Sequence record: OM630585.1 | From: Escherichia phage vB_EcoM_LNA6 | DNA length: 64,000 nt | Strand: one strand, 5' to 3' | In this document: piece by piece, positions 1 through 64,000 of the stretch | Numbering within the stretch: position 1 is the first letter of the stretch | Layout of the letters: every line of letters begins with the position of its first letter | Notes under the pieces: generated by a model | What the model was told of the DNA's origin: nothing | What the model saw: the letters and a program-made list of their open reading frames with translations, nothing else | Database searches by the model: none | Translations under genes and position numbers: made by a program

Positions 1-1602
1 ATGGACTTAAATGCTGTTAAGCAGAAGCGAGTGGAAGATGTTAGGAAAGTCCTAGCTGGAGAGTTGGGGCTTTCTGATGAAGTAAAAGAAATTATCAAAT
101 CATTCGGTAAAGACCCCTCTAAATTCCTTCCAACTCAAATTCTGACTTTATTAAGATACACACCAGACCAAGTTCGCCTTATCTTTAAATTGATGACTGA
201 TAAGAACTATGTAGCCCCTCAGCCGGGTTCTCAAGAGGTCTTTTTAAATACTAATGCTGACTTGGTACTCTATGGTGGTGCTGCTGGTGCTGGTAAGACT
301 GCCGCATTGTTAATGGACTCTTTAAGATTTATTGAAGACCCTAACTATAATGCTGTATATTTCCGTCGAAATACAACACAGTTACAAGGTGGTTTATGGC
401 CTGCTGCAAAGAAACTATTTGGTAAGTTTGGTGGGATTCCTCACGAGCAGAAAATGACTATCACATTCCCTTCTGGGGCAACTATCAAGTTTACCTACCT
501 AGAACTTGAAAAGCACGCTGAAGGTCATCAGGGTATTGAATACTCAGCTATTTACTTTGACGAAGGTACACACTTCTCTGCTTCACAGATTTCATACCTA
601 CAAACCCGTCTACGTTCTGGTGCTGAAGGCGATTCATACATGAAGATTTCCATGAACCCAGATAGAGACCACTTTATTTACGATTGGGTAGAACCATTCT
701 TAGACGAAGAAGGTTATCCAGACCCTGAAAAGTGTGGTCGTATTCGTTGGTATGTAATGAATGATGGTGTGATGGTTTCTGATTGGGAGAGAGACAAGAT
801 TCTTGAAATGTTCCCTCTTGAGATTCCTCAAACATACACCTTCATCTCTGGTACGATTGATGATAACCCAATCCTTGACTTCTTAGAGCCTAAGTACCGT
901 GGTAAGTTGGAAAACAACACTCCTGTAAACGTTGCAAGACTTCGTTTCGGTAACTGGAAGGCTCGTGCAGAAGGTTCAAACTATTGGCAAAGACAATGGT
1001 GTGAAATTGTTGATTCACTCCCAGAAGATGTATTTGATGTTAGAGCATGGGACTTAGCAGCAACTTTACCATCTGAGATTAACCCTAATCCAGACTGGAC
1101 AGCAGGTGTTAAGATGGGTAAATCTAAAAAAGACGGTTGCTATTATGTCATTGATGTAGTAAGATTTAGAGATAGACCCTCTGGAGTCGAAACACAAATT
1201 AATTTGACTGCTGAAAGTGACGGTAAGCGAACTGGTATTTTTATCCCTCAAGACCCAGGCGCTGCTGGTAAATCCTACGCAACATCCCTCATCAGGAAAC
1301 TTGCCGAGAAAGGTTATCGAGCAAGAGCCAAACCAACAAATAAAGATAAAGTTACCCGCTTTGCGGGATTTTCTGCTGCTTCTGAAGCTGGACTTGTAAA
1401 AGTCTTGAGAGGTAGTTGGAATGAAGCTTACTTTCAAGAACTTGAAGGCTTTTGTGGTGACGGTAAAACTAAAGATGACCAAGTGGATGCTACCAGTGAT
1501 GCTTTCAACAGTCTTAACGAAGTTAAATTATTCAAGCCACCATCAATGGGTGCTCACACAGATTTAGTGAGAGGAAACCCATATGAGGGGCTTAGACGTT
1601 GA
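1..1602 (+). CDS. terL: terminase large subunit
   Basis: 533 aa ORF; Walker A-like LYGGAAGAGKT near N-terminus; immediately upstream of putative portal. ORF begins at window edge so true start could lie upstream. Confidence 0.8.
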   Translation: MDLNAVKQKRVEDVRKVLAGELGLSDEVKEIIKSFGKDPSKFLPTQILTLLRYTPDQVRLIFKLMTDKNYVAPQPGSQEVFLNTNADLVLYGGAAGAGKTAALLMDSLRFIEDPNYNAVYFRRNTTQLQGGLWPAAKKLFGKFGGIPHEQKMTITFPSGATIKFTYLELEKHAEGHQGIEYSAIYFDEGTHFSASQISYLQTRLRSGAEGDSYMKISMNPDRDHFIYDWVEPFLDEEGYPDPEKCGRIRWYVMNDGVMVSDWERDKILEMFPLEIPQTYTFISGTIDDNPILDFLEPKYRGKLENNTPVNVARLRFGNWKARAEGSNYWQRQWCEIVDSLPEDVFDVRAWDLAATLPSEINPNPDWTAGVKMGKSKKDGCYYVIDVVRFRDRPSGVETQINLTAESDGKRTGIFIPQDPGAAGKSYATSLIRKLAEKGYRARAKPTNKDKVTRFAGFSAASEAGLVKVLRGSWNEAYFQELEGFCGDGKTKDDQVDATSDAFNSLNEVKLFKPPSMGAHTDLVRGNPYEGLRR

Positions 1603-1609
1603 TAGCTAG

Positions 1610-3085
1610 GTGAGAAGAATGGCAGATATTACAGAAACACAAGAAAGCTTACCACCATTTAGAATGGGTGAAGTAGGTTCTTTGGGTCTGAAGGTTAAGA
1701 ATGGAAGAATCTATGAAGAACCTCGTCAGGCACTAAGGTTCCCTGAAAGTATTAAAACTTTCCAATTAATGATGCGTGACCCTGCTGTAGCAGCATCTGT
1801 AAATATTATTAAGATGTTTGTCAGAAAAGTCAACTGGAGATTCGTACCTCCAAAGGGAAAAGAGCAAGACCCTAAAATGCTTGAAAGAGCAGACTTCTTT
1901 AATTCTTTAATGGATGACATGGAGCATGATTGGGCAGATTTTATTAATTCTGTAATGTCATTCTGCACTTATGGGTTCTGTGTTAACGAGAAAGTTTATA
2001 AGAAGCGACAGGGTAAAAAAGGAAAGTACCAGTCAAAATTTGATGATGGTCTGATTGGATGGGCTAAATTACCAATCAGAAACCAATCAACACTTGATAA
2101 GTGGTATTTTGACGAAGACTTTAGAAAAGTTACTGGTGTTAGACAGAATCTGAGAAATGTTTCACATATTGCTGGAGCAATTAATCTTGGAGAAAGACCA
2201 CTAACAAGAAAACTTCCACGAGCTAAATTCATGCTGTTTAAGTATGATGACGAATATGGGAACCCAGAAGGTCGTTCACCATTACTTAATGCCTATGTAC
2301 CGTGGAAGTATAAAGTTCAGATTGAAGAGTACGAAGCTGTTGGTGTTTCAAGAGACTTGGTAGGTATGCCAAAGATTGGTTTACCACCAGATTATCTGGA
2401 TGAAAATGCAGAACCTGAAAAGAAAGCTTTCGTACAATACTGCAAAACTGTTGTTAATGATATGATTGCTAATGATAGAGCAGGTTTAATCTGGCCTAGA
2501 TATATCGACCCAGATACTAAAGAGGATATTTTCGAGTTCTCATTAGTTTCTAGACAGGGTGCTAAAGCATACGATACAGGTTCTATTATTGACAGATATT
2601 CCAAGCAGATTATGATGGCATTTATGTCAGATGTTCTTGCTATGGGTCAGTCAAAATACGGTTCATTCTCTCTTGCAGATTCTAAGACAAGCTTACTAGC
2701 AATGTCGGTAGATATTCTGCTGAAGCAAATTAAGAACGTAATTAACCGTGATTTAGTTGCACAGACTTATGCTCTTAATATGTGGGACGATGAAGAACAT
2801 GTACAAATCACATATGATGATATCGAAACTCCAGACCTTGAAGCAATTGGTTCTTATATCCAGAAGACTGTTGCAGTAGGTGCTTTGGAAGTTGACAAAG
2901 AGCTATCTAACAAGCTTAGAGAGCATATTGGTCTTCCTCCTGCTGATGAGTCTCAACCAGTATCTGAAAAGCTTTCTCCAAATAGTCAAAGCCGCTCAGG
3001 AGATGGTTATAAGACCGCTGGAGAAGGTACTGCAAAGACACCTTCAGCGAAAGACCCAAGCACAGCAAATAAGGCAAATAAATAA
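1610..3085 (+). CDS. portal protein (putative)
   Basis: 491 aa ORF directly after terminase and upstream of prohead protease; call is positional and by size. Confidence 0.55.
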   Translation: MRRMADITETQESLPPFRMGEVGSLGLKVKNGRIYEEPRQALRFPESIKTFQLMMRDPAVAASVNIIKMFVRKVNWRFVPPKGKEQDPKMLERADFFNSLMDDMEHDWADFINSVMSFCTYGFCVNEKVYKKRQGKKGKYQSKFDDGLIGWAKLPIRNQSTLDKWYFDEDFRKVTGVRQNLRNVSHIAGAINLGERPLTRKLPRAKFMLFKYDDEYGNPEGRSPLLNAYVPWKYKVQIEEYEAVGVSRDLVGMPKIGLPPDYLDENAEPEKKAFVQYCKTVVNDMIANDRAGLIWPRYIDPDTKEDIFEFSLVSRQGAKAYDTGSIIDRYSKQIMMAFMSDVLAMGQSKYGSFSLADSKTSLLAMSVDILLKQIKNVINRDLVAQTYALNMWDDEEHVQITYDDIETPDLEAIGSYIQKTVAVGALEVDKELSNKLREHIGLPPADESQPVSEKLSPNSQSRSGDGYKTAGEGTAKTPSAKDPSTANKANK

Positions 3086-3585
3086 TGGCTGAAGTTATCT
3101 CTATTTCAAATGCTACACGAGTGCATTCGTATAGAGGTGTTCTTATCGTTACTGACAAGTTATCTGTAGAGGCTGGCTCAAGGGTCAGCCTTTCAGGTTA
3201 TGTAAGTGATGGTGGAACCTCTGACGTTTTCACTATTTGTAGGTTACTTGATGCACCAATGAGTGGAAAACCGTTTATTTCAGGAAATTGTAGAGAAATT
3301 GTTAAAATTCCATTTGACAGTTCATGCCTTTTGGGTGTAAAGTTATATAACTGCGAGAATAAACGTATCAATGTTAATAGCATTGAAGCCGCTTTCATTA
3401 CCCTCGACACTGCATTTCAATCTCCAATGACAATTAATAAAGAAACAAACAGACTTGAATACATTTTTTCACAAAATGATTACAAAGTACTTGTCAAAGG
3501 CAAAGTATATGATATGATTGTAAATGTGGTAGATGAATCTGGTAACCATTCAACAGTCCTTAAACAAAAAGTAAGGTTTAATTAA
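3085..3585 (+). CDS. hypothetical protein (head module)
   Basis: 166 aa ORF; start overlaps upstream stop (TAATG). Confidence 0.4.
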   Translation: MAEVISISNATRVHSYRGVLIVTDKLSVEAGSRVSLSGYVSDGGTSDVFTICRLLDAPMSGKPFISGNCREIVKIPFDSSCLLGVKLYNCENKRINVNSIEAAFITLDTAFQSPMTINKETNRLEYIFSQNDYKVLVKGKVYDMIVNVVDESGNHSTVLKQKVRFN

Positions 3586-3917
3586 TGGGAACATTAACTA
3601 TTGATGGTAAGAATAAAATCCTCGCCACGCTAACCCCAACGACTATTATTTTACACAATGTAGACCCAACGGCAGACCCTACAGCAAATAAGGTTACTCA
3701 GCCAGTGGCTATTTATTTTTCTGAACCGGATAATGGCTTAATTGCCTCAGAAGATACAGTTAATATTACTGTTCCAGCTTCTGCAACGGTCTCACACTAT
3801 AGCTTGTGGGATGCTAACGATAAATGCGTGGCAACTGGTGCTCTTAGCAAACCTCAATTCTTTGCTGAAGAAGGTATCTATGTTATCTCTTCAGTCTCTG
3901 TAGATTTAAACAAATAG
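3585..3917 (+). CDS. hypothetical protein (head module)
   Basis: 110 aa ORF; TAATG stop-start overlap with upstream gene. Confidence 0.4.
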   Translation: MGTLTIDGKNKILATLTPTTIILHNVDPTADPTANKVTQPVAIYFSEPDNGLIASEDTVNITVPASATVSHYSLWDANDKCVATGALSKPQFFAEEGIYVISSVSVDLNK

Positions 3918-3928
3918 GGTGAGTAAAA

Positions 3929-5275
3929 ATGAGTTCGAATATCTTCAGACTTGCTGATAGATTATTCAACCAACCTTTACTAGCCACTGAATCATTAGCT
4001 CACTCAGCAGCAACTTATGTGAATAACAGATTGCTGGGTGATGTCCAAGCAGCAGTAAACTTTGATAAACCCAAAGGTGAAGCAAGAAGTCTTTTAAAAG
4101 TAAAAGATGACATTGCTATTATCCCTATTATGGGTGGTTTAACCCATCGTATGACATTCATTGATGCAATGTGTACAGGTGGATTAAGCTCTTATGAAGG
4201 TTTGCGTAGAGGCTTTGACGAAGCTTTAGCAGATGAGTCAATCAAGACTATTGTTCTGCACATTGATTCTGGTGGTGGTGAAGCTTCAGGTTGCTTTGAA
4301 TTAGCACGTCACATTATGGCTTCAAGAGGCCAAAAGAAAATTATTGCTTATGTAGATGAGTTCGCTTGTTCCGCTGCATACGCTCTTGCATCTTCTGCTG
4401 AAGAAATTATTGCATCACCAGATGCAGATGTTGGTTCTATTGGTGTAATTATGGTTCATCAGGAATTAACTAAGGCATTTGAAAAGAATGGCGTAACAAT
4501 TAACGTCATCAAAGCTGGTGAGTTTAAAGGTATGGGTTCACCATTCCAAGCACTCTCAGAAGAAAGCAAAGAAAGACTTCAAAAGAGAATTAATGATACC
4601 TACGCAACCTTTACAGGTTTTGTAGCTGAATCTCGTAATCTCTCTGAAGAAGCTGTAAAGAATACTGAGGCGAATGTTTATTCTGCTCAGGAAGCTCTTG
4701 AACTTGGTTTAATTAACTCAATCATGTCTCAAGATGATTTCTTAAATTACTTACAAGGTTCTGAAGAGGCTCCTGTAAGTTTAAACGTTAACAATTCAGG
4801 TGAAGAAATGACTGAACAAGAAAAGCAAGAACTAGAAGCTTTGCGTCTTCAGGTTGCTCAAATGAAAGCTAAAGAACAGGAAGCTGCTTTGTCAGATTTG
4901 ACTAATAAGATTTCTGCTTCTGCTGAAGCTTTTGGATTTGATGCAAAAGAAGCTGCAACGACTATTTTAGGTGCTGGTCTTGATAACCCTCTGAGTGTTC
5001 TGTTTATGAATGCTATGGAAGGTGCTAACCAGAAACTTAATGAAACTATCGCGTCCCATGCTTCTGCAATGGAAGAAAAAGAATCAGAAATTACCAAGCT
5101 GAAAGAAACTGCTGGTGCTGTTCTTGAACATTCTAATGCTATGGAAGAAATGGGTAATGACGGCGAAGCTGATTTGGTTGAAGAAGAAAAAGAACCAGCT
5201 AAGAATGCTTCCGAAGACACCGCTGAACAACGCAAACTGGCTCTCCAGAATGCTCTAAAATCTCTTATCAAATAA
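3929..5275 (+). CDS. prohead protease (S49/SppA-like) fused to scaffold-like C-terminal region
   Basis: 448 aa; IDSGGGEASG and surrounding region resemble S49/ClpP-type peptidases; C-terminal third is acidic and coiled-coil-like (EEKE repeats), as in lambda C/Nu3-type proteins. Confidence 0.7.
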   Translation: MSSNIFRLADRLFNQPLLATESLAHSAATYVNNRLLGDVQAAVNFDKPKGEARSLLKVKDDIAIIPIMGGLTHRMTFIDAMCTGGLSSYEGLRRGFDEALADESIKTIVLHIDSGGGEASGCFELARHIMASRGQKKIIAYVDEFACSAAYALASSAEEIIASPDADVGSIGVIMVHQELTKAFEKNGVTINVIKAGEFKGMGSPFQALSEESKERLQKRINDTYATFTGFVAESRNLSEEAVKNTEANVYSAQEALELGLINSIMSQDDFLNYLQGSEEAPVSLNVNNSGEEMTEQEKQELEALRLQVAQMKAKEQEAALSDLTNKISASAEAFGFDAKEAATTILGAGLDNPLSVLFMNAMEGANQKLNETIASHASAMEEKESEITKLKETAGAVLEHSNAMEEMGNDGEADLVEEEKEPAKNASEDTAEQRKLALQNALKSLIK

Positions 5276-5286
5276 GGAACACAATA

Positions 5287-5664
5287 ATGGCATATCAAGG
5301 TTTTACTAAGTTAGGTAACAGAGAACCTCTGAATGATATCATTCTTTGGGAACAGATTACCCCAACAGGCCACTCTCGTAAAGAGTACACTCCAGTTGCT
5401 TCAACAGAATACCGCGTAGGTGAAGTTCTGAAAGCAGATGGTACTAAGGTACAAGCTGGAGAAGAAGCCCAAGCAGACTCTGTATGTATCGTTAATTTCT
5501 ACGCAGACCTGCAACTGTCTTATCATGGTCAGTTGAAAGTGGTAGGTATCCACCGTGATGCAGAACTGAAAGACCTGCTAACTCTTGAATCAAGCGTTGA
5601 TGCTACTGAAGTCAAGAAAGCTCTGGCTGCTAAAGGTATTGATTTCGTACCAACTGGCCTGTAA
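5287..5664 (+). CDS. head decoration protein (putative, gpD-like position)
   Basis: 125 aa ORF between protease and major capsid gene; positional inference only. Confidence 0.4.
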   Translation: MAYQGFTKLGNREPLNDIILWEQITPTGHSRKEYTPVASTEYRVGEVLKADGTKVQAGEEAQADSVCIVNFYADLQLSYHGQLKVVGIHRDAELKDLLTLESSVDATEVKKALAAKGIDFVPTGL

Positions 5665-5697
5665 TAACAATAATAAGACATTCTGGAGAATTTTACA

Positions 5698-6804
5698 ATG
5701 TTGACTAATTCTGAAAAAAGCAGATTTTTCCTTGCTGACCTGACTGGTGAAGTCCAGTCTATCCCAAATACTTATGGGTATATTTCCAACTTAGGTCTGT
5801 TCCGTTCAGCACCAATCACCCAAACTACTTTCCTTATGGACTTGACTGATTGGGATGTTAGCTTGCTTGATGCGGTAGACCGTGATAGCCGTAAAGCAGA
5901 GACTAGCGCACCTGAGCGTGTTCGTCAAATCAGCTTCCCAATGATGTACTTCAAAGAAGTTGAAAGCATTACTCCTGATGAGATTCAGGGTGTACGTCAG
6001 CCAGGCACTGCAAACGAACTTACTACTGAAGCTGTAGTACGTGCTAAGAAGCTGATGAAGATTCGTACCAAGTTCGATATTACTCGTGAGTTCCTGTTTA
6101 TGCAAGCTCTGAAGGGTAAAGTTGTTGATGCTCGTGGTACTCTGTATGCTGACCTGTACAAGCAGTTCGACGTTGAGAAGAAGACTATTTACTTCGACCT
6201 TGACAATCCTAATGCTGACATTGACGCTGCTATTGAAGAACTGCGTATGCACATGGAAGACGAAGCTAAGACTGGCACTGTAATCAACGGTGAAGAAATT
6301 CACGTAGTTGTTGACCGCTTATTCTTCAGCAAACTGGTTAAACACCCTAAGATTCGTGACGCTTATCTTGCACAGCAGACTCCGCTGGCTTGGCAACAGA
6401 TTACTGGTTCTCTGAGAACTGGTGGTACTGACGGCGTTCAGGCTCACATGAACACTTTCTACTACGGTGGTGTTAAGTTTGTCCAGTACAACGGTAAGTT
6501 CAAAGACAAGCGTGGTAAGGTTCACACTCTGGTGAGTATTGATAGTGTAGCAGCAACTGTTGGTGTAGGTCATGCTTTCCCTAACGTTTCTATGCTGGGT
6601 GAAGCAAACAACATCTTCGAAGTGGCATATGGTCCATGTCCTAAGATGGGTTATGCAAATACACTTGGTCAGGAACTGTACGTATTCGAATACGAAAAAG
6701 ACCGTGACGAAGGTATTGACTTTGAAGCTCACTCTTACATGCTGCCATACTGCACACGTCCTCAGTTGCTGGTAGACGTTCGTTCTGACGCTAAACCAGA
6801 CTAA
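5698..6804 (+). CDS. major capsid protein (putative, lambda E-like arrangement)
   Basis: 368 aa ORF following protease and decoration genes; size and position typical of a major capsid protein. Confidence 0.6.
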   Translation: MLTNSEKSRFFLADLTGEVQSIPNTYGYISNLGLFRSAPITQTTFLMDLTDWDVSLLDAVDRDSRKAETSAPERVRQISFPMMYFKEVESITPDEIQGVRQPGTANELTTEAVVRAKKLMKIRTKFDITREFLFMQALKGKVVDARGTLYADLYKQFDVEKKTIYFDLDNPNADIDAAIEELRMHMEDEAKTGTVINGEEIHVVVDRLFFSKLVKHPKIRDAYLAQQTPLAWQQITGSLRTGGTDGVQAHMNTFYYGGVKFVQYNGKFKDKRGKVHTLVSIDSVAATVGVGHAFPNVSMLGEANNIFEVAYGPCPKMGYANTLGQELYVFEYEKDRDEGIDFEAHSYMLPYCTRPQLLVDVRSDAKPD

Positions 6805-6825
6805 TATTCTTAAGGAGGGTTATGA

Positions 6826-7275
6826 ATGTGCTATACAGGCGACCCAGCCAATAACCCTCTTGATAGAGTAAGAATCCTCTGCACAGACACCAATAATGAT
6901 GAAATTCTTATTGAACAGTCTGTGCTAGAGTGGTTCTATCTAGAATCTGGAAAGGATGAAAAGAAAGCAGCCATCAAAGCTCTTAAATATTTACTCTTTC
7001 AAGTAGCCAAGATGGGAGATGAGAAGGTTGGTGGTGTTTATTTACGTAACTCTTCCAGATTCAAATCTCTGAAAGCTGTTTATGACGACCTTGTTAAAAG
7101 CTCTGTTTCAGGACTACCCTATGCAGGTGGTATTAATCAGTGTGATATTGACATGCGTCGTCAGAATCCTTGCTCTGTCAAGAAATACACAGAATATGGT
7201 GATGCTGCCAGATACGAAGGCAGAGATTACTGCAACCGTGTTAATGGCGTATTTATTATCGAGCGAGATGAATAA
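6826..7275 (+). CDS. hypothetical protein (head-tail joining region)
   Basis: 149 aa ORF with GGAGG RBS upstream. Confidence 0.4.
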   Translation: MCYTGDPANNPLDRVRILCTDTNNDEILIEQSVLEWFYLESGKDEKKAAIKALKYLLFQVAKMGDEKVGGVYLRNSSRFKSLKAVYDDLVKSSVSGLPYAGGINQCDIDMRRQNPCSVKKYTEYGDAARYEGRDYCNRVNGVFIIERDE

Positions 7276-7757
7276 TGGTTAAAAGGGTTATTCACCCCGC
7301 GAGAGCAAAATTAGTCGGGGCTATGAAGAACTTGCAAACGGCTAATGCTCAAGTTGGGTATTTTCAAGAACAAGGTCAACATAGCTCTGGTTTTTCTTAT
7401 CCTGCTTTAATGTATTTACAAGAAGTTATTGGGGTTCCTTCAGCTTCTGGTAAAGTATATCGTAGGTTGTTTGAAATCACTATGATGCTAAACAAACAGA
7501 CCTTGTTAGAGCAGACTAAGAAGAATCTATATAAGCAACTTAGCAGTCTCAACACAGACCCTTCAAATACCTTAGAAGCATTTGCAAAGAATGCTCAAAA
7601 GGCAATTAAAGGGGGTTTTGGTAATTCTGCTATCCTCCCTCCTAACGCACCTTCCACAGTCAAGAAAAAAGGCTTTAACGCACCTCTTGTTGAGACAGGT
7701 GACTTAAGAGATAACCTTGCTTATAAAATTTCTACTAAGAAGGGTATTAAGAAATGA
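7275..7757 (+). CDS. hypothetical protein (head-tail joining region)
   Basis: 160 aa ORF; TAATG overlap with upstream gene. Confidence 0.4.
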   Translation: MVKRVIHPARAKLVGAMKNLQTANAQVGYFQEQGQHSSGFSYPALMYLQEVIGVPSASGKVYRRLFEITMMLNKQTLLEQTKKNLYKQLSSLNTDPSNTLEAFAKNAQKAIKGGFGNSAILPPNAPSTVKKKGFNAPLVETGDLRDNLAYKISTKKGIKK

Positions 7758-8155
7758 GACTCTTAAACAGACACAGCTTTGTAGTAAAGCGTAAAGTCTC
7801 TGAAGACGGTTATTATAACGATGATGGTGATTGGGTAGCTTCACAAGATATTGTAGAGGTTAACTGTAAAGGTAATATCCAGCCATACATCAAAGGTTCT
7901 GTAAAGAACGGTACACAGATTGCTTTACCGGAAGGTATTAGACTTACCGATACAAGAATCCTGTATACCACATATAAGCTTAGAACTTCAGATGATGTAG
8001 AGTGGAATGAGTCTGATATTGTTATGATTGATGGTCATGAGTATGAAGTATTTATGACTATGGATTGGTCACAGCAATTAGCCCATACGTCCCATTATGA
8101 ATATATCATTATTAGAAGGGATAAAATGAATGCAGTTAGAAACAGCAGAACTTGA
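7754..8155 (+). CDS. hypothetical protein (neck/tail completion candidate)
   Basis: 133 aa ORF overlapping upstream stop. Confidence 0.4.
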   Translation: MRLLNRHSFVVKRKVSEDGYYNDDGDWVASQDIVEVNCKGNIQPYIKGSVKNGTQIALPEGIRLTDTRILYTTYKLRTSDDVEWNESDIVMIDGHEYEVFMTMDWSQQLAHTSHYEYIIIRRDKMNAVRNSRT

Positions 8156-8729
8156 AAAAGGTCTAGTTAGAACCTTAGTGGATGTTATTGGCCACAGATT
8201 AGCTCGTGATAAAAATAATAGACCAAATGTAATTAGAGCTTACCCTTCTGATAACTCAAATGACAAAGGTTTAAAACCTGACCAGCCATTTATTACCGTA
8301 TATTGTCAAGATGCTGCAACACCTTATGGTTGGGTTCTTGATAAGTTTGTTGAGGATGATGTAGTTTGCTACAGAATTGCTTTTCAGATTCCAGTATTAA
8401 TTACGGTGAATGGTAAAGGTGCTCACAGTATTATGCTTGAGCTTAAACAACGATTAGAGATGAGTTCAGTCAGAGATTTAATCCTTGAAGAAACAGGAGC
8501 TACAGTACTAGACACTGGAGCTATCCCGAATGACTATACTTATCTCAATACAGATTTCGAAAATTCTGCACCTCTTGTTGTAACTCTTGTAAAAAACTCA
8601 GTCCTGAAGGATGAACGTGGAAGTATTATTGAGCGTGTCATTGTTGATGGTGAGTTGGTTTATGAAGAAGGACAAGAGCCACCAGAATATACTATCCATC
8701 TAGATGTAGACTCCAAAGGGGTAAAATAA
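8130..8729 (+). CDS. hypothetical protein (neck/tail completion candidate)
   Basis: 199 aa ORF overlapping previous ORF by about 26 nt. Confidence 0.4.
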   Translation: MQLETAELEKGLVRTLVDVIGHRLARDKNNRPNVIRAYPSDNSNDKGLKPDQPFITVYCQDAATPYGWVLDKFVEDDVVCYRIAFQIPVLITVNGKGAHSIMLELKQRLEMSSVRDLILEETGATVLDTGAIPNDYTYLNTDFENSAPLVVTLVKNSVLKDERGSIIERVIVDGELVYEEGQEPPEYTIHLDVDSKGVK

Positions 8730-10082
8730 ATGTGGAATCCAATTGTTAATGTAGATATTACATTGAACACCGCAGGAACTACAAGAGAAGGTTTTGGTTT
8801 GCCACTATTCTTAGCTTCAACAGATAACTTTGAAGAAAGAGTACGTGGTTACACTTCCTTAACTGAAGTTGCTGAAGATTTCGATGAGAATACTGCTGCA
8901 TATAAGGCTGCTAAACAACTTTGGAGTCAGACTCCTAAAGTAACTCAGCTTTATATCGGTAGACGCGCTATGCAGTACACTGTATCAATTCCTGATGCCG
9001 TTACCGAAAGTACAGACTACTCAATTACTGTAGCTGTTGGCGGTGGAATTTCTCAACCATACCAGTACACAGCACAAGACTCAGACACTGCTGAGGTAGT
9101 GTTGCAACAGTTTAAAACACAGATTGAAGCTGACCCAACAATCAAAGATAAGGTTTCTGTGAATGTAACTGGTAGCAATGGCTCTGCCACAATGATTATT
9201 ACCAAAGCTGGTGATAATGACTTTGTGAAAGTAACAACCACAGCACAGACTGTATATATTGCAAGTACAACTGCTGATACAGCAGCAACTGCTCTGGCAG
9301 CTATCGAAGCTTACTCTACTGACTGGTATTTCATTGCAGCAGAAGACAGAACTCAACAGTTTGTCTTAGCAATGGCTTCTGAGATTCAGGCTCGTAAGAA
9401 AATCTTCTTTACGGCTAACTCCGATGTAACAGCCCTACAAGGTACAGAATTAGCCAGTGCAAATGATGTTCCAGCACAGCTTGCTAAGAATATGTACACT
9501 CGTACAGTTTGCTTGTGGCATCACGCAGCAGCAGAAGATTATCCAGAGATGGCATACATTGCTTATGGTGCTCCATATGATGCAGGCTCAATTGCTTGGG
9601 GTAATGCTCAGCTAACTGGCGTAGCAGCTTCTCTACAACCATCTAATCAGAGACCTCTGACAAGTATTCAGAAGTCTGCTTTAGATGTACGTCACTGTAA
9701 CTTTATTGACCTTGATGGTGGTGTTCCAGTGGTTCGTAGAGGGATTACTTCTGGTGGGGAATGGATTGATATCGTCCGTGGTGTTGACTGGTTAGAATCA
9801 GACCTGAAAACTTCTCTGAGAGACTTGCTAATTAACCAGAAGGGTGGTAAGATTACTTATGATGATACTGGTATTACCCGTATTCGTCAAGTCATTGAAA
9901 CCTCTCTGCAAAGAGCAGTCAACAGAAACTTCCTGTCATCTTACACAGTTAATGTTCCTAAAGCCTCTCAAGTTGCTTTAGCAGACAAGAAAGCTCGTAT
10001 CCTGAAAGATGTTACCTTCGCAGGTATCTTAGCAGGGGCTATCTTGGATGTTGACTTGAAAGGTACAGTGGCTTACGAATAA
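8730..10082 (+). CDS. tail sheath protein (putative)
   Basis: 450 aa ORF immediately upstream of a 148 aa tube-sized ORF, chaperone pair and tape measure; positional. Confidence 0.5.
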   Translation: MWNPIVNVDITLNTAGTTREGFGLPLFLASTDNFEERVRGYTSLTEVAEDFDENTAAYKAAKQLWSQTPKVTQLYIGRRAMQYTVSIPDAVTESTDYSITVAVGGGISQPYQYTAQDSDTAEVVLQQFKTQIEADPTIKDKVSVNVTGSNGSATMIITKAGDNDFVKVTTTAQTVYIASTTADTAATALAAIEAYSTDWYFIAAEDRTQQFVLAMASEIQARKKIFFTANSDVTALQGTELASANDVPAQLAKNMYTRTVCLWHHAAAEDYPEMAYIAYGAPYDAGSIAWGNAQLTGVAASLQPSNQRPLTSIQKSALDVRHCNFIDLDGGVPVVRRGITSGGEWIDIVRGVDWLESDLKTSLRDLLINQKGGKITYDDTGITRIRQVIETSLQRAVNRNFLSSYTVNVPKASQVALADKKARILKDVTFAGILAGAILDVDLKGTVAYE

Positions 10083-10097
10083 TAGAGGTAAATTGGA

Positions 10098-10544
10098 ATG
10101 GCTATGTATCAGCAATATTCCCCTAAAGACGTTGTATGTAGCTGGAACGGCATTGCTATTGAAGGCTTTGCTCCAGACTCATTCTTGCGTCTACAGAGAA
10201 CATCACCACTTGTGACACCAGTTGTTGGTGCAGGTGGTCAGGTTGCTCTAACACGAAATGCAGACAAGACAGGTACTATTGAGATTGAGCTAATGCAGAC
10301 TTCTCTCTCTAACCAGATGCTTTCTGCAATTCAAGCTAAACAAGACAATATGGAACTTGAAGAAGATATCTCTTCTAACTTCGTAATCTACGACCCATCA
10401 GGCTCTGTTCTGGCAACTGGTATTAACGCTTGGTTGCAGGAGTTACCACAGATTGAACTTGGTCGTGACCAGAACTCTAAAACTTGGATTTTTGGTTGTG
10501 AGAAGCTAGACTACACTTCTACAATTCCAGCGTCAAGTGTTTAA
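10098..10544 (+). CDS. tail tube protein (putative)
   Basis: 148 aa ORF between sheath candidate and chaperone genes; followed by an intrinsic terminator. Confidence 0.5.
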   Translation: MAMYQQYSPKDVVCSWNGIAIEGFAPDSFLRLQRTSPLVTPVVGAGGQVALTRNADKTGTIEIELMQTSLSNQMLSAIQAKQDNMELEEDISSNFVIYDPSGSVLATGINAWLQELPQIELGRDQNSKTWIFGCEKLDYTSTIPASSV

Positions 10545-10556
10545 TAAATCCTATAA

Positions 10557-10590
10557 GGGGGAGACTTTAAAAGGTCTTCCCCTTTTTTGT
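10557..10590 (+). terminator. rho-independent terminator after tail tube gene
   Basis: GGGGGAGAC-TTTAAAAG-GTCTTCCCC hairpin followed by TTTTTTG. Confidence 0.6.
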
Positions 10591-10617
10591 TTCTTTTAAA
10601 AGTATTAAGGAATCACA

Positions 10618-11016
10618 ATGAAAACAGAATCTAGAGTAATTAATGGCAAGAAAGTAAATATCGTTCTGCTTGGGGCAAGAGATGGTATTAAGATGTCTAT
10701 GAAGTTGGGTAAAATTGTTGTTCCAACTTTTGCACAGATGCTGTCAAGTCTGACTGACAAGGGTAAGAAAGAAGCTCCAATGGTTCCATTTAAAGAACTT
10801 GTTGAAGCTTGTTTTGACAGAATTGAAGAAATTAACCTTGAAGAAATGGCTACCCTGTTATTTCAAGGGGCAACTGTTGATGACTTCCCACTTAATATTG
10901 ATACATACTTCCAAGCAAACTATGGTGAATTTATTGATTACTTAGCATTTGCGCTGGAGGCAAACTTCGGAAGTTTTTTCGAAGCAAGCATTTTCAAAAG
11001 CCTAACTTCTCAGTAA
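10618..11016 (+). CDS. tail assembly chaperone (short form)
   Basis: 132 aa ORF between tube and tape measure genes; contains slippery heptamer near its 3' end. Confidence 0.55.
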   Translation: MKTESRVINGKKVNIVLLGARDGIKMSMKLGKIVVPTFAQMLSSLTDKGKKEAPMVPFKELVEACFDRIEEINLEEMATLLFQGATVDDFPLNIDTYFQANYGEFIDYLAFALEANFGSFFEASIFKSLTSQ

Positions 11017-11257
11017 ACATGGGTAATTCTCTACAGACACCACTGACTGATGCTGCTGTAGAGGCAACCTATGAAGAAGCAGACGAGATGAAATTTGTGC
11101 TTGCTATTTATGGTATGGAAGGGTGTAAAGAAACACTTGACCAACTCTTTGCTATGACATTCTCTGATTTATTATCATTGAGACAATTTCTTGAGATTCA
11201 GAGGTCGTATAAAGAGGAAATTGCTTACAACGAACTTAGAAGAGCAGGAAAAATGTA

Positions 11258-11258
<1 letters not shown>
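10618..11258 (+). CDS. tail assembly chaperone long form (via -1 frameshift, G/GT-like)
   Basis: -1 shift at 10974-10980 joins the 132 aa ORF to the 79 aa ORF 11019..11258 without an intervening stop; conserved position upstream of tape measure. Confidence 0.5.
10974..10980 (+). other. programmed -1 ribosomal frameshift slippery heptamer T_TTT_TTC
   Basis: T TTT TTC in the zero frame of the chaperone ORF (codons TTT 10975-77, TTC 10978-80); the -1 frame from 10980 is open with no stop through ATG 11019 into ORF 11019..11258. Confidence 0.6.
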
Positions 11259-19256
<7,998 letters not shown>

Positions 19257-19258
19257 TA

Positions 19259-20407
19259 ATGGCAGTAGGTGAAATTCAAATCAGTGCCTTGCCTCAAGCA
19301 GCCTTACCAATTGACCTTAGTGATATCTTCCATCTTAAACAGGGTATCGAGGATAAGAGATGTACTCTTGAGCAATTACTTGCTCCACACTCAAGCCTAA
19401 GAAATAACCCACATGGTGTTACTAAGACACAAGTTGGTCTAGATAACGTTATTAATGCTCTCCAGTTAGTTGCTGAAAATAACTTATCAGACATTGTTAA
19501 TGTAGCTGAGGCAAGAGCAAATCTACAGATTATGTCTTCAGAAGAGGTTAATAATCTTATTCAACAACATATTGATGATAAGAGCAACCCACACAATACC
19601 ACTAAGGCACAGGTTGGGTTAAGTAATGTTCAGAACTGGGTGACATCTAACCTTTATAACGAGGATGCAGATAAGTATGCTACAGCAAGAGCAGTAAATA
19701 ACTTGTACAAGGCTGTTCAGGCTTCTTATCCAGTAGGTACTATCCATCTCTCTATGAATCCTGCAAACCCTTCTACATATTTAATTTGTGGAGGTACTTG
19801 GGAGTTAGTTTCAAAAGGAAGAGCACTTGTAGGTTATGATAGTGCTTCTAGGCCAGTTGGCTCAACGTTTGGTTCGCAGACTACTGCACTGACAGTTAAC
19901 AACATTCCTGCACATACTCACTCAGTATACGTCACTGGTGGTGGTCACACACACGGTGCAACGGCCTCTATCAGTGCTTTTGACTACGGTACTAAAGGGA
20001 CTACAACGTTTGACTATGGAACAAAGACTGTATCTACTTATGACTATGGTAACAGAACAACCAGTGCTGCTGGTTTAACACAAACAACATTCATTAATCG
20101 TGGTTATGCTGATGGTGGTTGGAGAGGTTTATCAGTTGAGGGGGCAAGCTATGACCCAAGAGCTACGCTGACAACAGCTAACAACCACACTCACTCTGTA
20201 GCAATTGGTGCGCATAATCACACAGTTGGTATTGGTGCTCACAGTCATTCTGTTGCAATTGGCTCCCACAACCACTCAGCAACAGTAACAGTAACCGGAG
20301 CAGGTGAGCATTCGCACTCTGGCACAACTGGCACAACTGGTTCTGGTCAAGCATTTAGCGTTGAACAGCCATCCTTCGTATTGTATGTATGGCAGAGAAC
20401 AGCTTAA
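19259..20407 (+). CDS. tail fibre protein with C-terminal HxH repeat domain
   Basis: 382 aa; multiple HTHS/HNHT/HSHS motifs and FDYGTK repeats; C-terminus GSGQAFSV..WQRTA paralogous to the next fibre gene. Confidence 0.7.
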   Translation: MAVGEIQISALPQAALPIDLSDIFHLKQGIEDKRCTLEQLLAPHSSLRNNPHGVTKTQVGLDNVINALQLVAENNLSDIVNVAEARANLQIMSSEEVNNLIQQHIDDKSNPHNTTKAQVGLSNVQNWVTSNLYNEDADKYATARAVNNLYKAVQASYPVGTIHLSMNPANPSTYLICGGTWELVSKGRALVGYDSASRPVGSTFGSQTTALTVNNIPAHTHSVYVTGGGHTHGATASISAFDYGTKGTTTFDYGTKTVSTYDYGNRTTSAAGLTQTTFINRGYADGGWRGLSVEGASYDPRATLTTANNHTHSVAIGAHNHTVGIGAHSHSVAIGSHNHSATVTVTGAGEHSHSGTTGTTGSGQAFSVEQPSFVLYVWQRTA

Positions 20408-20416
20408 TTTCTTTAC

Positions 20417-20437
20417 AGGGGCTTTATAGCCCCTTTT
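20417..20437 (+). terminator. rho-independent terminator between the two fibre genes
   Basis: GGGGCT-TTAT-AGCCCC hairpin followed by TTTT. Confidence 0.55.
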
Positions 20438-20453
20438 AAGAGGAAAATTTATA

Positions 20454-22793
20454 ATGGCAGATTACAAGTTGAGTGAATTAAACTCAATTGATACAATTCG
20501 TTCAGACGACCTTCTTCATGTCAGGGTTAAAAAGAGACCTGAAATGCTGGGTGATGAAGACCGTCGAATGACCTATCAAGACTTCTTAGCATCTTTTAAA
20601 CTAGAAAGATTTGTCCAGATTGCTGGTAGCACTATGACGGGTGACTTAGGAATTGTCAAGTTACTTTATGGTGGTAAGGCAGTATTTGACCCTACAGGCT
20701 CTTCTGAGATTACTATGGGGGATGTTTTAAAGTCTTTTAAAATCAACGCAAATGGCCTTAAACTAACTATTGCAGATGCTTCAAGGTCAGCAACTGTTTA
20801 CCATACTTTGAATAAGCCAAGCCCTAATGAACTTGGGATGAGAACTAATGAAGAGAATGATGCAAGGTATGCAAGGTTGGCTAACTCAAACACGTTTAAC
20901 GTCAAGCAGACTATTACAGCAAATGGAGAGATTCTAACACTAAGAAACCCTGCAAGTGCTAGTGAGGCATACACTGCTGTTGTAGCTAGGGATGCTAGTA
21001 ATGAAAAAGTTTGGGCTATCGGGAACCTAATTAAAGGCAGCCGTGATGTTCAAATTGAGAGTGAACAAGGTTCAACCATTACTCTAGGCACAAGTGTTGC
21101 TATTAATAAAACCCTTGCTATTACTGGTCAAGTTCAACCCTCTGACTTCTCTAACTTAGATGCTAGATATTTTACTCAGACAGCAGCTAATCAGAGATTT
21201 GCACAGTTAACTGGTAATAATACCTTTAGTGGTGCAAATGTGTTTAATGGCTTTAACACAATTAAACGTGATGGTGAAGTGTTAAGGTTGCAAAATTCAT
21301 CAGTTAGCCAGCCATTGTACATCAAGGCTATTGACTCTTCTGGTGCTAACAGGTGGTATGTTGGATGCGCCAACGGCGGTGATGATGTATCACTAGAGAA
21401 TTACAAAACTGGTGGTAAACTCACTATTGGTTCAAATGCCGCTATCAATACAACACTAAAAATCACTGGTCAAGTTCAACCTTCAGATTGGACTAACATT
21501 GACTCTAGATACATTCCAGCAGCAACATTAAGTACAATTGCAAGAACTAATGCAAGTAACACGTTCACTGCAAAGCAGGTTATTAACACTGATGGTGAAG
21601 CTCTTACGTTACAAGGAAAGACAACCGCAGCACTTTACATTAGAGGTAAGGACTATGATGGAACGAATAGGTGGTATGTTGGTAATAACAGTGAGAGTGA
21701 CACTCTTAATGTATATAACTATAAAACTGGTAAAACCCTAAGCATTGGTTCCGAAGTAGCAATTAATGCAACCTTAGTAATTGGTGGTCAAGTACAACCT
21801 AGCAACTTCACAAACTTTGATGCAAGGTATTACGGTAAAGCCGAAGCCGATTCAAAGTATTTCTGGTCAGCATTCAGAGCTTCGAAGACCGAGGCTGCTG
21901 GTGGTGTGGCTTGGGACCAACCCTCAGGAATCTATCTTGAGACAAAATCTAGCGGGCAAAACCGTTTAGTCTTGCACATGGCCTCTAATGCGAAAGCCCT
22001 AACACCATCTGCACAATTAAGATTTGAATCGAAAAATGGTGGGATGTGGTACAGGTCAGCCAGAGACACACTTGGCTTTGAGGTTGAATGGTCTAAGGTT
22101 TACACTGAAGCTCAGAAACCTACCCCTTCAGAGATTGGTGCATACACTAAAGCTGAAACTGACCAGAAGATTGCGCAGGCAGTAAGTGACTCTACAGACC
22201 TGAATAAAATCTATCCAGTAGGTATTGTGACGTGGTTTAACAGTAATGTTAACCCTAATACAGCACTGCCTGGCCTAACTTGGACGTATCTGAAGAATGG
22301 TGTTGGTAGGACTATTAGAATTGCAGCAGCAAATGGTTCAGATGTTGCTACAACTGGTGGTTCAGATTCTGTAACGTTAGCTGTTGGTAACTTACCTTCG
22401 CACACGCACAGTTTTTCTGCTACCACTTCATCTTTTGACTACGGAACAAAAAGCACTAACACGACTGGTGCTCACGCTCACTCTGTAAGTGGCTCTACTT
22501 CATCTGCTGGTAACCACAACCATTCCATTTCGTGGATTGGTCAGAACTCTACACACTACTCTGGTGGTGGTGGTGGTAGTATTGGTGTAGGACCGGGTTA
22601 CACCGATGCTAACGGTGCTCACACCCACTCTGTAAGTGGTACTGCCGCTTCTGCTGGTAACCATGCTCACAGTGTAGGTATCGGTGCTCACACTCATACA
22701 GTTAGTGGTAACACTGGTGGTACAGGTTCTGGTTCAGCATTTAGTGTTACTAACCAGTTCTACAAGTTAATGGCTTGGGTAAGAACTGCTTAA
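20454..22793 (+). CDS. tail fibre protein (long) with internal tandem repeats and C-terminal HxH domain
   Basis: 779 aa; three to four tandem ~105-115 aa repeats containing ITGQVQPSD; C-terminal HTHS/HAHS/HNHS motifs and conserved ending GSGSAFSV..WVRTA. Confidence 0.7.
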   Translation: MADYKLSELNSIDTIRSDDLLHVRVKKRPEMLGDEDRRMTYQDFLASFKLERFVQIAGSTMTGDLGIVKLLYGGKAVFDPTGSSEITMGDVLKSFKINANGLKLTIADASRSATVYHTLNKPSPNELGMRTNEENDARYARLANSNTFNVKQTITANGEILTLRNPASASEAYTAVVARDASNEKVWAIGNLIKGSRDVQIESEQGSTITLGTSVAINKTLAITGQVQPSDFSNLDARYFTQTAANQRFAQLTGNNTFSGANVFNGFNTIKRDGEVLRLQNSSVSQPLYIKAIDSSGANRWYVGCANGGDDVSLENYKTGGKLTIGSNAAINTTLKITGQVQPSDWTNIDSRYIPAATLSTIARTNASNTFTAKQVINTDGEALTLQGKTTAALYIRGKDYDGTNRWYVGNNSESDTLNVYNYKTGKTLSIGSEVAINATLVIGGQVQPSNFTNFDARYYGKAEADSKYFWSAFRASKTEAAGGVAWDQPSGIYLETKSSGQNRLVLHMASNAKALTPSAQLRFESKNGGMWYRSARDTLGFEVEWSKVYTEAQKPTPSEIGAYTKAETDQKIAQAVSDSTDLNKIYPVGIVTWFNSNVNPNTALPGLTWTYLKNGVGRTIRIAAANGSDVATTGGSDSVTLAVGNLPSHTHSFSATTSSFDYGTKSTNTTGAHAHSVSGSTSSAGNHNHSISWIGQNSTHYSGGGGGSIGVGPGYTDANGAHTHSVSGTAASAGNHAHSVGIGAHTHTVSGNTGGTGSGSAFSVTNQFYKLMAWVRTA
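20860..21860 (+). repeat. in-frame tandem coding repeats (~320-345 nt units) within long tail fibre gene
   Basis: Repeated DNA/protein blocks: ACTGGTCAAGTTCAACC at about 21123 and 21466, variant at 21784; protein motif (I/L)(T/G)GQVQPS(D/N). Confidence 0.6.
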
Positions 22794-22800
22794 TCCCTTG

Positions 22801-22829
22801 TTGACTGATTGTTAAGATGGTGTTAATAT
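22801..22829 (+). promoter_or_regulatory. sigma70-like promoter (TTGACT-N17-TAATAT)
   Basis: -35 TTGACT 22801-22806, 17 nt spacer, -10 TAATAT 22824-22829; 9 bp inverted repeat AAGATGGTG/CACCATCTT (22814-22822 and 22846-22854) brackets the -10 and start region. Confidence 0.5.
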
Positions 22830-22872
22830 TCTTTATGGGTATTCTCACCATCTTGGCTGATGAGGTGATTAA

Positions 22873-23067
22873 ATGCCTACAATCCTAGCAATTCTTCTAA
22901 AAAATCTAGGTAGCTTCTTCTGGAAACTCATTTTATCCCTTCTAAGTGAATACATGATTGAGAAAGTGTTCTTTAAGCTTGCAAGATACCTTGCGAGTAA
23001 AACAGACACACCTATTGATGATGAGTTCGTAGATAACTTAGAAAAAGCTTTTAAGGGGGAGAAATAA
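22873..23067 (+). CDS. small hydrophobic protein (hypothetical)
   Basis: 64 aa ORF with hydrophobic N-terminal segment; downstream of promoter-like element. Confidence 0.4.
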   Translation: MPTILAILLKNLGSFFWKLILSLLSEYMIEKVFFKLARYLASKTDTPIDDEFVDNLEKAFKGEK

Positions 23068-23433
23068 ATGAAGTGGCTAGAGGAAGCTTTTAAAAATAAT
23101 ATTGGTGCAATTGTAGTTGGTATTTTTAGTGCTATTGGGATGTATACCACGATGCAAGTCTCAAGTGGTAAGCAAGAAGTATCTGTCACAACAAAGTTAC
23201 AGCAGCTAGATAATTATTCCAAAAGTAACTATTCAGCTATTCGTGATTTACAGTCTGACATGAGACTGATTCAGCTAGGGATGGAGAACCAGAAAGTTCA
23301 GTTAGAGAATGTTAAGGGTGAAAACGCAAAACTTACTAAAACCCTTGATAAATTCTCTGACAGTGTGAATAATCTGGCTCAATCGGTATCAGCCCTCCAA
23401 GCTATTACTGAGAAGAATACAAAAGAACACTGA
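23068..23433 (+). CDS. membrane-anchored coiled-coil protein (hypothetical)
   Basis: 121 aa; N-terminal hydrophobic helix then coiled-coil-like sequence; start overlaps upstream stop. Confidence 0.4.
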   Translation: MKWLEEAFKNNIGAIVVGIFSAIGMYTTMQVSSGKQEVSVTTKLQQLDNYSKSNYSAIRDLQSDMRLIQLGMENQKVQLENVKGENAKLTKTLDKFSDSVNNLAQSVSALQAITEKNTKEH

Positions 23434-23445
23434 AAATAAAATTTT

Positions 23446-23478
23446 AAGGCTCCTTTTTACGGGAGCCTTTTTTGTTTT
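23446..23478. terminator. bidirectional intrinsic terminator between convergent genes
   Basis: AAGGCTCC-TTTTTAC-GGGAGCCTT hairpin flanked by T-runs on both strands; lies between + gene ending 23433 and - gene ending 23477. Confidence 0.6.
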
Positions 23479-24376
23479 ATTTACCTACTGATAAAGGTGC
23501 TTCAATCTTTCCTGCATGTTGGTAGTTACTAATTCCACCAATAAAGTCACTTGCAGTAAGATGTTTCAGGTCACTTAAAGTATTAAGTTGTAGACCAATC
23601 TCAAAAGTTGGTGCATGGAACTCTTCATTGTTCATCAGTTCATAAACCTGCTTCATATGATTCTGATAAATCTGAGTATCTCCAAAGACACCTATCAAGT
23701 ATCGTGGAGTATACCCAGTCATCTTGCAAAGAACTTCCAGAATAAAGCCATAGGATGCAATGTTAAACGGAAGTCCTAAAAAGGTGTCTACAGAACGTTG
23801 ATACCATTGTAAGTCAACTTCACCCTCGTTAGTGATATAAATCTGAAACAGAACATGACAAGGTGCTAAAGCCATCGAGTTGGCTGCAATATCTGCTGCA
23901 TTCCAAGCATTAACAAGCATGTAACGGTCTGTGATATCACCTTTCATCTTCGTTACTAAGGTCTCTAACTGGTCTACAACACAACCGTTATGACCTTCAA
24001 AGTTTCTCCACTGAACCCCGTAGATTCTACCACCTGCATCTTCTAACCAGTCTTGTTCAGAAGAATAGTTAGAGCTTAACCAACGTTTAAAATCATCTGA
24101 CCAGATAGTCCAGCGTTCCCCATCATTTTCACCCCAAGTACGGTAGCGGAGTTCACCAAGTTTATTCTCACCATTCAGGAACCATAAAGCCTCCCCAATG
24201 ACTTGCCGCGTAAACACCTGTTTAGATGTTAAGAGTGGGAAACCAGTTCTCATATCAAAACGAAATTGTGGTGGAGCAAATGCAGAGATAACATCTCCAG
24301 TTCGTGTAGTACGCAGTTCACCAACTGATAAAACATGGTTCAGGATATTTTTGTAGCTTGTATCTGCTTGTGACAT
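23477..24376 (-). CDS. thyA: thymidylate synthase family protein (uracil-specific type)
   Basis: 299 aa; ALAPCHVLFQ and YQRSVDTFLGLPFNIASY match the ThyA catalytic Cys and core motifs; GDTQIYQNH retains the Asn of dUMP-specific enzymes. Confidence 0.8.
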   Translation of the reverse strand: MSQADTSYKNILNHVLSVGELRTTRTGDVISAFAPPQFRFDMRTGFPLLTSKQVFTRQVIGEALWFLNGENKLGELRYRTWGENDGERWTIWSDDFKRWLSSNYSSEQDWLEDAGGRIYGVQWRNFEGHNGCVVDQLETLVTKMKGDITDRYMLVNAWNAADIAANSMALAPCHVLFQIYITNEGEVDLQWYQRSVDTFLGLPFNIASYGFILEVLCKMTGYTPRYLIGVFGDTQIYQNHMKQVYELMNNEEFHAPTFEIGLQLNTLSDLKHLTASDFIGGISNYQHAGKIEAPLSVGK

Positions 24377-24377
24377 A

Positions 24378-24923
24378 TTAAAAGTGCCCTTTTACTTGTG
24401 GAACATAGATTTCAAAAGTTGCTTTACCATCCTCTGATGGTTTTGACTGTACCTTTGTAAACACACGGTTATCATACAGCTTCTCAAAGAAGTTTTCAAA
24501 AGGTAAATGCACAGTGGCCTCTTCAGTAACTTTATGGAAAACAGTATGGAACACCACACTAGCATACGGTAAAGCATTGACAAGGATACCTGCACCACCA
24601 ATTACAAAGACATCTTCATCAATAGAGCTATCAAGATACTTCAAAAATGCTCCAAATGACTCTTTACTGGCTTTAGCATACATTACATCATCTTTGCCAA
24701 AGTCTATGCCTAAGTATGGTACAGAATTTGTTAAGATGAGGTTTGCACGTTCTGGTAAAGGTTTACTACCCAGAGTCTTAAAAGTCTTATTACCCATGAC
24801 TACTAAGTTATTTTTAGTGAGTCTCTTAAACTCTTGCATGTCCTGTTTATGTCGAGGCCACGGCATACCAGTCGGTGTACCAAATTCACCGTTTTCACCA
24901 CTTGCAAATATTAGTTTAATCAT
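24378..24923 (-). CDS. frd: dihydrofolate reductase
   Basis: 181 aa; N-terminal MIKLIFA..G..G..PW and VIGGAGILVNALPYA resemble DHFR; adjacent to thymidylate synthase. Confidence 0.7.
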   Translation of the reverse strand: MIKLIFASGENGEFGTPTGMPWPRHKQDMQEFKRLTKNNLVVMGNKTFKTLGSKPLPERANLILTNSVPYLGIDFGKDDVMYAKASKESFGAFLKYLDSSIDEDVFVIGGAGILVNALPYASVVFHTVFHKVTEEATVHLPFENFFEKLYDNRVFTKVQSKPSEDGKATFEIYVPQVKGHF

Positions 24924-25180
24924 TTTGTAAACCCTTTCTTAATGAACCAGTTGATGACACTCTTCACAAATTTACTACGATGGTAGATAAAATGTGGAGA
25001 GGGTTGGTATGAACCATAAGCCCAGAAAGCGATAATTTCATTACACCCTGTGCATCGGGTACTTTCTTCAGCAATATGACCGTTGACTATTTCGCTTACC
25101 TCACCTTGTAAGTCTGTACACCCACAATGTGGACATCGGATAGGTGTTCCATCAGACTCATAGCAGTGTTCAATTTTCAT
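24920..25180 (-). CDS. small zinc-ribbon protein (hypothetical)
   Basis: 86 aa with CPHC ... CTGC cysteine pairs. Confidence 0.4.
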   Translation of the reverse strand: MKIEHCYESDGTPIRCPHCGCTDLQGEVSEIVNGHIAEESTRCTGCNEIIAFWAYGSYQPSPHFIYHRSKFVKSVINWFIKKGFTK

Positions 25181-25696
25181 TTATTTAACCTCAAAAACTG
25201 GCTCAAGAACCAATATAAAGTCTACACAGTCATCTTCTTCATCCAGAATACCATCAAAGTTCTTAGGAACGAAGTCGAAGAGGTTCATAACAAAGCAGTC
25301 AGAAGTGACCTTGATAGTTCCTCCCATGTTCTCTACAGTTAGCACTGTACGACTTTCTTTTACCTCCCTCAGAAGATTACCCACAAAGTCGTCTAAGAAG
25401 TACTTCATCAGTGACTTGAAACCTTTAGGGTAATCTGTACCAGAGTATGTTTCAATCTGAGGAACAAGCTTAACATTTATACTAGTCTTTGTTAAGAACG
25501 TTTTAGAGAACATACTATCAGGTAACTTACAAACAGTCTTTCCAGTACCTTCATGCTCAATCTCAACAAAACCAGCTTCGTCGCCACATGTAACTATTTT
25601 AAAAGATGCTTCATTCTCATACTGTGAAGCCATAAACTTTTTAAGCATCTCTTTAAGGAAGTCTGCATGAGCATCTTGTAAGAAGATATCAATCAT
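25181..25696 (-). CDS. hypothetical protein
   Basis: 171 aa ORF, no recognisable motif. Confidence 0.4.
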   Translation of the reverse strand: MIDIFLQDAHADFLKEMLKKFMASQYENEASFKIVTCGDEAGFVEIEHEGTGKTVCKLPDSMFSKTFLTKTSINVKLVPQIETYSGTDYPKGFKSLMKYFLDDFVGNLLREVKESRTVLTVENMGGTIKVTSDCFVMNLFDFVPKNFDGILDEEDDCVDFILVLEPVFEVK

Positions 25697-25709
25697 AGTT
25701 AATCACCTA

Positions 25710-26069
25710 TTATGGGAACAAACACTTAATGTCATCGTTTTTGAAAACAAAACTTGTGTAATTATGACCATCAACATCCAGCCAAACAGCCTGAACATCT
25801 ACACCATCAAGATTTTGGTAAAGCTCTTTGATGAAGTGGTCTTTTACAATCTGACTGCTAGTTGTTTCCAACTTAATGTTCGAGATTGCTGAACCTACAG
25901 CCATATAGCCCATGACACGTTTCTTCTCAGTATGCTTAATCTTACCATCTTTGTAAGCCATAATGAGATTGGAAAGAATCTTTACACCGTAATACTTTTC
26001 AAGGTGAGTAGGTACACCATAAAAGCCTAATGCGAAGTTTTCAGAGTGGATAATGTTTTCACGTTTCAT
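25710..26069 (-). CDS. hypothetical protein
   Basis: 119 aa ORF. Confidence 0.4.
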   Translation of the reverse strand: MKRENIIHSENFALGFYGVPTHLEKYYGVKILSNLIMAYKDGKIKHTEKKRVMGYMAVGSAISNIKLETTSSQIVKDHFIKELYQNLDGVDVQAVWLDVDGHNYTSFVFKNDDIKCLFP

Positions 26070-26070
26070 A

Positions 26071-26370
26071 CTAGTCTGCCAACCTTAAATTGAAATTAAC
26101 ACCAAATTTTTCACATACTTCCAACATATACTCAAGGGAAACATTACCAGTGAGGTGGATTATGTTGGATACACGAGCCTGAGAGATACCACAAATTTTA
26201 GCAACTTGCTCTTGAGAAAGACCTCTTGATTTAATCTCTCTCTTAAAACGATGTGCAACGAAGTCTCTCATTTCATCTACATCCATTGGACAAATATAAC
26301 TCTCCATTTCAGCCTCTCTATCAGCCTCCCAATCATCTTGTGGGGCATAAGGGTCAAAAACCTCATTCAT
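26071..26370 (-). CDS. XRE-type helix-turn-helix DNA-binding protein
   Basis: C-terminal GLSQEQVAKICGISQARVSNIIH matches HTH_XRE pattern; start trimmed to ATG 26370 (track start at 26400 is TTG). Confidence 0.5.
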   Translation of the reverse strand: MNEVFDPYAPQDDWEADREAEMESYICPMDVDEMRDFVAHRFKREIKSRGLSQEQVAKICGISQARVSNIIHLTGNVSLEYMLEVCEKFGVNFNLRLAD

Positions 26371-26575
26371 CTTTCTTCTTCCGTTTGAGTGAAGTGTCAA
26401 TCAATGAATCTATGTTTGTAGCCCTAACCTTTTCACGTTCATCATTAAGATAATCGTCAAGAGCCTTTTCAATCTGTGAATCATCTTGACAGATGACTGT
26501 AAAGACTGTAAAGCCGTCTGTATCGTCAATTATCTTACCATAACCGCTTCTGGGATGTAACTTTTTAAGAGCCAT
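26363..26575 (-). CDS. hypothetical protein
   Basis: 70 aa ORF. Confidence 0.35.
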   Translation of the reverse strand: MALKKLHPRSGYGKIIDDTDGFTVFTVICQDDSQIEKALDDYLNDEREKVRATNIDSLIDTSLKRKKKDE

Positions 26576-26576
26576 A

Positions 26577-26960
26577 TTAGATACCTGTGCAGCTTCTGTT
26601 TTCTAAGAAATACTCAACACCATACATAGCTTTTTGCATCAAATCTTCTTTAAACTGGATACGATGGTTGAGCATAGCCTGTACATCAATATCATCATGG
26701 TGCTTCTCTTTAATATTTGCAGATTGCAGGAAATACTCTGCAAGAACGCGATACTGGTAGTCAGTTACCTTATCAGTCATCTCTGTCAAAGACTCTTCAG
26801 AGATTGGTTTAAGTAGCTCACCATTAGCTAGAGCAACACCTTTTACAATCTGGCAAGTATCCTCTGGAACACCTGATAAGTCCACATTTGGAAGTTCTGT
26901 TGCATTGACTGGTAAATTCATTGCCATAACCATTGCAGCAGCTAATAAAATCTTTTTCAT
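26577..26960 (-). CDS. secreted protein with N-terminal signal peptide (hypothetical)
   Basis: 127 aa; MKKILLAAAMVMAMNLPVNA signal-peptide-like N-terminus. Confidence 0.5.
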   Translation of the reverse strand: MKKILLAAAMVMAMNLPVNATELPNVDLSGVPEDTCQIVKGVALANGELLKPISEESLTEMTDKVTDYQYRVLAEYFLQSANIKEKHHDDIDVQAMLNHRIQFKEDLMQKAMYGVEYFLENRSCTGI

Positions 26961-27004
26961 AATGACCTCAAAGTTATATTAAATTTTGTATTACATTGAG
27001 TATA

Positions 27005-27033
27005 AAAATAAGCTATAACACCTGACTTGTCAA
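27005..27033 (-). promoter_or_regulatory. sigma70-like promoter candidate (minus strand, TTGACA-N17-TATTTT)
   Basis: Minus-strand TTGACA corresponds to + 27028-27033; weak -10; about 40 nt upstream of secreted-protein gene start 26960. Confidence 0.3.
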
Positions 27034-27050
27034 CAGATTTTATAGCTTAT

Positions 27051-27177
27051 TTGGCAGATTTTTTATAAGGCTACTGCCATCCTTCCATACCTTACCTTAC
27101 CACACCTAACCATACCTAACCAAACTACACCATACAATACCTTGTTAAAAGACCCTCTTAAAGACCTTTTAAAAAGG
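27051..27177 (-). repeat. GG-periodic intergenic repeat, copy A (G/T-rich on the transcribed minus strand)
   Basis: About 127 bp, about 75-80% identical by eye to 28310-28457; shared blocks TTGG(C/T)AGATTTTT, GGCTACT(G/A)CCATCC, CCATACCT, CTAACCAAACT, TTAAAGACCTTTTAAAAAGG. Confidence 0.6.
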
Positions 27178-27193
27178 AGCCTCCGAAGAGGCT
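27178..27193 (-). terminator. intrinsic terminator hairpin (minus strand) after gene 27205..27645
   Basis: AGCCTC-CGAA-GAGGCT hairpin; on the minus strand followed by CCTTTTTAAAAGG. Confidence 0.45.
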
Positions 27194-27204
27194 GCCTAGT
27201 CAAC

Positions 27205-27645
27205 TTAGAAAGGTTTTCTACGTTGCTTGTTAATGTTAGCTTTCATAGCAGCTAAATGGTTTTGCTGTTCAATTAGTCGTGAACGTTCTTGATGGCTAAG
27301 TGCCATAGTGTTCACATTCTCAATTGCTTGAGTGGCTTGCTTTAAAGCTCGACCAATCTTACCAGACATTTTACGTTTTGCAATAGTTGCTTGATGCTTA
27401 GGTTCAACCACACGATAACCAACACCCATTGAAGCAACCAGATAAATCTTCTCTTCTTTAAGAAGCTTCTCAATAAACTTCTCAAGTCGGTTTAGACGTG
27501 TAAGCGCATAAGCCTTCATTTCATCTTCGTACTTAACAATGTCACCTTGATAAGTTGGCTTCACAATACCTAAGAAGGTGTCCATCTCAGAATGTGATAC
27601 AGTGTCACCGTAACTAAACTTTGCTGCTAATGCTTTCGTATTCAT
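27205..27645 (-). CDS. hypothetical protein (repeat-flanked cassette gene 2)
   Basis: 146 aa ORF, basic C-terminus; no recognisable motif. Confidence 0.45.
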   Translation of the reverse strand: MNTKALAAKFSYGDTVSHSEMDTFLGIVKPTYQGDIVKYEDEMKAYALTRLNRLEKFIEKLLKEEKIYLVASMGVGYRVVEPKHQATIAKRKMSGKIGRALKQATQAIENVNTMALSHQERSRLIEQQNHLAAMKANINKQRRKPF

Positions 27646-27647
27646 AA

Positions 27648-28253
<606 letters not shown>

Positions 28254-28309
28254 TTAGTTGATTGTTAAGTTGTTTGTAAAGAACCCTCAACAGAAGACTC
28301 TTTAGAAAC

Positions 28310-28457
28310 TTGGTAGATTTTTAACGTGGCTACTACCATCCACCCATACCTCACATCACCATACCATACCTGACCGGACCTAACCAAACTCCACAGCACC
28401 ATACATCACATCACACAACCTTATTAAAAGCCCCTGTTTAAAGACCTTTTAAAAAGG
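28310..28457 (-). repeat. GG-periodic intergenic repeat, copy B1
   Basis: Homologous to 27051-27177; minus strand reads GG runs spaced about 5 nt apart. Confidence 0.6.
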
Positions 28458-28487
28458 TAAGTCTCATTTTAATGTAGCTGAGACTAA
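28458..28487 (-). terminator. terminator/attenuator-like hairpin within leader (minus strand)
   Basis: AGTCTCA ... TGAGACT 7 bp stem; on the minus strand followed by CCTTTTTAAAAGG. Confidence 0.4.
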
Positions 28488-28587
28488 CTACCCATACCAA
28501 ACAGCACCGCACTATGCCTTACCCCACCTCACCGAGCCTCGCCCCACATCACTTAAAAACCCTTTTCAAAGACTCTTAAGTGATGTT
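28488..28587 (-). repeat. partial/degenerate repeat copy B2 with 11 bp-stem hairpin
   Basis: CCATACC/CACC blocks and TTAAAAACCCTTTTCAAAGAC resembling the conserved 3' block; inverted repeat ACATCACTTAA/TTAAGTGATGT at about 28546-28587. Confidence 0.45.
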
Positions 28588-28615
28588 GGTGAGTACCCGT
28601 TGGTTTATGCTGCTC

Positions 28616-28643
28616 AGTATACTCACCAAATTTTCTATGTCAA
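28616..28643 (-). promoter_or_regulatory. sigma70-like promoter (minus strand, TTGACA-N16-TATACT)
   Basis: Minus-strand TTGACA = + 28638-28643; -10 TATACT = + 28616-28621; 16 nt spacer; directed into repeats B2/B1 and gene 27648..28250. Confidence 0.5.
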
Positions 28644-28650
28644 CAACTTT

Positions 28651-28797
28651 TTATAAAAAAGTTCTGATAGCTATATGTGTCACGAAACAAAAGATTGTAA
28701 ACAAGACACCCATTGCAAAAGATGTGTCCAAAAGCTTACTTGCAACGTATGACAATACAAAGACAACCAGTATAAACAGAATGACTGTACTGAACAT
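28651..28797 (-). CDS. small hydrophobic membrane protein (48 aa; below ORF-track cutoff)
   Basis: ATG at 28797 to TAA at 28651-28653, translating MFSTVILFILVVFVLSYVASKLLDTSFAMGVLFTIFCFVTHIAIRTFL; weak RBS; co-oriented with neighbours unlike overlapping + ORF 28580..28810. Confidence 0.35.
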   Translation of the reverse strand: MFSTVILFILVVFVLSYVASKLLDTSFAMGVLFTIFCFVTHIAIRTFL

Positions 28798-28800
28798 AGT

Positions 28801-29901
28801 TTATTCATAATCCCTAATAACTAGCCCTACAGGGAACTGTAAAGACCCCTTACGAGTCATCTTCTGGAACTGAACCGTTAAAGGTTTCCCGATAAACTCT
28901 TCAGGGTGTTCAGCAAGATACTGTTTCTTCTCGTGAGTAGTCTTCCATGAAACATCTACAAAGACGTTAGGAAGAGTCTCTACAACGAACTTACCATGAC
29001 CACGCTTATCGGTCTTGACACCAGTCACTTTAAACTCTTCAGTGTGCATCTTCTTGTGCTTAATCAAGAAGTATGAACGGTGACAACACTCATAGAAGGA
29101 GTCTTCAGAGATTGAACGGTACATTGCACCTTCAAACTTAGCTTCAACCCACTTATCATGAGCTTCATCAAACTCTTCCCAAGAATTTACACGGATAGTC
29201 TGTACAGGAACAACTCTACAGGTATCCCCAAGCTCAACAATAGGTGAGTTATCAATAACTTCACGACGTTCAGGCCAAGATTTTGAATTGTCGCAGATAT
29301 CATACCAGTAGAATTTAAGAAGGTGACGGTCTGGATTGTCAGCATTCTTAATCATAGACACAATGTCTTCTAAGTCCCAACCATGAGCATAAATCTCGCC
29401 ATCAAAGTCTTCAACTTGTGGATGTAATTTAAGCAACAAAAGCAAATCTGGGATTAGTTCTTCTGGAACGTTGTAAACAGTATTCTCACGAGAATAAGCC
29501 GTGAAACTAACTGAATCATCATCTCTTGAAATTCTACAACGAACACCATCAAATTTTGGTTGAGCATCAGCAGGGAACTTCAGGTACTTCGCATGACTAA
29601 CCTTTGCAGCATCATGAGCAAGCTGTACACCTACCTTCTCAGTATTCTGTGCAGACTCTTTTGTGTAAGCATAACCTTTACGGTCAACTTGCTTTTTATA
29701 CTTAGCAGCAACTTCAAAGAGAGCTTGCTGTTCAGTGTTACGCTCATTCTTTTTACCGATGTTTTTAGGTTCTGCTGTATACTCTTCAAACATCATCTTG
29801 CCATTTTCTTTACCGTAGGTTGTAATAACTTTGTCACCTACAGCAACGCATGACCAGACGTTGAAGGAACCGTCTTTATTTTGTTTGTACAGAATTGTCA
29901 T
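28801..29901 (-). CDS. ATP-dependent DNA ligase
   Basis: 366 aa; KFDGVR matches the ligase KxDG adenylation motif; size similar to T7-type ligases. Confidence 0.7.
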   Translation of the reverse strand: MTILYKQNKDGSFNVWSCVAVGDKVITTYGKENGKMMFEEYTAEPKNIGKKNERNTEQQALFEVAAKYKKQVDRKGYAYTKESAQNTEKVGVQLAHDAAKVSHAKYLKFPADAQPKFDGVRCRISRDDDSVSFTAYSRENTVYNVPEELIPDLLLLLKLHPQVEDFDGEIYAHGWDLEDIVSMIKNADNPDRHLLKFYWYDICDNSKSWPERREVIDNSPIVELGDTCRVVPVQTIRVNSWEEFDEAHDKWVEAKFEGAMYRSISEDSFYECCHRSYFLIKHKKMHTEEFKVTGVKTDKRGHGKFVVETLPNVFVDVSWKTTHEKKQYLAEHPEEFIGKPLTVQFQKMTRKGSLQFPVGLVIRDYE

Positions 29902-30104
29902 TTTCTCTTACCACCAATCTCTACGTCAATAACTTGAACATCGCCAGCAACATCAAACTTATGAATGATGCTTTCCACAGTGTAAGTCCAACCATCAATG
30001 CGAACCAACTCGCCTTCTCGTGGGACGATTGGATTACGTTGAGCTACGGTTGTAGTGGAGTGAACAACATCATAACGATAGGTATAGTTTACTAATACTT
30101 CCAT
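29898..30104 (-). CDS. hypothetical protein
   Basis: Start trimmed to ATG 30104 (MEVLVNY...) with GAGG RBS; 68 aa; avoids overlap with upstream lipoprotein gene. Confidence 0.4.
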   Translation of the reverse strand: MEVLVNYTYRYDVVHSTTTVAQRNPIVPREGELVRIDGWTYTVESIIHKFDVAGDVQVIDVEIGGKRK

Positions 30105-30114
30105 CGTGAAAACC

Positions 30115-30351
30115 TCACTCAATAACCGTGGTATGTGATTGACCATTTTTGCCATAGCTATAAGATGTTGTTGTTTGAGAGTTTGGACATCTGACAACAA
30201 CAATATCTCTGCTTATAGCATCACCATGTAACTTGTATACTCTGCAATCTTGCATCTCTGGTGGGAGGCTGTAAGAAGCATTTTTATCTTCATAAGAAGG
30301 GTTGCAGCCAGATAGAAAAATAACACCAAGCGCAATTACTGATTTCCACAT
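30115..30351 (-). CDS. small lipoprotein (lipobox LSGC)
   Basis: Start at ATG 30351 (MWKSVIALGVIFLSGC) gives a signal peptide ending in lipobox L-S-G-C; AGGGG RBS upstream; track start at 30375 is GTG. Confidence 0.55.
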   Translation of the reverse strand: MWKSVIALGVIFLSGCNPSYEDKNASYSLPPEMQDCRVYKLHGDAISRDIVVVRCPNSQTTTSYSYGKNGQSHTTVIE

Positions 30352-30364
30352 AATACACCCCTGT

Positions 30365-30520
30365 TTACTGTTCACGATGCTCTACTTCTCTGTATGTACG
30401 TCGATAATGAATGATAAGTGGTGCTAATTCATTGCTTTTAACATTTGAGCGTAACAGTTGCCAGTCAAAACCTTTACCAACTCTTCCATATAAATTAAAA
30501 AACTTAACTTTGCGTTTCAT
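30365..30520 (-). CDS. small basic protein (51 aa; below ORF-track cutoff)
   Basis: ATG 30520 preceded by GGAG; translates MKRKVKFFNLYGRVGKGFDWQLLRSNVKSNELAPLIIHYRRTYREVEHREQ. Confidence 0.3.
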   Translation of the reverse strand: MKRKVKFFNLYGRVGKGFDWQLLRSNVKSNELAPLIIHYRRTYREVEHREQ

Positions 30521-30538
30521 TTTCGGTATCTCCAATAT

Positions 30539-30766
30539 TCAGAGGTTAATATTAATACGTTCGCCCTTAAGGACTCCAGTACGGTCCCTTGCAATCTTAC
30601 CATCAACAATAAGGATATGCGCAGACCTTAAAGAGTCACCATTAAAACCTTTTACGAACTTACTAGGCATCACTACAATGGACATCTCCTGAATCATCTC
30701 TGGAGTATAGTAATTGTCGTGAAGTTGCTGAATAACGTCTGCAAGTGTCATTTTTGATGTCTCCAA
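30539..30766 (-). CDS. hypothetical protein
   Basis: 75 aa ORF. Confidence 0.35.
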   Translation of the reverse strand: METSKMTLADVIQQLHDNYYTPEMIQEMSIVVMPSKFVKGFNGDSLRSAHILIVDGKIARDRTGVLKGERININL

Positions 30767-30957
30767 TACTCAATGTCAATAAGTTCTTGTGCAATGCTTT
30801 TCAGATTACCTTTCAAGAAAACCTTCTCAGAACATGAAAGAGATGAATTGTCAATTAACCTGTTCATTCTCTCAAACAGCTTCTGCTTACGATTTTTGAT
30901 AGTCTCCTTTGAAGCACCTTTCATCATCGCTGCATGGGTTCTTCCACGATGGCTCAT
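30748..30957 (-). CDS. hypothetical protein
   Basis: 69 aa basic ORF. Confidence 0.35.
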   Translation of the reverse strand: MSHRGRTHAAMMKGASKETIKNRKQKLFERMNRLIDNSSLSCSEKVFLKGNLKSIAQELIDIEYWRHQK

Positions 30958-31018
30958 AAGCCCTCCTATATAAGATATAGTATAAGGTACTCTTCCCTGA
31001 GCACCTTGTCAATACTAA

Positions 31019-31575
31019 TCAGTGTACCTCAAGCCAATTCTTACCAACTTTACCAGTACCAGTTACAAGCGTTTCCTCCTTAAGTCCTAAGTTTCTTGAT
31101 GCCTGACCATACATCCAGTCAATCACTGCTTTAACATCTTGTGTCATCTCTTCTGGGCACTCCCAACTATTTTCATCGTGGTATGCTAGAAGCAATCTAG
31201 CACCAATAGCTGGTTTTCGACCATTCAGCTTTGTAAGACCCTCTTCACAAGTTCTTCTACAAGCGAGGTTGATGGCTTCATTCTGAACCTGACTTTCCGA
31301 ACCCATGAGCAGATAATTCAATAGTTTGTGTGGAGATTTACACCACAACCATGCACCAGCAACCTTTACAAAACCACCTTTAGAAATTGCAGCAGTCTTA
31401 CCAAATACCTCTTCAAGAGCCTTCTTAGTGGCTTTGAAGTCAGCTTCCAAATTATCTATCAACTTTTTAATCTTAGGGAGGCGTACAAAGTAAGTTTGCT
31501 TAGTTAAAGCACCTTCTTCGGTTGTTGATGCTTTAATCGTCTTGGCAAACTTCTCATCACCTGCCCCAAACAATA
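31019..31575 (-). CDS. DNA polymerase (family A, T7 gp5-like), exon 2
   Basis: Begins in motif B (..LFGAGDEKF, cf. T7 YGFLYGAGDEK) and ends with motif C region HDENSWECPEE and C-terminal GKNWLEVH; exon boundary inferred. Confidence 0.75.
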
Positions 31576-32376
31576 CATCTGGTCAATACACTCGCAAGGT
31601 GTACCAGTTCTCTTATGAACTTCTCCGCATTTCTACGGAGTGTCGGACTATATCACGTAGTAGTAATACTACCGTTGCACTTGGGAATGGTCATTAGCTT
31701 ACCACCCTACTCTACTCAGTTCATACATTAAGTATGCTTTTCGATAGTCTCTGAACGTTTCTCTGTTAGGAACTCTAAAATACTATTGTTTACTAAGGTA
31801 TGCAATTGCTCTCTGCATATTATCAACGCTATCTGCAAGCAACCCCAAAGCCCTATTGCAATTGTGGCACAACATACCTCTTACTTTTCCGGTTTTGTGG
31901 TCATGGTCAACGACAAGTTTAGCCTTATGCCGTGAACTATTCATGATAAAACCTTCACCGCCACAAATTTGACATTTGTAATCACAGTTACGGAGTAAGG
32001 TTTCAACCTCTTCTCTTTCTAAACCATATGTTCTCAGGTAGTAATTCTTAACTCTACCTTTCTCTCCGCAATGCGAAGAACAATAAACTTGCCTTGCTGT
32101 TCTAGGCATGAACACCTTCTCACAGCTAGGACATTTCTTAGTAAGAACCCTATGTTCTGCTCTTCTGTCAAATTTTAATACGCAACTTCTGCACCGTTTT
32201 TGATTGTATTGGTATGGTTTAAACTCTGCACCACACTCAGTACACAATCTCTCTTTGTAACCTGCCATTGTCTCTCCCCTTTGCTTTAGGAGTCCTAACA
32301 GAGACTTCGCTGCTGATTACCATATCTTTACAGACTTAGGCTTCCAGCAATTCACAACGTTTTACATGCGCCACTG
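31576..32376 (-). mobile_element. group I intron interrupting the DNA polymerase gene in motif B (boundaries approximate)
   Basis: Minus strand shows GTTCAGAGACTATCG (R/P7 5' strand) and GATATAGTCCGAC (S/P7 3' strand) downstream of the HNH ORF, plus a CTCCG-TAGAAAT-CGGAG hairpin; polymerase reading frame interrupted by stops on both sides. Confidence 0.7.
31783..32268 (-). CDS. HNH homing endonuclease (endonuclease VII-like), intron-encoded
   Basis: 161 aa; multiple CxxC pairs and LVVDHDHKTGKVRGMLCHNCNRALG, a His-Me finger/EndoVII-type HNH motif; lies wholly inside the polymerase intron. Confidence 0.75.
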   Translation of the reverse strand: MAGYKERLCTECGAEFKPYQYNQKRCRSCVLKFDRRAEHRVLTKKCPSCEKVFMPRTARQVYCSSHCGEKGRVKNYYLRTYGLEREEVETLLRNCDYKCQICGGEGFIMNSSRHKAKLVVDHDHKTGKVRGMLCHNCNRALGLLADSVDNMQRAIAYLSKQ

Positions 32377-34519
32377 ACGCATAAATGCCATTCTTGGCTT
32401 TCTTACGACCCTTACTAATTTCTTGAAGAAGGTTTGTATCCTGAGTAGCTCGACAAGTCAAGATATCTTCCTCTTTATTAAGGCTGAAGTAGATGCTATT
32501 TAAAGTATGCGCATCAGTTCCTGAGTACACCACGTACAAGTCATTTTCAGAATCATAATGCAAATACTTGTCAATCTCTGGGTTTAGATACTGGTCAAAA
32601 TGTTTGCAATAGTATCTGCCATCCTCTTGTTTGACAAACTCAACTTCTTCTTTACCCTCTGTCACTGCTTTGGTGAACTCTTTATCACCCATAAAGTTAC
32701 ACAGCAGTACAAGTTGCGCGCTATTCATATCTGCTGAAACAATATTAGTTCCTTCTTCACAAGTCCACACCTCCCTCATAGGTGCTCCATAGACAGCAGC
32801 ACCAGACGGTACGTTTACAATACCATATTGTGTCATACGTCCAGTTGAAGTGCCAAACACCATTGCACCAGCACTAAGGCGACCATCAGGACGAATCTGG
32901 TTCAACCAACCTTTTTCATCATCCTTTGAGTTCTCAATAGTTCTGCGTCGGTGCATCAAAGTATAGTACTTAGCAATCTTCTGTCCAAGCTCACCTTCAA
33001 TCGTATCATAAGATGATTCAGTAAGTTTTGGTGAAGTACGGATTAAGCAAGGTTCAAGCAAATCTGTGTATTTCTTCACAGACCAGTTATGCTCAATATA
33101 CTGTACACCTTCGTGCTCAACATAGCTCAAACCACACCGCTCAACCATTTCCTGCCACTTAGGATGTTTTGTAATCATCTTTTTATTGTCTTTGAAACGA
33201 CAAACTTTGACAGGGCGACCATCTGAGTCTTTCTTGTAGTTCCAGTCATCTGGAATCCAACCAACTGATTTCAAGTAGTCTTTAACAACTGCTACCTGAG
33301 TCATACGAGAAACTTCAAACTCAATTGGTGTATACGGTGCATCAATCAAACCTGTGTAGCGACTTGACTCAAGTTCAAAGTGGTTAACAACGTGACTGTT
33401 ATAGTACTTCACAGTTTTGACTGTTTTTACTGGCTTCCAGTCTTTGCATTTCTTACCAATCTTTGCATTCAACTCATTGCAAATTTCACGAGCATCCTTC
33501 ATTGCTACAAAACCCTCCTTGTACTCTTCACCAGTTACAGAGTTGGTTGGTGTATAGCAATTTCTCTTTTCAATGTTAAAAATCTTTGTAGTTGGCTTAC
33601 CAAATGGCTTGATTTCATATGTCTGCATCTCACCATTACGTACCTGCTGACGATACTTTGTCTTAGGGTACTTGGTAATCCTCTTCAGTCCATCTGCATG
33701 ACCAAATGTTTCAACATACTCATTCCAAGCCCTTGCAAACTCTTCTCCAGTGACTTTACCTTTGGTCTTAATAGTTGGAGGAAGATGTGGTTCAACCTCT
33801 GAAGCAAGCTCATTAGTCAACTTGTCAAGTTCCTTTACATGGAACTCCATAAGCTCTTTATCAGCTTTCCAACCATTGATAGCTTGCTGGCTCATCCAGA
33901 AAGATGTCTCTTTAGCTCGCATGTAGGTTTCATAAGTGTCTATGCCACACTTCTTAAGCTTGAGATACTCGTTATCAAGTGCCCGTTTAGTTTTGGTGTT
34001 AATACGGATATCTTCTACAACACGAGTGAAGATTTCTGCATTCCACACACCCCAATGTTCAATCTCTGGTTTACGAACACCGACACGAGCACCCCATGCA
34101 GCCAAACCATGAGCACCTTTATAACCCCTTGGAGTTGGTCTATCCATCCACTGAACACGAGACTGAATAAGAGAATCCTGAAAGAAATTACTCCACGGCT
34201 TACACTTTGGATTATCAAAGTTCCATAAATCAGGTGCAATGTGATTGAAAACCCACCAGTCATAACCGAGACCGTTATGGATGCAAAGACGTTTTGCCTT
34301 TAACGCAAACTCAACACCTTCACGTAAACCACCCTTAATGTACTTGGTATACTTGTGACCGAGGATAGGCTCATCTGTGAAGACCCATACAGGTGGCTCT
34401 TCATCGTCAGATTTATAGTCTGCAAAAGCCATTACGTGAACTTTAGTGAACTCAAGGAGTAAACCATCAGTCTCTGTATCACCAACCAAATGTAAGTTTT
34501 TAAAATCTATGTTTTCCAT
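32377..34519 (-). CDS. DNA polymerase (family A, T7 gp5-like), exon 1 with 3'-5' exonuclease domain
   Basis: N-terminal VGDTETDGL (Exo I DxE); regions YTPIEFEV, GRLSAGAMVFGTSTGR and ADMNSAQLVLLCNFMG align from memory with T7 DNA polymerase; ends in motif B RKKAKNGIY. Confidence 0.8.
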
Positions 34520-34692
34520 TTTTTACTCCCTCTAAAACCATTAACCCCATACATTACTGCAAAAAATTATAAAAAGCAAGTTGACAATGCACTTGACAAG
34601 GTGTTAATCTTTGCGAAGTGGGTTTTTACTTAAAAGGTTACTTAACAGTTTAACTATACAGATACTTTAAAACTCTTAAAAGATTATTTAAT

Positions 34693-34734
34693 AGCTTTTA
34701 AAAAGCTTTAAAGTATAACGTATAGAATACGTTA
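34693..34734. promoter_or_regulatory. paired palindromes in AT-rich divergent intergenic region (candidate operator/origin elements)
   Basis: AGCTTTTAAAAAGCT (34693-34707) and AACGTAT-AGA-ATACGTT (34718-34734) between polymerase (minus) and + strand gene 34778. Confidence 0.3.
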
Positions 34735-34777
34735 AGATAAAAGATTAAAACTTAATAGTTACTTAAAAGAGGCTTAC

Positions 34778-35200
34778 ATGCAGAAAATGTTTGTTCACCC
34801 AGACATAGCTGACTTTGTTAGAGCTTTGCAGAAGTTGGAAGAACTTGACATTGCTGCTCAACGGGAATATGCTCACCATCACAGGAGAATGGTTGATATA
34901 CAACATGAAATAGAGTTGTCTGAAAACTATGAAGATGACTTAAAATGCTCTGTATTTGAGCATATGAAAGATGTTGCTACAGCGAGACGTAAAGCTAAAG
35001 ACACAGTTGCTTTACTAGATTCTCTTAAAAAGAGGTTGCAAAGTGGTACAGACTTGTGTAATCTAGCATCACTTATTAACGATGTTGAAACTTCTTGGGA
35101 TAGGCACTATTATCCACGTTCTGAAAAGACACTTGACTTTTCTTCATCAGAAAACTTAAAATGTTCTAGAAAGAAACTTAACCAACTGAGAGAGAAATAA
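34778..35200 (+). CDS. hypothetical protein
   Basis: 140 aa ORF. Confidence 0.4.
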   Translation: MQKMFVHPDIADFVRALQKLEELDIAAQREYAHHHRRMVDIQHEIELSENYEDDLKCSVFEHMKDVATARRKAKDTVALLDSLKKRLQSGTDLCNLASLINDVETSWDRHYYPRSEKTLDFSSSENLKCSRKKLNQLREK

Positions 35201-35201
35201 T

Positions 35202-36002
35202 ATGAATATTGATGTAGAAAAGATGCTTGAAGAAAAGGGTATTGACGAAGCATTTTTAATCAATGCCGTAGAAAGCATGGCTATGATTCTTCGTGGGAAC
35301 AACTACACAGAACAGTTTATGCCTGCAAGCTATAACTTGCCTGAAGACAAGTCTGATAACGGTGCTTTTGCAGAACAGGTCAACATGATGTTGACAGATA
35401 CTACACTTGCTCTAGCATCTATTGCGGTTGGTGTTGATGCACTTGCTGAGTTCATTTTTTATGAAATGCAAAAGAATGACTATATCAGGATGTCAGATGA
35501 AGATAAGGAACTGTTGCTGACTAAGGACACTGATTTCATTATTGACACGCTTATCTCATCAACGAGTGCTGTTATGGCTGTTCTTGAGAAGCGTATGGAA
35601 GAAAAGCTTTCACGATATGAAAAGCTTGATTGGGGTTTAGAAGAATTAAGCCCACGAATCAAAGAGATTATCCAGCAAACTAAAGAGTCTTTGGAAGAAG
35701 CTGTTGAAAATGACTCTGTAGCTGATATAGAACCGCTTCAGGTGAAAGTTGCACTGATGATTCCAGCTATCTCTACAATGATGAATATCGTTGCACTAAT
35801 CCAACTTTCACAGATGATGGGTGTGAGTATGGAGTTCATTGAGGAGATGACTGGTGGTGTTAGTATGCAAGCAATCAATGATGTTTTGGTGAACATTGGT
35901 GCTTCAATCATCGAAGAAAAACTGCGCATTAACTTCGGTGATGATTTTGTGAAGCAACTCTCAGCTATGGCTGAAAAAGAGTCTGCTGAGCAACTGCACT
36001 AA
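35202..36002 (+). CDS. highly acidic protein (hypothetical)
   Basis: 266 aa, strongly enriched in D/E with few K/R. Confidence 0.4.
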   Translation: MNIDVEKMLEEKGIDEAFLINAVESMAMILRGNNYTEQFMPASYNLPEDKSDNGAFAEQVNMMLTDTTLALASIAVGVDALAEFIFYEMQKNDYIRMSDEDKELLLTKDTDFIIDTLISSTSAVMAVLEKRMEEKLSRYEKLDWGLEELSPRIKEIIQQTKESLEEAVENDSVADIEPLQVKVALMIPAISTMMNIVALIQLSQMMGVSMEFIEEMTGGVSMQAINDVLVNIGASIIEEKLRINFGDDFVKQLSAMAEKESAEQLH

Positions 36003-36020
36003 GTCTTTATAAATTTTACA

Positions 36021-36045
36021 AGCCTCCTTAGTTGGGGGCTTTTTA
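36021..36045 (+). terminator. intrinsic terminator candidate
   Basis: AGCCTCC-TTAGTT-GGGGGCT imperfect hairpin followed by TTTTT. Confidence 0.4.
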
Positions 36046-36063
36046 GTAATTAAGGGAGATAAA

Positions 36064-36807
36064 ATGAGTAATATTATTGCATTTACTGGAAAGGCACGTT
36101 CTGGAAAAGACACCTCATGTTCTATTGTGAAGAACATCTTAGAGGATGAGTACGGCTACAATGTTGCAGTAATGGCCTATGCAGACAACCTTAAACTATC
36201 TGCATCAAAGATATTTGACCTGACTTGGAATGACCTGTATGGTGAAACTAAAGAGACTCCACAGGTTTTTGACTTATCATATTCCGAACTTATGTTCAAA
36301 GTTACTGAAGCTATGGAGTTTACCTTCAGAGGTGAACGTTATCATACGGACTTTAAACTTATGTCGGAATTGACAGGACGCTTAATCATGGAGCTTAAGA
36401 AGGTTGCTAAACCGACTCTATTAACACGTCTGGGATTTAGCAACAAGTATAAATTCTCATCAAGACAAATTCAACAGATTTGGGGCACTGAAGTTATCCG
36501 TAAAGTTATGGGTGACAAGTTCTGGGCTAAAGACCTCGAAAAACGAATGGTAAATTTCTTTGATGTTTGCTCACTTAGAAATCAAGAAGGTGTTGTTTTA
36601 ATCAGTGATTTAAGATTTGACTCTGAAGCTGAGTGGCTGAGTAGATTTGCACACCAAACTATTGAAGTAAAAAGAAACAATGTGGACAAAGTTTCATCAC
36701 ATGTTTCAGAAAATGGGATTTCTACCAAATATGCGCGTGACATTATTCATAATAATGGTACTCTTGAAGACCTTGAGAGCAAACTAAGAGCTATCCTGAA
36801 GATTTAA
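36064..36807 (+). CDS. deoxynucleoside monophosphate kinase (T4 gp1-like)
   Basis: 247 aa; N-terminal IIAFTGKARSGKDT P-loop resembles T4 dNMP kinase MKLIFLSGVKRSGKDT; similar length. Confidence 0.65.
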   Translation: MSNIIAFTGKARSGKDTSCSIVKNILEDEYGYNVAVMAYADNLKLSASKIFDLTWNDLYGETKETPQVFDLSYSELMFKVTEAMEFTFRGERYHTDFKLMSELTGRLIMELKKVAKPTLLTRLGFSNKYKFSSRQIQQIWGTEVIRKVMGDKFWAKDLEKRMVNFFDVCSLRNQEGVVLISDLRFDSEAEWLSRFAHQTIEVKRNNVDKVSSHVSENGISTKYARDIIHNNGTLEDLESKLRAILKI

Positions 36808-36815
36808 AAGAGATA

Positions 36816-37016
36816 ATGAAGATGAGAGTAAAAGACAATTTTAAAGTTATTGACCACCGTTTAGTGGAACTCTCATCTCTTTCCAATGAGGTAATGATTG
36901 AACGTCTTAAGAGAGTTGAATCACGAAGGAAAGAGATTGCAGATGAAATTCATGAACTGGACAAGATTGAAAATGGATTGAAGGCAGAACTACAACGAAG
37001 AGGTGCTAATGTCTAA
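36816..37016 (+). CDS. hypothetical small coiled-coil protein
   Basis: 66 aa ORF. Confidence 0.35.
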   Translation: MKMRVKDNFKVIDHRLVELSSLSNEVMIERLKRVESRRKEIADEIHELDKIENGLKAELQRRGANV

Positions 37017-38994
37017 AGGTCGTAAATTGAAAGAGGCTGGTCAGTTTGTTGGTCATTGTGCATGTCCACGTTGTGGTTCATCAGATGCTGGTTCAATCTA
37101 TCATCATGACGATGATTCTTATTCGATGACTTGCTTTAGTTGTAAGAAAGGTTTCCCAGAGTGGGATTTTGATAAAGGACAAATCGTGAGCACTTATTCT
37201 ACTGGTTCAGACAATAAAAACCGTACTTTCCGTGGAATGGATTTAGACGATGTAAAAGAAAACCTAGAAGCAATGGACTTGAAAGACAGGAAGATTCCTG
37301 CAAAAGTTCTTGAGCGTTTGGGTATTAAGGTTGACATTGACAGTGATGGTGAAATTGACGCACATTTCTACCCAACTTACAAACGTAATGAAGGTGGTAA
37401 GCTAGAACATGTTGGCTACCGTGTTCGTCACCGTTACCCAGAAGACCATCCAAAAGAGCACCTACGTGGTAAGTTAAAAGACTTCTCAGGTGGTGTTGGA
37501 GACATTAAAGGTGAACTGGCAATGTTCGGTTCATGGATTGCTCCAGAAGGTGGTAACCGCCTATTCATCTGGGAAGGTGAGATGGAATGTGCGACAGCAA
37601 TCTATATGACTTCTCTTGCGATTAAGGACAAGTCTCGTCGTAAGAATTACTGTCACGTATCTGTTCCATCGGGTGCAAATATTAAATCTATCAAAGACAA
37701 CTATCAGTACATCACATCATTTGATGAGATTTACTTGTGCTTTGATAATGATGAAGCAGGTGCTAAAGCTACCAAAGAGGCTGCTGGTATCCTTCCGATT
37801 GAGAAGGTTCGTTTATTCCAGTATCCAGAAGGTGTAAAAGACCTTAACGAATGGTGGACAAAGTTCTATAAAGAGAAAGATACGGTTCTGGAAGGATTTA
37901 AGCAGCGTATCTACAATGCGCCTCGTTACTGTCCTGCTGGTATCAAGAACTTCGCAGATGGTTTTGAGGCAATGAAGAATCGTGGTCAGATTCCATTGAT
38001 TCCTTTCCCAGAATCTTTCGGAGATTTGAACAGGCTGACTTATGGTGGTTACGGTTTAGGTGAGATTACAACTCTGGCAGCACCATCTTCAGTGGGTAAA
38101 TCTGCATACACTCGTGAAATGATTTATACTGCTTGGAAAGATACCGATTACAATATTGGTGTAATTCCTGTAGAAGATACCTATGAAGAGTTGATGGAGA
38201 TGCTCTGTGCAATCCACCTGAGCAAGCAGATTTCTGAGATTCCTTATGACGAACGTGATTGGGATGAATTGAAGGAAGCACACGCAGAACTATCTAAAGG
38301 TCGTCGTATCCACATCGTTGACCATCAAGGGGCAATTGACCAAGATAACTTGCTGGAATTTGTTGACTATCTTGTTAACAGTTTAGACTGTAAGATTATT
38401 ATTCTTGACCCTATTACGTTGGCTCTGTCACGTTCAGATACGGATGAAGAGGAAGTTTTGTCTGAGCTATTGCGTCGTTGCAAACGCTACCAGTATGCAC
38501 AGGTGAACGTCTGTCACGTTCGTAAGAGTGCAGGTGGTCAGAAGGCTAACTCTGAAGGTGGGGATATCTCTGAAGAGGATATTAAAGGTTCTGGTGCGTA
38601 TTTCCAGATTTCTATGAACAACATTCTGTTAATGCGTAACAAGGTTGACCCAGACCCTGTTAAGAAAAACTTGACAAAAATCAAGCTAACTAAATGTCGT
38701 CGTCACGGTAAGTCAACGGGTATTGCTGGTCATACTTGGTACAATCCAGATACAGGACGTCTTATTAAAGCATCTGGTTGTGGAGTTGACATTGATGGTG
38801 CAGCAGAAAACATTCGCCAGCAGTTTGGTATTGGTGAAGCTGAAGACCATTATGATGATTCTTTACCGCATTATGAGGATGAAGTGTTTGACCGTGAGAC
38901 TGGTGAAGTCTATACTGAAGAGCAGCGCCAAAGCTCAACGATTCCACCTGTATTAAGTGAGGATGCAGATGACTGCCCATTCGAAACTGAGTGA
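37003..38994 (+). CDS. primase-helicase (T7 gp4-like)
   Basis: 663 aa; N-terminal Cys4 zinc-binding motif CACPRCGSSD...CFSCKKGF; helicase Walker A APSSVGKS; similar architecture to T7 gp4. Confidence 0.75.
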   Translation: MLMSKGRKLKEAGQFVGHCACPRCGSSDAGSIYHHDDDSYSMTCFSCKKGFPEWDFDKGQIVSTYSTGSDNKNRTFRGMDLDDVKENLEAMDLKDRKIPAKVLERLGIKVDIDSDGEIDAHFYPTYKRNEGGKLEHVGYRVRHRYPEDHPKEHLRGKLKDFSGGVGDIKGELAMFGSWIAPEGGNRLFIWEGEMECATAIYMTSLAIKDKSRRKNYCHVSVPSGANIKSIKDNYQYITSFDEIYLCFDNDEAGAKATKEAAGILPIEKVRLFQYPEGVKDLNEWWTKFYKEKDTVLEGFKQRIYNAPRYCPAGIKNFADGFEAMKNRGQIPLIPFPESFGDLNRLTYGGYGLGEITTLAAPSSVGKSAYTREMIYTAWKDTDYNIGVIPVEDTYEELMEMLCAIHLSKQISEIPYDERDWDELKEAHAELSKGRRIHIVDHQGAIDQDNLLEFVDYLVNSLDCKIIILDPITLALSRSDTDEEEVLSELLRRCKRYQYAQVNVCHVRKSAGGQKANSEGGDISEEDIKGSGAYFQISMNNILLMRNKVDPDPVKKNLTKIKLTKCRRHGKSTGIAGHTWYNPDTGRLIKASGCGVDIDGAAENIRQQFGIGEAEDHYDDSLPHYEDEVFDRETGEVYTEEQRQSSTIPPVLSEDADDCPFETE

Positions 38995-39250
38995 TAGTTA
39001 TAAAAGAGAGGGGTTCACACCCTTCTTTGAAGAAAAAAGTTTAAATAAATTTCAGGAAGAGTGTTTGACAAAGATTGATAGATTCTATAGAATGCTCCTC
39101 ATGAAATGCGATGGAGAGGTTGAGATAAAAGAAGATTTTCACCAGAGCATGATTACAGTCATCATTGCGCTGCCTCAGCATAATATTAGTTGGCTGTTTA
39201 TAATTAAAGAAAATGTGTTTGAATATCAAGTATATCGGAGAATATCATGA
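38957..39250 (+). CDS. hypothetical protein (start uncertain)
   Basis: ORF overlapping primase-helicase 3' end; its stop overlaps the next small ORF start (ATGA). Confidence 0.3.
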   Translation: MRMQMTAHSKLSDSYKREGFTPFFEEKSLNKFQEECLTKIDRFYRMLLMKCDGEVEIKEDFHQSMITVIIALPQHNISWLFIIKENVFEYQVYRRIS

Positions 39251-39396
39251 AACACTCTAAAGCATTTGAAAAAGTTTTTGGGGATTCCTTAAAAGCCACT
39301 GCTGGAAAACCAGCAAAATACTATGAAGAAAAACGTGTAAGAACTGGAAAAACTGCACGTAAAGCAGCTTCTAAAGATAAGCACAACTTCCAGTAA
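39247..39396 (+). CDS. small lysine-rich protein (49 aa; below ORF-track cutoff)
   Basis: ATG 39247 preceded by GGAG; translates MKHSKAFEKVFGDSLKATAGKPAKYYEEKRVRTGKTARKAASKDKHNFQ. Confidence 0.35.
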   Translation: MKHSKAFEKVFGDSLKATAGKPAKYYEEKRVRTGKTARKAASKDKHNFQ

Positions 39397-39403
39397 TTAG
39401 TAT

Positions 39404-39432
39404 TTGACAATAGAGTATCAACAAACTAGAAT
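39404..39432 (+). promoter_or_regulatory. sigma70-like promoter (TTGACA-N17-TAGAAT)
   Basis: -35 TTGACA 39404-39409; 17 nt spacer; -10 TAGAAT 39427-39432; about 35 nt upstream of SSB gene. Confidence 0.5.
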
Positions 39433-39468
39433 TGGTACTCTTCATAAATTGAGATAGAGGTTTAAATA

Positions 39469-40326
39469 ATGTCTAAAGTTGTTAAAATGAAAGCTCCGGT
39501 AGAGAAATACAATGGTACTGAACGCCAAACTCTGCGATACCTGCTGAAAGATGTCTGGTTTTATTACCTGAACACTTCACCACGTCCGGGAAAAGGTAAG
39601 TCTATTGATAAGAAATTCCCAGGCAAAGACTGTAACTACAGCGTATCAATTCTGGCAGAAGACGGTAACAAACTGTTTAAAGAGTTTACTAAGTCTAAGA
39701 AAAATCCAGAAGGCTGGGATAAAGTCACTACTGAAGCAGTTGATGCAGATGACTTCGAAGAGAAGTTTGGTTGTAAACCACCTTTTGAAGCAGACACTTA
39801 CTACATCTTGAAAGTAAGTCGTGCAGCAGCTTATAAAGATGGTGCTGTATGGACAGCTAAACAGTCATTCCCTGTGATGCTGATTGAAGAAGTAAATGGT
39901 AAGCGTGTAGCTGTTAAACAGCCGATGAAGAAAATCAAAGCTCAAGCATCTGATAAACATGAAGATGACAAGAACTATGATGTAATTCATCCAGATATTG
40001 CAGTCGGTAACGGTTCTTTTGGTAGTGTGATTCTTTCTACTCACTTCTACACTTTTGAGAACAATGTTCTGACAAAACCTATTCAGGAACAGTTTATCAT
40101 TGATACTCTTGTACCTTACACTGGTGGTAACGGTGCTAACGGTGAACCTGAACTGGATGAAGACGAACTGGCTATGCTTGGTCTTGATGGTGTCGAAGAT
40201 AACGGTGAAATCACTGAAGAAGATGCAACAGACCATAAATCTTCGAATGAGTCTGATGATGGTGATGATGAAGATTTGCCAGACCCAGATGACGAAGAAG
40301 ATGAAGACTTCGATACAGAAGACTAA
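39469..40326 (+). CDS. single-stranded DNA-binding protein (putative, acidic C-terminal tail)
   Basis: 285 aa; C-terminus is an acidic tail (DDGDDEDLPDPDDEEDEDFDTED) as in phage SSBs such as T7 gp2.5; located in replication block. Confidence 0.5.
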   Translation: MSKVVKMKAPVEKYNGTERQTLRYLLKDVWFYYLNTSPRPGKGKSIDKKFPGKDCNYSVSILAEDGNKLFKEFTKSKKNPEGWDKVTTEAVDADDFEEKFGCKPPFEADTYYILKVSRAAAYKDGAVWTAKQSFPVMLIEEVNGKRVAVKQPMKKIKAQASDKHEDDKNYDVIHPDIAVGNGSFGSVILSTHFYTFENNVLTKPIQEQFIIDTLVPYTGGNGANGEPELDEDELAMLGLDGVEDNGEITEEDATDHKSSNESDDGDDEDLPDPDDEEDEDFDTED

Positions 40327-40344
40327 TCTCTAAAAGTTACTTTA

Positions 40345-40373
40345 AAGCCCTGTACTTAGTATGGGGCTTTTTC
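40345..40373 (+). terminator. intrinsic terminator candidate
   Basis: AAGCCC ... GGGCTT stem with 13 nt loop followed by TTTTTC. Confidence 0.35.
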
Positions 40374-40388
40374 ATATGGAGAGCCATA

Positions 40389-41435
40389 ATGGAGAAGTAC
40401 ACATTAACAAAGCTTCCCGATTCAGTTACACATGTCTTTATTGACTCTGACAGTATTGCCTATAAAGGTGCTTGTGTAGTTGAGAAAGCAAAATATAAAT
40501 ATGTCAATAAACTCACAGCAGAAGAATCTGAGCCATTTGATAATGCTAAAGATGCTGCAAGATGGTTAGCAGACCAGAGAATCCTTGTGGAAGAACTTGG
40601 CCTAGCATTTGATGAAGATGAATGGGAAAGACAGACTTGGAAAGAAGCTAAGAGTGAAAAAGAGGCTATCATGGCTACTCAACAGGTTCTTCAGGAATGG
40701 CTTAAGGTTGTTGGTAAAGAGAGAACTTGGGTAGGTTACTTAACAGAGAAAGGTGTGCATAAACATAAAGACATTAAAGGTCTTGAGCACCAATATCAAG
40801 GTAACCGTAAAGATGCTGTCACACCAACACACTTAGTTGCTTGTCGTGAATATCTTCTGTCAAGACCAGAGTTCAAATTGATTCTTGATGGATTTGAAGC
40901 TGACTCTATCGTTATTGCTAAAGCTGAAAAGATGGGAAAAAAGGCTGCCTTAATGAGTATTGATAAAGACCTTCGCCAAGCTGAAGGGACTTACTGCATT
41001 GATATGACCTATGAAAAGTCGCCTTTGATTTTTATTGCTGATAACAACGTTGGTGAAATTTGGGATTGTCCAATAAAATCGACACCAAAAGCTAAGAAGA
41101 CAGTTGGGGTAGGTTTTAAATTTCTTTGTTACCAAGCTGTGGCTGGTGATAATGCTGATAATTATTTTGGTTTAAAGGGCGTTGGTAAGGCTACTGTAAT
41201 GAAAGCCCTTGAAGGTAAAACTACTTATAAAGAGTGTCTTGATGCTATCTATGAACTTTATGCTAAGAAAGAGTCCTATACTTATGTCTCGTGGGATGGT
41301 CAAACAATTACCAGAACACCTTTAGAGTTAATGCAGCAACACTTTTTCTTAGCTTATCAGGAAAGAAACAAGAAAGACGATTTCACTTTTGATAAGTATG
41401 GGTGGACACCAAATGTTAACTCAACAAACTCTTAA
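40389..41435 (+). CDS. 5'-3' exonuclease / flap endonuclease (RNase H-like)
   Basis: 348 aa; VFIDSDSIAY, ADSIVIAKAEK and MSIDKDLRQ resemble acidic clusters of T4 RNase H / FEN family; GLKGVGKATV helix-hairpin-helix-like. Confidence 0.55.
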   Translation: MEKYTLTKLPDSVTHVFIDSDSIAYKGACVVEKAKYKYVNKLTAEESEPFDNAKDAARWLADQRILVEELGLAFDEDEWERQTWKEAKSEKEAIMATQQVLQEWLKVVGKERTWVGYLTEKGVHKHKDIKGLEHQYQGNRKDAVTPTHLVACREYLLSRPEFKLILDGFEADSIVIAKAEKMGKKAALMSIDKDLRQAEGTYCIDMTYEKSPLIFIADNNVGEIWDCPIKSTPKAKKTVGVGFKFLCYQAVAGDNADNYFGLKGVGKATVMKALEGKTTYKECLDAIYELYAKKESYTYVSWDGQTITRTPLELMQQHFFLAYQERNKKDDFTFDKYGWTPNVNSTNS

Positions 41436-41913
41436 AGAATACCTGCACTATGACCCCGAAACAGGGGTCTTTACTTGGTTAGTTGGTAGAAAAGGTAAGG
41501 CCAAAGCTGGCTCAGTAGCAGGTCTTAAACATCATAGTGGTTATATCTATATAAAACTCTTCGGAAAAAGATATGCAGCACACAGACTGGCATTCTTGTA
41601 TATGAAAGGATACCTCCCAAAATTTGTTGACCACAAAAATGGTATCAGGCACGACAACTGGTTCGACAATTTGAGAGAGTGTAGCAGGTCAGACAACAAC
41701 TGCAATGCAGTCAAAAGAAAAGATAATAAGTCTGGTGTGAAGGGTGTATATTACCACAAGCAAAGAGGTAGATGGGCTGCACAAGTCAAGCATAATAAAG
41801 TATGCTACCATCTAGGTTTATTTGACTCTATCACTGAGGCTGAATCAGTTGTCAAAAAGAAAAGAGAAGAACTCCATAGAGAGTTTACAAATCACGGAGA
41901 AGCTCATGAATGA
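41413..41913 (+). CDS. HNH homing endonuclease with AP2-like domain (free-standing)
   Basis: FVDHKNGIRHDNWFDNLRECSRSDNNCN HNH motif followed by SGVKGVYYHKQRGRWAAQV AP2-like segment; start trimmed to ATG 41413; paralogue of 55455..55946. Confidence 0.7.
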   Translation: MLTQQTLKEYLHYDPETGVFTWLVGRKGKAKAGSVAGLKHHSGYIYIKLFGKRYAAHRLAFLYMKGYLPKFVDHKNGIRHDNWFDNLRECSRSDNNCNAVKRKDNKSGVKGVYYHKQRGRWAAQVKHNKVCYHLGLFDSITEAESVVKKKREELHREFTNHGEAHE

Positions 41914-42410
41914 TTAAAGTTAAAGGTTTTGGGAGTTGCCCCACTTATGGTCACTGGATTTCACTATGTGGTGAAGTTGACCCAGCAAAGCACTTTGGTT
42001 TTGTCTACCTAGTGTACTGCAAAAAGACTGGACAGTACTATTTGGGTAAGAAACAGCTTAACAGTGTGACCAAAAGAAAAGTTGCTGGGAAGACTCGGAA
42101 GAAGGTAGTCACTAAGGAGAGTGATTGGATGACTTACGAGACTTCTTCTGAGTATATTAAAAAAGATATTGAGAGCTTTGGAAAAGAATTTTTTGACTTT
42201 TACATTATTCAGACCTACTACACTAAAGGCGGTCTAGTTTATGGCGAAGCAAACCTTCAACATAAATTCGATGTAATGACAAAAAGGATTGACTCTAAGC
42301 TCAGACTCTTCTACAATGCCAATATTGCAGCAATTAAGTTTATTACTAAAGAAACTTATGAAGATGCTGAAAAAAGAATCCATAAGGTAATGAAAGCAAA
42401 TTGTGCTTGA
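41910..42410 (+). CDS. GIY-YIG-like endonuclease (putative)
   Basis: 166 aa; FVYLVYCKKTGQYYLGKK resembles the GIY...YIG motif; ATGA overlap with upstream HNH gene. Confidence 0.4.
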   Translation: MIKVKGFGSCPTYGHWISLCGEVDPAKHFGFVYLVYCKKTGQYYLGKKQLNSVTKRKVAGKTRKKVVTKESDWMTYETSSEYIKKDIESFGKEFFDFYIIQTYYTKGGLVYGEANLQHKFDVMTKRIDSKLRLFYNANIAAIKFITKETYEDAEKRIHKVMKANCA

Positions 42411-42431
42411 TAACTATTGAGAGAGAATAAA

Positions 42432-42680
42432 ATGTTTAACAAAAGCAAAGCTGTGAGTCATGTAGCAAAAGTTGACAGCAAGATTGAAGAACTTGAGCGC
42501 ATCCTTGCAAATGCTAGAGAGTCAATAATCAAAGAAGTTGAAGCTGTTGAATCTCAAATGCAGCACCTAATGCTTAAACGTCAAGAGCTACGTGAGCATC
42601 TAGAATATATTGAAACACGAGAGCTAAAAGTTAACAGATATTTTAAGGAGTCCGAATGTTTAACTCAAGAGAATCAGTAA
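42432..42680 (+). CDS. hypothetical coiled-coil protein
   Basis: ATG 42432 with GAGAGAG RBS; 82 aa. Confidence 0.4.
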   Translation: MFNKSKAVSHVAKVDSKIEELERILANARESIIKEVEAVESQMQHLMLKRQELREHLEYIETRELKVNRYFKESECLTQENQ

Positions 42681-43411
42681 AAAACTGGAACCTTCGTTGT
42701 GGAAACACTCAAAAGCAACCTTACAGTAATGAGTATTGGGAATCTTTAAAATCTCAATCTCTGTGTATGCTTGAAGAAGCAAAAGAGCTTGTAAAAGCAA
42801 TTGAAGAGAAAGACCCCATTGAGACACTGGATGCTCAGGCAGATTTACAATATGTTCTTGACGGTTTGATTTACCTGTCACAACATGACCATAACGGTGC
42901 TATGGAAGCTGTTTGCCATAATAATGACCTGAAGTACACAGATGACTATGAAGAAGCTTTAAAACGTCTTGCAGATATTGAGAAGCGTACTGGTCAAGAG
43001 TGTATTATTCGAATGTCAGTGGTTGATGGTAAAGAGTGGTATGCGATTGTCCGTGCAGCCGATGGGAAGATTATGAAGCAATCAAATCTCCCTAAAGTAC
43101 AGCTTGGTGAATACATTGTAGAGCTTGAAAGCCAAGAACTTTTTGTGGTAGTATCTGAGACATGCGTTATCTGCAAAGGTATTGTAGGTAGCTTAAAGGA
43201 TTTGGGTGTAGATGGTTTTGTAGAAGTTAATCCAATTACCTCTAAAGCAGATAAAGATTTCTGTAAAGAGAATGGACTATGGATTGCAGATATTGTCTAC
43301 TATGATGGTGAGCAGTTCCATGTAACCTCATACCCGAAACTGAATTATGATGCTAATAACCTGAAGTGCTGGTTAAAAGGGGTTGGTTATAATGGATTCA
43401 CAGAACATTAA
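42656..43411 (+). CDS. MazG-like nucleotide pyrophosphohydrolase domain protein (putative)
   Basis: 251 aa; N-terminal EEAKELVKAIEEKDPIETLDAQADLQYVLDGL resembles the MazG EExxE...D helix motif; AAGGAG RBS. Confidence 0.35.
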   Translation: MFNSRESVKNWNLRCGNTQKQPYSNEYWESLKSQSLCMLEEAKELVKAIEEKDPIETLDAQADLQYVLDGLIYLSQHDHNGAMEAVCHNNDLKYTDDYEEALKRLADIEKRTGQECIIRMSVVDGKEWYAIVRAADGKIMKQSNLPKVQLGEYIVELESQELFVVVSETCVICKGIVGSLKDLGVDGFVEVNPITSKADKDFCKENGLWIADIVYYDGEQFHVTSYPKLNYDANNLKCWLKGVGYNGFTEH

Positions 43412-43715
43412 TAAAGAGGTTGTGGCTCAGAAGAGCCACTTCTCAAACTACAATATTTCTATGACGGTGTTTATGAATGACCCGTTACTTGAGAAGTATG
43501 GTGAGACTCCAGATACACTTCTGGATAATGAACAAGTTTTAAAAGCAGTCCTGTACAAATATGGGATTGATATTGAGAAAGAGTATTCCTTTGAAATCTG
43601 CCTACACAGAAATACTTTTGGTAAAGTTGTAATGGCTCCACTCTTCATGGGTGTAGAAAGAACTGACTATGGTTGGTTATATCTAAAAAGAAACTTGGAG
43701 AAATACCGTGTCTAA
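43392..43715 (+). CDS. hypothetical protein
   Basis: ORF with ATG at 43392 (track start 43383 is TTG). Confidence 0.35.
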   Translation: MDSQNINKEVVAQKSHFSNYNISMTVFMNDPLLEKYGETPDTLLDNEQVLKAVLYKYGIDIEKEYSFEICLHRNTFGKVVMAPLFMGVERTDYGWLYLKRNLEKYRV

Positions 43716-44046
43716 AGCAAAAAAGCTATCTTATGATGATATTGTCTCAGGTGCTAAGTTAGGCGTTGACAGCCTCGGACAAGATGTTAAGCACGGGGAC
43801 ACAGTTATGTACTGTGATGACCGAAGAGGTAGAAGTGCAATCTTGTTTGGAAGAATTGTTTGCAAGATGCGAGGCAATTACGTTGTTGCAGACATGGATG
43901 TGAACGTTACACAAAAACTTGAAACACTTATGGATGATAATACATCATCATGGTTCTCCCTGAATTGTATGCACACTTCTTCAGTCACAAAAGTAAGTGA
44001 TAAGTTTTACGATATGTGGCAGAATGAGCAAATTTTCAAGATTTAA
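43708..44046 (+). CDS. hypothetical protein
   Basis: 112 aa ORF, GTG start with GGAG RBS. Confidence 0.35.
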   Translation: MSKAKKLSYDDIVSGAKLGVDSLGQDVKHGDTVMYCDDRRGRSAILFGRIVCKMRGNYVVADMDVNVTQKLETLMDDNTSSWFSLNCMHTSSVTKVSDKFYDMWQNEQIFKI

Positions 44047-44051
44047 ACTAT

Positions 44052-44075
44052 GGAGCCTCTTCGGAGGCTCTTTTC
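44052..44075 (+). terminator. rho-independent terminator
   Basis: GAGCCTC-TTCG-GAGGCTC hairpin followed by TTTT. Confidence 0.6.
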
Positions 44076-44092
44076 ATCTGTAGGATTCGAAA

Positions 44093-46327
44093 ATGATTAA
44101 GACAATTAAAAAATCAAACGGTACAGTAGTAAGCTTTGACCCAGAAAGACTGAATAAGTGGGCATCATGGGCAGATAAGCGTGGAATTATCTGGTCAGAA
44201 GTCACTATGGAAGCCATGAAGCGTGTCTATGAGGGTTGCACTACAAAAGAGATGCACCAAGCCATGATTGATGTTTGTGTTGATAAACAAACTCAAGAGT
44301 ACTCAGATATGGCTGGACGGCTACTTCTGGGGATTATCTACAAAGAAGCCTTTGGAGGCTTTACTAAGGTCCCTACGCTGGTTACCTTCGTTAAAAATAT
44401 GGAGAGAGCAGGACTTTGGGAGAAGATGGACTATTCTCAGGAAGAGCTTGAATATCTGCAAGGATACATTGTGCACTCAAAAGATATCTCTTACGGCTAT
44501 GCAGTGTTGAAACAGTTCAGAGATAAATATGGTATCCGTGATATTAAAACGGGAAGACTTTTTGAGTCACCACAATTTATGTTTATGGGTATGGCTATGA
44601 AAGCCTTTGAGAAGCAACCAAAGCACCGTAGACTGCAAGATGTTATTAAGCTGTACACTTACCTATCTGACCTGAAGATTAATGCTCCTACACCTTATCT
44701 GAATGGTTTACGTGCTACTAAGTCAGGTTATGCGTCATGCTGTTTGATTAAGGCAAATGATACTGCTGAGTCACTTGGTATTGCTGCAAAGGTTGCTTAT
44801 GATATGACTACGAAGCAAGCTGGTATTGGTATGCTGATGGAGACTCGTACTATTGGTGATGGTATCCGTCAAAACACTATCGAACACATGGGTAAACTAC
44901 CTTATTATAAGCTTGTACGTTCATCTGTAGAGGCAAACAAACAGAAGAGTCGTGGTGGTTCAGCTAATAACTTCTACACTGCTCTAGACCCGCAGATTGA
45001 AGATTTACTGCGTTTGAAGCACCCTACAACGGTTCCTTCTAAACGTATTAATGAGATGGACTACTCATTCGGCACAAATGATTATTTCTGGCAGTGTGTT
45101 CAGTATGATACAGATTGGTTGCTATTCTCTTACAAAGATGCACCAAAACTCTATGACATGTTCTACACAGCATCTGCTGATGAGTTTGCTATGGCAGTTG
45201 GTCATGCAGTACATTCAGGTGTTAAACACAGACGAGTCAAGGCTCGTGAAATTGCTAAGCTGTTTATTCAACAGCGTTATGCTACAGGTCGTGTGTATCC
45301 ATTCTTCACTAACAATGCAAACACACATACACCATTTAAAGAACCATTGAAGATGTCAAATCTTTGTATGGAAATTGTATTGCCAGTGTATGGTTTTGAG
45401 AAAGAGACAGACCTTTACAGAGACGATGCTGTGAAAGAGGATGGTGAGGTGGCTCTTTGCTTCCTAGCTAGTTTGGTTGCAGGGAGAATTTCAGAAGATG
45501 AATACGCTGACGTTGCTTATTATGCTCTTGCAATGGTTGACTCCGTTATTGACCTTATGGATTATCCGTATCCGTCGATGCGTAACCATGTTCAGAAGCG
45601 TCGTTCTGTTGGGATTGGCCTTACAAATGTGGCTCATTACCTTGCGAAGAACTACGTGAACTATTCTTCAAGAGCAGGTAAAACGAAGCTTCATGAGCTT
45701 GCTGAAATGCACTCTTACTACTTACACGAAGCTTCTTTGAGACTTGCTAAAGAGCGTGGTGTTCCAGAGTACATGAAGTTCACTAAGTATCCTGAAGGAT
45801 GGGTTCCTCCAAAAACAGCTAACAAGAAGATTGATGAAAAGCATGACGCAAAACTACGATATGATTGGGATGACTTAGCACAGCGTATCAAAGAAAATGG
45901 TGGAATCCGAAACTCTGTATTAGAAGCTTACATGCCTAATGAGAGTTCTTCACTAGCAACTAATACGACAAATGGCTTGTACCCAATTCGTGACTTTATT
46001 TTAACTAAAAAGTCTGCAACTGGTAACGTGCTGTTTATTGTTCCAGATTATGAAGAGTTGAAGTATGTCTATGAAATTGCTTGGGGTATTGACACCTTTG
46101 ACCTGATTGATTGTTATGCAATTGTTCAAAAGTTCACTGGTCAAGCTATCTCTTCAGATTTCTATGTTGACTACGCAAAAGCTAAGAAGGTATCATTGGC
46201 TCAAGCTTTGAAGTACATGATTTATGCCAACTCTGTAGGTATGAAAACCATGTACTACCTTAACAGTCGCATTGGTGTAGGTAAATCTGCACTGCAAGAT
46301 GCTTATTGCGAGGGATGTGGTGTTTAG
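44093..46327 (+). CDS. nrdA: ribonucleoside-diphosphate reductase large subunit (class Ia)
   Basis: 744 aa, typical NrdA length; N-terminal ATP-cone-like segment; followed by nrdB and glutaredoxin; call by size and context, not by catalytic motifs. Confidence 0.7.
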   Translation: MIKTIKKSNGTVVSFDPERLNKWASWADKRGIIWSEVTMEAMKRVYEGCTTKEMHQAMIDVCVDKQTQEYSDMAGRLLLGIIYKEAFGGFTKVPTLVTFVKNMERAGLWEKMDYSQEELEYLQGYIVHSKDISYGYAVLKQFRDKYGIRDIKTGRLFESPQFMFMGMAMKAFEKQPKHRRLQDVIKLYTYLSDLKINAPTPYLNGLRATKSGYASCCLIKANDTAESLGIAAKVAYDMTTKQAGIGMLMETRTIGDGIRQNTIEHMGKLPYYKLVRSSVEANKQKSRGGSANNFYTALDPQIEDLLRLKHPTTVPSKRINEMDYSFGTNDYFWQCVQYDTDWLLFSYKDAPKLYDMFYTASADEFAMAVGHAVHSGVKHRRVKAREIAKLFIQQRYATGRVYPFFTNNANTHTPFKEPLKMSNLCMEIVLPVYGFEKETDLYRDDAVKEDGEVALCFLASLVAGRISEDEYADVAYYALAMVDSVIDLMDYPYPSMRNHVQKRRSVGIGLTNVAHYLAKNYVNYSSRAGKTKLHELAEMHSYYLHEASLRLAKERGVPEYMKFTKYPEGWVPPKTANKKIDEKHDAKLRYDWDDLAQRIKENGGIRNSVLEAYMPNESSSLATNTTNGLYPIRDFILTKKSATGNVLFIVPDYEELKYVYEIAWGIDTFDLIDCYAIVQKFTGQAISSDFYVDYAKAKKVSLAQALKYMIYANSVGMKTMYYLNSRIGVGKSALQDAYCEGCGV

Positions 46328-46382
46328 TTTTAACAACTATGAGGGTCGTAAAAGACCCTCTAAAAATAACTTTGGAGAGACC

Positions 46383-46640
46383 ATGAAAGATTTAATAGAA
46401 AAACATGAGCGACCAATATACTTGCTCTACAAACCCCGCAAAGCATTGTACTATGTGAGCAGCACAGGTATCATGATAAAGCAGAATAATGACTTATGGG
46501 TCACTGGAGCTTCTTACATCTCTACAGCAGATGGTAAAATCTATGCAAGACCTTATGAGATGTTTAACAAAGAAAATTGGGAAGTTTTAGACAGAAAACA
46601 AGCCTTAGAAATGATAAAGAAAGGAGAAATCACGCTATGA
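46383..46640 (+). CDS. hypothetical protein between nrdA and nrdB
   Basis: 85 aa from ATG 46383 with GGAGAGA RBS. Confidence 0.4.
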   Translation: MKDLIEKHERPIYLLYKPRKALYYVSSTGIMIKQNNDLWVTGASYISTADGKIYARPYEMFNKENWEVLDRKQALEMIKKGEITL

Positions 46641-47710
46641 TTAACCAGCACCCAATCTTTTTAGGTGGTGAGAGAAAAACTTTTGACTCACTTAATAAGC
46701 ACTACCCAAAAATCTTTGAGCTTTATAAACAACAAAAAGCACAAGATTGGTCAGAAGATGAGTTCCCTTTTGAACAATCACGTCTTGATTTTGAGAGTGT
46801 CCCAGCATCAATGTCAGGTGTAATGCTTGAGATTCTTAAGTGGCAATGGGAAGCAGACACTCAAGTTGCTAAGAGCTTGGCATTTGCCTTTGCACCCTTT
46901 ATCTCTGATGACATCTATGCAACTGCAATTATGAAGCAGTCTGAGATTGAAAACCTACATGCTCTTACTTACTCAGAGATTGTAAGACAATGTATTAAAA
47001 ACCCTGAAACAATCTTAGATGAGATTAACCAGAATGTTGCTGTGCAAGACCGATTAAAAACTGTGAATCGTGTTCTTGAAGAATTACTGGATGAAGGTAT
47101 AAACTATCGTCTGAGTTATGTTCGTGATTCACTTCTGGACAAAGACCCTTTACACTTCCATAAAGTGATTCTGAAAGGGCTGTTTGCAGTGACTGCACTT
47201 GAAGGTATATCTTTTATGGCATCATTTGCATGTACTTTTGCACTTGATGCTCAAGATAAATTTCAGGGTATTGCTCAAGCGGTACAGAAAATTATGCTTG
47301 ACGAAATCCTTCACACTAAAATTGATATTGAAGTTTTAAAAGAAACTTTAAGAGATGATGAGTGGCAGAAAGCTTTTCAACAAATTCTTCCAGAGATTAA
47401 AGTAATCTTAGATGAAGTAGTTGAAAGTGAAGAGAAATGGTCGTATTATATCTTCTCCGAAGGACGTGCTGTAGTTGGCCTAAATACAAAGCTTCTTCAT
47501 GAGTGGGTTTACTATAATGCTGCCCCATTGTATGATATGTTTGGCATTCCCAGAGATTTTGTAGCTCCTAAAGAACCACCTTTGAAGTACATGATTAAGA
47601 AGATGGAAATTGATAAAGAGCAGAATGCTAATCAGGAGCAACAGAACGGTGCGTACCTATTGAATACTGTTGTAGATGATTTGAATAGTGGATTTTTAGA
47701 GGTTCCTTAA
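46637..47710 (+). CDS. nrdB: ribonucleoside-diphosphate reductase small subunit (class Ia)
   Basis: 357 aa from ATG 46637 (AAGGAG RBS at 46621); typical NrdB size and position after nrdA. Confidence 0.65.
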   Translation: MINQHPIFLGGERKTFDSLNKHYPKIFELYKQQKAQDWSEDEFPFEQSRLDFESVPASMSGVMLEILKWQWEADTQVAKSLAFAFAPFISDDIYATAIMKQSEIENLHALTYSEIVRQCIKNPETILDEINQNVAVQDRLKTVNRVLEELLDEGINYRLSYVRDSLLDKDPLHFHKVILKGLFAVTALEGISFMASFACTFALDAQDKFQGIAQAVQKIMLDEILHTKIDIEVLKETLRDDEWQKAFQQILPEIKVILDEVVESEEKWSYYIFSEGRAVVGLNTKLLHEWVYYNAAPLYDMFGIPRDFVAPKEPPLKYMIKKMEIDKEQNANQEQQNGAYLLNTVVDDLNSGFLEVP

Positions 47711-47952
47711 TGACTTATGTAATTTACTCCAAAACTGGATGCCCTCAGTGTGAGACTGCAAAGAATTTTGCAAAAGCTCGTGGTATTGACCATGTTGTGA
47801 GAATGTTAGGGCAGGACTATGAGCTATCAGACCTGATGGATATTGCACAGATGCCAGTTCGTCAGATGCCATTCATCATGAAAACTGATGGACAAAACCT
47901 AAAACCTGTTGGTACGCTACAGAATTTTATGGCAGAGGTGAATAATGCTTAA
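47710..47952 (+). CDS. glutaredoxin/NrdH-like redoxin
   Basis: 80 aa; YSKTGCPQCETAK with CPxC active site; adjacent to nrdAB. Confidence 0.65.
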   Translation: MTYVIYSKTGCPQCETAKNFAKARGIDHVVRMLGQDYELSDLMDIAQMPVRQMPFIMKTDGQNLKPVGTLQNFMAEVNNA

Positions 47953-48151
47953 ACGCCTTTGGGAAGGTTTGGTTGTTGATGCACCAGCTATTGTGATTGG
48001 TATGCTTATTGTTAACCTATTTACTGACTTTGAACAAGGTTCATTGTTTGGAGCTATGTTACTATGGGTTATCTTTGAAATATTAGAGATACAGTTAGGT
48101 ATAACTGAAAAACTAAGAGAACTCTTTTCGAAGTTTTCTAAAAAGATTTAA
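47945..48151 (+). CDS. small membrane protein (hypothetical)
   Basis: 68 aa with hydrophobic helices. Confidence 0.35.
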   Translation: MLKRLWEGLVVDAPAIVIGMLIVNLFTDFEQGSLFGAMLLWVIFEILEIQLGITEKLRELFSKFSKKI

Positions 48152-48158
48152 AATGAAA

Positions 48159-48181
48159 GGGTCTCTTCGGAGACCTTTTTA
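48159..48181 (+). terminator. rho-independent terminator
   Basis: GGTCTC-TTCG-GAGACC hairpin followed by TTTTT. Confidence 0.6.
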
Positions 48182-48199
48182 GCATGTAAAGGGGCAATA

Positions 48200-49396
48200 A
48201 TGAACAAAGTACAGATTATTAAAAAGAACGGCTCACTTGAAGAACCTGATATCAAAAAAGTTTTAGCAGCAGTCACAAAGTCAGCTAACAGAGTTGGTTA
48301 TAAAGAGCTTCCACCAGATGTTACTCAAGCTCTTGAGTCAGCATTTATGAGGATTCTGGTAAAATCTACTAAGCAGAATAATTTACTCGTTTCAGTAAAT
48401 GATATTCACAGTATTGTTGAGGGTGCTTTGGCAGAAGTCAATCACGAGATTTATGAGTCTTACTCAACATATAGAAATTACCGTAAAGAGGTTGCTCAAA
48501 ATTGGGATGAACTTTACCAGAAGACCAAAGATACACTCTTCTTAGGTGACCGAGAAAACGCTAATTTTGACAGCAGTTTAATTTCTACAAAAGGTTCAAT
48601 TATTCGTGGTTACCTGACTAAAGAAATCTTTAAACAGTACCACTTAACACCAGAGGAACTTGAAGCCATTGAAAAAGGGTTTATTTATATCCATGACTTA
48701 AGAGACCTAATTTTTGGTGGTATCAACTGTTGTCTGTTTGACATTGGTAAAGTGCTGAAAGGTGGCTTTGAAATGTCTGGCATTGAATATTGTGAACCGA
48801 AGTCTGTACTGTCAGCATTACAGGTTATTGGCGATGTAGTTCTTTCAGCAACTGCACAGCAATTTGGTGGCTTTACTTTAGCAGAGATTGATAAGGTACT
48901 TGTACCGTATGCTAAAAAATCTTTAGTGTACCACTCAGAGAAAGCTGAAGAGTACGGAATCCCTAAAGAGCAACACTATAATTACGTAATGGAGCAATTA
49001 CAGAATGAGTTAACACAAGGTTTCCAATCTCTTGAAATGAAACTTAACACTGTTCCTTGCAGTCGCGGTGATTTTGCATTTACTACTCTGACATTTGGTC
49101 TGTTGGAACCAGATATGCACAATGAAGATAACCGTCTTCAGTTTATGATTGCCAATACAATCCTTAACGTAAGGATGAACGGGCAAGGAAAAAGCAAAAA
49201 ACCTGTTGTGTTCCCTAAACTTGTGTATATCTATGAAGAAACGAGACATAAGCTTGATGTATGCCAAGTAAGGTTGTTTGAAAAAGCTATTGAGTGTTGC
49301 TCTAAAGCTATGTATCCAGATTTCTTAAGTGTATCTGGTCATGGTGCTGTAGCAGAGGCTTTTGAGCGTTCTGGTAAGGTAATTTCCCCGATGGGT
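48200..49396 (+). CDS. nrdD: anaerobic ribonucleoside-triphosphate reductase, exon 1
   Basis: YIHDLRD..GGINCCLFD...EPKSVLSALQVIGDVVLSATAQQFGGFTLAEIDKVL aligns from memory with T4 NrdD; exon ends ..ISPMG with final U at 49396 followed in-frame by TAA. Confidence 0.8.
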
Positions 49397-50138
49397 TAAC
49401 AAGCTCTATAGCTCATCTAAAACGTGCCTAAACAGGGAAACTCTACAGATGTAGACAATCCTGTGCTAAATGATGTACGATGTAAGAAACTATACAACAT
49501 AGGAGTCTTACATGCCAAACTATCACGTCACTGAAGATGGAAAAGTCTTTAGGGAAAATGGTGTAGAGCTTACGCAGTGGAAATCCAACACTGGGTATAT
49601 GAAAGTGAGGTTTTACGGTAAGAAGAATCGTGACATGTATGTCCACAGGTTAGTTGCTGAGAAATATGTACCTAACCCGAACAATCTTCCAATTGTAAAA
49701 CATAAGGACGATAACAAACTAAATAACCACGTATCTAACTTAGAATGGGGTACTCATTCTGAGAATGCTAAAGAAGGTTATGAGAATGGATGCTACAAGT
49801 TCCACAAGCGTTCATATGCCGTGAAAGCCACACACAAAGTGACAAAGGAAGTTATTGTTACTAAGTCAATACGAGAGTTATCCAATATACTTGGATACAA
49901 TCGCAAGACCATCTCTTCAATATTGAAGGGTGTAAAAGAGCATAATAACTTCGAATATGAGTTTGAATACATCTAAATGCCGAACGACTAACCGTGATGA
50001 ATGTAGCGGTGTAGGGTCAAGCGACTCGAAATGGTACGCTACTTAGAAATAAGTAGAAGATATAGTCTGGACTTACTGGCGACAGTAAGCAGCTTGAATA
50101 AAGCGGGGTAAGCTTAGCGAACTTACCTGAACAATAAG
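49397..50138 (+). mobile_element. group I intron in nrdD
   Basis: Interrupts NrdD between ..VISPMG and CRAFLS.. (cf. T4 ..VSPMGCRSFLS); intron ends with G 50138; core GACTCGAAA (P7 5'), CTACTTA-GAAA-TAAGTAG (P8, 7 bp stem, GAAA loop), AGATATAGTC (P7 3') at about 50018-50065. Confidence 0.75.
49512..49976 (+). CDS. HNH homing endonuclease with NUMOD-like HTH, intron-encoded
   Basis: 154 aa; VHRLVAEKY...HKDDNKLNNHVSNLEWGTHSEN HNH motif; C-terminal SIRELSNILGYNRKTISSILKG HTH-like; inside nrdD intron. Confidence 0.7.
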   Translation: MPNYHVTEDGKVFRENGVELTQWKSNTGYMKVRFYGKKNRDMYVHRLVAEKYVPNPNNLPIVKHKDDNKLNNHVSNLEWGTHSENAKEGYENGCYKFHKRSYAVKATHKVTKEVIVTKSIRELSNILGYNRKTISSILKGVKEHNNFEYEFEYI

Positions 50139-51086
50139 TGTAGAGCATTTTTATCACCATACCATAACGAATATGGTGAAGAGTTTTATGTAGGTCGTGC
50201 TAACATTGGTGCTGTATCTTTGAACTTACCAATGATTTACCAGTATTCTAAAGAGAAGGGCTTAGATTTCTGGAAAGAGCTTGATAAGTACCTAGAGATG
50301 ATTCGCAGCTTCCACAAGAAACGCTACGAAATGATTGCTAATATGCCAGCAAGTTCTAACCCTCTTGCATTCACACAAGGTGGTCTGTACAAAGGGACTA
50401 AGAAACCTACTGACAAGGTTGGTTGGGATATCGTGAAGTCCTTCACAGCTTCTTTTGGGGTTACTGCTCTTGATGAACTGTCTGTTCTTGCTGAAGGTAA
50501 ACGACTTCATGAAGTTGGAAGATATAGTTTTGCATACGATGTTCTGGAATACATCAACATGAAAACTGAAGAGTTTAAGAACGAAGATGGCTTCTTGTAT
50601 GCGGTATATGGCACTCCAGCAGAATCACTTTGTGGAACTCAGTTAAAACAGTTCAGAGATATGTTTGGCGTTATTAAAGGTGTCTCTGACAAGGAATACT
50701 TTACAAACAGTTTCCATATGAATGTTGCAGCAGACATCTCACCATTTGAGAAGCAGGACTTAGAAGAGCCATTCTTCCATATCTGTAGAGGTGGCAGAAT
50801 CCAGTATGTAAGGGTAGCTAACCCAGAAAACTTAACAGCACTTAAAAGTTGTATTACCAGAGGGATGTTGAAGGGTTTTTATCAGGGACTTAACTTTAAC
50901 TTAGCAATCTGTGAACATTGTGGTAACAGACCAAAGGCTGATGTTGAAGAATGTGAGGTTTGTCATTCACACGATATCTCTGTGATTAACAGGGTGTGCG
51001 GATATTTGGGATGGACTAAGATTAAAGGTGAATCCCGAATGAATGATGCAAAAATCGCTGAGATTCGTGACAGAATTTCTATGTAA
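50139..51086 (+). CDS. nrdD: anaerobic ribonucleoside-triphosphate reductase, exon 2
   Basis: Open frame from 50139 (CRAFLSPYHNEYGEEF..); YFTNSFHMNV and C-terminal glycyl-radical region RVCGYLGW align from memory with T4 NrdD. Confidence 0.8.
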   Translation, partial: CRAFLSPYHNEYGEEFYVGRANIGAVSLNLPMIYQYSKEKGLDFWKELDKYLEMIRSFHKKRYEMIANMPASSNPLAFTQGGLYKGTKKPTDKVGWDIVKSFTASFGVTALDELSVLAEGKRLHEVGRYSFAYDVLEYINMKTEEFKNEDGFLYAVYGTPAESLCGTQLKQFRDMFGVIKGVSDKEYFTNSFHMNVAADISPFEKQDLEEPFFHICRGGRIQYVRVANPENLTALKSCITRGMLKGFYQGLNFNLAICEHCGNRPKADVEECEVCHSHDISVINRVCGYLGWTKIKGESRMNDAKIAEIRDRISM

Positions 51087-51097
51087 AACTTGACAAG

Positions 51098-51484
51098 GTG
51101 ATGTGGGTCTTGATAGGCTTACATCACCTTTTTATTTGGAGTTACATTATGGACTTGTGGCTTTATGTAGCAGCTTGTGGGATTGTATGTCTGATAATCT
51201 TATTTATTCTTGGAATAATGCGATTTAGAGACATAATACAGTCAGATTTTTTGCCTGAGTTTGCCATGATAGTTGGGGTTATTGCCCTTTGTGTCTTGGC
51301 AGTGTTCTATTCATACAAAACTGTGATATGGATGGAGGCAAACAATTGTGTAAAAACTCATCAGCATCGTGAGGTTACTCATTTTGTGAGTGTACTTAGT
51401 GGTAGCACCACTATACTTGTCCCACAAACTTCTGTAGAGTATCTTTACACATGTGATAATGGTAAAACTATATGGTGGAATTAA
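51098..51484 (+). CDS. membrane protein (hypothetical)
   Basis: 128 aa with several hydrophobic helices. Confidence 0.4.
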   Translation: MMWVLIGLHHLFIWSYIMDLWLYVAACGIVCLIILFILGIMRFRDIIQSDFLPEFAMIVGVIALCVLAVFYSYKTVIWMEANNCVKTHQHREVTHFVSVLSGSTTILVPQTSVEYLYTCDNGKTIWWN

Positions 51485-51687
51485 CAATGACAACAATCTT
51501 AAAGGTATTGACACCCATACTACACATAGTAATCTTCTTCTTTGGTGTTAGTGTTATGGTATGGGGTTTTTCAGACCCACAATGGAATTTCTCATATCAT
51601 GGTAAGATGGATTTATGGTCATGCTTCAAACCATTTTTAGGGTTAGCTATAGCATTCAGTGCATTACCAACTAAGGTGAAATTATGA
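51472..51687 (+). CDS. small membrane protein (hypothetical)
   Basis: 71 aa with two hydrophobic segments. Confidence 0.4.
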   Translation: MVELTMTTILKVLTPILHIVIFFFGVSVMVWGFSDPQWNFSYHGKMDLWSCFKPFLGLAIAFSALPTKVKL

Positions 51688-52079
51688 TTAAGTTAAACCA
51701 AAAACAGTTAGAGTGGATTAAAGATTACGCCTCAGAGTGTGGCTCTTGCGAAAAGAATCACGTAAGATACTCAACATTCCACACGGTCTTCACATTGTAC
51801 ATCAGCGACAACGTTCTAAGTGATTCTGTAGAAGATGGTGTAGCATTACCTAATGAATTACTTGATAAACTGGCTGTAGTCTCTGGAACTTGGTCTGAAG
51901 AGGATGGTCATGAGCTATCTGACGATGTTATCTTCTACACCCTTGAAAACATCATGAATCCAGAGTACATTATGCTAATGACTTGCGCACAAGATTGTGT
52001 ACCATTACAAAACTTCATTAAAGAGCACTGTGAAGAATTTATTACTAAACAGGTTCCTTGTCAGGTGGTGTTTGAATGA
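51684..52079 (+). CDS. hypothetical Cys-containing acidic protein
   Basis: 131 aa ORF. Confidence 0.4.
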   Translation: MIKLNQKQLEWIKDYASECGSCEKNHVRYSTFHTVFTLYISDNVLSDSVEDGVALPNELLDKLAVVSGTWSEEDGHELSDDVIFYTLENIMNPEYIMLMTCAQDCVPLQNFIKEHCEEFITKQVPCQVVFE

Positions 52080-52375
52080 GTAAAACAATTCGAAGAAAAG
52101 GTTTAAAGAACGTTCATGGGCTTTATGAGTGGAGAAATGAGGTACGTAACAGAGAAAACGCTTCAGATGTCTACTTCCATTCTGATATGATGTCCAGAAA
52201 AGGTGGCTCTTATGACTTTACAAGCCAACCTTGTAGAGAGATTAAGAAGGCTACTAAACGTCTTACAAGAACACAAATAAGGCAGCTTACTAAGACATCT
52301 TTCTTAGATGAATACTTTGACATTGACAGCAAGTCTCCAAAGAAAGCTGCTCAGAGCACTTATATGTATTGGTGA
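52076..52375 (+). CDS. hypothetical basic protein
   Basis: 99 aa ORF. Confidence 0.4.
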   Translation: MSKTIRRKGLKNVHGLYEWRNEVRNRENASDVYFHSDMMSRKGGSYDFTSQPCREIKKATKRLTRTQIRQLTKTSFLDEYFDIDSKSPKKAAQSTYMYW

Positions 52376-52384
52376 GGTAACTAG

Positions 52385-52870
52385 ATGAATTACATGGAGA
52401 TTAGACCATTTGACACAGCTAATGGTGAAGGGGTTCGTGTAAGCCTCTTCGTAGCTGGCTGTAAACATCACTGTGAAGGCTGCTTTAACAGGGAGTCTTG
52501 GAAGTTTAATGCTGGTAAAGTATTTACTTATGCAAACCTCTACGGCATCATTAAGTTAATGGATGATGAGGCCATCAGTGGGTTGTCAATACTTGGTGGG
52601 GAGCCTCTGGATGATAGAAACATTCAAGAGGTCACCAACATATGCAAACGTATTAAAACTGTTTATCCAGAAAAGTCTATATGGCTTTGGACAGGTTTTC
52701 AACTGCACGAAAAAATCCACTTAGATGTGATGAAATATGTTGACGTGGTGATTGATGGTAAGTATGATTCATCTAAACCAACAGTTAAACCATATCGTGG
52801 TTCTGATAACCAAAACCTCTGGAGAAAAGAGTATGGATGGCAAGGTGATTGTCAATGGCGAGCAGAGTGA
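52385..52870 (+). CDS. nrdG: anaerobic ribonucleotide reductase activating protein (radical SAM)
   Basis: 161 aa; VAGCKHHCEGCFN is a CxxxCxxC radical-SAM cluster motif; size typical of NrdG; near nrdD. Confidence 0.7.
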   Translation: MNYMEIRPFDTANGEGVRVSLFVAGCKHHCEGCFNRESWKFNAGKVFTYANLYGIIKLMDDEAISGLSILGGEPLDDRNIQEVTNICKRIKTVYPEKSIWLWTGFQLHEKIHLDVMKYVDVVIDGKYDSSKPTVKPYRGSDNQNLWRKEYGWQGDCQWRAE

Positions 52871-53108
52871 TTATTCTGGCAAATGGACTTACGACATCAA
52901 CAAGTTAGATGCTTGGATGATTTATACGAGAGAAAAATTTGGTGCAAGTTCATTATGTGCTCTTGCAACGATGGTGAAGAACGTTACCTTTGACATTCAT
53001 GACTCAGATAAGTTTGGAGACTTCTACAGGATTCAAAACATCAGAGAAGGTATGACTCCAATTGGTATCACTGAAGAAGAACTTCATAAGTTCTGTATTA
53101 AACTTTAA
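52833..53108 (+). CDS. hypothetical protein
   Basis: ATG 52833 with GGAG RBS; overlaps nrdG 3' end in another frame. Confidence 0.3.
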   Translation: MDGKVIVNGEQSDYSGKWTYDINKLDAWMIYTREKFGASSLCALATMVKNVTFDIHDSDKFGDFYRIQNIREGMTPIGITEEELHKFCIKL

Positions 53109-53123
53109 TGAGAGAGACTAAAA

Positions 53124-53390
53124 ATGGGAATTTTAGGTAATATGAAAGCTGGATTCTTGAAAGCACTGGAAAAAGCAGCAGCAATCATTTCTATGACTGG
53201 AAAGCAGGTTGGTGTCGATGCTTCAGCAGTTGCACAAGTTCTTGCAAGCCAAATTGAACAGCAGCCTTACATCTACGTAGGACGTGGAAAAGGTGGTAAA
53301 AAACAAGCACATCGACCAACTGGTGCAGCAGCAATTAAACGTGCAGCTAAGAAAGCTCGTAACCGTAAACGTAATAAGAAGGCTAAATAA
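53124..53390 (+). CDS. hypothetical basic protein
   Basis: 88 aa; Lys/Arg-rich C-terminus. Confidence 0.4.
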   Translation: MGILGNMKAGFLKALEKAAAIISMTGKQVGVDASAVAQVLASQIEQQPYIYVGRGKGGKKQAHRPTGAAAIKRAAKKARNRKRNKKAK

Positions 53391-53392
53391 TC

Positions 53393-53713
53393 ATGAGCAA
53401 AGTTTATAACACTCGCAAATTACAGATTTTCGTACTGTGCCAGTTTATGGCTAAAGAATACAACTTCTACTATTGTGGTACAGGTTTTATTAGTGATGAT
53501 GATGGCTCATACCTCCCATTCAAAGAGGCTGTAAAACTCTTCAATGAAGAGAAAAGCTCTGAGAAAGATATTGAAAAGGTTAAATTAACCTATAGTAAGA
53601 AAGATAAGAAGATTATCTGCCTAGATAACTTTGTAAAAGTTACTGGAGAAGCAAAAGAGTTTATGGATGAGAGTGAGATTTCATTCACAAGCATCTTGAA
53701 AGTAGCTCAGTAA
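53393..53713 (+). CDS. hypothetical protein
   Basis: 106 aa ORF. Confidence 0.4.
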   Translation: MSKVYNTRKLQIFVLCQFMAKEYNFYYCGTGFISDDDGSYLPFKEAVKLFNEEKSSEKDIEKVKLTYSKKDKKIICLDNFVKVTGEAKEFMDESEISFTSILKVAQ

Positions 53714-53767
53714 AAAGATACTATAAGGGGGCTGTAAAGGTTCCCTTTTTATTTTTGTGGAGATACT

Positions 53768-54283
53768 ATGTACCTGTCAAACCTGAAACGTTCGGCTGCA
53801 ATGTCAGTGTTAAGACTCAGCTTTGAGGAACGTCAAGAGTTCATTGACTCCCACCAATACGACCCCTCAAACTCCAATCACATGATTCTCTGGAATCGTG
53901 AGAGTACTCGTGAAAGAGCATTATTCCGATATTACCCATACTACACCATAGATAACCTGTATGAATGTTTTGTTGTGAAGAACACCATTACAGTGCTCAA
54001 TAAACTTTGCAGATACACAGGTAGTCAATCCTTCACATTAGGCCACCACAAACCTGTTACAAAAGGTGGTGAACATCACTGTGCAAACTGGTTTATCCAA
54101 ACTAAAGCTGATAACCAGAAGCAAGGAGATAGCCTCCTAAGTACACCTAAGATGACCTATGAAGAGCAAGAGAAATATATCAAAAACAATATGCCAGATG
54201 TGCTTGACAACAACTATACAGATTTGGCAATATCTCTCCTGTTGAAGTTCGAGACAGTTTATAGGGCAACTTATAATGGCTAA
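53768..54283 (+). CDS. HNH-motif nuclease domain protein (putative, cysteine-less HNH)
   Basis: LGHHKPVTKGGEHHCANWFIQTKADNQKQGD matches the spacing of the HNH core (H-H..P...GG.....N........N..K..D). Confidence 0.4.
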   Translation: MYLSNLKRSAAMSVLRLSFEERQEFIDSHQYDPSNSNHMILWNRESTRERALFRYYPYYTIDNLYECFVVKNTITVLNKLCRYTGSQSFTLGHHKPVTKGGEHHCANWFIQTKADNQKQGDSLLSTPKMTYEEQEKYIKNNMPDVLDNNYTDLAISLLLKFETVYRATYNG

Positions 54284-54605
54284 AGAGAAGTGGGAGATTT
54301 TACCATTAGTCAGTGAAGGTGGTAATGGTTGTGAGATGTACATGATACGTGGTCATGTTCCAGAACCAATTGCACTTGAGATGGTAAACAACTTTACAGA
54401 TGGTTCTTACAAAGACTTAGGCGAACCAACTGTCAAGCAACAATGGGTTAAACCTGTACCAGACAGCACAGGTAACTGTAGTGTACTTTATCACGTTGTA
54501 GACCCTGCAAAATGCAAATCTGCAATGGCAGTAACAAACGTAACTTTGATTGAGAGAGAAAACTATGAAGACATCTATCCGTGTTACAGTTCATTCACCA
54601 ACTAA
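54276..54605 (+). CDS. hypothetical protein
   Basis: 109 aa ORF. Confidence 0.35.
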   Translation: MAKEKWEILPLVSEGGNGCEMYMIRGHVPEPIALEMVNNFTDGSYKDLGEPTVKQQWVKPVPDSTGNCSVLYHVVDPAKCKSAMAVTNVTLIERENYEDIYPCYSSFTN

Positions 54606-55446
54606 AGGAACTCATGAAGAGGAGTTTAACATCATCCAATTTCCTTCTGGTGAGATTGGTGGACACTTTTCGCCAGAGTTTGTTGATTTCACTGCTTATG
54701 CAGCATCATCCATCAACAATGTGATTATGATTGTAAAAGGTTATGATAAGGATACATTGTTTGCTGTTGCACTTGCTAAAGAAGCAATTGATGATTTAGT
54801 CCCTCATGACTATGCCTTAAAGACTGTCATCTTTTACTACTTACCAAATGCACGTTATGACCGTCACATGTTTAAAGGTGACGCAGCAGCTTTAAAGGTT
54901 TTTGCTAAACAGGTAAATGCAATGGGATTTGGTGCAGTCTGTGCAGTTGACCCTCACAGTTACGTTCCAGATAACCTGTTTAACTGCTTCCAGAGTATTC
55001 CTCAAAAGGAGATTGCAGTTCACTACGCAAATGACCCACTGATTGATTACTTAGTAGCCCCAGATGCAGGTGCTTCTAAGAAGATTGCAGAGACTGCTAA
55101 AGAGGTGGATAAACCATACATCACAATGTCTAAAGTACGCAACCTCAAGACTGGTGAAATTACTGGTATGCGAATCCTTGACGATGTTGATTTGACAGAT
55201 AAAACCGTCATGATTCTTGATGATATCTGTGATGGTGGTCGAACCTTCGTAGAGGCAGCTAAACACCTACGTGAAGCAGGTGCAAAACGTGTTGAGCTTT
55301 ATGTAACACATGGTATCTTCTCTAAAGGTGTTGAAAACCTTCTTGACAACGGTATCGACCATATTTACACTACAAACTCTTTAGGCGAAGCTAAAGACCG
55401 TGGCTTAACACATTATAGTCAAGTTACTGTAGCAAATTTGGATTAG
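54565..55446 (+). CDS. ribose-phosphate pyrophosphokinase (PRPP synthetase)-like protein; candidate ADPR-pyrophosphate synthetase
   Basis: VMILDDICDGGRTF (PRPP-binding loop, cf. VLVDDMIDTGGTL), GAKRV and THGIFS align from memory with E. coli Prs C-terminal half; start at ATG 54565. Confidence 0.7.
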   Translation: MKTSIRVTVHSPTKGTHEEEFNIIQFPSGEIGGHFSPEFVDFTAYAASSINNVIMIVKGYDKDTLFAVALAKEAIDDLVPHDYALKTVIFYYLPNARYDRHMFKGDAAALKVFAKQVNAMGFGAVCAVDPHSYVPDNLFNCFQSIPQKEIAVHYANDPLIDYLVAPDAGASKKIAETAKEVDKPYITMSKVRNLKTGEITGMRILDDVDLTDKTVMILDDICDGGRTFVEAAKHLREAGAKRVELYVTHGIFSKGVENLLDNGIDHIYTTNSLGEAKDRGLTHYSQVTVANLD

Positions 55447-55454
55447 GTATTAAA

Positions 55455-55946
55455 ATGGATAAGGGTTACTTCGAAAAATACCTAATATACGAACCGGAGA
55501 CAGGTTTACTAATTTGGAAAGTAACCCTTTGCAATACCGCTATTGCTGGTAATGTTGCTGGCACAAGGTCTAAGAAGGGTTATATCCAAGTCCAGATAAA
55601 TAAGAAGAGGTACTATGCACATAATATTGCATGGATTATGTCTGGAGGTGAGATACCAAGTGGATATGAGATAGACCACATAGACCTTGATAAATCTAAT
55701 AATAAGTTGGAGAATTTAAGACTTAGCACAAAGTCACAAAATCAGAGGAATAGGGGTATATACAAGAATAATAAAACTGGTGTGAAGGGTGTAAGTTTTT
55801 GTAAACAAACAGGTCTTTACAAAGCAAGAGTCATGCTTTACCATAAAGAATACTTTTGTGGAAGATTTAAAACGGTAGAAGAAGCAAAAGAAGCTGTAAT
55901 TAAAAAGCGAATAGAACTTCATGGTGAGTTTGCAAGACATAACTAA
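55455..55946 (+). CDS. HNH homing endonuclease with AP2-like domain (free-standing)
   Basis: YEIDHIDLDKSNNKLENLRLSTKSQNQRN HNH-type motif followed by TGVKGVSFCKQTGLYKARV AP2-like segment; paralogue of 41413..41913. Confidence 0.65.
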   Translation: MDKGYFEKYLIYEPETGLLIWKVTLCNTAIAGNVAGTRSKKGYIQVQINKKRYYAHNIAWIMSGGEIPSGYEIDHIDLDKSNNKLENLRLSTKSQNQRNRGIYKNNKTGVKGVSFCKQTGLYKARVMLYHKEYFCGRFKTVEEAKEAVIKKRIELHGEFARHN

Positions 55947-55960
55947 GAGAGAGATAAAAT

Positions 55961-57742
55961 ATGAGTAAGTCACTTTACGCAGTACCAGCAGGTCTTAATG
56001 CAGATGCTTACAAGGCATCACATATATATCAGTATCCAGATGCTACGCAATATCTTATGTTGAACCTGACACCACGTAGTGACAAATGGTTTAACAGCCC
56101 CTTAGCAATTGATGGTGTAGTAGCTTTTGGTATTCAACGTTTCGTTAAAGATTACTTGATAGACCACTGGAACGCCACTTTCTTTGAACGTGATAAAAAA
56201 GAAGCCATTGATGAAATCTTAGAAGTCATGAACGGTGTTCTGGGCAAAGATGCTATTGGTCGAGAGCATTGGGAAGCACTTCACGACTTAGGTTATCTGC
56301 CAGTCGAAGTATACGCTGTAGAAGAAGGCACAGTTGTTCCGATGCGTGTCCCAATGATTGCCTTCCAGAACACTGTTTCAGGATTCCATTGGGTAGCAGG
56401 TTATCTGGAAGATGCTTTCTCTGCTGAGATTTGGAAGGCTTGCACTATTGCGACTATTGCATTGCACTACAAACGTATCTGTAAGAAGTGGGCTGACCTT
56501 ACTTGCGACAATGAATTACATTTACCTTATCAGTGCCATGACTTTGCTATGCGTGGTATGTCCGGCTTTACCGATGACGCATTTAATGCTGTAGGTCACT
56601 TAACCAGCTTTAAAGGAACTGATAGCTTCCCTGCTGTATACACGGCTAAACGCATCTATGGACAGTCTTACCCAATTTCTGATATTGGTAGTTCTGTACC
56701 AGCCACTGAACACTCTGTAATGTGTGCAAATATTGCTTGGGAAGGTGGTAATGAATTGATTGAAGAAGAAAGACGCTTTAAAGGTGAGTTGCAAACCTTC
56801 CGTCGTTTCTTAACAGAAACTTACCCAACTGGTATTGCAAGCATTGTGTCAGATACTTATAACTTCTGGAGAACTGTGTCAGAAATCTTACCAGCACTCC
56901 GTAAAGAAATTATGGAACGTGACGGTAAGCTGGTAATTCGCCCTGACTCTGGAGACCCTGTACATATTGTCACAGGTTATAAAGCAATCCACTTAGAGTG
57001 TGCTAAAAAGGCTTATTACGAGCACCTAAGCAAGCTGGAAGCTAGTGATACAATGCTGAACTCTGTTCTGAACATGAAGCTTGAAAACATCAACTATGGT
57101 ATTGCTGGATGGCTACTGTCAGAAGGCTACGAAATGGTTGTTGACCGAGAAGACTTTGAAGTTGCTGATACAGTGATGTTGAAAAATGCTTATATGGTTG
57201 GTTCTGCAAACGTTGTAACACGTCCTGTAGCAGAGATTGATGGAGCTATTAAGACCCTGTATAACATCTTCGGAGGAACTATCAACTCTAAAGGTTTTAA
57301 GGTACTGGATGAGCACATTGGACTTATCTATGGTGACTCTATCACACTGGAACGTGCAAACGAAATCCTGAAGCGTCTGTATGAAATGGGTTTTGCAAGC
57401 TCTAACGTAGTGTTTGGCGTAGGCTCTTACACTTACCAGTACATGACTCGTGACACCTTTGCATTTGCTGTTAAAGCAACTCTTGCAAGCATTGGTGGTA
57501 AAGAGATTATGCTTGCAAAAGACCCTAAAACAGATAGTGGTGTGAAGAAGTCTGCCTTTGGTGGTGTAGCACCTATGTGGGATGGTGATAAGCTGAAAGC
57601 TGTAGATGGCTATGGGTTCCAGAGCTTTGCAGATGCACTTGAACATCCAGCTTGTGCTCTACGCTTAGTCTTTAGTGATTCTGAGCAGTATGGTTACACA
57701 TCTCTTGGTGATATTCGAAATAATATTGACAAACAGCTTTAA
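55961..57742 (+). CDS. nadV: nicotinamide phosphoribosyltransferase (NAMPT/NadV) family protein
   Basis: DAYKASHIYQYP, HDFAMRGMSGF..GHLTSFKGTDS, SVPATEHSVM, RPDSGDPV and YGDSIT align from memory with NAMPT conserved blocks; 593 aa with C-terminal extension. Confidence 0.8.
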   Translation: MSKSLYAVPAGLNADAYKASHIYQYPDATQYLMLNLTPRSDKWFNSPLAIDGVVAFGIQRFVKDYLIDHWNATFFERDKKEAIDEILEVMNGVLGKDAIGREHWEALHDLGYLPVEVYAVEEGTVVPMRVPMIAFQNTVSGFHWVAGYLEDAFSAEIWKACTIATIALHYKRICKKWADLTCDNELHLPYQCHDFAMRGMSGFTDDAFNAVGHLTSFKGTDSFPAVYTAKRIYGQSYPISDIGSSVPATEHSVMCANIAWEGGNELIEEERRFKGELQTFRRFLTETYPTGIASIVSDTYNFWRTVSEILPALRKEIMERDGKLVIRPDSGDPVHIVTGYKAIHLECAKKAYYEHLSKLEASDTMLNSVLNMKLENINYGIAGWLLSEGYEMVVDREDFEVADTVMLKNAYMVGSANVVTRPVAEIDGAIKTLYNIFGGTINSKGFKVLDEHIGLIYGDSITLERANEILKRLYEMGFASSNVVFGVGSYTYQYMTRDTFAFAVKATLASIGGKEIMLAKDPKTDSGVKKSAFGGVAPMWDGDKLKAVDGYGFQSFADALEHPACALRLVFSDSEQYGYTSLGDIRNNIDKQL

Positions 57743-57757
57743 AAGTATATGATAAGA

Positions 57758-57779
57758 GGCTCCTACGGGAGCCTTTTTA
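57758..57779 (+). terminator. rho-independent terminator
   Basis: GGCTCC-TACG-GGAGCC hairpin followed by TTTTT. Confidence 0.6.
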
Positions 57780-57795
57780 ATTTCTGGAGAAGACT

Positions 57796-58131
57796 ATGAA
57801 AATCAAAGAAATGAACATTAACGTTGTCCTAGAAGAACGTTGGGAGAACATTAAGAAACCTGAAGATGGTAAAAAGTTCCTTAACAAAATTTTAGTAGCA
57901 GCTAAAGAAGAACTGACTGGCAAGATTGCAGCAGCAATCACAATAAAAATCTGTGTAAAAGGTCTTCCACAACATCACCAATTTGCACTTGACGAGTTTA
58001 AAGAAAGCTTCTACAATCCAAACAAACAGATGCTTGAAAGTAACTTTGCAGTGTCTACAAGTATCGTCCATGACAGAAGCTTTATCCTTTACAAGAATAT
58101 GAGAGGTGAGTCATGCAAGCATATTGGATAG
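57796..58131 (+). CDS. hypothetical protein
   Basis: 111 aa ORF. Confidence 0.4.
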   Translation: MKIKEMNINVVLEERWENIKKPEDGKKFLNKILVAAKEELTGKIAAAITIKICVKGLPQHHQFALDEFKESFYNPNKQMLESNFAVSTSIVHDRSFILYKNMRGESCKHIG

Positions 58132-58289
58132 AAATTTTACTGTCACTTGGTAGTGTAGCAGTATTTGTTTACCTTCTTTGCAAGTACTATGCAGAGCACA
58201 AGAAGTGTGACTACTGTAACGGAGAAGGGTACACAAGAGCAGGCTGTTGCCCTATGTGTGGTGGTTCTGGTAAAATGTTTAATAAGTAA
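58113..58289 (+). CDS. small membrane-anchored zinc-finger protein (58 aa; below ORF-track cutoff)
   Basis: ATG 58113; MQAYWIEILLSLGSVAVFVYLLCKYYAEHKKCDYCNGEGYTRAGCCPMCGGSGKMFNK: one hydrophobic helix then two CxxCxGxG-type motifs. Confidence 0.35.
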   Translation: MQAYWIEILLSLGSVAVFVYLLCKYYAEHKKCDYCNGEGYTRAGCCPMCGGSGKMFNK

Positions 58290-58317
58290 TTTAACAGTAA
58301 ACTAAGAGGAAAGTATT

Positions 58318-60684
58318 ATGCGCATGGTAAATGACCACGCAGAAGTGATTAAGAGTTCAACTTCTTTGGAGACATCTCAAGCACAGATTACAATGACACC
58401 TGAAATGTTCAGCCTTCTGAGTTCTGGTGTATACACATTCAAAGAAAGGGCAGTGATTCGTGAACTGTCATGTAATGCAGTAGATGCTCAGAAAGAAGCT
58501 GGAAAAGAGAACATCCCATTCCATGTGCATTTACCTACTCGATTTGAGCCTTACTTTGAAGTCCGTGACTTTGGAACTGGTTTAACCCATGACAAAGTAA
58601 TGAGTTTGTACCTGAACTATGGGGCTTCTACGAAGAATGACTCTAATGATTACATTGGTGCAATGGGTATCGGCTCAAAATCACCATTTGCAATTGCTCA
58701 GTCATTCACAGTGTCTAGCTATGTTGATGGTGTTGTTAATAAGTACTCTGTTTACCTTGAGAATGGTATACCTCAAGTAACTAAGCTTACTACTAACCCA
58801 ACAAATGAACCCAATGGTTTAGCTGTACGTGTGGCAGTTGCTGACCACCGTATTTCAAAGTTCTTTGAAGAGGCTGGTCATGTATACTCATACTTTGCTG
58901 TAAAACCAGAAAGTAACATTGTATATGATGATGTGTTAGCAGATATGAACGTCATTGCTCGTGAAGAAGGTGTTTATGATGCCATGATTCATAAGCAAAG
59001 CTGGCGTTCTAGTGGTAACAGGACAGAGTTTAATGTGGTGATGGGTAATATTGCCTACCCTGTTAACATGGAAGCATTACTTGGTGATGATTTCTTCAAA
59101 ATCTTGCCAGAATTTTTCCGTAGGAGCGTAGACCTTGTAAACATCTACATGCCTATTGGTTCAGTTGCTATTGCAGCTTCTCGTGAAGCATTACAGATGA
59201 ATGACACGACAAAAAATGTTATCATTGAGGCTACTAAAAAGATAACTGAAGCCATTACAAAGGATGTTATCAAGAAAGTTAATAGCCAACCTACACTCAT
59301 GGATGCCGCACAGGCTTATGCTGAGTTACGTTTGAACTCACGAGAGATGTTTAATGCTGTGTGTCCAAAGCTAGAGTGGGGTGGCGTTAAGCTTGATTCT
59401 CTGGAAGAAGAATTGCTAAACATTCGTCGTGGAATTATCTACGCAGAAGACGGCTCAGTTATTTATGAACGTGACGGCAAAGGTAATATTAAGGTTGATA
59501 GGAACGGGAACAATATCCCTAAAGTAGATTATCTTTATGACCCAGTTGCTTATGTCAAGTTCAACTCTTTAGAGAGTAAGATTCGTGCAACATCGCTTTC
59601 CTACACTCAAGAGGCAAGTATGTTCAATATCTTTGGTGCAATGCGTAAAAGCCAAATTGAACAGTTTTTGTTTGTTATAAATGACCGTCGCAATAAAAAT
59701 GGTACTGAGAAGACTGTAGGACGCAATCAGATTCTGCGTGGTGCATGTCGAGACTATGCCAGCGAGTCAAGCCTGTTTCACAGATATAATGGTATTGTCT
59801 TTGTATTCTCTACAGAGAAAGAGCTAGATGACTTAATCAATCTGCGCAAACTTGATAAGAGCTTGTTAAAGATTGTGAAGATGTCTGATAAGGAACACCA
59901 TTATCAGCGTAAAGAAGCTGTGAGAGGTGTTGTAAAACTCTGGAAAGCTGTTCCAGCAGAAGGTGTAGCCTCATACACAGAGGTGTCAGAAGACTTAGAC
60001 ACGATTGAAGAGCCTCAGCTTTATATTAAGGCAGTAGGTGACACAGTTGATGGCGAATGTTTTTGCTCATCTCCAGATGATGTAGCTAAGTCAGTTGCCA
60101 ATGTCATTGGAAAGACAGTCTATGTTTTCCGAAAAGCAAATTGGAAAAAGATACCAGAAGACTGGATTGAAGTAGATGAGAAGCTCTTGAACGACAGCTT
60201 AACTGATGTTCATTGGATTAATCATAACAGGTATATGACACGCGTCTGTATGCGTGGTGTCCTAGACCTTACAAGCTGTTGGATTATTACCAGAAACTTT
60301 ACGTTCAATAACAGGAAGATTTCTGATGGTTATTGCTATTCACGGGATACAAACAAAACTATCTTCCTAGAAGGTAATGAAGATGCTGTTGAGGCAATGT
60401 TCGGTAAAATCCAATACATTGCTGCACAATTTGCATACACTTACACTATTAGTGTGTTGCAAGATTTGAAAAGGTGTCTTGATAATGATACAAAACTTTA
60501 CAAGAAAATTAAGAAAGCTGGTGACCGTATGTTTATTAAGGTAACAAACTACTTCTCAAAAAGAAAACAAGAAAACTTCTTGCTTTCTCATCTAGATTGG
60601 AATAAAGTGTCACCCGTCGAAGTAAGTAAGTTCTTAGGCTTTGATGTGAAGTGTGTTCCAGAAGGAACTACAATTTACGATTAA
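58318..60684 (+). CDS. rIIA: rIIA-like protein (GHKL ATPase domain)
   Basis: 788 aa; N-terminal GHKL motifs: IRELSCNAVDA, RDFGTGL, GAMGIGSKS; immediately upstream of a clear rIIB homologue. Confidence 0.7.
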   Translation: MRMVNDHAEVIKSSTSLETSQAQITMTPEMFSLLSSGVYTFKERAVIRELSCNAVDAQKEAGKENIPFHVHLPTRFEPYFEVRDFGTGLTHDKVMSLYLNYGASTKNDSNDYIGAMGIGSKSPFAIAQSFTVSSYVDGVVNKYSVYLENGIPQVTKLTTNPTNEPNGLAVRVAVADHRISKFFEEAGHVYSYFAVKPESNIVYDDVLADMNVIAREEGVYDAMIHKQSWRSSGNRTEFNVVMGNIAYPVNMEALLGDDFFKILPEFFRRSVDLVNIYMPIGSVAIAASREALQMNDTTKNVIIEATKKITEAITKDVIKKVNSQPTLMDAAQAYAELRLNSREMFNAVCPKLEWGGVKLDSLEEELLNIRRGIIYAEDGSVIYERDGKGNIKVDRNGNNIPKVDYLYDPVAYVKFNSLESKIRATSLSYTQEASMFNIFGAMRKSQIEQFLFVINDRRNKNGTEKTVGRNQILRGACRDYASESSLFHRYNGIVFVFSTEKELDDLINLRKLDKSLLKIVKMSDKEHHYQRKEAVRGVVKLWKAVPAEGVASYTEVSEDLDTIEEPQLYIKAVGDTVDGECFCSSPDDVAKSVANVIGKTVYVFRKANWKKIPEDWIEVDEKLLNDSLTDVHWINHNRYMTRVCMRGVLDLTSCWIITRNFTFNNRKISDGYCYSRDTNKTIFLEGNEDAVEAMFGKIQYIAAQFAYTYTISVLQDLKRCLDNDTKLYKKIKKAGDRMFIKVTNYFSKRKQENFLLSHLDWNKVSPVEVSKFLGFDVKCVPEGTTIYD

Positions 60685-60689
60685 AGTGT

Positions 60690-60719
60690 TTGACAAGGGG
60701 CTTCGAAGCCCCTTAGAAT
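60690..60719 (+). promoter_or_regulatory. sigma70-like promoter with palindromic spacer (TTGACA-N18-TAGAAT)
   Basis: -35 TTGACA 60690-60695; spacer contains perfect palindrome GGGGCTTCGAAGCCCC; -10 TAGAAT 60714-60719; between rIIA and rIIB. Confidence 0.45.
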
Positions 60720-60763
60720 AGCCTTACAAAATGATTTATTAACTAACAAGAGAGAGTAATAAG

Positions 60764-61873
60764 ATGACTACTAAAACTAAAGCACAGATTGACGCAGAAA
60801 TTTACGAACTGGTTAAAGAAGGTAAGCTGACTAAAACAGCTATTGCACAGAAGTTCAATACTTCAACCCGTTCAGTTGGTCGTGCTGTAGAGCGTCATGA
60901 AGCAACCTTAAAAGGTAAGAAAAAGGTAGCTTCTAAACCAGCTACGAAGACTTTGAAGCAAGTTGCTAAATCAGTTAAAAAGAAAGCTGACAAACCAGTT
61001 GAAAAGGTTGTTAAAGAGCCTGTACAGAAAGCTCCGGTAAATAAACTGCATGAAGCTATGCAGAATGGCAACCAGATTGAGTACATGATTACTGGCGACT
61101 CTGTTATCATGACTTTCGGTGCAGATTCTGAAATCGTTGAATCTACCCATCCGAACTACAAAGAAATCGTGATGGCTGTTGTATCCGGTGAGTATAAGAA
61201 AGCTTTCGAACTGATGAACATTCGTAAGTCTATCGAAAACTTCACTCAGGGTGCTATCACCATCAAAGGTGACAAGTTATTCTACGGTGCTGTTGAGATG
61301 CGTTCTACTCTGGTTGACCGTATTCTTCACATGATGAAGACTGGAGATAAGGGTTTTGAACGCCTTGTGATGTTCTTCGAAAAACTGATGGAAAACCCAT
61401 CTAAAGATTCTGTAGAACAACTTTGGGGATTCGTATCTCACCTTGATGTTGAAATTGATGAAGAAGGCTACATCATTGGTTGGAAGAAAGTCTCTACTCG
61501 TGAAGGCAAGCTGGTTGACTCCCACACCTACAGAGTACCTAATGATTTGGGTAACATTGTAGAAATGCCACGTTGGATGGTTGATAATAACCGTAACGTG
61601 ACTTGCTCTCAAGGTCTTCACGTTGGTGCTTGGGATTACGTTCGTTGCTTCTCAGGTGATACAATCCTGAAGGTTCGTGTCCATCCACGAGATGTTGTAT
61701 CTGTTCCAACTGATTACAACGATATGAAGATGCGTTCGTCTCGTTATGAAGTTGCAGCAATCGTTGATAATCAACGTAAAGTGCTGAAAGAATGGGATGG
61801 CAAGACTGAAGCTTTGCATGTCATCGTTGGTACTGCTGGAGAACTTATCTCTCAACGTAAACGTGAAATCTAA
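60764..61873 (+). CDS. rIIB: rIIB-like protein
   Basis: STLVDRILH, CSQGLHV and VRVHPRDVVSVPTDYNDMKMR align from memory with T4 rIIB (SGLVDRILD, CSRGLHV, VKVHPRDVVSIPIDYNDAKMR). Confidence 0.8.
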   Translation: MTTKTKAQIDAEIYELVKEGKLTKTAIAQKFNTSTRSVGRAVERHEATLKGKKKVASKPATKTLKQVAKSVKKKADKPVEKVVKEPVQKAPVNKLHEAMQNGNQIEYMITGDSVIMTFGADSEIVESTHPNYKEIVMAVVSGEYKKAFELMNIRKSIENFTQGAITIKGDKLFYGAVEMRSTLVDRILHMMKTGDKGFERLVMFFEKLMENPSKDSVEQLWGFVSHLDVEIDEEGYIIGWKKVSTREGKLVDSHTYRVPNDLGNIVEMPRWMVDNNRNVTCSQGLHVGAWDYVRCFSGDTILKVRVHPRDVVSVPTDYNDMKMRSSRYEVAAIVDNQRKVLKEWDGKTEALHVIVGTAGELISQRKREI

Positions 61874-61890
61874 TAAATAACTTCTTAAAA

Positions 61891-61913
61891 GGCTGCTTCG
61901 GCGGCCTTTTTTA
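61891..61913 (+). terminator. rho-independent terminator
   Basis: GGCTGC-TTCG-GCGGCC hairpin (one G-U pair) followed by TTTTTT. Confidence 0.55.
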
Positions 61914-61914
61914 T

Positions 61915-61942
61915 TTGTATTTTGTGCAGAGTGCTGTATAAT
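61915..61942 (+). promoter_or_regulatory. sigma70-like promoter candidate (TTGTAT-N16-TATAAT)
   Basis: Consensus -10 TATAAT at 61937-61942 with TG immediately upstream; -35-like TTGTAT at 61915-61920. Confidence 0.4.
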
Positions 61943-61973
61943 TGTTGTCACGATAAACTAAACAGGAGAACCA

Positions 61974-62522
61974 ATGAAGAAATTGATTCTAGGTTTGTGC
62001 TTAATGTTTACAGCACACTTATCTTATGCAGTTGACTGCCCAGAGCTATCAATTAGCCAAAAAGTAAACATGTTAAAAGCTTACCAGTATGGTGAGAATA
62101 ACATGGGCAAAGGTTGGGGTATCACTCTAGCTGCTATAGCCTTACAAGAGTCAGAGTTAGGTCTGAAGGTAGAGAATAAAAAGACACATGATTATGGTAT
62201 TTTCCAGAATCACTTGAAGACTGTTGTAAAGCGTAACAAAATTAGTCCTAATGTGGCTAAAAAGAAACTCTTAAAAGACTTTGACTATGCTGCGAAGGAA
62301 ACGCACAAAGAGCTTGAGTTTTGGACAAAGGTGCATGGTCAGCCAAAGTCAAAGAAGACTTTACAAAAAGTTTTAGCATCATATAATGCTGGGTATTCGT
62401 ACAGAATCCCTAAAGCTAAGAAATACTCTCAAGATGTCTATAACAATATGAAAGTTATCGCTCAATGTGAATTTGCAACAAACATTTCTAAGGTAAATCA
62501 TGAAAAAATTAAGAAAGTCTGA
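61974..62522 (+). CDS. secreted lytic transglycosylase-like protein (putative)
   Basis: 182 aa; signal-peptide-like MKKLILGLCLMFTAHLSYA; ALQESELG ... DYGIFQ ... YNAGYS resemble SLT/lysozyme-like catalytic blocks (ES, GLMQ, YNxG). Confidence 0.45.
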   Translation: MKKLILGLCLMFTAHLSYAVDCPELSISQKVNMLKAYQYGENNMGKGWGITLAAIALQESELGLKVENKKTHDYGIFQNHLKTVVKRNKISPNVAKKKLLKDFDYAAKETHKELEFWTKVHGQPKSKKTLQKVLASYNAGYSYRIPKAKKYSQDVYNNMKVIAQCEFATNISKVNHEKIKKV

Positions 62523-63195
62523 TGAAGTCCTGTGTCATGCTTATGACTTGCATCCTCATGAGTTTGGTCTTGATTCCTGTGTATGGACTCCAGAACAGTG
62601 CAGGGATTTTGAAGACACTGCAAGAGAAGTTGTATGTTCACTTGAAGATTTCCACACCTCAGAACCAATTGTGAATGTTGTAGATAAAGAGACTGGACAA
62701 ACTATAGGTGTAAGTCGTGATAGCTTAGTCATAGTCAATAAAGACCTTGTAGAAAAAGGTAACCTCATCTTAGCAGATATTGATGGTGTTCTTACAAATT
62801 TTAATCACGAAGATTGCTCAACGGAATTGACTGATGGGTCATTCTCACAGTACACTAATCTTCTTGACTCTGTAAGAGCAAAACCAACGTATGTCTTTAG
62901 TATTATTGATGCAATTGCTAATCATGCTGCCATTGGACTCTTGACAGCGAGAGGTGAATCTCAGAGAATACCTACTGAGATGTTTTTAAGGCACAACATA
63001 GAGCATGACTACATGCTTTTTATGCGTGGTTTTGGAACTAACTCTATAAGTGCAGAAAGTTTGAAAGTGAGGATGATTCAGTCTTGCATCCTGCCTTACT
63101 TTAATATAGTATGTTTTATAGAAGACACAGAGAAGAATGTGCAGAAGGTGAACAGAATCCTTCCACACATTAAAACCATGTTAGTTAAACATTGA
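62500..63195 (+). CDS. HAD-superfamily phosphatase-like protein (putative)
   Basis: 231 aa; LILADIDGVLTNF matches HAD motif I (DxDG[TV]). Confidence 0.4.
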   Translation: MKKLRKSDEVLCHAYDLHPHEFGLDSCVWTPEQCRDFEDTAREVVCSLEDFHTSEPIVNVVDKETGQTIGVSRDSLVIVNKDLVEKGNLILADIDGVLTNFNHEDCSTELTDGSFSQYTNLLDSVRAKPTYVFSIIDAIANHAAIGLLTARGESQRIPTEMFLRHNIEHDYMLFMRGFGTNSISAESLKVRMIQSCILPYFNIVCFIEDTEKNVQKVNRILPHIKTMLVKH

Positions 63196-63205
63196 GAGAA
63201 AACTT

Positions 63206-63670
63206 ATGAACAATATCATTACGGTAGCACTGGACGATACGGTAAACAAATCTGCAATAGTTCGTAAAATGATTCAAGGTAACTTTGAAGGTAAAATTTT
63301 TCGTGCTGTTAATGTAAAAGCTGATGGCAGCATTCGTGAATATCGTGCATTATTGAATGTTAAAAAACACGTAAAAGGTGCTGGTTCAACTACTGCACAC
63401 AAAGAAAACCTGATGACTATCTATGATATGGGCAAGGCTTCAGAGTTAGGTGCTGAAGGTATCGTTAAAGAAGGTGCTCCGTATCGCTCTTTCAATCTGG
63501 AAACTACTCTTATGCTTTCCTTTACAAGTGGTTCTAAAACAATCACTTATCTCTTTACTGATGCTGCAACGGTATCTGCTATTAAGGATAGCACTGTCAA
63601 AGCTGGCGTAGTTGCTGCTGCAAAAGCTTCTTCGATGGCTGCGAATATCCTTGCTAAAGTCCTCGGTTAA
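63206..63670 (+). CDS. hypothetical protein
   Basis: 154 aa ORF with RBS GAGAGAA. Confidence 0.4.
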   Translation: MNNIITVALDDTVNKSAIVRKMIQGNFEGKIFRAVNVKADGSIREYRALLNVKKHVKGAGSTTAHKENLMTIYDMGKASELGAEGIVKEGAPYRSFNLETTLMLSFTSGSKTITYLFTDAATVSAIKDSTVKAGVVAAAKASSMAANILAKVLG

Positions 63671-63682
63671 GGTTAAGATACA

Positions 63683-63704
63683 GGCTCCTTCGGGAGCCTT
63701 TTTC
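63683..63704 (+). terminator. rho-independent terminator
   Basis: GGCTCC-TTCG-GGAGCC hairpin followed by TTTTT. Confidence 0.6.
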
Positions 63705-63722
63705 ATTTTAGGAGATTGTTAA

Positions 63723-64000
63723 ATGACATTTAAAGAGTTCTGTCAAGCCACTTTCATAATTGTTTTCTTAGTTGGGGCAGGTGTCTGGGGGGGATACTCT
63801 TACAGAGACTATCAAGTTGCTGAAACTGAGCTAAATAATCAAAAGCTCATAAGTGTTGCTAAAGATGCTTATCAGGAAGGATTAGCCACACTCAGCACCA
63901 ATTACAAAAATGATTTGAAAGATGTGCTTGCTAAGAATAAGCACACAAAAGAGGTACTAACATATGAAAAAACTAAGCCAGAGTTTTATAATGTTTGTGT
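63723..64000 (+). CDS. membrane-anchored protein, 5' partial (runs off window end)
   Basis: ATG 63723 preceded by AGGAG; N-terminal hydrophobic helix (FIIVFLVGAGVWGG) then coiled-coil-like sequence; no stop before window end. Confidence 0.4.
   Translation, partial: MTFKEFCQATFIIVFLVGAGVWGGYSYRDYQVAETELNNQKLISVAKDAYQEGLATLSTNYKNDLKDVLAKNKHTKEVLTYEKTKPEFYNVC

What the first reader, a model, noticed from the sequence alone, without database searches (positions are those of the whole stretch)
10974..11019. Programmed -1 frameshift joining the two tail assembly chaperone ORFs
The chaperone ORF contains the canonical slippery heptamer U UUU UUC (10974-10980) 36 nt before its stop. The -1 frame from that point is open and runs directly into ATG 11019 of the downstream 79 aa ORF, so slippage would yield a roughly 210 aa fusion. 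This mirrors the conserved G/GT-type frameshift upstream of tape measure genes.
Basis: seen in the sequence. Interest (0 to 1): 0.5.

Follow-up and report, generated by a model that had tools for sequence, protein, structure and literature searches.

The report
Known tail-chaperone -1 frameshift site
The two small genes in front of the tail tape-measure gene of this Felix O1-like phage are very probably joined by a programmed -1 ribosomal slip at T_TTT_TTC, but this is the ordinary, already annotated G/GT-type arrangement of tailed phages.

Summary
T_TTT_TTC (10974-10980) lies in phase in the 132-aa tail assembly chaperone ORF (10618-11016). The -1 frame is open from 10938 to 11258, and a slip would give a 213-aa fusion.

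Of 67 distinct homologous chaperone genes (identity 100% down to about 24%):
- 63 keep an in-phase TTTTTT[C/T] at the same codons, followed by 50-110 open codons in the -1 frame.
- 3 carry another classical heptamer a few codons downstream.
- 1, a Buttiauxella prophage, has no slippery site. It encodes the long form as a separate gene that aligns colinearly with the predicted fusion across the junction.

Several relatives have no start codon for the downstream ORF.

The window is a Felixounavirus. The same join is already annotated in Salmonella phage Mushroom (same genus, 97% identical here) and in Citrobacter phages Moogle and Michonne. A 2025 paper reports the conserved motif across Andersonviridae. 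Most Felixounavirus records, Felix O1 included, still list two separate CDS.

I found no downstream stimulatory RNA structure. A Shine-Dalgarno-like GGAGG sits 13 nt upstream and is kept by codon choice in 22 of 26 lineages, so it is a plausible dnaX-type stimulator.

Verdict: real, ordinary, already known. No experimental proof was found.

The parts
10098..10544 (+). Tail tube gene (148 aa). It is the presumed partner of the C-terminal ('T'-like) part of the fusion.
   Evidence: ORF; PF11681, E 3e-7. Position directly after the sheath gene 8730-10082.
10618..11016 (+). Short-form tail assembly chaperone (gpG-like, 132 aa), frame 0.
   Evidence: PF21822 Phage_TAC_15, E 1.7e-19; phrog_1613 and phrog_3840, both 'tail assembly chaperone'.
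10956..10960 (+). Shine-Dalgarno-like GGAGG, 13 nt upstream of the heptamer. Candidate dnaX-type upstream stimulator (inferred, not shown).
   Evidence: sequence; the only GAG codon in ORF1, against 10 GAA; only 13 internal GGAGG in 56 kb of coding sequence; an SD-like 4-mer in 22 of 26 lineages, against 7.1 expected from amino acids plus codon usage; anti-SD duplex of -9.3 kcal/mol; the review gives 9-14 nt spacing for -1 frameshifting.
10974..10980 (+). Slippery heptamer T_TTT_TTC, in phase (Ser-AGT | Phe-TTT | Phe-TTC).
   Evidence: Conserved in 63 of 67 distinct homologues as TTTTTT[C/T]. Michonne's GenBank 'ribosomal slippage' position falls inside the homologous heptamer.
10938..11016 (+). 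Overlap zone where both frame 0 and frame -1 are open. The shift must occur here.
   Evidence: stop map. Peak of synonymous-codon conservation at residues 117-123. Erwinia phages match the query at the DNA level only at 10963-11003.
10980..11258 (+). -1 frame extension (92 codons plus stop) that forms the C-terminal 'T'-like part of the fusion. It includes the annotated 79-aa ORF 11019-11258.
   Evidence: phrog_4963, E 8e-55; the linker R-x-K-x-F-x-K-P-x-F upstream of the ATG is conserved; colinear with a single-ORF long form in L038.
10618..11258 (+). Joined coding region of the 213-aa long-form chaperone (join 10618..10980, 10980..11258).
   Evidence: An identical 641-nt join is annotated as CDS AJF40599.1 in Salmonella phage Mushroom.
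11258..13465 (+). Tape measure protein gene (735 aa), the client of the chaperones.
   Evidence: (PF20155 TMP_3, E 2e-17).

Best explanation
This is the gpG/gpGT-type expression signal of a Felix O1-like myophage.

Most ribosomes translate ORF1 to its stop and make the 132-aa short chaperone. A minority slip back one nucleotide while tRNA-Phe occupies the P site (UUU) and the A site (UUC) on U_UUU_UUC. Both tRNAs re-pair with UUU in the -1 frame. Translation then continues through 13 linker codons and the 79 codons annotated as ORF2, giving a 213-aa long chaperone.

By analogy with lambda G/GT, the shared N-terminal domain would coat the tape measure protein. The rare C-terminal extension would recruit the tube protein. 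Neither product would end up in the virion.

The slip probably relies on the intrinsic shiftiness of the heptamer, possibly helped by pairing of the upstream GGAGG (13 nt 5') with the anti-SD of the translating ribosome. No downstream RNA structure appears to be involved.

Shown here: sequence anatomy, homology and conservation. Inferred: the slip itself, its efficiency, the role of the GGAGG and the division of labour between the two domains.
For: Anatomy:
- The heptamer is in phase, the -1 frame is open across it and the +1 frame is closed.
- The genes lie between the tube and tape measure genes.
- ORF1 is PF21822 Phage_TAC_15.
- The fusion scores better than ORF1 alone against phrog_3840 (162.5 vs 147 bits, match extended to residue 151).

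Conservation (67 distinct homologues):
- 51 have TTTTTTC and 12 have TTTTTTT at the same codons.
- 3 have GGGAAAG, GGGAAAA or GGGTTTG slightly downstream.
- All 66 have at least 50 open -1 codons.
- The base before TTT TTY is T whatever the amino acid (AGT, TCT, GAT, GGT).

No independent start:
- L007 has ATA in place of the ATG.
- Kolesnikvirus-like loci L032-L034 have no ATG/GTG/TTG until codon 38-58 of the -1 part.
- Gene callers call nothing in that interval in L039-L041 (L039/L040; L041).
- phiEa104 annotators could call only a 37-aa stub.
- In L041 a -1-frame stop ends immediately before the heptamer, which pins the shift to it or after it.

Natural control: prophage L038 encodes FF as TTC TTC after TCA, which is not slippery. 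It has a separate 201-aa gene that aligns with the predicted fusion straight through the junction (E 8e-13).

Nucleotide-level constraint:
- Synonymous codon identity is 0.71-0.82 around residues 117-123, against mostly 0.36-0.62 elsewhere.
- Erwinia phages match only 10963-11003.

Motif competence: Sharma et al. 2014 place H_HH.U_UU.Y among the most efficient motifs in E. coli, and list U_UU.U_UU.C as above 0.1% without stimulators and as used by IS elements (PMC4066793).

Prior annotation of the same join. Papers: PMC4319497, PMC4591319, PMC12846349.
Against: - No protein-level evidence was found for any member of this chaperone family.
- All 92 database homologues of the fusion are short forms.
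- No significant downstream structure: z = -0.73 and -0.05, and z = +1.2 for the 60 nt after the heptamer.
- In this window an ATG (11019) lies 2 nt after the ORF1 stop, so some free 79-aa product made by reinitiation cannot be excluded.
- The T6 run would also allow low-level RNA polymerase slippage.
- Conservation of the site is partly forced by two overlapping conserved peptides.
Confidence: 0.88

Rival explanations
1. The fusion is real but arises from transcriptional slippage. RNA polymerase would insert one extra U on the T6 template run, perhaps helped by the small hairpin just upstream (10954-10970). Standard translation of that mRNA subpopulation would give the same 213-aa protein.
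For: - The homopolymeric T6 run (T7 in 12 lineages) is preceded by a terminator-like weak hairpin, flagged and folding at -6.3 kcal/mol.
- Stem-loop-stimulated transcriptional slippage is a known mechanism (PMC5009743).
- UUUUUUU is noted as prone to transcriptional slippage (PMC4066793).
Against: - Efficient bacterial RNAP slippage is described for runs of about 9 A or T (PMC5009743). T6 is short.
- Three lineages replaced the T run with GGGAAAG, GGGAAAA or GGGTTTG. These are classical ribosomal heptamers and poor polymerase-slippage substrates.
- The upstream hairpin is absent or negligible in several lineages that keep the heptamer: 0 to -0.4 kcal/mol in L043 and L033.
- The same nucleotides are better explained as an SD-like element, with an anti-SD duplex of -9 kcal/mol.
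Confidence: 0.06
2. There is no functional fusion. The 79-aa ORF would be translated on its own from ATG 11019 by termination-reinitiation after the ORF1 stop 2 nt upstream, and the heptamer would be a by-product of a conserved Ser-Phe-Phe motif.
For: - An ATG is present at 11019 in this window and in almost all Felixounavirus relatives.
- The stop and start are 2 nt apart.
- Most GenBank records annotate two CDS.
Against: - There is no SD in the 20 nt before the ATG.
- The ATG is lost in L007, displaced in Mooglevirus-like loci and absent in Kolesnikvirus-like loci and in L039 and L041, while the upstream -1 linker peptide (RSKHFQKP.F) stays conserved.
- Codon choice for S/D/G-F-F is T TTT TTY in 63 of 67 homologues. 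The expectation from this window's codon usage is 0.32.
- The one lineage with non-slippery codons has a separate long-form gene.
Confidence: 0.04
3. The coincidence is due to chance, or to a sequencing or assembly indel that splits one gene in two.
For: A single genome gives only about 0.07 expected in-phase heptamers in the overlap, which is not vanishingly rare.
Against: The same two-frame arrangement is found in 296-298 phage records and in dozens of independent metagenome contigs. An assembly error would not recur in all of them.
Confidence: 0.01

Closest known systems
Phage lambda G / G-T tail assembly chaperones (Levin, Hendrix and Casjens 1993; Xu, Hendrix and Duda 2004, 2013, 2014, as summarised in PMC5009743)
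   Same: - Two overlapping ORFs lie between the major tail/tube gene and the tape measure gene.
- The slippery heptamer sits near the end of the first ORF.
- A -1 shift gives a minor long form sharing the N-terminal chaperone domain.
- No obvious strong stimulatory structure is present.
   Different: - The heptamer is U_UUU_UUC rather than G_GGA_AAG.
- The host virus is a contractile-tailed myophage.
- There is no detectable sequence similarity to gpG; this is a different Pfam family, PF21822.
- There is a possible SD-like upstream element.
- Nothing has been tested biochemically here.
Annotated frameshifted 'tape measure chaperone' of Salmonella phage Mushroom (KP143762, AJF40599.1) and of Citrobacter phages Moogle and Michonne (KM236239, KT001916)
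   Same: - These are orthologous genes.
- Mushroom is 97.3% identical over the 641 nt, has the same heptamer and gives the same 213-aa product.
- Michonne's record notes 'ribosomal slippage' inside the homologous TTTTTTC.
   Different: Only strain-level sequence differences. Those annotations are also predictions, not experiments.
Conserved GTTTTT motif in TAC-N genes of Vandenendeviridae and Andersonviridae (Pseudomonas phage Adele paper, PMC12846349, 2025)
   Same: - The paper makes the same inference from an uninterrupted -1 frame and a conserved poly-T motif at the 3' end of the short chaperone gene.
- Andersonviridae contains Ounavirinae, and hence this phage.
   Different: In the passages I read (term search), the paper does not mention the upstream SD-like element, the lineages with alternative heptamers, or the prophage with separately encoded short and long forms.
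E. coli dnaX -1 frameshift cassette
   Same: An SD-like sequence lies within the 9-14 nt window upstream of a homopolymeric heptamer.
   Different: dnaX also needs a strong downstream stem-loop and reaches about 50% efficiency. No such structure is present here, and low efficiency is expected.
T4-like phages that encode short and long chaperone forms as separate genes (Vladimirov, Gautam and Davidson 2022, as described in PMC10885494)
   Same: The Buttiauxella prophage relative (L038) uses this solution: a 126-aa gene plus a 201-aa gene.
   Different: The window itself uses the overlapping two-frame arrangement, not gene duplication.

Membership tests
G/GT-type frameshifted tail assembly chaperone (Xu, Hendrix and Duda 2004) | Two overlapping ORFs located between the major tail (tube) gene and the tape measure gene. 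| tested here: met
   tube 10098-10544, ORF1 10618-11016, ORF2 11019-11258, tape measure 11258-13465. Pfam assignments.
G/GT-type frameshifted tail assembly chaperone (Xu, Hendrix and Duda 2004) | The downstream ORF is in the -1 (or +1) frame, and the alternative frame is open across the end of the upstream ORF. | tested here: met
   the -1 frame is open from 10938 to 11258, giving a 79-nt overlap with ORF1.
G/GT-type frameshifted tail assembly chaperone (Xu, Hendrix and Duda 2004) | A slippery sequence lies in the correct phase within the overlap. | tested here: met
   T_TTT_TTC at 10974-10980. Competence of the motif in E. coli: PMC4066793.
G/GT-type frameshifted tail assembly chaperone (Xu, Hendrix and Duda 2004) | The downstream ORF lacks its own translation initiation signals. 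| tested here: inconclusive
   In this window an ATG exists at 11019 but without an SD. The ATG is absent in L007, L032-L034, L039 and L041. The feature is therefore met in relatives but not strictly met here.
G/GT-type frameshifted tail assembly chaperone (Xu, Hendrix and Duda 2004) | The arrangement and slip site are conserved among relatives despite sequence divergence. | tested here: met
   66 of 67 distinct homologues. Synonymous-site conservation peak. DNA-level island.
G/GT-type frameshifted tail assembly chaperone (Xu, Hendrix and Duda 2004) | The fusion protein is actually produced at a low fixed ratio and is required for tail assembly. | not testable with these tools
   No experimental report was found in five literature searches.
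G/GT-type frameshifted tail assembly chaperone (Xu, Hendrix and Duda 2004) | The short domain binds the tape measure protein, and the extension binds the major tail/tube protein. | not testable with these tools
   Inferred from the lambda work summarised in PMC5009743. No solved structure of a homologue was found.
Pfam PF21822 Phage_TAC_15 | Score above the curated gathering threshold. | tested here: met
   71 bits against a cut-off of 22, E 1.7e-19, covering residues 9-124.
dnaX-type frameshift cassette (upstream SD plus heptamer plus downstream stem-loop) | SD-like sequence 9-14 nt upstream of the heptamer. | tested here: met
   GGAGG at 10956-10960, 13 nt upstream. Kept by codon choice in 22 of 26 lineages against 7.1 expected. 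Function not tested.
dnaX-type frameshift cassette (upstream SD plus heptamer plus downstream stem-loop) | Stable stem-loop 5-9 nt downstream of the heptamer. | tested here: not met
   no structure better than shuffled controls in the window, and no conserved hairpin across lineages.

The most novel reading that the evidence does not exclude
Across the whole PF21822 chaperone family, the frameshift may be boosted by an internal Shine-Dalgarno-like element rather than by a downstream RNA structure. The element is GGAGG or AAGGAG, 11-13 nt upstream of the U-rich heptamer. It is maintained by synonymous codon choice under two different amino-acid contexts (L-E-A and L-K-E). This would be a dnaX/IS-type upstream stimulator used on its own in a phage G/GT-like signal. 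It is dispensable in some lineages (Kolesnikvirus, L039), which lack it.
Probability: 0.4. Interest if true: 0.3.

Novelty: already known. Interest (0 to 1): 0.15.

Why it matters
The main value is for annotation. Most Felixounavirus records, including the Felix O1 type genome, list the 79-aa ORF as an independent gene and omit the 213-aa long chaperone. The comparative evidence says the long form is the conserved product, so those records should carry a ribosomal-slippage join as Mushroom, Moogle and Michonne do.

Biologically it adds one more well-conserved example of the G/GT strategy in contractile-tailed phages. It also comes with a neat natural control: a prophage that lost the slippery site and encodes both forms separately. 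There is in addition a testable hint of an SD-like stimulator. It changes no concept in the field.

Tried and rejected
- **Downstream stimulatory structure.** Folding 10981-11070 and 10950-11040 gave z = -0.73 and -0.05. Folding the 60 nt after the heptamer in 24 lineages showed no consistent hairpin, and the window itself gave z = +1.2. The only good hairpin in the window (about 11028-11064) starts some 48 nt downstream, too far for a canonical stimulator. Rejected.
- **Deposited fusion proteins.** A search of the 5.8-billion-protein collection with the 213-aa fusion returned only short forms. It gave no support and no contradiction, because gene callers do not call frameshifts.
- **Solved structures.** A profile of the chaperone family found no PDB relative at E <= 1.
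- **Genome-contig scan.** It returned only one distant locus, L074. The informative prophage came instead from the look-up of encoding contigs.
- **Vladimirov et al. 2022.** I tried to read the paper on the T4-like alternative mechanism, but it is not held. I relied on how PMC10885494 describes it.
- **In-phase AAATTTG at 55434.** It has a long -1 continuation, but this is simply the next gene starting at 55455 after the stop. Not a candidate.
- **Structure prediction.** Not run. It would not have changed the verdict.

Full report
**What is in the sequence**

The region lies in the tail module of a contractile-tailed phage (Pfam):
- sheath, 8730-10082, DUF3383
- tube, 10098-10544, PF11681
- a 132-aa ORF, 10618-11016
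- a 79-aa ORF, 11019-11258
- a 735-aa tape measure protein, 11258-13465, PF20155

ORF1 is a tail assembly chaperone. It matches PF21822 Phage_TAC_15 at 71 bits against a cut-off of 22, and phrog_1613 and phrog_3840. ORF2 matches phrog_4963, also labelled tail assembly chaperone.

TTTTTTC occupies 10974-10980 and is read AGT|TTT|TTC in ORF1, so it is in the X_XXY_YYZ phase. It is the only in-phase heptamer of that type in ORF1. ORF2 is in the -1 frame. That frame is open from 10938 to 11258, and the +1 frame is closed. A -1 slip gives a 213-aa protein: 121 residues, then the linker RSKHFQKPNFSVN, then the 79 residues of ORF2. The gap to the stop is 33 nt, or 36 with the stop included.

**Is it more than chance?**

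In one genome the case is only moderate. In-phase heptamers with Y = A/T occur at 50 of 19,416 codon positions in the window's long ORFs, so 0.067 are expected in the 26-codon overlap. This is, however, the only in-phase TTTTTTC and one of only two with a long -1 continuation. The other, at 55434, is simply the next gene.

**Origin of the window**

The window is a Felixounavirus. It is 98% identical to Escherichia phage momo and to about 220 other records over 3.5 kb.

**Comparative evidence**

I collected homologous loci from four sources:
- IMG/VR, with the protein as query
- IMG/VR, with a family alignment as query
- assemblies holding distant homologues
- GenBank phage records

Among 67 distinct chaperone sequences, from 100% down to about 24% identity:
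- 51 have TTTTTTC and 12 have TTTTTTT at exactly the homologous codons. Each is followed by 50-112 open codons in the -1 frame.
- 3 (L054, L058, L073) lack the T run but have GGGAAAG, GGGAAAA or GGGTTTG in phase a few codons downstream, with 94-98 open -1 codons.
- The base preceding TTT TTY is T whatever the residue (AGT, TCT, GAT, GGT).
- The +1 frame is closed everywhere.

**The downstream ORF has no conserved start**
- One close relative (L007) has ATA in place of ATG.
- Mooglevirus-like loci have the first ATG five or six codons further on.
- Kolesnikvirus-like loci (L032-L034) and the unclassified L039 and L041 have no ATG, GTG or TTG for the first 37-57 codons of the -1 part, although those codons are conserved as protein.
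- Gene callers therefore leave a hole there.
- The phiEa104 RefSeq record carries only a 37-aa stub.
- In L041 a -1-frame TAG ends immediately before the heptamer, so the shift cannot occur upstream of it.

**A natural control**

A prophage in Buttiauxella noackiae (L038) has the same chaperone family and the same Ser-Phe-Phe motif, but encoded TCA TTC TTC, which is not slippery. Its next gene is an ordinary 201-aa ORF with a weak PF21822 match. That protein aligns with the predicted fusion from residue 81 to 208, straight through the junction (NFGSF--FRSKHFQKPNF against NFGVFLSFVVKPFVKPDF), at E 8e-13.

So where the slip site is absent, the long form is hard-wired as a separate gene. Some T4-like phages use the same solution (PMC10885494 describing Vladimirov et al. 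2022). This shows that the -1 frame peptide right after the heptamer is part of a real protein.

**Nucleotide-level constraint**

Synonymous codon identity among 15 diverse representatives is mostly 0.36-0.62 along ORF1. It rises to 0.71-0.82 for windows centred on residues 117-123, around the heptamer. In a sensitive blastn of the 641-nt locus, the Erwinia Kolesnikvirus phages (about 40% protein identity) match only query positions 346-386. That is window 10963-11003, the heptamer and its immediate flanks. Part of this is explained by two conserved overlapping peptides: EASIFK in frame 0 and RSKHFQKP in frame -1.

**How it probably works**

A single tRNA-Phe reads both UUU and UUC. After a -1 shift both the P-site and A-site tRNAs face UUU, so re-pairing is cognate. 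Sharma et al. 2014 place H_HH.U_UU.Y among the most efficient heptamer classes in E. coli. They list U_UU.U_UU.C among motifs with more than 0.1% frameshifting without any stimulator, and note its use by IS elements (PMC4066793).

I found no downstream stimulatory structure:
- z = -0.73 and -0.05 for two windows.
- z = +1.2 for the 60 nt after the heptamer.
- No hairpin shared by the 24 lineages examined.

Upstream there is a GGAGG at 10956-10960, 13 nt before the heptamer. That is inside the 9-14 nt range reported for SD-like stimulators of -1 frameshifting (PMC5009743).
- It contains the only GAG among 11 Glu codons of ORF1.
- Internal GGAGG is rare in the window, 13 in 56 kb of coding sequence.
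- Across 26 lineages with the T-rich heptamer, 22 carry GGAG or GAGG at this place, as xxG GAG GCx (L-E-A) or AAG GAG (K-E).
- 7.1 would be expected from their amino acids and local codon usage.
- Predicted anti-SD duplexes are about -9 kcal/mol.
- Kolesnikvirus-like loci and L039 lack it, so it is not essential.

The lineages are related, so the statistics overstate independence. I regard the stimulator as plausible, not shown. The same bases can also form a weak hairpin just before the T run (-6.3 kcal/mol). That keeps a small probability for polymerase slippage. Against it, the run is short (T6), three lineages use heteropolymeric ribosomal heptamers, and the hairpin is negligible in some lineages that keep the heptamer.

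**Function**

By analogy with lambda (PMC5009743), the abundant short form and the N-terminal part of the long form would coat the tape measure protein. The rare C-terminal extension would recruit the tube protein. Neither would be in the virion. This is inference; no homologue has a solved structure.

**Is it new? No.**
- The GenBank record of Salmonella phage Mushroom (Felixounavirus mushroom, KP143762) carries a two-piece CDS, 48888..49528 (AJF40599.1, 'tape measure chaperone'). It is 641 nt long, 97.3% identical to window 10618-11258, has the same heptamer at the same offset and gives the same 213-aa product.
- Citrobacter phages Moogle and Michonne (Mooglevirus) have the same join. Michonne's note 'ribosomal slippage (47149)' falls inside the homologous TTTTTTC.
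- Their genome announcements state it (PMC4319497, PMC4591319).
[quoted passage not shown] Andersonviridae includes Ounavirinae.

What remains true is that most Felixounavirus records list two independent CDS without a join. I checked Felix O1 itself, momo, LinBro, VpaE1_ev78, BPS15Q2 and JLBYU32. No fusion protein turned up among the 92 database homologues. I found no experimental demonstration for this family in five literature searches.

**Verdict**

It is ordinary and already annotated or published for orthologues, so interest is low. The only mildly new points are the family-wide SD-like element upstream of the heptamer, the absence of a downstream structure, and the prophage that encodes the two forms separately.

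Noticed in passing
window 10555-10594 (+): A strong intrinsic-terminator-like hairpin (13-bp stem, 6 G-C pairs, loop of 4) followed by TTTTTGTTT lies between the tube gene and the chaperone gene. The Michonne GenBank record annotates a terminator at the equivalent place. It may lower transcription of the chaperone and tape-measure genes relative to the sheath and tube genes.
   Followed up: partly
L038:3001-3986 (Buttiauxella noackiae JPRU01000001.1, prophage region): This relative of the chaperone family has no slippery site (TCA TTC TTC). It has a separate 201-aa long-form gene directly downstream, colinear with the predicted fusion. It is an example of the 'two genes instead of a frameshift' solution inside a family that otherwise frameshifts.
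   Followed up: partly
L054, L058, L073 (IMG/VR contigs): Three distant family members have lost the T-rich heptamer. They carry GGGAAAG, GGGAAAA or GGGTTTG in phase 3-5 codons further downstream, each with 94-98 open -1 codons. The slip site seems to have moved and changed type during evolution.
   Followed up: partly
window 10964-10986 (+): The slippery run itself sits in the loop and 3' arm of a small local hairpin (CUUCGGAA GUUU UUUCGAAG, about -7.5 kcal/mol). The ribosome would have melted it by the time it reaches the heptamer. Its significance is unknown.
   Followed up: no
window 11028-11064 (+): An imperfect hairpin (UCUCUACAG...CUGUAGAG) lies inside ORF2, about 48 nt downstream of the heptamer. 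That is too far for a canonical frameshift stimulator. I did not examine it in relatives.
   Followed up: no
L003 (LR597663.1, Escherichia phage VpaE1_ev78): The deposited annotation appears shifted by several genes. The sheath is labelled 'Ad1 adapter', the chaperone 'Hc1 head closure protein', the 79-aa ORF 'Tc1 tail completion protein', and the tape measure protein 'Tail sheath protein'. These misleading names have propagated into protein databases, for example 'head closure protein' for P0025 and P0036.
   Followed up: no
window 55434-55446 (+): An in-phase AAATTTG lies 3 nt before the stop of ORF 54550-55446, with 168 open -1 codons. The -1 frame is simply that of the next gene, which has its own ATG at 55455. 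This is not a frameshift candidate.
   Followed up: yes

Follow-up and report, generated by a model that had tools for sequence, protein, structure and literature searches.

Two adjacent genes in the 64,000-nt stretch of Escherichia phage vB_EcoM_LNA6 (OM630585.1; hereafter the window) encode proteins with histidine-rich C-termini, and the longer of them contains internal repeats. What kind of fibres do these genes encode, and does recombination act on their repeats and tips? The window phage is a Felixounavirus, a Felix O1-like myovirus of E. coli. With a probability of roughly 0.92, the two products are the side fibres of Felixounavirus, that is, anchored trimers with gp37-type tips encoded by a recombining locus. 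The repeats and histidine-rich tips are real, yet this architecture has already been published for near-identical phages; our analysis adds the module-wise mosaicism of the long fibre to the existing descriptions of phages Bas63 and Sf14.

The fibre locus and its neighbourhood

The first gene (19259-20407, 382 aa) encodes the short tail fibre (STF), which matches the tail fibre family phrog_2097 (E 1e-127) and is 98% identical to Bas63 gp26 over its full length. The second (20454-22793, 779 aa) encodes the long tail fibre (LTF), which matches the tail fibre family phrog_4277 over its full length (1273 bits) and is 71% identical to Bas63 gp27, again at full length. Both genes, the parts of them located below, the upstream ORF and the intergenic stem-loop lie on the forward (+) strand. 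The GenBank record of Bas63 names gp26 'long tail fiber protein', opposite to the naming in the corresponding paper. The nearest database relative is Escherichia phage allfine (MN850633), with 98.7% DNA identity over the fibre locus, and almost all of the 235 related records found in the DNA database search belong to Felixounavirus/Ounavirinae.

The neighbouring genes are arranged as in Bas63. Directly 5' of the fibres lies a 100-aa ORF (18954..19256). It matches phrog_4141 over its full length and has the size and position of bas63_0025; by synteny it corresponds to Bas63 gp25, the 'LTF platform' through which the long fibre is fastened to the baseplate wedge (PMC12609058). The gene order of the window is baseplate wedge genes, this ORF, STF, LTF, two small ORFs (22873-23067 and 23068-23433) and td/frd on the opposite strand, and it equals that of Bas63. 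The STF and LTF genes are separated by a stem-loop, AGGGGCT-TTAT-AGCCCCT followed by TTT (20417..20434), with a folding energy of -16.8 kcal/mol (z -2.0); among 9 Ounavirinae its stem is invariant and its loop variable. Folding of T4 gp37 requires two chaperones, gp57A and gp38. Of the ORFs adjoining the fibre genes, namely the two small downstream ORFs and the upstream ORF, none matches a chaperone family such as gp38, Tfa or gp57A.

Histidine-rich tips and the long-fibre rod

The earlier note, made from the sequence alone, had described both fibres as ending in dense HxH motifs. This is borne out by seven motifs in STF (HTHS219, HTHG230, HTHS310, HNHT319, HSHS328, HNHS337 and HSHS351) and six in LTF (HTHS650, HAHS674, HNHS688, HTHS723, HAHS737 and HTHT746), numbers that 20,000 shuffled versions of either protein never attained (mean 1.0 and 0.3, maximum 6 and 4, respectively). 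The number of HxH units varies across alleles of both STF (7 versus 9) and LTF (6 versus 4). The conserved C-terminal ending claimed for the pair is likewise present: GSGQAFSVEQPSFVLYVWQRTA of STF and GSGSAFSVTNQFYKLMAWVRTA of LTF are identical at 12 of 22 positions, and both terminate in RTA. By contrast, the description of the two genes as paralogous holds for the tip module and for a short N-terminal baseplate-binding motif (EDKRCT in STF, EDRRMT in LTF) but not for the remainder, as STF lacks a rod; in BLASTP, only the C-terminal ~230 aa of the two proteins align (30% identity, E 2e-13).

The proposed likeness to T4-type fibre tips is confirmed for both proteins. In phmmer searches, the T4 gp37 tip structure (PDB 2XGF) is matched by LTF with E 1.6e-17 and by STF with E 3.2e-14; a profile search gives 1.4e-20. 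When both fibres are aligned jointly with residues 801-1026 of T4 gp37, LTF and STF display 43% and 34% identity, respectively. The LTF motifs align with T4 iron-site motifs 1-6 (six of seven), and the STF motifs with motifs 1 and 4-7 (five of seven), two more being present besides. The aligned motifs occupy both outward and return strand positions of the T4 tip. The T4 counterpart of LTF H688/H690 in the alignment is H929/H931, an iron site indispensable for function (PMC6957217). Across 15 phages, four of the six LTF motifs do not vary, H737/H739 and H746/H748 among them. Judged by homology and by published work on orthologues, the HxH motifs of the fibre tips would coordinate metal; the AF2 prediction made for a single chain was of too low a confidence to be used (pLDDT 37.9).

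In STF, the shaft carries two NPHxxTKxQVGLxNV copies (aa 50-64 and 110-124; 19406..19630), which are also visible as a DNA repeat (19406-19450 versus 19586-19630, 71% identity). It is followed by a domain with the gp10/gp12/gp37 collar fold (19718..20038; Pfam Gp10_C at aa 154-260, 64.9 bits against a cut-off of 27), a region with PDB matches to T4 gp10 and gp37. The outward needle strand, which continues from the collar, has HxH motifs at aa 219 and 230. The needle segment at 19976..20173, as read from the sequence, comprises three FDYGTK-type 11-aa units and a variable head (aa ~262-305); over aa 261-320, identity to Salmonella-type STFs drops to 0-35%. The return strand (20186..20317) contains five HxH His boxes (aa 310-353) that align with T4 motifs 4-7, and its DNA is in part a tandem repeat (20186-20277, TRF period 27 nt x 3.4). 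The C-terminal segment GSGQAFSVEQPSFVLYVWQRTA (20339..20404) is aligned with the T4 gp37 C-terminus, ...NIAFNYIVRLA, and would lead back to the collar.

The LTF tip follows the same plan. Its collar (22191..22397) aligns with the T4 gp37 collar in 2XGF, its Gp10_C score of 26.8 bits being marginally below the cut-off of 27; the T4 collar domain D10 consists of residues 811-881 plus 1010-1026 (PMC6957217). The outward needle strand (22398..22523), with HxH at aa 650, 674 and 688, aligns residue for residue with T4 gp37. The head subdomain (aa 691-720; 22524..22613), a putative receptor contact, aligns with the T4 tip subdomain 932-959 and is 10-30% identical to Salmonella-type fibres. The T4 alignment continues through the return strand (HxH at aa 723, 737 and 746) and the C-terminal segment GSGSAFSVTNQFYKLMAWVRTA (together 22614..22790). 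The sequence alignment has the layout of T4 gp37, with outward strand, head, return strand and a C-terminal segment to the collar, and cryo-EM of the Bas63 orthologues revealed chain reversal at the head and a C-terminal return to the collar (PMC12609058).

Between its N-terminus and tip, LTF was said to contain three to four tandem repeats of 105-115 aa. Three units of 87, 114 and 106 aa and a 27-aa partial fourth were identified, and self-alignment is significant (R2 versus R3, 46% identity, E 3e-26). The N-terminal region (aa 1-135; 20454..20858) is conserved, with a mean identity of 84-95% over aa 1-150 in 16 relatives, and by analogy with Bas63 would contain the baseplate-binding domain (PMC12609058). 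Rod unit R1 (aa 136-222; 20859..21119) is a degenerate copy (E ~1e-10), R2 (aa 223-336; 21120..21461) opens with the ITGQVQPSDFSNLDARYF linker, and R3 (aa 337-442; 21462..21779) is defined by internal homology. The partial unit (aa 443-469; 21780..21860) consists of the linker only (E 5e-8 against an R2/R3 profile). Profile-profile probabilities among R1, R2 and R3 are 99.6-99.9%, and Pfam gp37_trimer (PF20744) matches LTF in three stretches (E 6e-55, 183.7 bits, cut-off 21.7), the best being aa 274-356. At the DNA level, only the 89-nt unit boundaries recur (65-72% identity, spacing 342 and 318 nt), and TRF did not detect the long repeat period in LTF DNA. The R2 alignment with the M segment in hhalign spans 48 residues; further rod copies in the LTF flanks were not found by hhalign (<2%), except for the R2/R3-M linker and a 22-residue N2/M motif. 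The three units counted here from sequence compare with five beta-helix domains in the Bas63 paper (PMC12609058). R3 also has a weak profile match to the T7 gp17 C-terminal structures 4A0T/4A0U (E ~5e-6, ~70 residues, positions 380-450), and a resemblance to T7 gp17 was seen in models by the authors of the Sf14 study (PMC11821841).

The rod is followed by a domain similar to the distal fibre domain of Mu S, P2 H and P1 S' (21861..22184). It corresponds to Pfam gp37_C (PF12604) at aa 481-581 (E 7e-14, 52.2 bits against a cut-off of 22.5), matches the Mu S/S' structure 8JU3 at aa ~477-577 (E 1e-17 with the single sequence, 2e-21 with a profile) and gives tblastn matches to P1, P2 and Mu at 40-46% identity.

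Going by homology to virion structures in the literature, the product of each gene would form a homotrimer that is attached to the baseplate through a short N-terminal domain and ends in a T4 gp37-type receptor-binding module, a collar plus a six-stranded beta 'needle'. Each needle chain is expected to run out to a small head and then back, with HxH motifs from the three chains coordinating a row of metal ions along the needle axis (Fe2+ in T4); trimer state and metal occupancy are both deduced from orthologues and the literature. The last ~20 residues would go back to the collar, which would account for the C-terminal ending common to both fibres. In this architecture, STF is essentially an anchor, a helix-turn shaft and a tip, and LTF has in addition, between anchor and tip, three homologous rod modules of ~90-115 aa, joined by conserved ITGQVQPSDxxNxDxRY linkers, and then the Mu S/P2 H-type domain.

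Cassette mosaicism and alternative explanations

The earlier suggestion that fibre repeats and tips recombine was examined by module-wise identity tables for the window and 16 relatives (17 phages), and the resulting module-wise mosaicism supports it: LTF is a cassette mosaic in which recombination is evident. Across the 17 phages, the variable LTF modules fall into 7-11 divergent allele classes each, in non-congruent combinations. The rod cores and the Mu-S-like domain surpass the needle head in diversity, with 9-11 classes (11 for the Mu-S-like domain) and a mean pairwise identity of 0.37-0.40, compared with 7 classes for the head. The changes in identity are sharp. The identity tract shared with mio stops at 21150, those with humlepung begin at 21479 and 21757, and that with nataliec begins at 21780, all at or beside repeat-boundary linkers, and the tracts shared with heid, momo and skuden begin at ~22415-22418, just 3' of the first His box (nt 22401-22409). 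Relative to allfine, 3 of 2876 nt differ up to 22134 and 46 of 659 nt beyond (Fisher p 8e-31); relative to heid, a single difference occurs among the 376 nt of 22418-22793, compared with 503 of 1559 nt in the rod. In the window LTF, a rod of the allfine type is joined to a heid/momo-type tip. The locus evolves by homologous recombination within conserved stretches, namely the linkers at the repeat boundaries and the flanks of collar and needle, of which the first His box is part, and the divergent rod cores, the Mu-S-like domain and the head domain are thereby shuffled independently. The LPS core, as reported for relatives, is most likely the fibre target, and we infer from orthologues and the literature that fibre recombination could switch host range. 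Among the eleven phages whose recorded isolation host is E. coli K-12, there are at least six R1-core, three R2-core and four R3-core classes, and because the rod cores are this diverse on a single isolation host, core exchange does not obviously track the host.

This diversity raises the question of whether the rod modules and the Mu-S-like domain, rather than being passive spacers, constitute a second specificity layer, with many alleles maintained by diversifying selection and exchanged as cassettes. Lateral glycan binding and evasion of a host or immune factor are examples of what such a layer might do. Apart from the excess of classes over the needle head, the rarity of the window's alleles is in line with this explanation, these being found in only 3 (R1 core), 1 (R2 core, allfine), 7 (R3 core) and 6 of the 235 related records. 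A Mu/P2/P1-type domain lies within the distal, specificity-determining fibre part of those phages, and its presence in LTF points the same way. Furthermore, host-challenge mutations in the LTF of a Salmonella Felixounavirus at aa 497 and 534 (PMC6669636) would, by our own mapping, fall into the Mu-S-like domain, and the authors of the Bas63 study termed the rod variability unexpected (PMC12609058). The dN/dS values can be read both ways: those of the cores (0.3-0.5) lie above those of the N-terminus (0.02-0.06) and the tip (0.13-0.15), but they never exceed 1 and are compatible with relaxed constraint. Moreover, core alleles do not follow the isolation host, as seen in the K-12 phages, and mosaic fibre shafts are widespread among phages and require no function. 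A second specificity layer is improbable, if the most credible of the alternatives considered.

Far less credible is the idea that STF and LTF are alternatives in the manner of Mu S/S' or P1 S/S', with one fibre per virion and two host ranges. It can draw on the Mu S-like domain of LTF, and the Sf14 authors likened their fibre pair to the two fibre types of Mu (PMC11821841). Yet both window genes lie on one strand, 46 nt apart, with intact starts. No G/C-segment-type inverted repeats flank the fibres, the two weak pairs nearby (22 nt at 77% and 18 nt at 89% complementarity) bracketing neither gene, and no invertase-like gene is present in the ORF list for 15000-27000, part of which was profile-searched. 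Mutually exclusive fibres are contradicted by the published virion structures, as particles of Bas63 and of Sf14 imaged by cryo-EM carry the two fibres together, as trimers folded back along the sheath (PMC12609058, PMC11821841), and both Sf14 fibre proteins were found by mass spectrometry (PMC11821841). A 'Ferrojan horse' role has reportedly been proposed for HxH fibres in marine phages. In such a role, the histidine-rich segments, with seven (STF) and six (LTF) potential iron sites per chain, might serve mainly as iron bait for siderophore or iron-uptake receptors rather than as structural needle sites. This is just as implausible: the fibre HxH motifs align one-to-one with T4 structural sites, in T4 the ions lie buried along the axis of the needle, and folding requires them (PMC6957217), and relatives rely on the LPS core, not on iron transporters (PMC11821841). 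Structural side fibres with gp37-type tips remain the preferred reading.

Comparison with known fibre systems

The closest characterized system is Bas63 (Escherichia phage JohannRWettstein), which belongs to the same genus and has the same gene order, an STF of 382 aa and an LTF of 784 aa, compared with 779 aa in the window. Cryo-EM of its virion revealed a 430-A STF (gp26) with seven HxH motifs and a 630-A LTF (gp27) with six, built of a gp37-like collar, needle and head and of repeated beta-helix domains, the tips and the rod being variable (PMC12609058). The window fibres share the motif numbers, the collar/needle/head tip and the repeated rod. The two LTFs are near-identical at aa 1-145 and 560-779, whereas the rod cores and the Mu-S-like domain are merely ~30-60% identical, and beside the head Bas63 has HHxH (AGHHNH) where the window has AGNHNH. 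In allfine (allfine_16 and allfine_15), differences from the window are instead concentrated in the last 659 nt, which encode collar, needle and head. Shigella phage Sf14 (Mooglevirus) belongs to another genus; its fibre pair is of the same composite type, as judged from the published description. Its gp52 and gp53 (391 and 792 aa) both fold back along the sheath and combine T7 gp17-like, Mu-like, T4 gp10 C-terminal-like and T4 gp37-like parts, with no chaperone homologue (PMC11821841). The LTFs of the Mooglevirus phages ESh19 and SFPB are ~52% identical to that of the window and have four HxH motifs rather than six.

In Mu S/S', P2 H and P1 S', the shared domain lies near the fibre end, whereas in the window LTF it is internal and followed by a gp37-type tip; no U, G or Tfa-type chaperone gene was found after LTF among the neighbouring ORFs scanned. 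The T4 gp37 tip (2XGF, D10/D11) resembles those of the window in collar, His-box strands, similar head length and C-terminal return over ~226 aa. T4 gp37, however, forms the distal half of a fibre made of four proteins, whereas in the window one protein makes up the whole fibre, the LTF rod is not gp37-like, and STF is a different protein from the T4 short fibre gp12. In T-even phages, conserved GxHxH-coding motifs bracket variable adhesin segments, and recombination and duplication at this 'His box' were reportedly described by Tetart et al. (J Mol Biol, 1996 and 1998). As at the T-even His boxes, relatives of the window phage (n=3) switch identity just 3' of the first His box; unlike in T-even gp37, which lacks rod linkers, most exchanges at the window locus occur at the linkers of the rod.

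Genomic context of the fibre locus

DNA matches identify the source phage as a Felix O1-like myovirus (Felixounavirus, Ounavirinae). Two plus-strand ORFs fill 19259-22793, where the earlier note had placed a pair of fibre genes: 19259-20407 encodes a short tail fibre of 382 aa (STF) and 20454-22793 a long tail fibre of 779 aa (LTF). The region is 98.7% identical at the DNA level to that of Escherichia phage allfine and matches 235 phage records, nearly all from Felixounavirus or other Ounavirinae; more than 200 deposited Felixounavirus genomes carry these genes annotated as tail fibres. Upstream lie the genes for a Baseplate_J protein (16625-18094) and a DUF2612-like wedge protein (18097-18954), followed by a 100-aa ORF (18954-19256), whereas two small ORFs of 64 and 121 aa (22873-23067 and 23068-23433) are found directly 3' of the LTF gene, and beyond them opposite-strand genes for thymidylate synthase and DHFR. 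The same gene order is present in Bas63 (JohannRWettstein), allfine, Felix O1 and all other relatives compared. STF is 98% identical to gp26 of Bas63 and LTF 71% identical to gp27. In the GenBank record of Bas63 (L001, MZ501086, 4001-7550), the labels run opposite to those of the cryo-EM paper: 'long tail fiber protein' stands for the 382-aa product and 'tail fiber protein' for the 784-aa product. A tblastn search also returned a fragment 76% identical to LTF at the protein level in MG065668.1 ('Campylobacter phage A126'), possibly a contaminated or misassigned record.

T4, lambda, Mu and P2 carry fibre chaperone or adhesin genes right downstream of the fibre gene. At the corresponding place here, family searches with the ORFs at 22873-23067 and 23068-23433 matched only PHROGs of unknown function, and NCBIfam yielded no match for STF, LTF or the neighbouring ORFs. 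In the 121-aa protein (23068-23433), annotated as 'holin' in relatives, a TM-like segment at the N-terminus is accompanied by a coiled coil. Chaperone homologues are absent from Sf14 (Mooglevirus), and MS of its particles picked up gp55 ('holin or lysozyme'), the next product after LTF in its listing (PMC11821841); from its position and name, we assume gp55 to be the orthologue of the 121-aa protein.

The STF-LTF intergenic region (20408-20453) contains a stem-loop with a 7-bp stem, AGGGGCT-TTAT-AGCCCCT, followed by TTT (20417-20434). Across nine Ounavirinae its stem is invariant and its loop variable. The terminator scan did not call this hairpin because its T run is short; possible functions are attenuation of LTF transcription or stabilisation of the mRNA. 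Promoter and terminator scans of 18800-23600 remained at background level except at 23446-23469, the sole convincing terminator of this interval, a strong bidirectional hairpin (AAGGCTCC...GGAGCCTT) with T runs on both strands. It is located where the late structural operon (+) and the td/frd genes (-) converge, and GC skew switches sign there. ARAGORN found no tRNA genes in the window (1-64000), whereas Felixounaviruses are reported with 17-22 tRNAs (PMC7552041, table), and the tRNA cluster must therefore lie outside the window.

A T4 gp37-type tip in both fibres

STF and LTF can be aligned only across their C-terminal ~230 residues (30% identity, BLASTP E 2e-13), and a short N-terminal motif, EDKRCT in STF and EDRRMT in LTF, is common to both; this motif was assigned to the baseplate-binding region in the Sf14 paper (PMC11821841). 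Both C-terminal regions show homology to PDB 2XGF, the receptor-binding tip of T4 gp37 as solved by crystallography (E 1.6e-17 for LTF, 3.2e-14 for STF and 1.4e-20 for a 15-phage profile), and align with gp37 residues 801-1026 at 43% identity for the LTF tip and 34% for the STF tip. Using the domain boundaries published for T4 gp37, namely, collar D10 (residues 811-881 and 1010-1026) and needle D11 (882-1009), which comprises a stem and a tip subdomain (932-959) and has seven iron atoms along it (PMC6957217), the layout of both tips agrees with that of T4 in the alignment. Pfam Gp10_C recognises the STF collar at 64.9 bits, above the threshold of 27, and the LTF collar at 26.8 bits, just below it.

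There are seven HxH motifs in STF and six in LTF, numbers never attained in 20,000 shuffles of each protein (means 1.0 and 0.3), so that the density of these motifs, emphasised in the earlier note, is borne out in both fibres. The LTF motifs line up with T4 motifs 1-6, H688/H690 being aligned to T4 H929/H931, whose replacement by alanine abolishes plaque formation (PMC6957217). Those of STF line up with T4 motifs 1 and 4-7, and STF has two extra motifs. Together with the 2XGF homology, this agrees with the proposal of a T4-type metal-site tip. The conserved ending noted previously is likewise real: the last 22 residues of STF and LTF are related, with 12/22 identical and RTA at the end of each, and judging from the alignment this ending is the counterpart of the collar-returning segment of T4. 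A single-chain AF2 model of the LTF tip (aa 577-779) was unusable (mean pLDDT 37.9, pTM 0.21); in any case, a monomer is unable to form the interdigitated trimeric needle.

STF also contains internal repeats: the motif NPHxxTKxQVGLxNV occurs twice, 60 aa apart (19406-19450 and 19586-19630), three FDYGTK-type 11-aa units span 19976-20074, and TRF reports 3.4 copies of a 27-nt His-box unit (9-aa GAHxHxVxI) at 20186-20277. Our literature search found no paper using the term 'His box'.

Rod repeats and the cassette mosaic

The tandem repeats attributed to LTF in the earlier note amount to three units and the beginning of a fourth. Units R2 (aa 223-336) and R3 (aa 337-442) share 46% identity (E 3e-26), R1 (aa 136-222) is a degenerate copy (E ~1e-10), and the fourth is represented by its first 27 residues (aa 443-469, E 5e-8). 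The three units match one another with 99.6-99.9% probability in hhalign profile-profile comparisons, and the rod corresponds to Pfam gp37_trimer in three stretches (E 6e-55). These repeats emerged from segment BLASTP, HMM and hhalign searches, whereas self-BLASTP of the whole LTF returned the identity hit only. At the DNA level, repetition is recognisable only at unit boundaries (89 nt, 65-72% identity, spaced by 342 and 318 nt), and TRF misses the 318-342-nt period because the rod cores are too diverged. For R3, the profile search also gave a weak hit to the C-terminal structure of T7 gp17 (E 5e-6).

A Mu S / P2 H / P1 S'-type domain (hereafter Mu-S-like), recognised from Pfam gp37_C, PDB 8JU3 (E 1e-17 to 2e-21) and tblastn matches to P1, P2 and Mu, occupies LTF aa ~477-577, between the rod and the tip. 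Counting this domain and aa 55-135 as extra rod units would have fitted the count of 'five beta-helix domains' published for Bas63, but hhalign gave no sequence support: R2 and R3 have only the linker in common with the Mu-S-like segment, and the two segments flanking the rod share only a 22-residue KPxPxExG motif. The latter, YxxxxKPxPxExGxxT (hhalign E 5e-5), lies ahead of the first rod unit (20790-20855, aa 113-134) and behind the Mu-S-like domain (22092-22157, aa 547-568), and may be a helix-and-turn junction motif. The LTF of momo (L015, 1496-4027) has 843 aa, 64 more than that of the window, and the extra length falls entirely in the Mu-S-like region, as insertions after window positions 21928-22098; this domain therefore varies in size besides sequence.

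We compared the fibre locus with those of 16 relatives (17 phages). Mean identity to the window is 84-95% for LTF aa 1-150 and 571-660, 81-96% for aa 721-779 and 67-76% for the linker windows, and drops to 10-40% in many phages in the rod cores (aa ~146-212, 263-330 and 373-438), the Mu-S-like domain (471-545) and the head (691-722). At an 80% threshold, the three rod cores fall into 10, 9 and 10 classes, the Mu-S-like domain into 11 and the head into 7, and class combinations across the variable modules are non-congruent, a segment with ~100% identity in a given phage falling to ~40% elsewhere. For instance, mio differs from the window at 3/261 nt in R1 and 112/342 in R2, whereas nataliec differs at 136/261 nt in R1 and 1/355 in 21780-22134. 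Abrupt identity transitions coincide with conserved segments: the match with mio breaks off at 21150, within the R2 linker; matches with humlepung set in at 21479, within the R3 linker, and at 21757, ~20 nt ahead of the partial fourth linker; that with nataliec sets in at 21780, where this linker begins; and those with heid, momo and skuden set in at ~22415-22418, ~10 nt 3' of the first His box (22401-22409). Moreover, the window differs from allfine at 3/2876 nt up to 22134 and at 46/659 thereafter (p 8e-31), and from heid and momo at 1/376 nt each in 22418-22793. Relative to its nearest relative, the window LTF is thus a recombinant, with an allfine-type rod and a heid-type tip. The core alleles of the window are scarce (3, 1, 7 and 6 of 235 records), and HxH unit number differs between alleles, being 7 or 9 in STF and 6 or 4 in LTF. 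Module-wise mosaicism, non-congruent classes and transitions at conserved segments in the 16 relatives argue for the recombination hotspot suspected in the earlier note: the fibre locus is a cassette mosaic.

Fibre architecture, host range and engineering

Cryo-EM of Bas63 (2025) revealed a 430-A STF (gp26) and a 630-A LTF (gp27) on one virion. In both, the N-terminal baseplate-binding domain is structurally conserved and the collar/needle/head tip resembles T4 gp37, its 'conserved HxH motifs' numbering seven in STF and six in LTF; tips and beta-helix repeats are highly variable, and repeat number is unchanged (PMC12609058). The same fibre pair, with T7 gp17-, Mu-, gp10 C-terminal- and gp37-like parts, was described in Sf14 (PMC11821841). 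Hence, the architecture, including HxH needle and repeated rod, was already known and is correctly restated by the earlier note. By analogy with the orthologues, each fibre protein would be a homotrimer, STF being anchored on a wedge 2A subunit and LTF on a gp25-type platform. The needle would be a six-stranded beta structure in which every chain extends to the head and then folds back, with axial metal ions held by the HxH motifs of three chains and required for folding, and the head would contact the receptor. The latter is probably the LPS core, since Bas63 requires an intact core and VpaE1 is reported to depend on the outer core.

Could the two fibres be expressed alternatively, as in Mu or P1? 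This is excluded, as STF and LTF appear together in the published virion structures and an invertible-segment system had to be rejected, no suitable inverted repeats being found at the locus. The HxH motifs are also unlikely to serve as 'iron bait', because the homologous T4 iron sites are buried and structural (PMC6957217). A more far-reaching reading concerns the shaft: core alleles of a cassette array would reassort independently, and their diversity would be maintained by selection, beyond relaxed constraint, because shaft domains aid host recognition or host-factor escape. Its basis is three ~110-aa modules plus the Mu-S-like domain, with 9-11 diverged core classes in 17 phages and reassortment via conserved linkers of ~30-50 aa. 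However, E. coli K-12 isolates alone comprise several classes of every rod core, and rod exchange therefore does not track isolation host. Positive selection on the rod cores is unsupported at dN/dS of 0.3-0.5 (against 0.02-0.06 for the N-terminus and 0.13-0.15 for the tip; dS is saturated for R2 alleles), values consistent with relaxed constraint. A hint in the other direction, toward a shaft role in host recognition, is that LTF residues 497 and 534 were reported as mutated when a Salmonella Felixounavirus was host-challenged (PMC6669636); by our mapping both residues would fall in the Mu-S-like domain, outside the needle head. Overall, a functional role of the shaft cassettes appears improbable; if true, it would modestly change host-range prediction from Felix O1-like fibres.

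The host-range switching suggested in the earlier note is putative. K-12 isolates and Salmonella-type fibres are told apart only partly by head class: mio, isolated on K-12, has an LTF head that is divergent and an STF head that is Salmonella-like.

The Bas63 paper calls rod variability 'unexpectedly' high, yet the words recombination, horizontal and host range are absent from its text (PMC12609058), and the variability was therefore not analysed there as recombination. What we add to published work, an explicit module map with recombination transitions, is modest, and the discovery value of the fibre genes is small. The practical value lies in phage engineering: fibre parts could probably be exchanged at the ITGQVQPSD linkers and at the first His box with assembly spared, and the window LTF, with its allfine-type rod on a heid-type tip, is a natural example of such a swap. 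Recombination at His boxes was reportedly described in T-even gp37 by Tetart et al., a process that parallels the recombination at this fibre locus.

Follow-up and report, generated by a model that had tools for sequence, protein, structure and literature searches.

Positions 28458-28643 of Escherichia phage vB_EcoM_LNA6 pose a question: does the long structured leader between a strong minus-strand promoter and a two-gene cassette regulate the genes downstream of it, or is it the source of RNAs that act elsewhere? All coordinates refer to the window, the 64,000-nucleotide stretch of sequence record OM630585.1 that was analysed. A sequence-only reading of the window had proposed transcription attenuation, a riboregulatory element or a small RNA. 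We consider it very likely that the segment belongs to a type II VIPR locus and contains its promoter, a hairpin that marks the 5' boundary and vrRNA-A, the first of its guide-RNA genes. VIPR (Viral Interference Programmable Repeat) is a CRISPR-like system of RNA-guided gene silencing (10.64898/2026.04.26.720920, 10.64898/2026.04.26.720927). The small-RNA part of the proposal is thus borne out, by small-RNA sequencing of the SUSP1 system, and the part that invoked a cis-acting attenuator or riboswitch-like element is not supported, in view of the hypervariable arrays, the pseudoknot and the absence of an Rfam match.

The locus is already explained, because VIPR was described in the 2026 preprints, and the published description agrees point by point with the locus. 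The literature behind this explanation consists of two preprints from one laboratory (10.64898/2026.04.26.720920,.720927). The system itself is known, and this analysis adds to it only the punctuation hairpins and a set of predicted targets.

Promoter, operon and cassette proteins

The window phage is a Barry/Tribble-like Felixounavirus, i.e. a Felix O1-like phage. The locus is read on the minus strand in the following order: promoter, hairpin, vrRNA-A, hairpin, vrRNA-B, hairpin, vipr, vap1, terminator-like hairpin, hairpin and vrRNA-C. The genes in the neighbourhood are vap1, a DNA ligase gene and small ORFs.

The sigma-70-like promoter of the vrRNA-vipr-vap1 operon (TTGACA-N16-TATACT, 28616..28643, minus strand) matches 11 of 12 consensus positions and, as the sequence-only reading had recognised, is a good promoter: it is the top promoter-like site in 26000-31000. 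Seventeen such sites were found in that interval (12.6 +/- 4.0 expected), and because the class is not enriched, the case for the promoter is built on its score, its conservation and its constant position. Conservation was 92-100% in 19 related genomes, SUSP1 included. The promoter was always located at the 5' edge of the module, and the sequence upstream of it varied (a small membrane ORF, the ligase stop codon or an HNH gene). Transcription is predicted to start near 28609, which gives a leader of about 370 nt. Production of trans-acting guide RNAs would itself give rise to a transcription start near 28608 and to 3' termini near 28458.

The first cassette gene had been assigned a GTG start at 28250; this was corrected to the ATG at 28235, which is preceded by GGAG and yields a protein that agrees in length with wV8 gp95 and SUSP1 Vipr. 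The resulting vipr gene (27648..28235, minus strand) encodes a Cas7-like (RAMP) protein of 195 aa, of which 190 residues are identical to PDB 36pp_D, 'SUSP1 Vipr protein' (97% identity, E = 6e-128). The SUSP1 clade is defined in the paper by more than 90% identity to SUSP1 Vipr, and this sequence measure puts the locus in one clade with SUSP1, whose system has been characterised by experiment. The AF2 model of Vipr (pLDDT 95.6) had Csm3 and type VII Cas7 as best Foldseek matches, and the modelled fold is Cas7/Csm3-like. For the binding of GGY and DNA the paper points to 13 residues (H17, K33, R39, E71, M72, K82, G87, K88, R138, C173, D177, W178 and R179; 10.64898/2026.04.26.720920,.720927), all of which are kept at the same positions in the window. 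The 'T175' of the paper is no real difference, because this residue is V in both the window Vipr and the PDB chain.

The second gene, vap1 (27205..27645, minus strand), encodes a VIPR accessory protein of 146 aa; about 145 of its residues are shared with the product of the gene that follows vipr in SUSP1 (~99% identity), and it belongs to phrog_5926. Neither vipr nor vap1 had a Pfam match, and only families of unknown function were matched in PHROGs. The phage collection searched held 117 records with a Vipr of at least 90% identity, mostly from Escherichia, Salmonella and Shigella phages; vipr was annotated as "hypothetical protein" or left unannotated in every record listed.

Several working hypotheses were dropped because the first gene proved to be Vipr: a TRAP-like ring-protein site in the leader (the Vipr fold is Cas7/Csm3-like), an R-loop origin resembling switch-region pentamers, a G-quadruplex, a Rho rut site on the opposite strand, a RecA/Chi-like hotspot and cold-shock-protein sites (GTCTTT).

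Guide-RNA arrays, 3' tails and predicted targets

The two repeat copies noted earlier in the leader (B2 and B1) are real; both are arrays of (NNGGY)n pentamers that run along the gene strand, and a third array of the same kind was found at 27143..27084. Three pentamer arrays in the window compare with 0.04 per mononucleotide shuffle, and each consists of 11-16 units. The repeat tract of vrRNA-A (28491..28555, minus strand) contains 13 pentamers by our own count, or 11 without the two that lie in the arm of the upstream hairpin, and its NN code is GG GA TC GA GG AA AT GC GC TT AT; the identical allele is carried by phage garuso. The vrRNA-B tract (28343..28422, minus strand) contains 16 pentamers with the code AA TG GA GA AT GC GG TT TA CC CA AT AT GA GA AT. 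vrRNA-C (27052..27143, minus strand) is composed of 12 pentamers (27143..27084) with the code AA AT AT GT TT TA AT TA GT AA AA AT, and of a tail pseudoknot (27086..27052).

A detector for which G at position 4 was obligatory collected 1161 pentamers; among these, G occupied position 3 in 80%, T or C occupied position 5 in 93%, and the first two positions were free. The arrays were 59% identical between phages, compared with 96-99% for their flanks, and the NN positions were hypervariable. The number of units also differs between genomes, which indicates frequent recombination or slippage. Type II VIPR vrRNAs carry 9-16 tandem YNNGG repeats with a conserved GGY and hypervariable NN (10.64898/2026.04.26.720920,.720927); the window arrays of 13 (11 effective), 16 and 12 pentamers lie within this description. 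Vipr also has remote homologues at 37-44% identity, encoded on other viral contigs and in prophage-like regions of Xanthomonadaceae and Rhodococcus, and NNGGY arrays adjoin their genes as well. Lone vrRNA copies with their own promoter were observed in satellites that have no vipr.

In existing annotation, one array is labelled 'possible binding site of StbAB' in GenBank KT184315 and the arrays of the wV8 record are labelled only 'DR_4'; "DR_4", "repeat_region" and "possible binding site of StbAB" are the array labels in the features of three records. The repeats are not discussed in the Felix O1 and UAB_Phi87 genome papers.

The SUSP1 vrRNAs were detected as discrete RNAs of about 100 nt by small-RNA sequencing and co-purify with Vipr in pull-down experiments (10.64898/2026.04.26.720920). 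By sequence comparison, the SUSP1 locus and the window have the same promoter, the same hairpin and the same tail types, and from this near-identity we infer that separate RNAs of that size are encoded here too.

Each array ends in a 3' tail that can be folded into a pseudoknot. In type II VIPR the 3' tail is conserved, about 40 nt long and contains a pseudoknot, which was resolved by cryo-EM for a SUSP1 vrRNA (10.64898/2026.04.26.720920,.720927). The vrRNA-A tail (28451..28493, minus strand) forms an H-type pseudoknot with covariation on alignment A2, in which GUAG (28491-28488) pairs with CUAC (28477-28474) and a hairpin is made by AGUCUCA (28485-28479) and UGAGACU (28466-28460), followed by UACC and five U. 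The vrRNA-B tail (28311..28345, minus strand) pairs GUGG with CCAC around a hairpin of UGGUAG with CUACCA, and the vrRNA-C tail (27086..27052) pairs AAGG with CCUU and UGGCAG with CUGCCA. On the gap-free alignment A2 of 21 distinct tails, 88% of cells were paired (at most 46% in slid controls) and both-sided changes were found in 9 of 12 pairs; the pseudoknot helix was 100% paired, with covariation in three of its four pairs.

The 7-bp hairpin followed by CCUUUUUAAAAGG to which attention had been drawn is present, with UACCUUUUUAAAAGG after it, and is one helix of the vrRNA-A pseudoknot. Taken alone, this hairpin is weak (-12.5 kcal/mol, z = -1.8), and it was not flagged in the terminator scan. 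A terminator or attenuator would require a GC-rich stem of at least 5 bp, a short loop, a U tract directly after the stem and either an alternative antiterminator or a conserved sensor; the loop of 12 nt, the three nucleotides between stem and U run and the hypervariable segment upstream all depart from this.

The mechanism demonstrated for SUSP1 comprises the vrRNA, the filament, NN pairing and the R-loop triplex (10.64898/2026.04.26.720920,.720927), and its near-identity suggests that it may be carried over to the window phage as follows. The transcript would be converted to vrRNAs of about 100 nt. Each GGY triplet would be bound and flipped out by one Vipr protomer, and Vipr would thus be expected to assemble on the vrRNA into a helical filament with a 3' pseudoknot cap. 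The exposed NN dinucleotides would then pair with double-stranded DNA, every third target base being skipped, and the resulting R-loop triplex would block transcription of the target.

Targets were predicted with the published rule, in which NN dinucleotides are matched with a 1-nt skip (NNx) at a threshold of 80% NN match (10.64898/2026.04.26.720920,.720927), on a satellite panel of five genomes. Judged by sequence matches, the prey is probably a parasitic E. coli satellite of ~11 kb whose integration site lies between wrbA and ymdF. In a satellite promoter, vrRNA-C matched 20 of 24 positions (83%) across the -10 element and the stretch that directly follows it, and was equalled by none of 200 shuffled guides; it is predicted to sit on the -10 and downstream region of the promoter of the satellite's leftward operon. 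For vrRNA-B, an in-frame site in the recombinase gene of the satellite agreed at 23 of 32 positions (one of 200 shuffles was as good), a match of 72% that lies below the 80% threshold. In satellite locus L033 with its host flanks, at least 80% NN match was reached by 18 of 66 unique Felixounavirus guides under the 1-nt skip, and by only 3, 5 and 7 guides under skips of 0, 2 and 3, respectively.

No target was identified for vrRNA-A, the guide RNA that lies within 28458-28643: it had no exact 10-NN match in IMG/VR and no exact 11-NN match in the JGI metagenomes; species-representative genomes gave two matches, in unrelated environmental MAGs and with nothing beyond the seed, which is about the number expected by chance. 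The 10-NN cores of vrRNA-B and vrRNA-C had no exact match in IMG/VR, nor did the vrRNA-B core in the JGI metagenomes. These database scans miss imperfect targets, because they require exact matches. A search for self-targets within the window found none. A lone vrRNA was present at a prophage-adjacent locus of E. coli O111, which contained no target for the guides of the window.

Punctuation hairpins and other readings of the leader

A hairpin of 18-19 bp with the conserved core GUCUU-N(3-7)-AGGGU is placed before every vrRNA and before the vipr ribosome-binding site. Hairpin 1 (28546..28586, minus strand; core GAGUCUUU...AGGGUUUU) had been noticed previously and credited with an 11-bp stem; the hairpin is there, and its stem is 19 bp long (28586..28546). 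Its MFE is -25.6 kcal/mol (z = -5.9), none of 200 shuffles folded equally well, and its 3' arm provides the two constant pseudo-repeats TAAGT GATGT. Hairpin 2 (28418..28458, minus strand; ACCUUUUUAAAAGGUCUUUAAACAGGGGCUUUUAAUAAGGU; -14.2 kcal/mol, z = -2.95) is located between vrRNA-A and vrRNA-B, and the CCUUUUUAAAAGG of the sequence-only reading falls within it. Hairpin 3 (28278..28303, minus strand; AAAGAGUCUUCUGUUGAGGGUUCUUU) is in the vipr 5' UTR, just 5' of the ribosome-binding site. Downstream of the cassette (27140..27193, minus strand), a GC-rich terminator-like hairpin (27193..27178) is followed by hairpin 4 (27177..27140). On alignment A3 of the punctuation hairpins, 88% of cells were paired and compensatory changes were found in 6 of 18 pairs, a count that the hairpin 3 rows lower and do not support, because the hairpin 3 pairing, taken directly from the sequence, is shifted by one column relative to the structure that was counted.

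Punctuation hairpins are also found in SUSP1. A similar motif, GGGUCUUCGCAAGAGGGUCCC, was seen in the Xanthomonadaceae prophage-like VIPR locus. In the Rhodococcus prophage-like region, a T-arm/acceptor-like minihelix stands at the end of each vrRNA. Neither the punctuation hairpins nor these minihelices are described in the two VIPR preprints (10.64898/2026.04.26.720920,.720927).

The vrRNA ends may be produced by cleavage in the conserved 18-19-bp hairpins (e.g. by RNase III) and/or by termination at the U run past the vrRNA-A tail. Recognition by a specific factor, not by generic duplex geometry, is suggested because the core GUCUU...AGGGU is conserved in sequence. We tentatively propose, as a joint reading that we hold somewhat less probable than its contrary, that the hairpins serve type II VIPR arrays as a dedicated signal for processing and for marking boundaries, that the copy at the ribosome-binding site couples vipr and vap1 expression to guide maturation, and that the Rhodococcus minihelices recruit tRNA-processing enzymes. 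If this is true, the punctuation hairpins would correspond in function to the CRISPR repeat and its partner Cas6 or RNase III.

Three other readings of the leader were weighed against guide-RNA production. The one that survives best is compatible with it: the leader vrRNAs might also self-limit vipr, through assembly of a Vipr filament on the nascent leader and cleavage at hairpin 3, and the stability or translation of vipr mRNA would then be coupled to the Vipr:vrRNA ratio. The layout is suited to such a role, as vrRNA-B ends ~75 nt 5' of the vipr ATG and hairpin 3 (28303..28278) lies ~30 nt 5' of GGAG in a stretch that is 99% conserved, above vipr itself; moreover, each of the 19 Felixounavirus-type loci, and several distant ones too, kept at least one vrRNA upstream of vipr. 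However, the conservation of the UTR could simply mirror processing and translation signals, and the published plasmid work used heterologous promoters and did not report autoregulation (10.64898/2026.04.26.720920,.720927). From the sequence, we regard this second use of the leader as unlikely.

Far less probable is a cis-acting attenuator or riboregulator in which the hairpin and U run at ~28458 end transcription early and so control the downstream cassette. A hairpin followed by UACCUUUUU does stand between the promoter and vipr, and termination at 28451 would lower vipr and vap1 transcription, because vrRNA-A and vrRNA-B are physically within the vipr 5' leader. The would-be sensor segment, however, is hypervariable among near-identical phages, and the hairpin, with its 12-nt loop and z of -1.8, drew no terminator-like call. 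A 3' pseudoknot caps every vrRNA: the same structure closes vrRNA-C and the downstream SUSP1 vrRNAs, which have no gene after them. In SUSP1, with one upstream unit and without the hairpin, the same operon is kept. Rfam gave no hit at gathering score anywhere in the window, and at E <= 1 the sole match in 26950-28700 was a chance-level one inside vap1; neither search brought up a cis-regulatory family, be it riboswitch or attenuator, or an sRNA family.

The least credible reading, that the arrays act as DNA (as a transcription-primed R-loop origin of replication, a hotspot of recombination on either side of a mobile cassette or a binding site for a partition protein), can appeal to a strong promoter that reads into a tract with a G-rich non-template strand near replication genes, to the two-gene cassette flanked by arrays and to the variable unit number, but none of these models requires a strict 5-nt GGY register with free NN, which matches reading by Vipr on RNA, and they are further disfavoured by the association of arrays with vipr homologues on viral contigs and in prophage-like regions that are unrelated and have different replication modules, by structured tails whose compensatory changes favour an RNA product, and by the lone copies with their own promoter in vipr-less satellites.

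Significance and comparison with known systems

VIPR is a notable recent find: RNA-guided DNA silencing with a non-contiguous code, and a proposed ancestor of the CRISPR RAMP proteins. The window adds nothing fundamental to it, and VIPR was common in the phage collection searched. The "hypothetical protein", "DR_4", "repeat_region" and StbAB annotations can now be corrected. For Felix O1-type phages used in therapy or biocontrol, the vrRNA repertoire predicts the satellites and competing elements that an isolate can silence. The punctuation hairpins and the vrRNA-C promoter prediction are small increments on the maturation and use of vrRNA arrays.

The closest known system is the type II VIPR of SUSP1, with which the window shares Vipr (97% identity) and vap1 (~99%), the promoter and first hairpin (96% identity), the vipr 5' UTR (identical over the 95 nt compared), the repeat grammar (YNNGG units, 9-16 range) with its pseudoknotted tail types, and the kind of natural target predicted, an E. 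coli satellite with baseplate and tape-measure genes. The two differ in their guide NN codes and in layout: SUSP1 (locus L017) has one vrRNA upstream and three downstream, whereas the window, from a Barry/Tribble-like Felixounavirus genome, has two upstream and one downstream.

With class 1 CRISPR-Cas (Cas7/Csm3 on crRNA), the system has in common the RAMP/RRM fold with G-loop and thumb (Foldseek match to Csm3), one protomer per guide repeat with bases flipped out at regular intervals, a guide whose variable part is attached to a conserved, structured handle, and several guides expressed as an array from one promoter. In CRISPR, five pairing bases are followed by one flipped base, whereas VIPR has a 5-nt period with two pairing bases per unit and a 1-nt target skip. 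The VIPR locus differs further in being without CRISPR repeats, Cas1/Cas2 acquisition genes and Cas6: the only repeats are the pentamer arrays and their hairpins, and neither a repeat-spacer array nor adaptation or processing cas genes were found next to them. The VIPR guide is itself a degenerate tandem repeat and the system is phage-encoded, outside every CRISPR type.

The Bacillus trp leader bound by TRAP (11 G/UAG triplets with 2-3-nt spacers, on a protein ring) resembles the window in its triplet period of ~5 nt, its position in a 5' leader and its free spacers. TRAP is a beta-sandwich 11-mer that acts by attenuation in cis; the window protein is a RAMP filament, and the spacers of the RNA are informative and act in trans on DNA. 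Membership of the TRAP family was excluded, as the predicted Vipr fold differs.

Early polycistronic transcripts of phage T7 carry RNase III processing hairpins between genes. The hairpins of the window resemble these in their stems of ~18-20 bp, in their internal wobbles or mismatches and in their position between the functional units of one transcript; unlike them, they are putative cleavage sites and have a core, GUCUU...AGGGU, that is conserved in sequence.

Organization of the vipr locus

Every gene in this part of the window is carried by the minus strand. A DNA ligase gene (28801..29901) and a 48-aa membrane ORF (28651..28797) are followed by an intergenic region of 415 nt, by vipr (Viral Interference Programmable Repeat, VIPR; 195 aa, ATG 28235 to 27648; start codon corrected from the GTG 28250 proposed earlier), by the accessory gene vap1 (146 aa, 27645..27205) and by a second intergenic region. 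Three guide-RNA genes (vrRNA-A, -B and -C) lie in the two intergenic regions, each consisting of an (NNGGY)n pentamer array, in which NN is the guide code, and a 3' pseudoknot tail. A hairpin of 18-19 bp with the conserved core GUCUU...AGGGU (punctuation hairpin) precedes every array and the vipr ribosome-binding site.

The first intergenic region contains, in order of transcription: the promoter TTGACA-N16-TATACT (28643..28616), punctuation hairpin 1 (28586..28546), the vrRNA-A array (28555..28491) and tail (28493..28451), punctuation hairpin 2 (28458..28418), the vrRNA-B array (28422..28343) and tail (28345..28311), and punctuation hairpin 3 (28303..28278), followed by the ribosome-binding site, vipr and vap1. 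The second contains a GC-rich terminator-like hairpin (27193..27178), punctuation hairpin 4 (27177..27140), the vrRNA-C array and tail (27143..27052) and, directly after this tail, the next promoter-like site, TTGACA-17-TATTTT (27033..27005; 10/12 positions), from which the next gene (26577..26960) is presumably transcribed. vrRNA-C, between the terminator-like hairpin and that promoter, has no obvious promoter of its own; therefore, its transcription must come from read-through.

The promoter proposed by the sequence-only reading (11/12 positions) outscored every other sigma-70-like site in the 5 kb around it. The two repeat copies reported upstream of the cassette were found, with a third copy downstream of both genes, and the 7-bp hairpin and CCUUUUUAAAAGG were both located. 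The first hairpin was present with a stem of 19 bp (-25.6 kcal/mol), not 11 bp. Since the listed hairpins, promoter and repeats exist, the original observation was confirmed with two corrections (start codon and first hairpin).

For comparison, 18 related loci were taken from IMG/VR via the 195-aa protein. What lies 5' of the VIPR promoter takes one of three forms among comparison loci L004-L021 (~1950-2150; window equivalent ~28650-28800): some loci share the 48-aa membrane ORF of the window, in others the ligase stop codon comes directly before the promoter, and L008, L015, L017 (phage SUSP1) and L021 (SUSP2) have an insertion, a gene for which the garuso annotation gives an HNH endonuclease. 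In every case the VIPR module started at the promoter.

Guide arrays, punctuation hairpins and tails

The window contains 3 arrays (0.04 per shuffle), and all arrays are on the gene strand. Across related loci, the promoter with its hairpins and the vipr 5' UTR hardly varied, with median identities of 96% and 99%; identity was only 59% in the G/T-rich tracts, which also differed in length. Despite this variability, a strict 5-nt register was held in every tract: among 1161 pentamers, collected with a detector that demanded G at position 4, position 3 was G in 80% and position 5 was T or C in 93%, while positions 1-2 were free. Loci L001-L021 carried 1 to 3 array units upstream and 1 to 3 downstream. 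Some array alleles in these loci were common to several genomes and differed solely by gain or loss of whole pentamers (e.g. CAGGT x3 vs x4, or an AAGGT GGTGT duplication), so the arrays also evolve by slippage in 5-nt steps. NNGGY arrays also adjoin the gene in Vipr homologues of 37-44% identity, from unrelated viral contigs and from Xanthomonadaceae and Rhodococcus prophage-like regions (the unit is NNGGC in GC-rich hosts). The arrays therefore accompany the protein as a conserved feature and are not a leader confined to this phage.

The outer stem of the punctuation hairpin occurs in two unrelated sequence versions, both able to pair (88% of alignment cells paired, 6 compensatory pairs). 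For SUSP1 vrRNA1, 14 pentamers were detected vs 12 repeats in the cryo-EM paper. The surplus consists of the constant pseudo-repeats TAAGT GATGT, which form the hairpin 3' arm; because the counts differ by these two units, the comparison suggests that the mature vrRNA starts within that arm or downstream of it. We infer that the punctuation hairpins may be processing or boundary signals; both VIPR preprints leave them, and any RNase, unmentioned. A similar motif, GGGGGTCTTCGCAAGAGGGTCCCC, was seen between the arrays of the Xanthomonadaceae prophage-like locus (L030, ~7215-7240).

The 7-bp hairpin proved to be the vrRNA-A tail hairpin, whose loop CUAC pairs with GUAG just upstream to form an H-type pseudoknot. 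When 21 distinct tails, which belong to four types and include E. coli satellite tails, were aligned without gaps, the pseudoknot helix was 100% paired with 3/4 pairs covarying (GUAG/CUAC, GUGG/CCAC, AAGG/CCUU), and compensatory changes were found in 6/8 pairs of the tail hairpin; shuffle controls for these counts ignore sequence relatedness, and slid-partner controls account for it and agree. Overall, 88% of cells were paired, vs at most 46% with slid partners.

With a 12-nt loop and z = -1.8, and not called by the terminator scan, the vrRNA-A tail hairpin alone makes a poor terminator, contrary to the terminator-like nature first assigned to it. Of the earlier proposal, the part stating that the region is not a plain UTR and should yield short RNAs was retained and attenuation was dropped: judging from sequence, the RNAs would act in trans, as guides for a Cas7-like filament. 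A further, secondary influence in cis on how vipr is expressed is a less likely rival, compatible with this reading. DNA-level readings (replication origin, recombination hotspot, partition site) are not needed and agree poorly with the data.

Five (NNGGC)n arrays were observed downstream of a vipr-like gene pair in a prophage-like region of the Rhodococcus globerulus chromosome (L028, 7100-7740). Arrays 1-4 each end with GTCCGG...GGCGGTTCGATTCCGCCGCCGGAC, a T-arm plus acceptor-like minihelix, and a different hairpin follows the fifth. Two minihelices were called odd tRNAs by ARAGORN, and weak tmRNA T-arm matches were obtained in Rfam, which suggests that these vrRNAs are matured by tRNA-processing enzymes. 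tRNAs are not mentioned in the VIPR preprint.

Satellite elements and predicted targets

When the locus was compared by BLAST with 5,426 complete E. coli genomes, vrRNA-B alone matched, through its 3' portion and tail, in unannotated DNA of 134 chromosomes. One isolate, from a pig, has this lone vrRNA inside an element of ~11 kb between wrbA and ymdF (L033, 10595-20859), within an unannotated non-coding stretch of ~1.5 kb. The element encodes a large serine recombinase, baseplate and tape-measure proteins, an HNH protein, several small ORFs and a small recombinase; five variants were compared (L033 and L034-L037, E. coli chromosomes). The satellite vrRNA comes with a separate promoter (TTGATG-17-TATAAT), and its tail stem (UGUCG/CGAC) is compensated. 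The element fits the 'satellite' that is given in the VIPR preprint as the main prey of SUSP1-clade guides. As the element lacks vipr, its vrRNA would depend on Vipr supplied by the helper phage. The same lone vrRNA and small recombinase occur at another chromosomal site, by yciI, in E. coli O111:H- 11128 (L032, 13858-15369), next to IS-disrupted lambdoid prophage genes; its presence at a second site shows that the whole element or a piece of it can move.

Guides were scored with our own script against the five satellite variants; other target searches were exact-match scans. Of the 66 unique Felixounavirus guides scored on L033 (satellite and flanking host DNA), 18 reached at least 80% NN match at a 1-nt skip, vs only 3, 5 and 7 at skips of 0, 2 and 3, an independent reproduction of the published code. 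vrRNA-C matched two satellites at 20/24 positions (83%), a score equalled by 0/200 shuffled guides. Its predicted site spans the -10 element of a promoter (TTGACA-17-TAGTAT) together with the ~20 nt that follow, and stops ~30 nt short of the first gene in the satellite leftward operon, a position where a roadblock would be predicted to be most effective. In the large recombinase gene, vrRNA-B matched 23/32 positions (72%), which falls short of the 80% required in the published work (1/200 shuffles as good); the match is in frame, and the skipped bases fall at wobble positions. For vrRNA-A, the five variants gave no target, and exact matches were absent from both IMG/VR (10 NN) and JGI metagenomes (11 NN); only two hits, at chance level, came from species-representative genomes. 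The window contains no self-target of its guides.

Relation to the published VIPR system

Barry and Tribble, both Felixounaviruses, share 98.7% identity with the region, which has matches in 259 phage records. A Vipr of ≥90% identity was found in a total of 117 phage records. The repeats are labelled 'DR_4' (wV8, EU877232), 'repeat_region' (garuso, MN850566) or 'possible binding site of StbAB' (KhF3, KT184315) in public records, and vipr and vap1 are hypothetical proteins in all three; the other phage records listed likewise annotate vipr as hypothetical or leave it without annotation. The paper on the Felix O1 genome contains no discussion of the repeats.

The 195-aa protein has no Pfam match and belongs to a PHROGs family of unknown function. 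Its AlphaFold model (38 homologues) was confident (pLDDT 95.6), and the structures most similar to it were Csm3/Cas7 backbone subunits from CRISPR effectors of types III and VII. A PDB sequence search returned a single relative, 36pp 'SUSP1 Vipr protein' (190/195 residues identical), and the residues reported to read GGY and hold DNA strands are all conserved. Residue 175 (27711..27713) is V in the window and in the deposited SUSP1 chain (CGVGDWR); T175, which the structure preprint places in the pyrimidine pocket, probably reflects an error of numbering or typing.

Two 2026 preprints by a single group describe Vipr as a minimal RAMP protein and the vrRNA as 9-16 YNNGG repeats followed by a ~40-nt tail with a pseudoknot; each GGY triplet is bound by one Vipr protomer, the NN dinucleotides pair with double-stranded DNA, every third base being skipped, and the complex shuts down transcription in satellites and phages that compete with it (bioRxiv 10.64898/2026.04.26.720920 and 10.64898/2026.04.26.720927). 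The window resembles SUSP1 closely: promoter and first hairpin 96%, vipr 5' UTR 100% and vipr DNA 96% identical, with ~145/146 Vap1 residues shared. Four ~100-nt vrRNAs were sequenced from SUSP1-infected cells, 1 upstream and 3 downstream of vipr-vap1 (10.64898/2026.04.26.720920), and our array detector recovered this exact layout in L017; the window differs in having 2 upstream and 1 downstream. The system, its grammar, structure and biological role are published, and the window locus falls inside the characterised clade. The punctuation hairpins, the 2+1 vrRNA arrangement, the predicted promoter-proximal vrRNA-C target and the actinobacterial tRNA-like tails, absent from the preprints, are modest additions to it.

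What the first reader, a model, noticed from the sequence alone, without database searches (positions are those of the whole stretch)
31576..32376. Group I intron with EndoVII-type HNH homing endonuclease splitting the DNA polymerase inside motif B
The family A polymerase frame stops at 32336 and resumes at about 31575; the two parts align from memory with contiguous T7 gp5 sequence (AKNGIY.. and ..LFGAGDEKF across motif B). The intervening 0.8 kb carries an HNH ORF (LVVDHDHKTGKVRGMLCHNCN) and, downstream of it on the minus strand, GTTCAGAGACTATCG and GATATAGTCCGAC resembling conserved group I R and S (P7) elements, plus stem-loops. The proposed junction (exon 1 ends at U 32377, intron ends at G 31576, giving ..IYALLFGAG..) restores T7-like motif B spacing but is inferred.
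Basis: partly seen in the sequence, partly recalled or inferred. Interest (0 to 1): 0.65.

Follow-up and report, generated by a model that had tools for sequence, protein, structure and literature searches.

The report
Self-splicing intron in phage DNA polymerase

Summary
The window is a Felixounavirus, 97.9% identical to Escherichia phage LinBro.

- **Insertion:** Its family A DNA polymerase gene (minus strand) carries an 801-nt insert at 31576-32376. Intron-less relatives (wV8, SUSP2, HP1) lack it base for base.
- **Joined exons:** The ligated exons give ..KNGIYA|LLFGAGDEK.. and align without a gap to T7 gp5 motif B. The joined protein scores 59.2 bits on Pfam DNA_pol_A (cut-off 34.3). The two halves score 18.7 and 27.3, both below it.
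- **Ribozyme:** The insert folds as a subgroup IA2 group I intron. It has a U·G pair at the 5' splice site, P10, P3-P9 with P7.1/P7.2, P9.1/P9.2 and a terminal G.
- **Rfam:** RF00028 misses the insert at the gathering score only because a 161-aa ORF sits in the P6a loop. ORF-less copies in sister phages score 59.9-63.7 bits (cut-off 50).
- **ORF:** It is an Endonuclease VII-type (DHHRN) ββα-metal nuclease with every catalytic residue present.

Fang et al. 2018 already list the orthologues in JH2, EC6 and FSL SP-010 as intron-encoded. Splicing and cleavage remain untested. Verdict: correct, but already known and of low interest.

The parts
32377..34519 (-). Exon 1 of the family A DNA polymerase gene (714 codons plus 1 nt). 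It ends ...AAU GGC AUU UAU GCG U.
   Evidence: ORF list. Junction fixed by gapless alignment to intron-less wV8, SUSP2 and HP1.
31576..32376 (-). The 801-nt group I (IA2) intron. It begins CAGUGG and ends CCAGAUG, with the terminal G at 31576.
   Evidence: RF00028 hits.
32365..32376 (-). Internal guide sequence. Intron nt 1-5 (CAGUG) pair with the first 5 nt of exon 2 (UAUUG) to form P10. Nt 6-12 (GCGCAUG) pair with the last 7 nt of exon 1 (UAUGCGU) to form P1, with a U·G pair at the splice site.
   Evidence: Read directly from the sequence. Both helices are invariant and fully paired in 9 related introns.
32336..32338 (-). TAA stop codon in the exon 1 reading frame, 41 nt into the intron. It terminates translation of unspliced RNA.
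32290..32359 (-). 5' half of the ribozyme core: P3 5' strand (32353-32359), P4 (32344-32349 with 32311-32316), P5/P5a hairpin with a GUAA loop (32320-32340), P6 (32308-32310) and the P6a 5' strand (32290-32304).
   Evidence: RF00028 alignment at 28.1 bits. Recovered by unconstrained MFE folding. Pair counts.
32274..32279 (-). Shine-Dalgarno-like GGGGAG, 5 nt upstream of the nuclease start codon, inside the P6a loop.
   Evidence: Sequence. Inferred function.
31783..32268 (-). Homing endonuclease gene, 161 aa. It has two N-terminal zinc-ribbon-like CX2C...C motifs and a C-terminal Endo VII/DHHRN catalytic domain: C99-X2-C102, D121-H-D-H124, R130, C134-X2-C137-N138.
   Evidence: Pfam PF02945 at 69.3 bits. 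PDB Hpy99I E=2.5e-5 and T4 Endo VII E=6e-3. Residue positions.
31576..31775 (-). 3' half of the ribozyme: P6a 3' strand (31760-31775), R element/P7 5' (31742-31756), P7.1 (31722-31736), P7.2 (31683-31707), P3 3' (31673-31679), P8 (31657-31672), S element/P7 3' (31642-31654), P9 with a GAAA loop (31623-31640), P9.1 (31607-31620), P9.2 (31580-31606) and the terminal G (31576).
   Evidence: RF00028 alignments, MFE folding, pair counts, coordinates.
31019..31575 (-). Exon 2 of the polymerase gene. It begins UA UUG UUU GGG GCA GGU and encodes (L)LFGAGDEKF... through to the stop codon.

Best explanation
The 801 nt at 31576-32376 (minus strand) are a mobile, self-splicing group I intron of subgroup IA2. 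It interrupts the phage's essential family A DNA polymerase gene inside motif B (the O-helix).

Inferred mechanism, from what is established for group I introns:
1. The gene is transcribed as one pre-mRNA.
2. The intron's guide sequence pairs with the last 7 nt of exon 1 (P1, with a U·G pair at the splice site) and the first 5 nt of exon 2 (P10).
3. The P3-P9 core binds guanosine at P7 and carries out two transesterifications.
4. These join U32377 to U31575 and restore ..KNGIYALLFGAGDEK.. in an 899-aa polymerase.
5. Unspliced RNA is translated only as far as the TAA 41 nt into the intron.

The loop of P6a carries a 161-aa Endo VII-type (DHHRN, ββα-metal) nuclease gene with its own ribosome-binding site. 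By analogy with other intron-encoded nucleases, it nicks or cuts intron-less polymerase alleles of co-infecting relatives near this site. Repair then copies the intron in (homing).

Shown here:
- the exact insertion;
- the restored polymerase;
- the group I core, by covariance model on orthologues;
- full base-pairing, with two compensatory changes;
- an intact nuclease active-site motif;
- a population of full, decayed, ORF-less and intron-less alleles.

Inferred only: splicing, nuclease activity, its target, and homing.
For: 1. Exact insertion. The ligated exons match intron-less wV8, SUSP2 and HP1 base for base, and only this junction keeps the Leu codon. All 10 intron-bearing alleles examined share the junction TATGCGT|...G|TATTG.
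2. Restored polymerase. The ligated protein scores 59.2 bits on Pfam DNA_pol_A (cut-off 34.3), and the best match spans the junction. The halves score 18.7 and 27.3. The alignment to T7 gp5 across motif B is gapless.
3. Covariance model. RF00028 scores 28.1 bits (E=7.6e-5) on P3-P6 in the window. ORF-less copies in Mushroom, NBSal004 and fKMPT1 score 62.3, 63.7 and 59.9 bits against a cut-off of 50. In those copies everything outside the P6a/ORF region is nearly identical to the window's ribozyme (alignment; 97-99.7% over matched segments).
4. Structure. A hand-built structure of 90 pairs (P1, P10, P3-P9.2) is 100% paired across 9 introns. Pairing falls to 29-48% when partners are slid. There are compensatory U-A to C-G changes in P6a and P8 and one A-U to G·U change in P7.1. 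All other variation lies in loops. Unconstrained MFE folding recovers P3, P4, P5, P6/P6a, P7.1, P7.2, P8, P9 and P9.1.
5. Nuclease. Pfam Endonuclease_7 E=2.7e-19; PDB Hpy99I and T4 Endo VII; CX2C, DHDH, R and CX2C-N all present. It is 50% identical to the intron-encoded nucleases of Yersinia phage Berlin and a LUZ24-like Pseudomonas phage. Between two ORF alleles, 53 codon differences are synonymous and 28 non-synonymous.
6. Allele states among relatives: intact ORF, frameshifted ORF (VpaE1), ORF remnant (Mushroom, 311 nt), minimal 267-268 nt intron, and no intron.
7. Conservation. The ribozyme is 98-100% identical between phages whose flanking 100 nt of exon are only 73-81% identical.
8. Literature. 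The orthologues in JH2, EC6 and FSL SP-010 are listed as intron-encoded (PMC6083498).
Against: - The window itself has no RF00028 hit at the gathering score. The in-window evidence is two sub-threshold partial hits, so the full-score evidence comes from orthologues.
- Covariation is thin. 87 of 90 pairs never vary, because the available introns are near-identical, and only 2 pairs show double changes.
- The MFE z-score of the ORF-less ribozyme is only -1.82.
- No RNA or protein data were found for spliced product in any Felixounavirus.
- GenBank records uniformly annotate two separate polymerase CDSs.
Confidence: 0.93

Rival explanations
1. The polymerase is a genuinely split enzyme. Two polypeptides are translated separately and assemble, a free-standing Endo VII-like gene lies between them, and no RNA splicing occurs. 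This is how GenBank records annotate the locus.
For: Database records annotate 'DNA polymerase (x2)' plus 'endonuclease VII'. The ORF finder offers a TTG start at 31573 for the second part.
Against: - The break falls inside motif B, between the equivalents of T7 K522/Y526 and Y530.
- Neither half reaches the Pfam cut-off, but the ligated protein does.
- The putative TTG start is an internal Leu codon of the intron-less genes with no Shine-Dalgarno sequence upstream (sequence). Records disagree on where the second CDS starts.
- The spacer scores as a group I intron once the ORF is absent and is far more conserved than the coding flanks.
- 267-268 nt ORF-less spacers persist at the same site, which a free-standing gene does not explain.
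Confidence: 0.03
2. The insert is a group I intron whose nuclease gene is inactive or serves another role (for example a maturase or a remnant). The intron would then be an immobile, vertically inherited passenger rather than a homing element.
For: - Related alleles show ORF decay and loss (VpaE1 frameshift, Mushroom remnant, 267-268 nt forms).
- No cleavage data exist.
- The two ORF alleles differ by 23% while their ribozymes are near-identical. A simple history of whole-intron homing would not predict this.
Against: - In this window the ORF is intact with all catalytic and zinc ligands, and synonymous differences exceed non-synonymous ones (53 to 28).
- The intron is patchily distributed, in roughly 95-98 of 259 related records.
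- The ribozyme is near-identical in polymerase genes whose flanks are 19-27% divergent, which points to lateral spread.
Confidence: 0.12
3. The insert is an intein or a group II intron rather than a group I intron.
For: None beyond the fact that a conserved polymerase motif is interrupted.
Against: - The insert is not in frame with the exons and has a stop codon 41 nt in.
- No match to any RNA family other than RF00028 passes E=0.05 anywhere in the window.
- The canonical group I P, Q, R and S elements are present.
Confidence: 0.005

Closest known systems
The same intron in Felix O1-like phages JH2, EC6 and FSL SP-010, whose Endo VII-motif proteins Fang et al. 2018 list as intron-encoded (Mob DNA 9:27, PMC6083498)
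   Same: Orthologous element at the same site. The JH2 intron is 92.8% identical in nucleotides and its nuclease 96.3% identical in protein. EC6 and FSL SP-010 carry the second ORF allele, about 80% identical in protein.
   Different: Nothing of substance. That paper classified only the proteins. It did not describe the ribozyme, the junction or the ORF-less forms, and did no experiment on these phages.
[quoted passage not shown]
   Same: - IA2-type architecture, with P7.1/P7.2, a GNRA loop on P9 and the ORF between P6 and P7.
- In Berlin the P9.1 hairpin GUUCAUAAGAGAAC is identical to the window's.
- The nucleases are 50% identical over about 115 aa.
- The host gene is a family A polymerase and the target is motif B.
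   Different: - The insertion sites differ: Berlin is 11 nt upstream and the LUZ24-like phage 6 nt upstream of the Felix-like site.
- The guide sequences differ.
- The Felix-like nuclease has an extra N-terminal zinc-ribbon repeat.
- The ribozymes are not specifically close. Berlin's 3' half resembles this window's nrdD intron (z=12) more than its polymerase intron (z=4).
The ΦI/W31 introns of T7-like phages (Bonocora & Shub 2004) and the Pf-WMP3, SPO1, SP82 and Bastille DNA polymerase introns
   Same: Self-splicing IA2 introns in phage family A polymerase genes. For ΦI, W31 and Pf-WMP3 the nuclease ORF is in P6a. The Pf-WMP3 intron lacks P2 and has P7.1/P7.2 linked by G-U-A (as described in PMC3428280). 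The window intron also has the ORF in P6a, no P2, and P7.1/P7.2 preceded by GUA.
   Different: - The reported insertion sites are E. coli Pol I positions 674, 676 and 881. The site here corresponds to about 763/764.
- Their nucleases (I-HmuI, I-BasI, I-PfoP3I, I-TslI) are described as classical HNH family, not the Endo VII/DHHRN type.
- Those introns have been shown to splice; this one has not.
- The 2004 paper could not be read here.
F-CphI (cyanophage S-PM2), Hpy99I and T4 endonuclease VII: characterised DHHRN/Endo VII-motif ββα-metal nucleases
   Same: The catalytic motif CX2C...DHDH...R...CX2C-N is conserved.
   Different: [quoted passage not shown] Here the motif is C-terminal and the gene lies inside the intron.

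Membership tests
Group I intron (Rfam RF00028) | Match to the covariance model at or above the curated gathering score (50 bits) | tested here: inconclusive
   Window: no hit at gathering, only partial hits of 28.1 bits (E=7.6e-5) and 15.4 bits, because a 514-nt ORF segment splits the core. ORF-less orthologues, nearly identical outside the P6a/ORF region, score 59.9-63.7 bits. The feature is therefore met for the element but not formally for this copy.
Group I intron (Rfam RF00028) | P1 helix formed by an internal guide sequence, with a U·G pair at the 5' splice site, and P10 with the 3' exon | tested here: met
   Exon UAUGCGU pairs with intron nt 6-12 (GCGCAUG), with U32377·G. Intron nt 1-5 (CAGUG) pair with exon 2 UAUUG. 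Both are fully paired in 9 of 9 introns.
Group I intron (Rfam RF00028) | Terminal guanosine at the 3' end of the intron | tested here: met
   G31576 precedes exon 2. The junction is fixed by intron-less alleles.
Group I intron (Rfam RF00028) | Conserved core P3-P8 with P/Q and R/S elements and a P7 guanosine-binding helix | tested here: met
   The Rfam alignment places AAUUGCUGG/AUCAGCAGC, GUUCAGAGACUA and GAUAUAGUCC on the P, Q, R and S positions. All 90 proposed pairs form. Covariation support is small (2 pairs).
Group I intron (Rfam RF00028) | Self-splicing with a guanosine cofactor | not testable with these tools
   Needs in vitro transcription and splicing, or RT-PCR.
Subgroup IA2 | Extra helices P7.1 and P7.2 between P7 and P3' | tested here: met
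   Hairpins at 31722-31736 and 31683-31707 lie between the R element and the P3 3' strand. MFE folding predicts both, and both are fully paired in 9 introns. GUA precedes P7.2, the feature PMC3428280 uses to assign IA2.
Endo VII-motif (DHHRN) homing endonucleases / Pfam PF02945 | Profile match above the curated cut-off, with conserved CX2-4C, DHDH, R and CX2C-N | tested here: met
   69.3 bits against a cut-off of 23.6. C99/C102, D121-H124, R130 and C134/C137/N138 are present. Hpy99I and T4 Endo VII are the only PDB matches.
Endo VII-motif (DHHRN) homing endonucleases / Pfam PF02945 | Site-specific cleavage of the intron-less allele, and promotion of homing | not testable with these tools
   Only indirect population evidence: patchy distribution, and a ribozyme more conserved than its flanks.
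Family A DNA polymerase (Pfam PF00476) as host gene | Profile match above the cut-off, with a contiguous motif B | tested here: met
   The ligated protein scores 59.2 bits against a cut-off of 34.3. Motif B aligns gaplessly to T7 gp5.
Intein | In-frame insertion translated together with the host protein | tested here: not met
   A stop codon lies 41 nt into the insert, and the nuclease ORF is separately initiated.

The most novel reading that the evidence does not exclude
One lineage of Endo VII-type nuclease genes (about 50% identical in protein) sits in IA2 introns at three different positions within an 11-nt stretch of polymerase motif B, in three unrelated phage groups:
- Berlin-like T7 relatives: AAG ACG UU^U.
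- LUZ24-like phages: AUC U^AU.
- Felix O1-like phages: GCG U^UA.

The ribozymes do not appear to be each other's closest relatives. This fits the idea that a nuclease targeting motif B repeatedly colonised separate introns lying next to its cut site, or that introns were retargeted over a few bases. That is a natural series for testing the Bonocora-Shub pathway of how mobile introns form. Within Felixounavirus, two ORF alleles that differ by 23% sit in near-identical ribozymes, which points the same way.
Probability: 0.4. Interest if true: 0.4.

Novelty: already known. Interest (0 to 1): 0.2.

Why it matters
The main value is for annotation.

- About 95-98 GenBank Felixounavirus records, several of them therapy or biocontrol candidates, carry this intron. 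They list the essential polymerase as two genes plus an 'endonuclease VII', and some add a spurious antisense ORF inside the ribozyme. The correct product is one 899-aa polymerase.
- Standard Rfam scanning misses the ORF-bearing form, which is a reminder that nuclease-carrying introns fall below curated thresholds.
- Biologically it is one more phage polymerase intron. It adds a motif B insertion site (E. coli Pol I position about 763/764) to the published sites 674, 676 and 881.
- The genus shows a clear gradient of intron states: intact, decaying, ORF-less and absent.

Tried and rejected
- **Rfam at gathering threshold on the whole window:** nothing. This reflects the ORF insertion, not the absence of an intron.
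- **Promoter and terminator scan of 30900-34800:** no more sites than chance, and none inside the intron. There is no evidence for separate transcription of the nuclease gene or of exon 2.
- **MFE z-score of the ORF-less ribozyme:** only -1.82. This is weakly informative, since the P3/P7 pseudoknot and tertiary contacts are not modelled.
- **Nucleotide similarity of the intron to T7-like Yersinia phages:** I first took this as ribozyme homology. It turned out to be confined to the nuclease ORF (intron nt 457-551).
- **Staphylococcus, Lactococcus, Flavobacterium and other phage hits to short core segments:** these are generic group I core similarity. The Staphylococcus hit lies next to holin and endolysin genes, not in a polymerase gene.
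- **Whether the polymerase introns of the Felix-like, Berlin-like and LUZ24-like phages share a specifically related ribozyme:** not supported.
- **Literature:** Bonocora & Shub 2004 and 2009 could not be read. Searches for 'VpaE1 + intron' and 'Ounavirinae + group I intron' found nothing. The Felix O1 genome paper reports no introns, and wV8's annotation cites the Felix O1 polymerase as a single protein. Felix O1's own sequence was not retrieved here.
- **A custom covariance model:** I did not build one. The available sequences are too similar for it to add information.

Full report
**What the window is**

The polymerase region (31000-34600, minus strand) is 97.9% identical to Escherichia phage LinBro and 88-96% identical to many Felix O1-like myoviruses (Ounavirinae, Felixounavirus). 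In total 259 phage records match. These records annotate the locus as two 'DNA polymerase' CDSs with an 'endonuclease VII' between them.

**Checking the observation**

On the minus strand a 727-aa ORF (32336..34519) and a 184-aa ORF (31019..31573) flank a 161-aa ORF (31783..32268).
- Pfam gives DNA_pol_A for both flanking ORFs, but below the cut-off of 34.3 bits: 18.7 and 27.3 bits.
- Pfam gives Endonuclease_7 for the middle ORF at 69.3 bits, E=2.7e-19.

Eighty-six records matched it over at least 80% of its length, and the listed intron-less ones matched as one uninterrupted piece. Alignment to wV8, SUSP2 and HP1 is gapless across the junction: AAGAATGG.AT.TATGC.|.T..TGTT.GG.

Shifting the junction by one base either way replaces the conserved Leu codon with Val or Ser. 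So the 801-nt insert is bounded exactly as proposed: exon 1 ends in U and the insert ends in G.

The ligated protein supports the same junction.
- It is 899 aa and scores 59.2 bits on DNA_pol_A, with the best stretch (680-896) spanning the junction at residue 714/715.
- It aligns to T7 gp5 517-701 with no gap in motif B: GRKKAKNGIYALLFGAGDEKF against TRDNAKTFIYGFLYGAGDEKI.

**Is it a group I intron?**

Rfam at gathering thresholds finds nothing in the window. With relaxed thresholds, RF00028 hits 32217-32353(-) at 28.1 bits, E=7.6e-5 (J3/4, P4, P5, P6). A second hit of 15.4 bits aligns GUUCAGAGACUA and GAUAUAGUCC to the R and S elements.

The low score has a simple cause: the ORF splits the core. 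Sister phages carry the same intron without the ORF.
- Mushroom has a 311-nt form; NBSal004, BPS15S6 and fKMPT1 have 267-268-nt forms.
- The three tested (Mushroom, NBSal004, fKMPT1) score 62.3, 63.7 and 59.9 bits over the full model, E about 1e-14, above the 50-bit cut-off.
- Outside the P6a/ORF region they are nearly identical to the window's ribozyme (alignment; 97-99.7% over matched segments).

**Structure**

Read from the sequence, with coordinates:
- **P1:** exon UAUGCGU pairs with intron nt 6-12 (GCGCAUG), with U32377·G at the splice site.
- **P10:** intron nt 1-5 (CAGUG) pair with exon 2 UAUUG.
- **P2:** absent.
- **P3:** CGUUGUG with UGCAACG.
- **P4, P5/P5a:** P5a has a GUAA tetraloop.
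- **P6 and P6a:** P6a is a 15-bp helix whose two strands (32290-32304 and 31760-31775) bracket the ORF.
- **P7:** R and S elements, with a bulged A.
- **P7.1 and P7.2:** both lie between P7 and P3', which marks subgroup IA2.
- **P8.**
- **P9:** GAAA tetraloop.
- **P9.1, P9.2 and the terminal G (31576).**

Unconstrained MFE folding of the ORF-deleted and natural ORF-less RNAs recovers every nested helix. The z-score is only -1.82.

On an alignment of nine Felixounavirus introns, all 90 proposed pairs form in 100% of cells. Pairing drops to 29-48% when partners are slid. U-A to C-G double changes occur in P6a and P8, and one A-U to G·U change in P7.1. All other variable positions lie in loops L5 and L8 or in bulges. 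Because 87 pairs never vary, this is consistency rather than strong covariation proof.

**The ORF**

It starts 5 nt after a GGGGAG and lies entirely in the P6a loop, as reported for the ΦI, W31 and Pf-WMP3 polymerase introns (PMC3428280).

Its C-terminal half carries the full Endo VII/DHHRN signature: C99-X2-C102, D121-H-D-H124, R130, C134-X2-C137-N138. The only PDB matches are Hpy99I (E=2.5e-5) and T4 endonuclease VII. These are the residues shown to be essential in F-CphI and T4 Endo VII (PMC6083498).

Outside the genus, the closest relatives are about 50% identical over roughly 115 aa. They are the intron-encoded proteins of Yersinia phage Berlin-type T7 relatives and of a LUZ24-like Pseudomonas phage. 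The Felix-like protein has an extra N-terminal zinc-ribbon repeat.

**Population picture**

Of about 259 related records, roughly 95-98 carry the intron. About 40 of those have the full-length ORF region, and the rest are ORF-less or deleted.
- VpaE1 has a frameshifted ORF.
- Mushroom keeps a 40-nt remnant.
- The 267-268-nt forms have a clean 4-bp P6a hairpin.
- Two ORF alleles exist, 77% identical in nucleotides and about 80% in protein. They differ by 53 synonymous and 28 non-synonymous codons.

Between phages carrying the two alleles, the ribozyme is 98-100% identical. The 100 nt of exon on each side are only 73-81% identical, no closer than to intron-less phages. This is the pattern expected of a laterally spreading element under a homing and decay cycle. 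However, near-identical ribozymes around diverged ORFs mean that either the ribozyme is under very strong constraint or the ORF and ribozyme are exchanged separately.

**Rival readings**

- **Split, unspliced polymerase.** This is very unlikely. The break is inside the O-helix, exon 2 has no credible start signal (the 'TTG start' is an internal Leu codon, and records disagree on the start), and ORF-less spacers persist and score as group I introns.
- **Intein or group II intron.** Both are excluded by the frame and the stop codon and by the absence of any other RNA-family hit.
- **Inactive nuclease.** This cannot be excluded without an experiment.

**Comparison with what is known**

Group I introns with HNH-type nuclease genes in phage family A polymerase genes are a well-known class. 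Examples are SPO1/SP82/Bastille, ΦI/W31, Pf-WMP3, phiL7 and LUZ24. Published insertion sites are at E. coli Pol I positions 674, 676 and 881. The site here corresponds to about 763/764, between T7 G527 and F528.

Fang et al. 2018 explicitly list the Endo VII-motif proteins of Escherichia phages JH2 and EC6 and Salmonella phage FSL SP-010 as intron-encoded members of their DHHRN family. Those are orthologues of this ORF, 96% and about 80% identical. The SPJ41 genome paper also reports 'two introns' among its ncRNAs.

The Felix O1 genome paper found no introns, and wV8's annotation cites the Felix O1 polymerase as a single protein. I did not retrieve Felix O1's own sequence. I found no paper describing the ribozyme, the junction or splicing for this genus. 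The element is therefore already known in kind and in this lineage, but it is uncharacterised and routinely mis-annotated.

**A side result**

The Berlin and LUZ24-like introns also lie in motif B, but 11 and 6 nt upstream of this site, and they use different guide sequences. Their nucleases are homologous to this one, yet the ribozymes are not specifically close. Berlin's 3' half resembles this window's nrdD intron (z=12) far more than its polymerase intron (z=4). This suggests that nuclease and ribozyme have separate histories. It is the most novel reading the data allow.

**Verdict**

The element is an ordinary, already recognised mobile group I intron. Interest is low (0.2).

Noticed in passing
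window 48200-51086 (+), RF00028 hit at 49909-50089: A second split gene. Two NrdD (anaerobic ribonucleotide reductase) ORFs, 48200..49399 and 50220..51086, match Pfam NRDD profile positions 1-250 and 284-560. They flank a 154-aa HNH_3 endonuclease ORF (49512..49976) and a sub-threshold group I intron hit (33.1 bits, E=1.2e-4). This is probably a second group I intron carrying a homing endonuclease gene. An nrdD split by a homing endonuclease gene is reported for the Felix O1-like phages UAB_Phi87, HB-2014 and JH2 (PMC4837284).
   Followed up: partly
window 31576-31775 against L008 (Yersinia phage Berlin) 2630-2777, and window 49977-50135: The 3' ribozyme half of the Berlin polymerase intron is much more similar to this window's nrdD intron (alignment z=12) than to this window's polymerase intron (z=4). 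Yet the Berlin and Felix-like polymerase introns carry homologous nuclease genes and an identical P9.1 hairpin (GUUCAUAAGAGAAC).
   Followed up: partly
L008 2098-2777 (Berlin), L014 1634-2302 (LUZ24-like phage WS1160), window 31576-32376: Three introns with related Endo VII-type nuclease genes sit at three different positions within 11 nt of polymerase motif B: after AAG ACG UU, after AUC U, and after GCG U.
   Followed up: partly
window 31783-32268 against L009/L010 (JLBYU32, FSL SP-107): Two nuclease ORF alleles, 77% identical in nucleotides, are embedded in ribozymes that are 98-100% identical. The exon flanks are only 73-81% identical. The ribozyme is far more conserved than anything around it, including its peripheral loops.
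   Followed up: partly
window 31542-31697 (+); LinBro L013 3369-3485 (-): A short ORF antisense to the 3' ribozyme is annotated as a 'hypothetical protein' in LinBro. The window has a 51-aa counterpart. It lies entirely inside conserved ribozyme helices and is probably a spurious gene call.
   Followed up: no
L010 (FSL SP-107) P8 loop; L001 (VpaE1) ORF: SP-107 has a 6-nt TACTAC duplication in the P8 hairpin. VpaE1 has a frameshifted nuclease ORF that is annotated as two genes.
   Followed up: no
records MG065668.1 (Campylobacter phage A126) and one 'Staphylococcus' record among the Felixounavirus hits: Records labelled as Campylobacter or Staphylococcus phages carry a Felixounavirus polymerase intron at about 99% identity. 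These are probably mislabelled or contaminated database entries.
   Followed up: no
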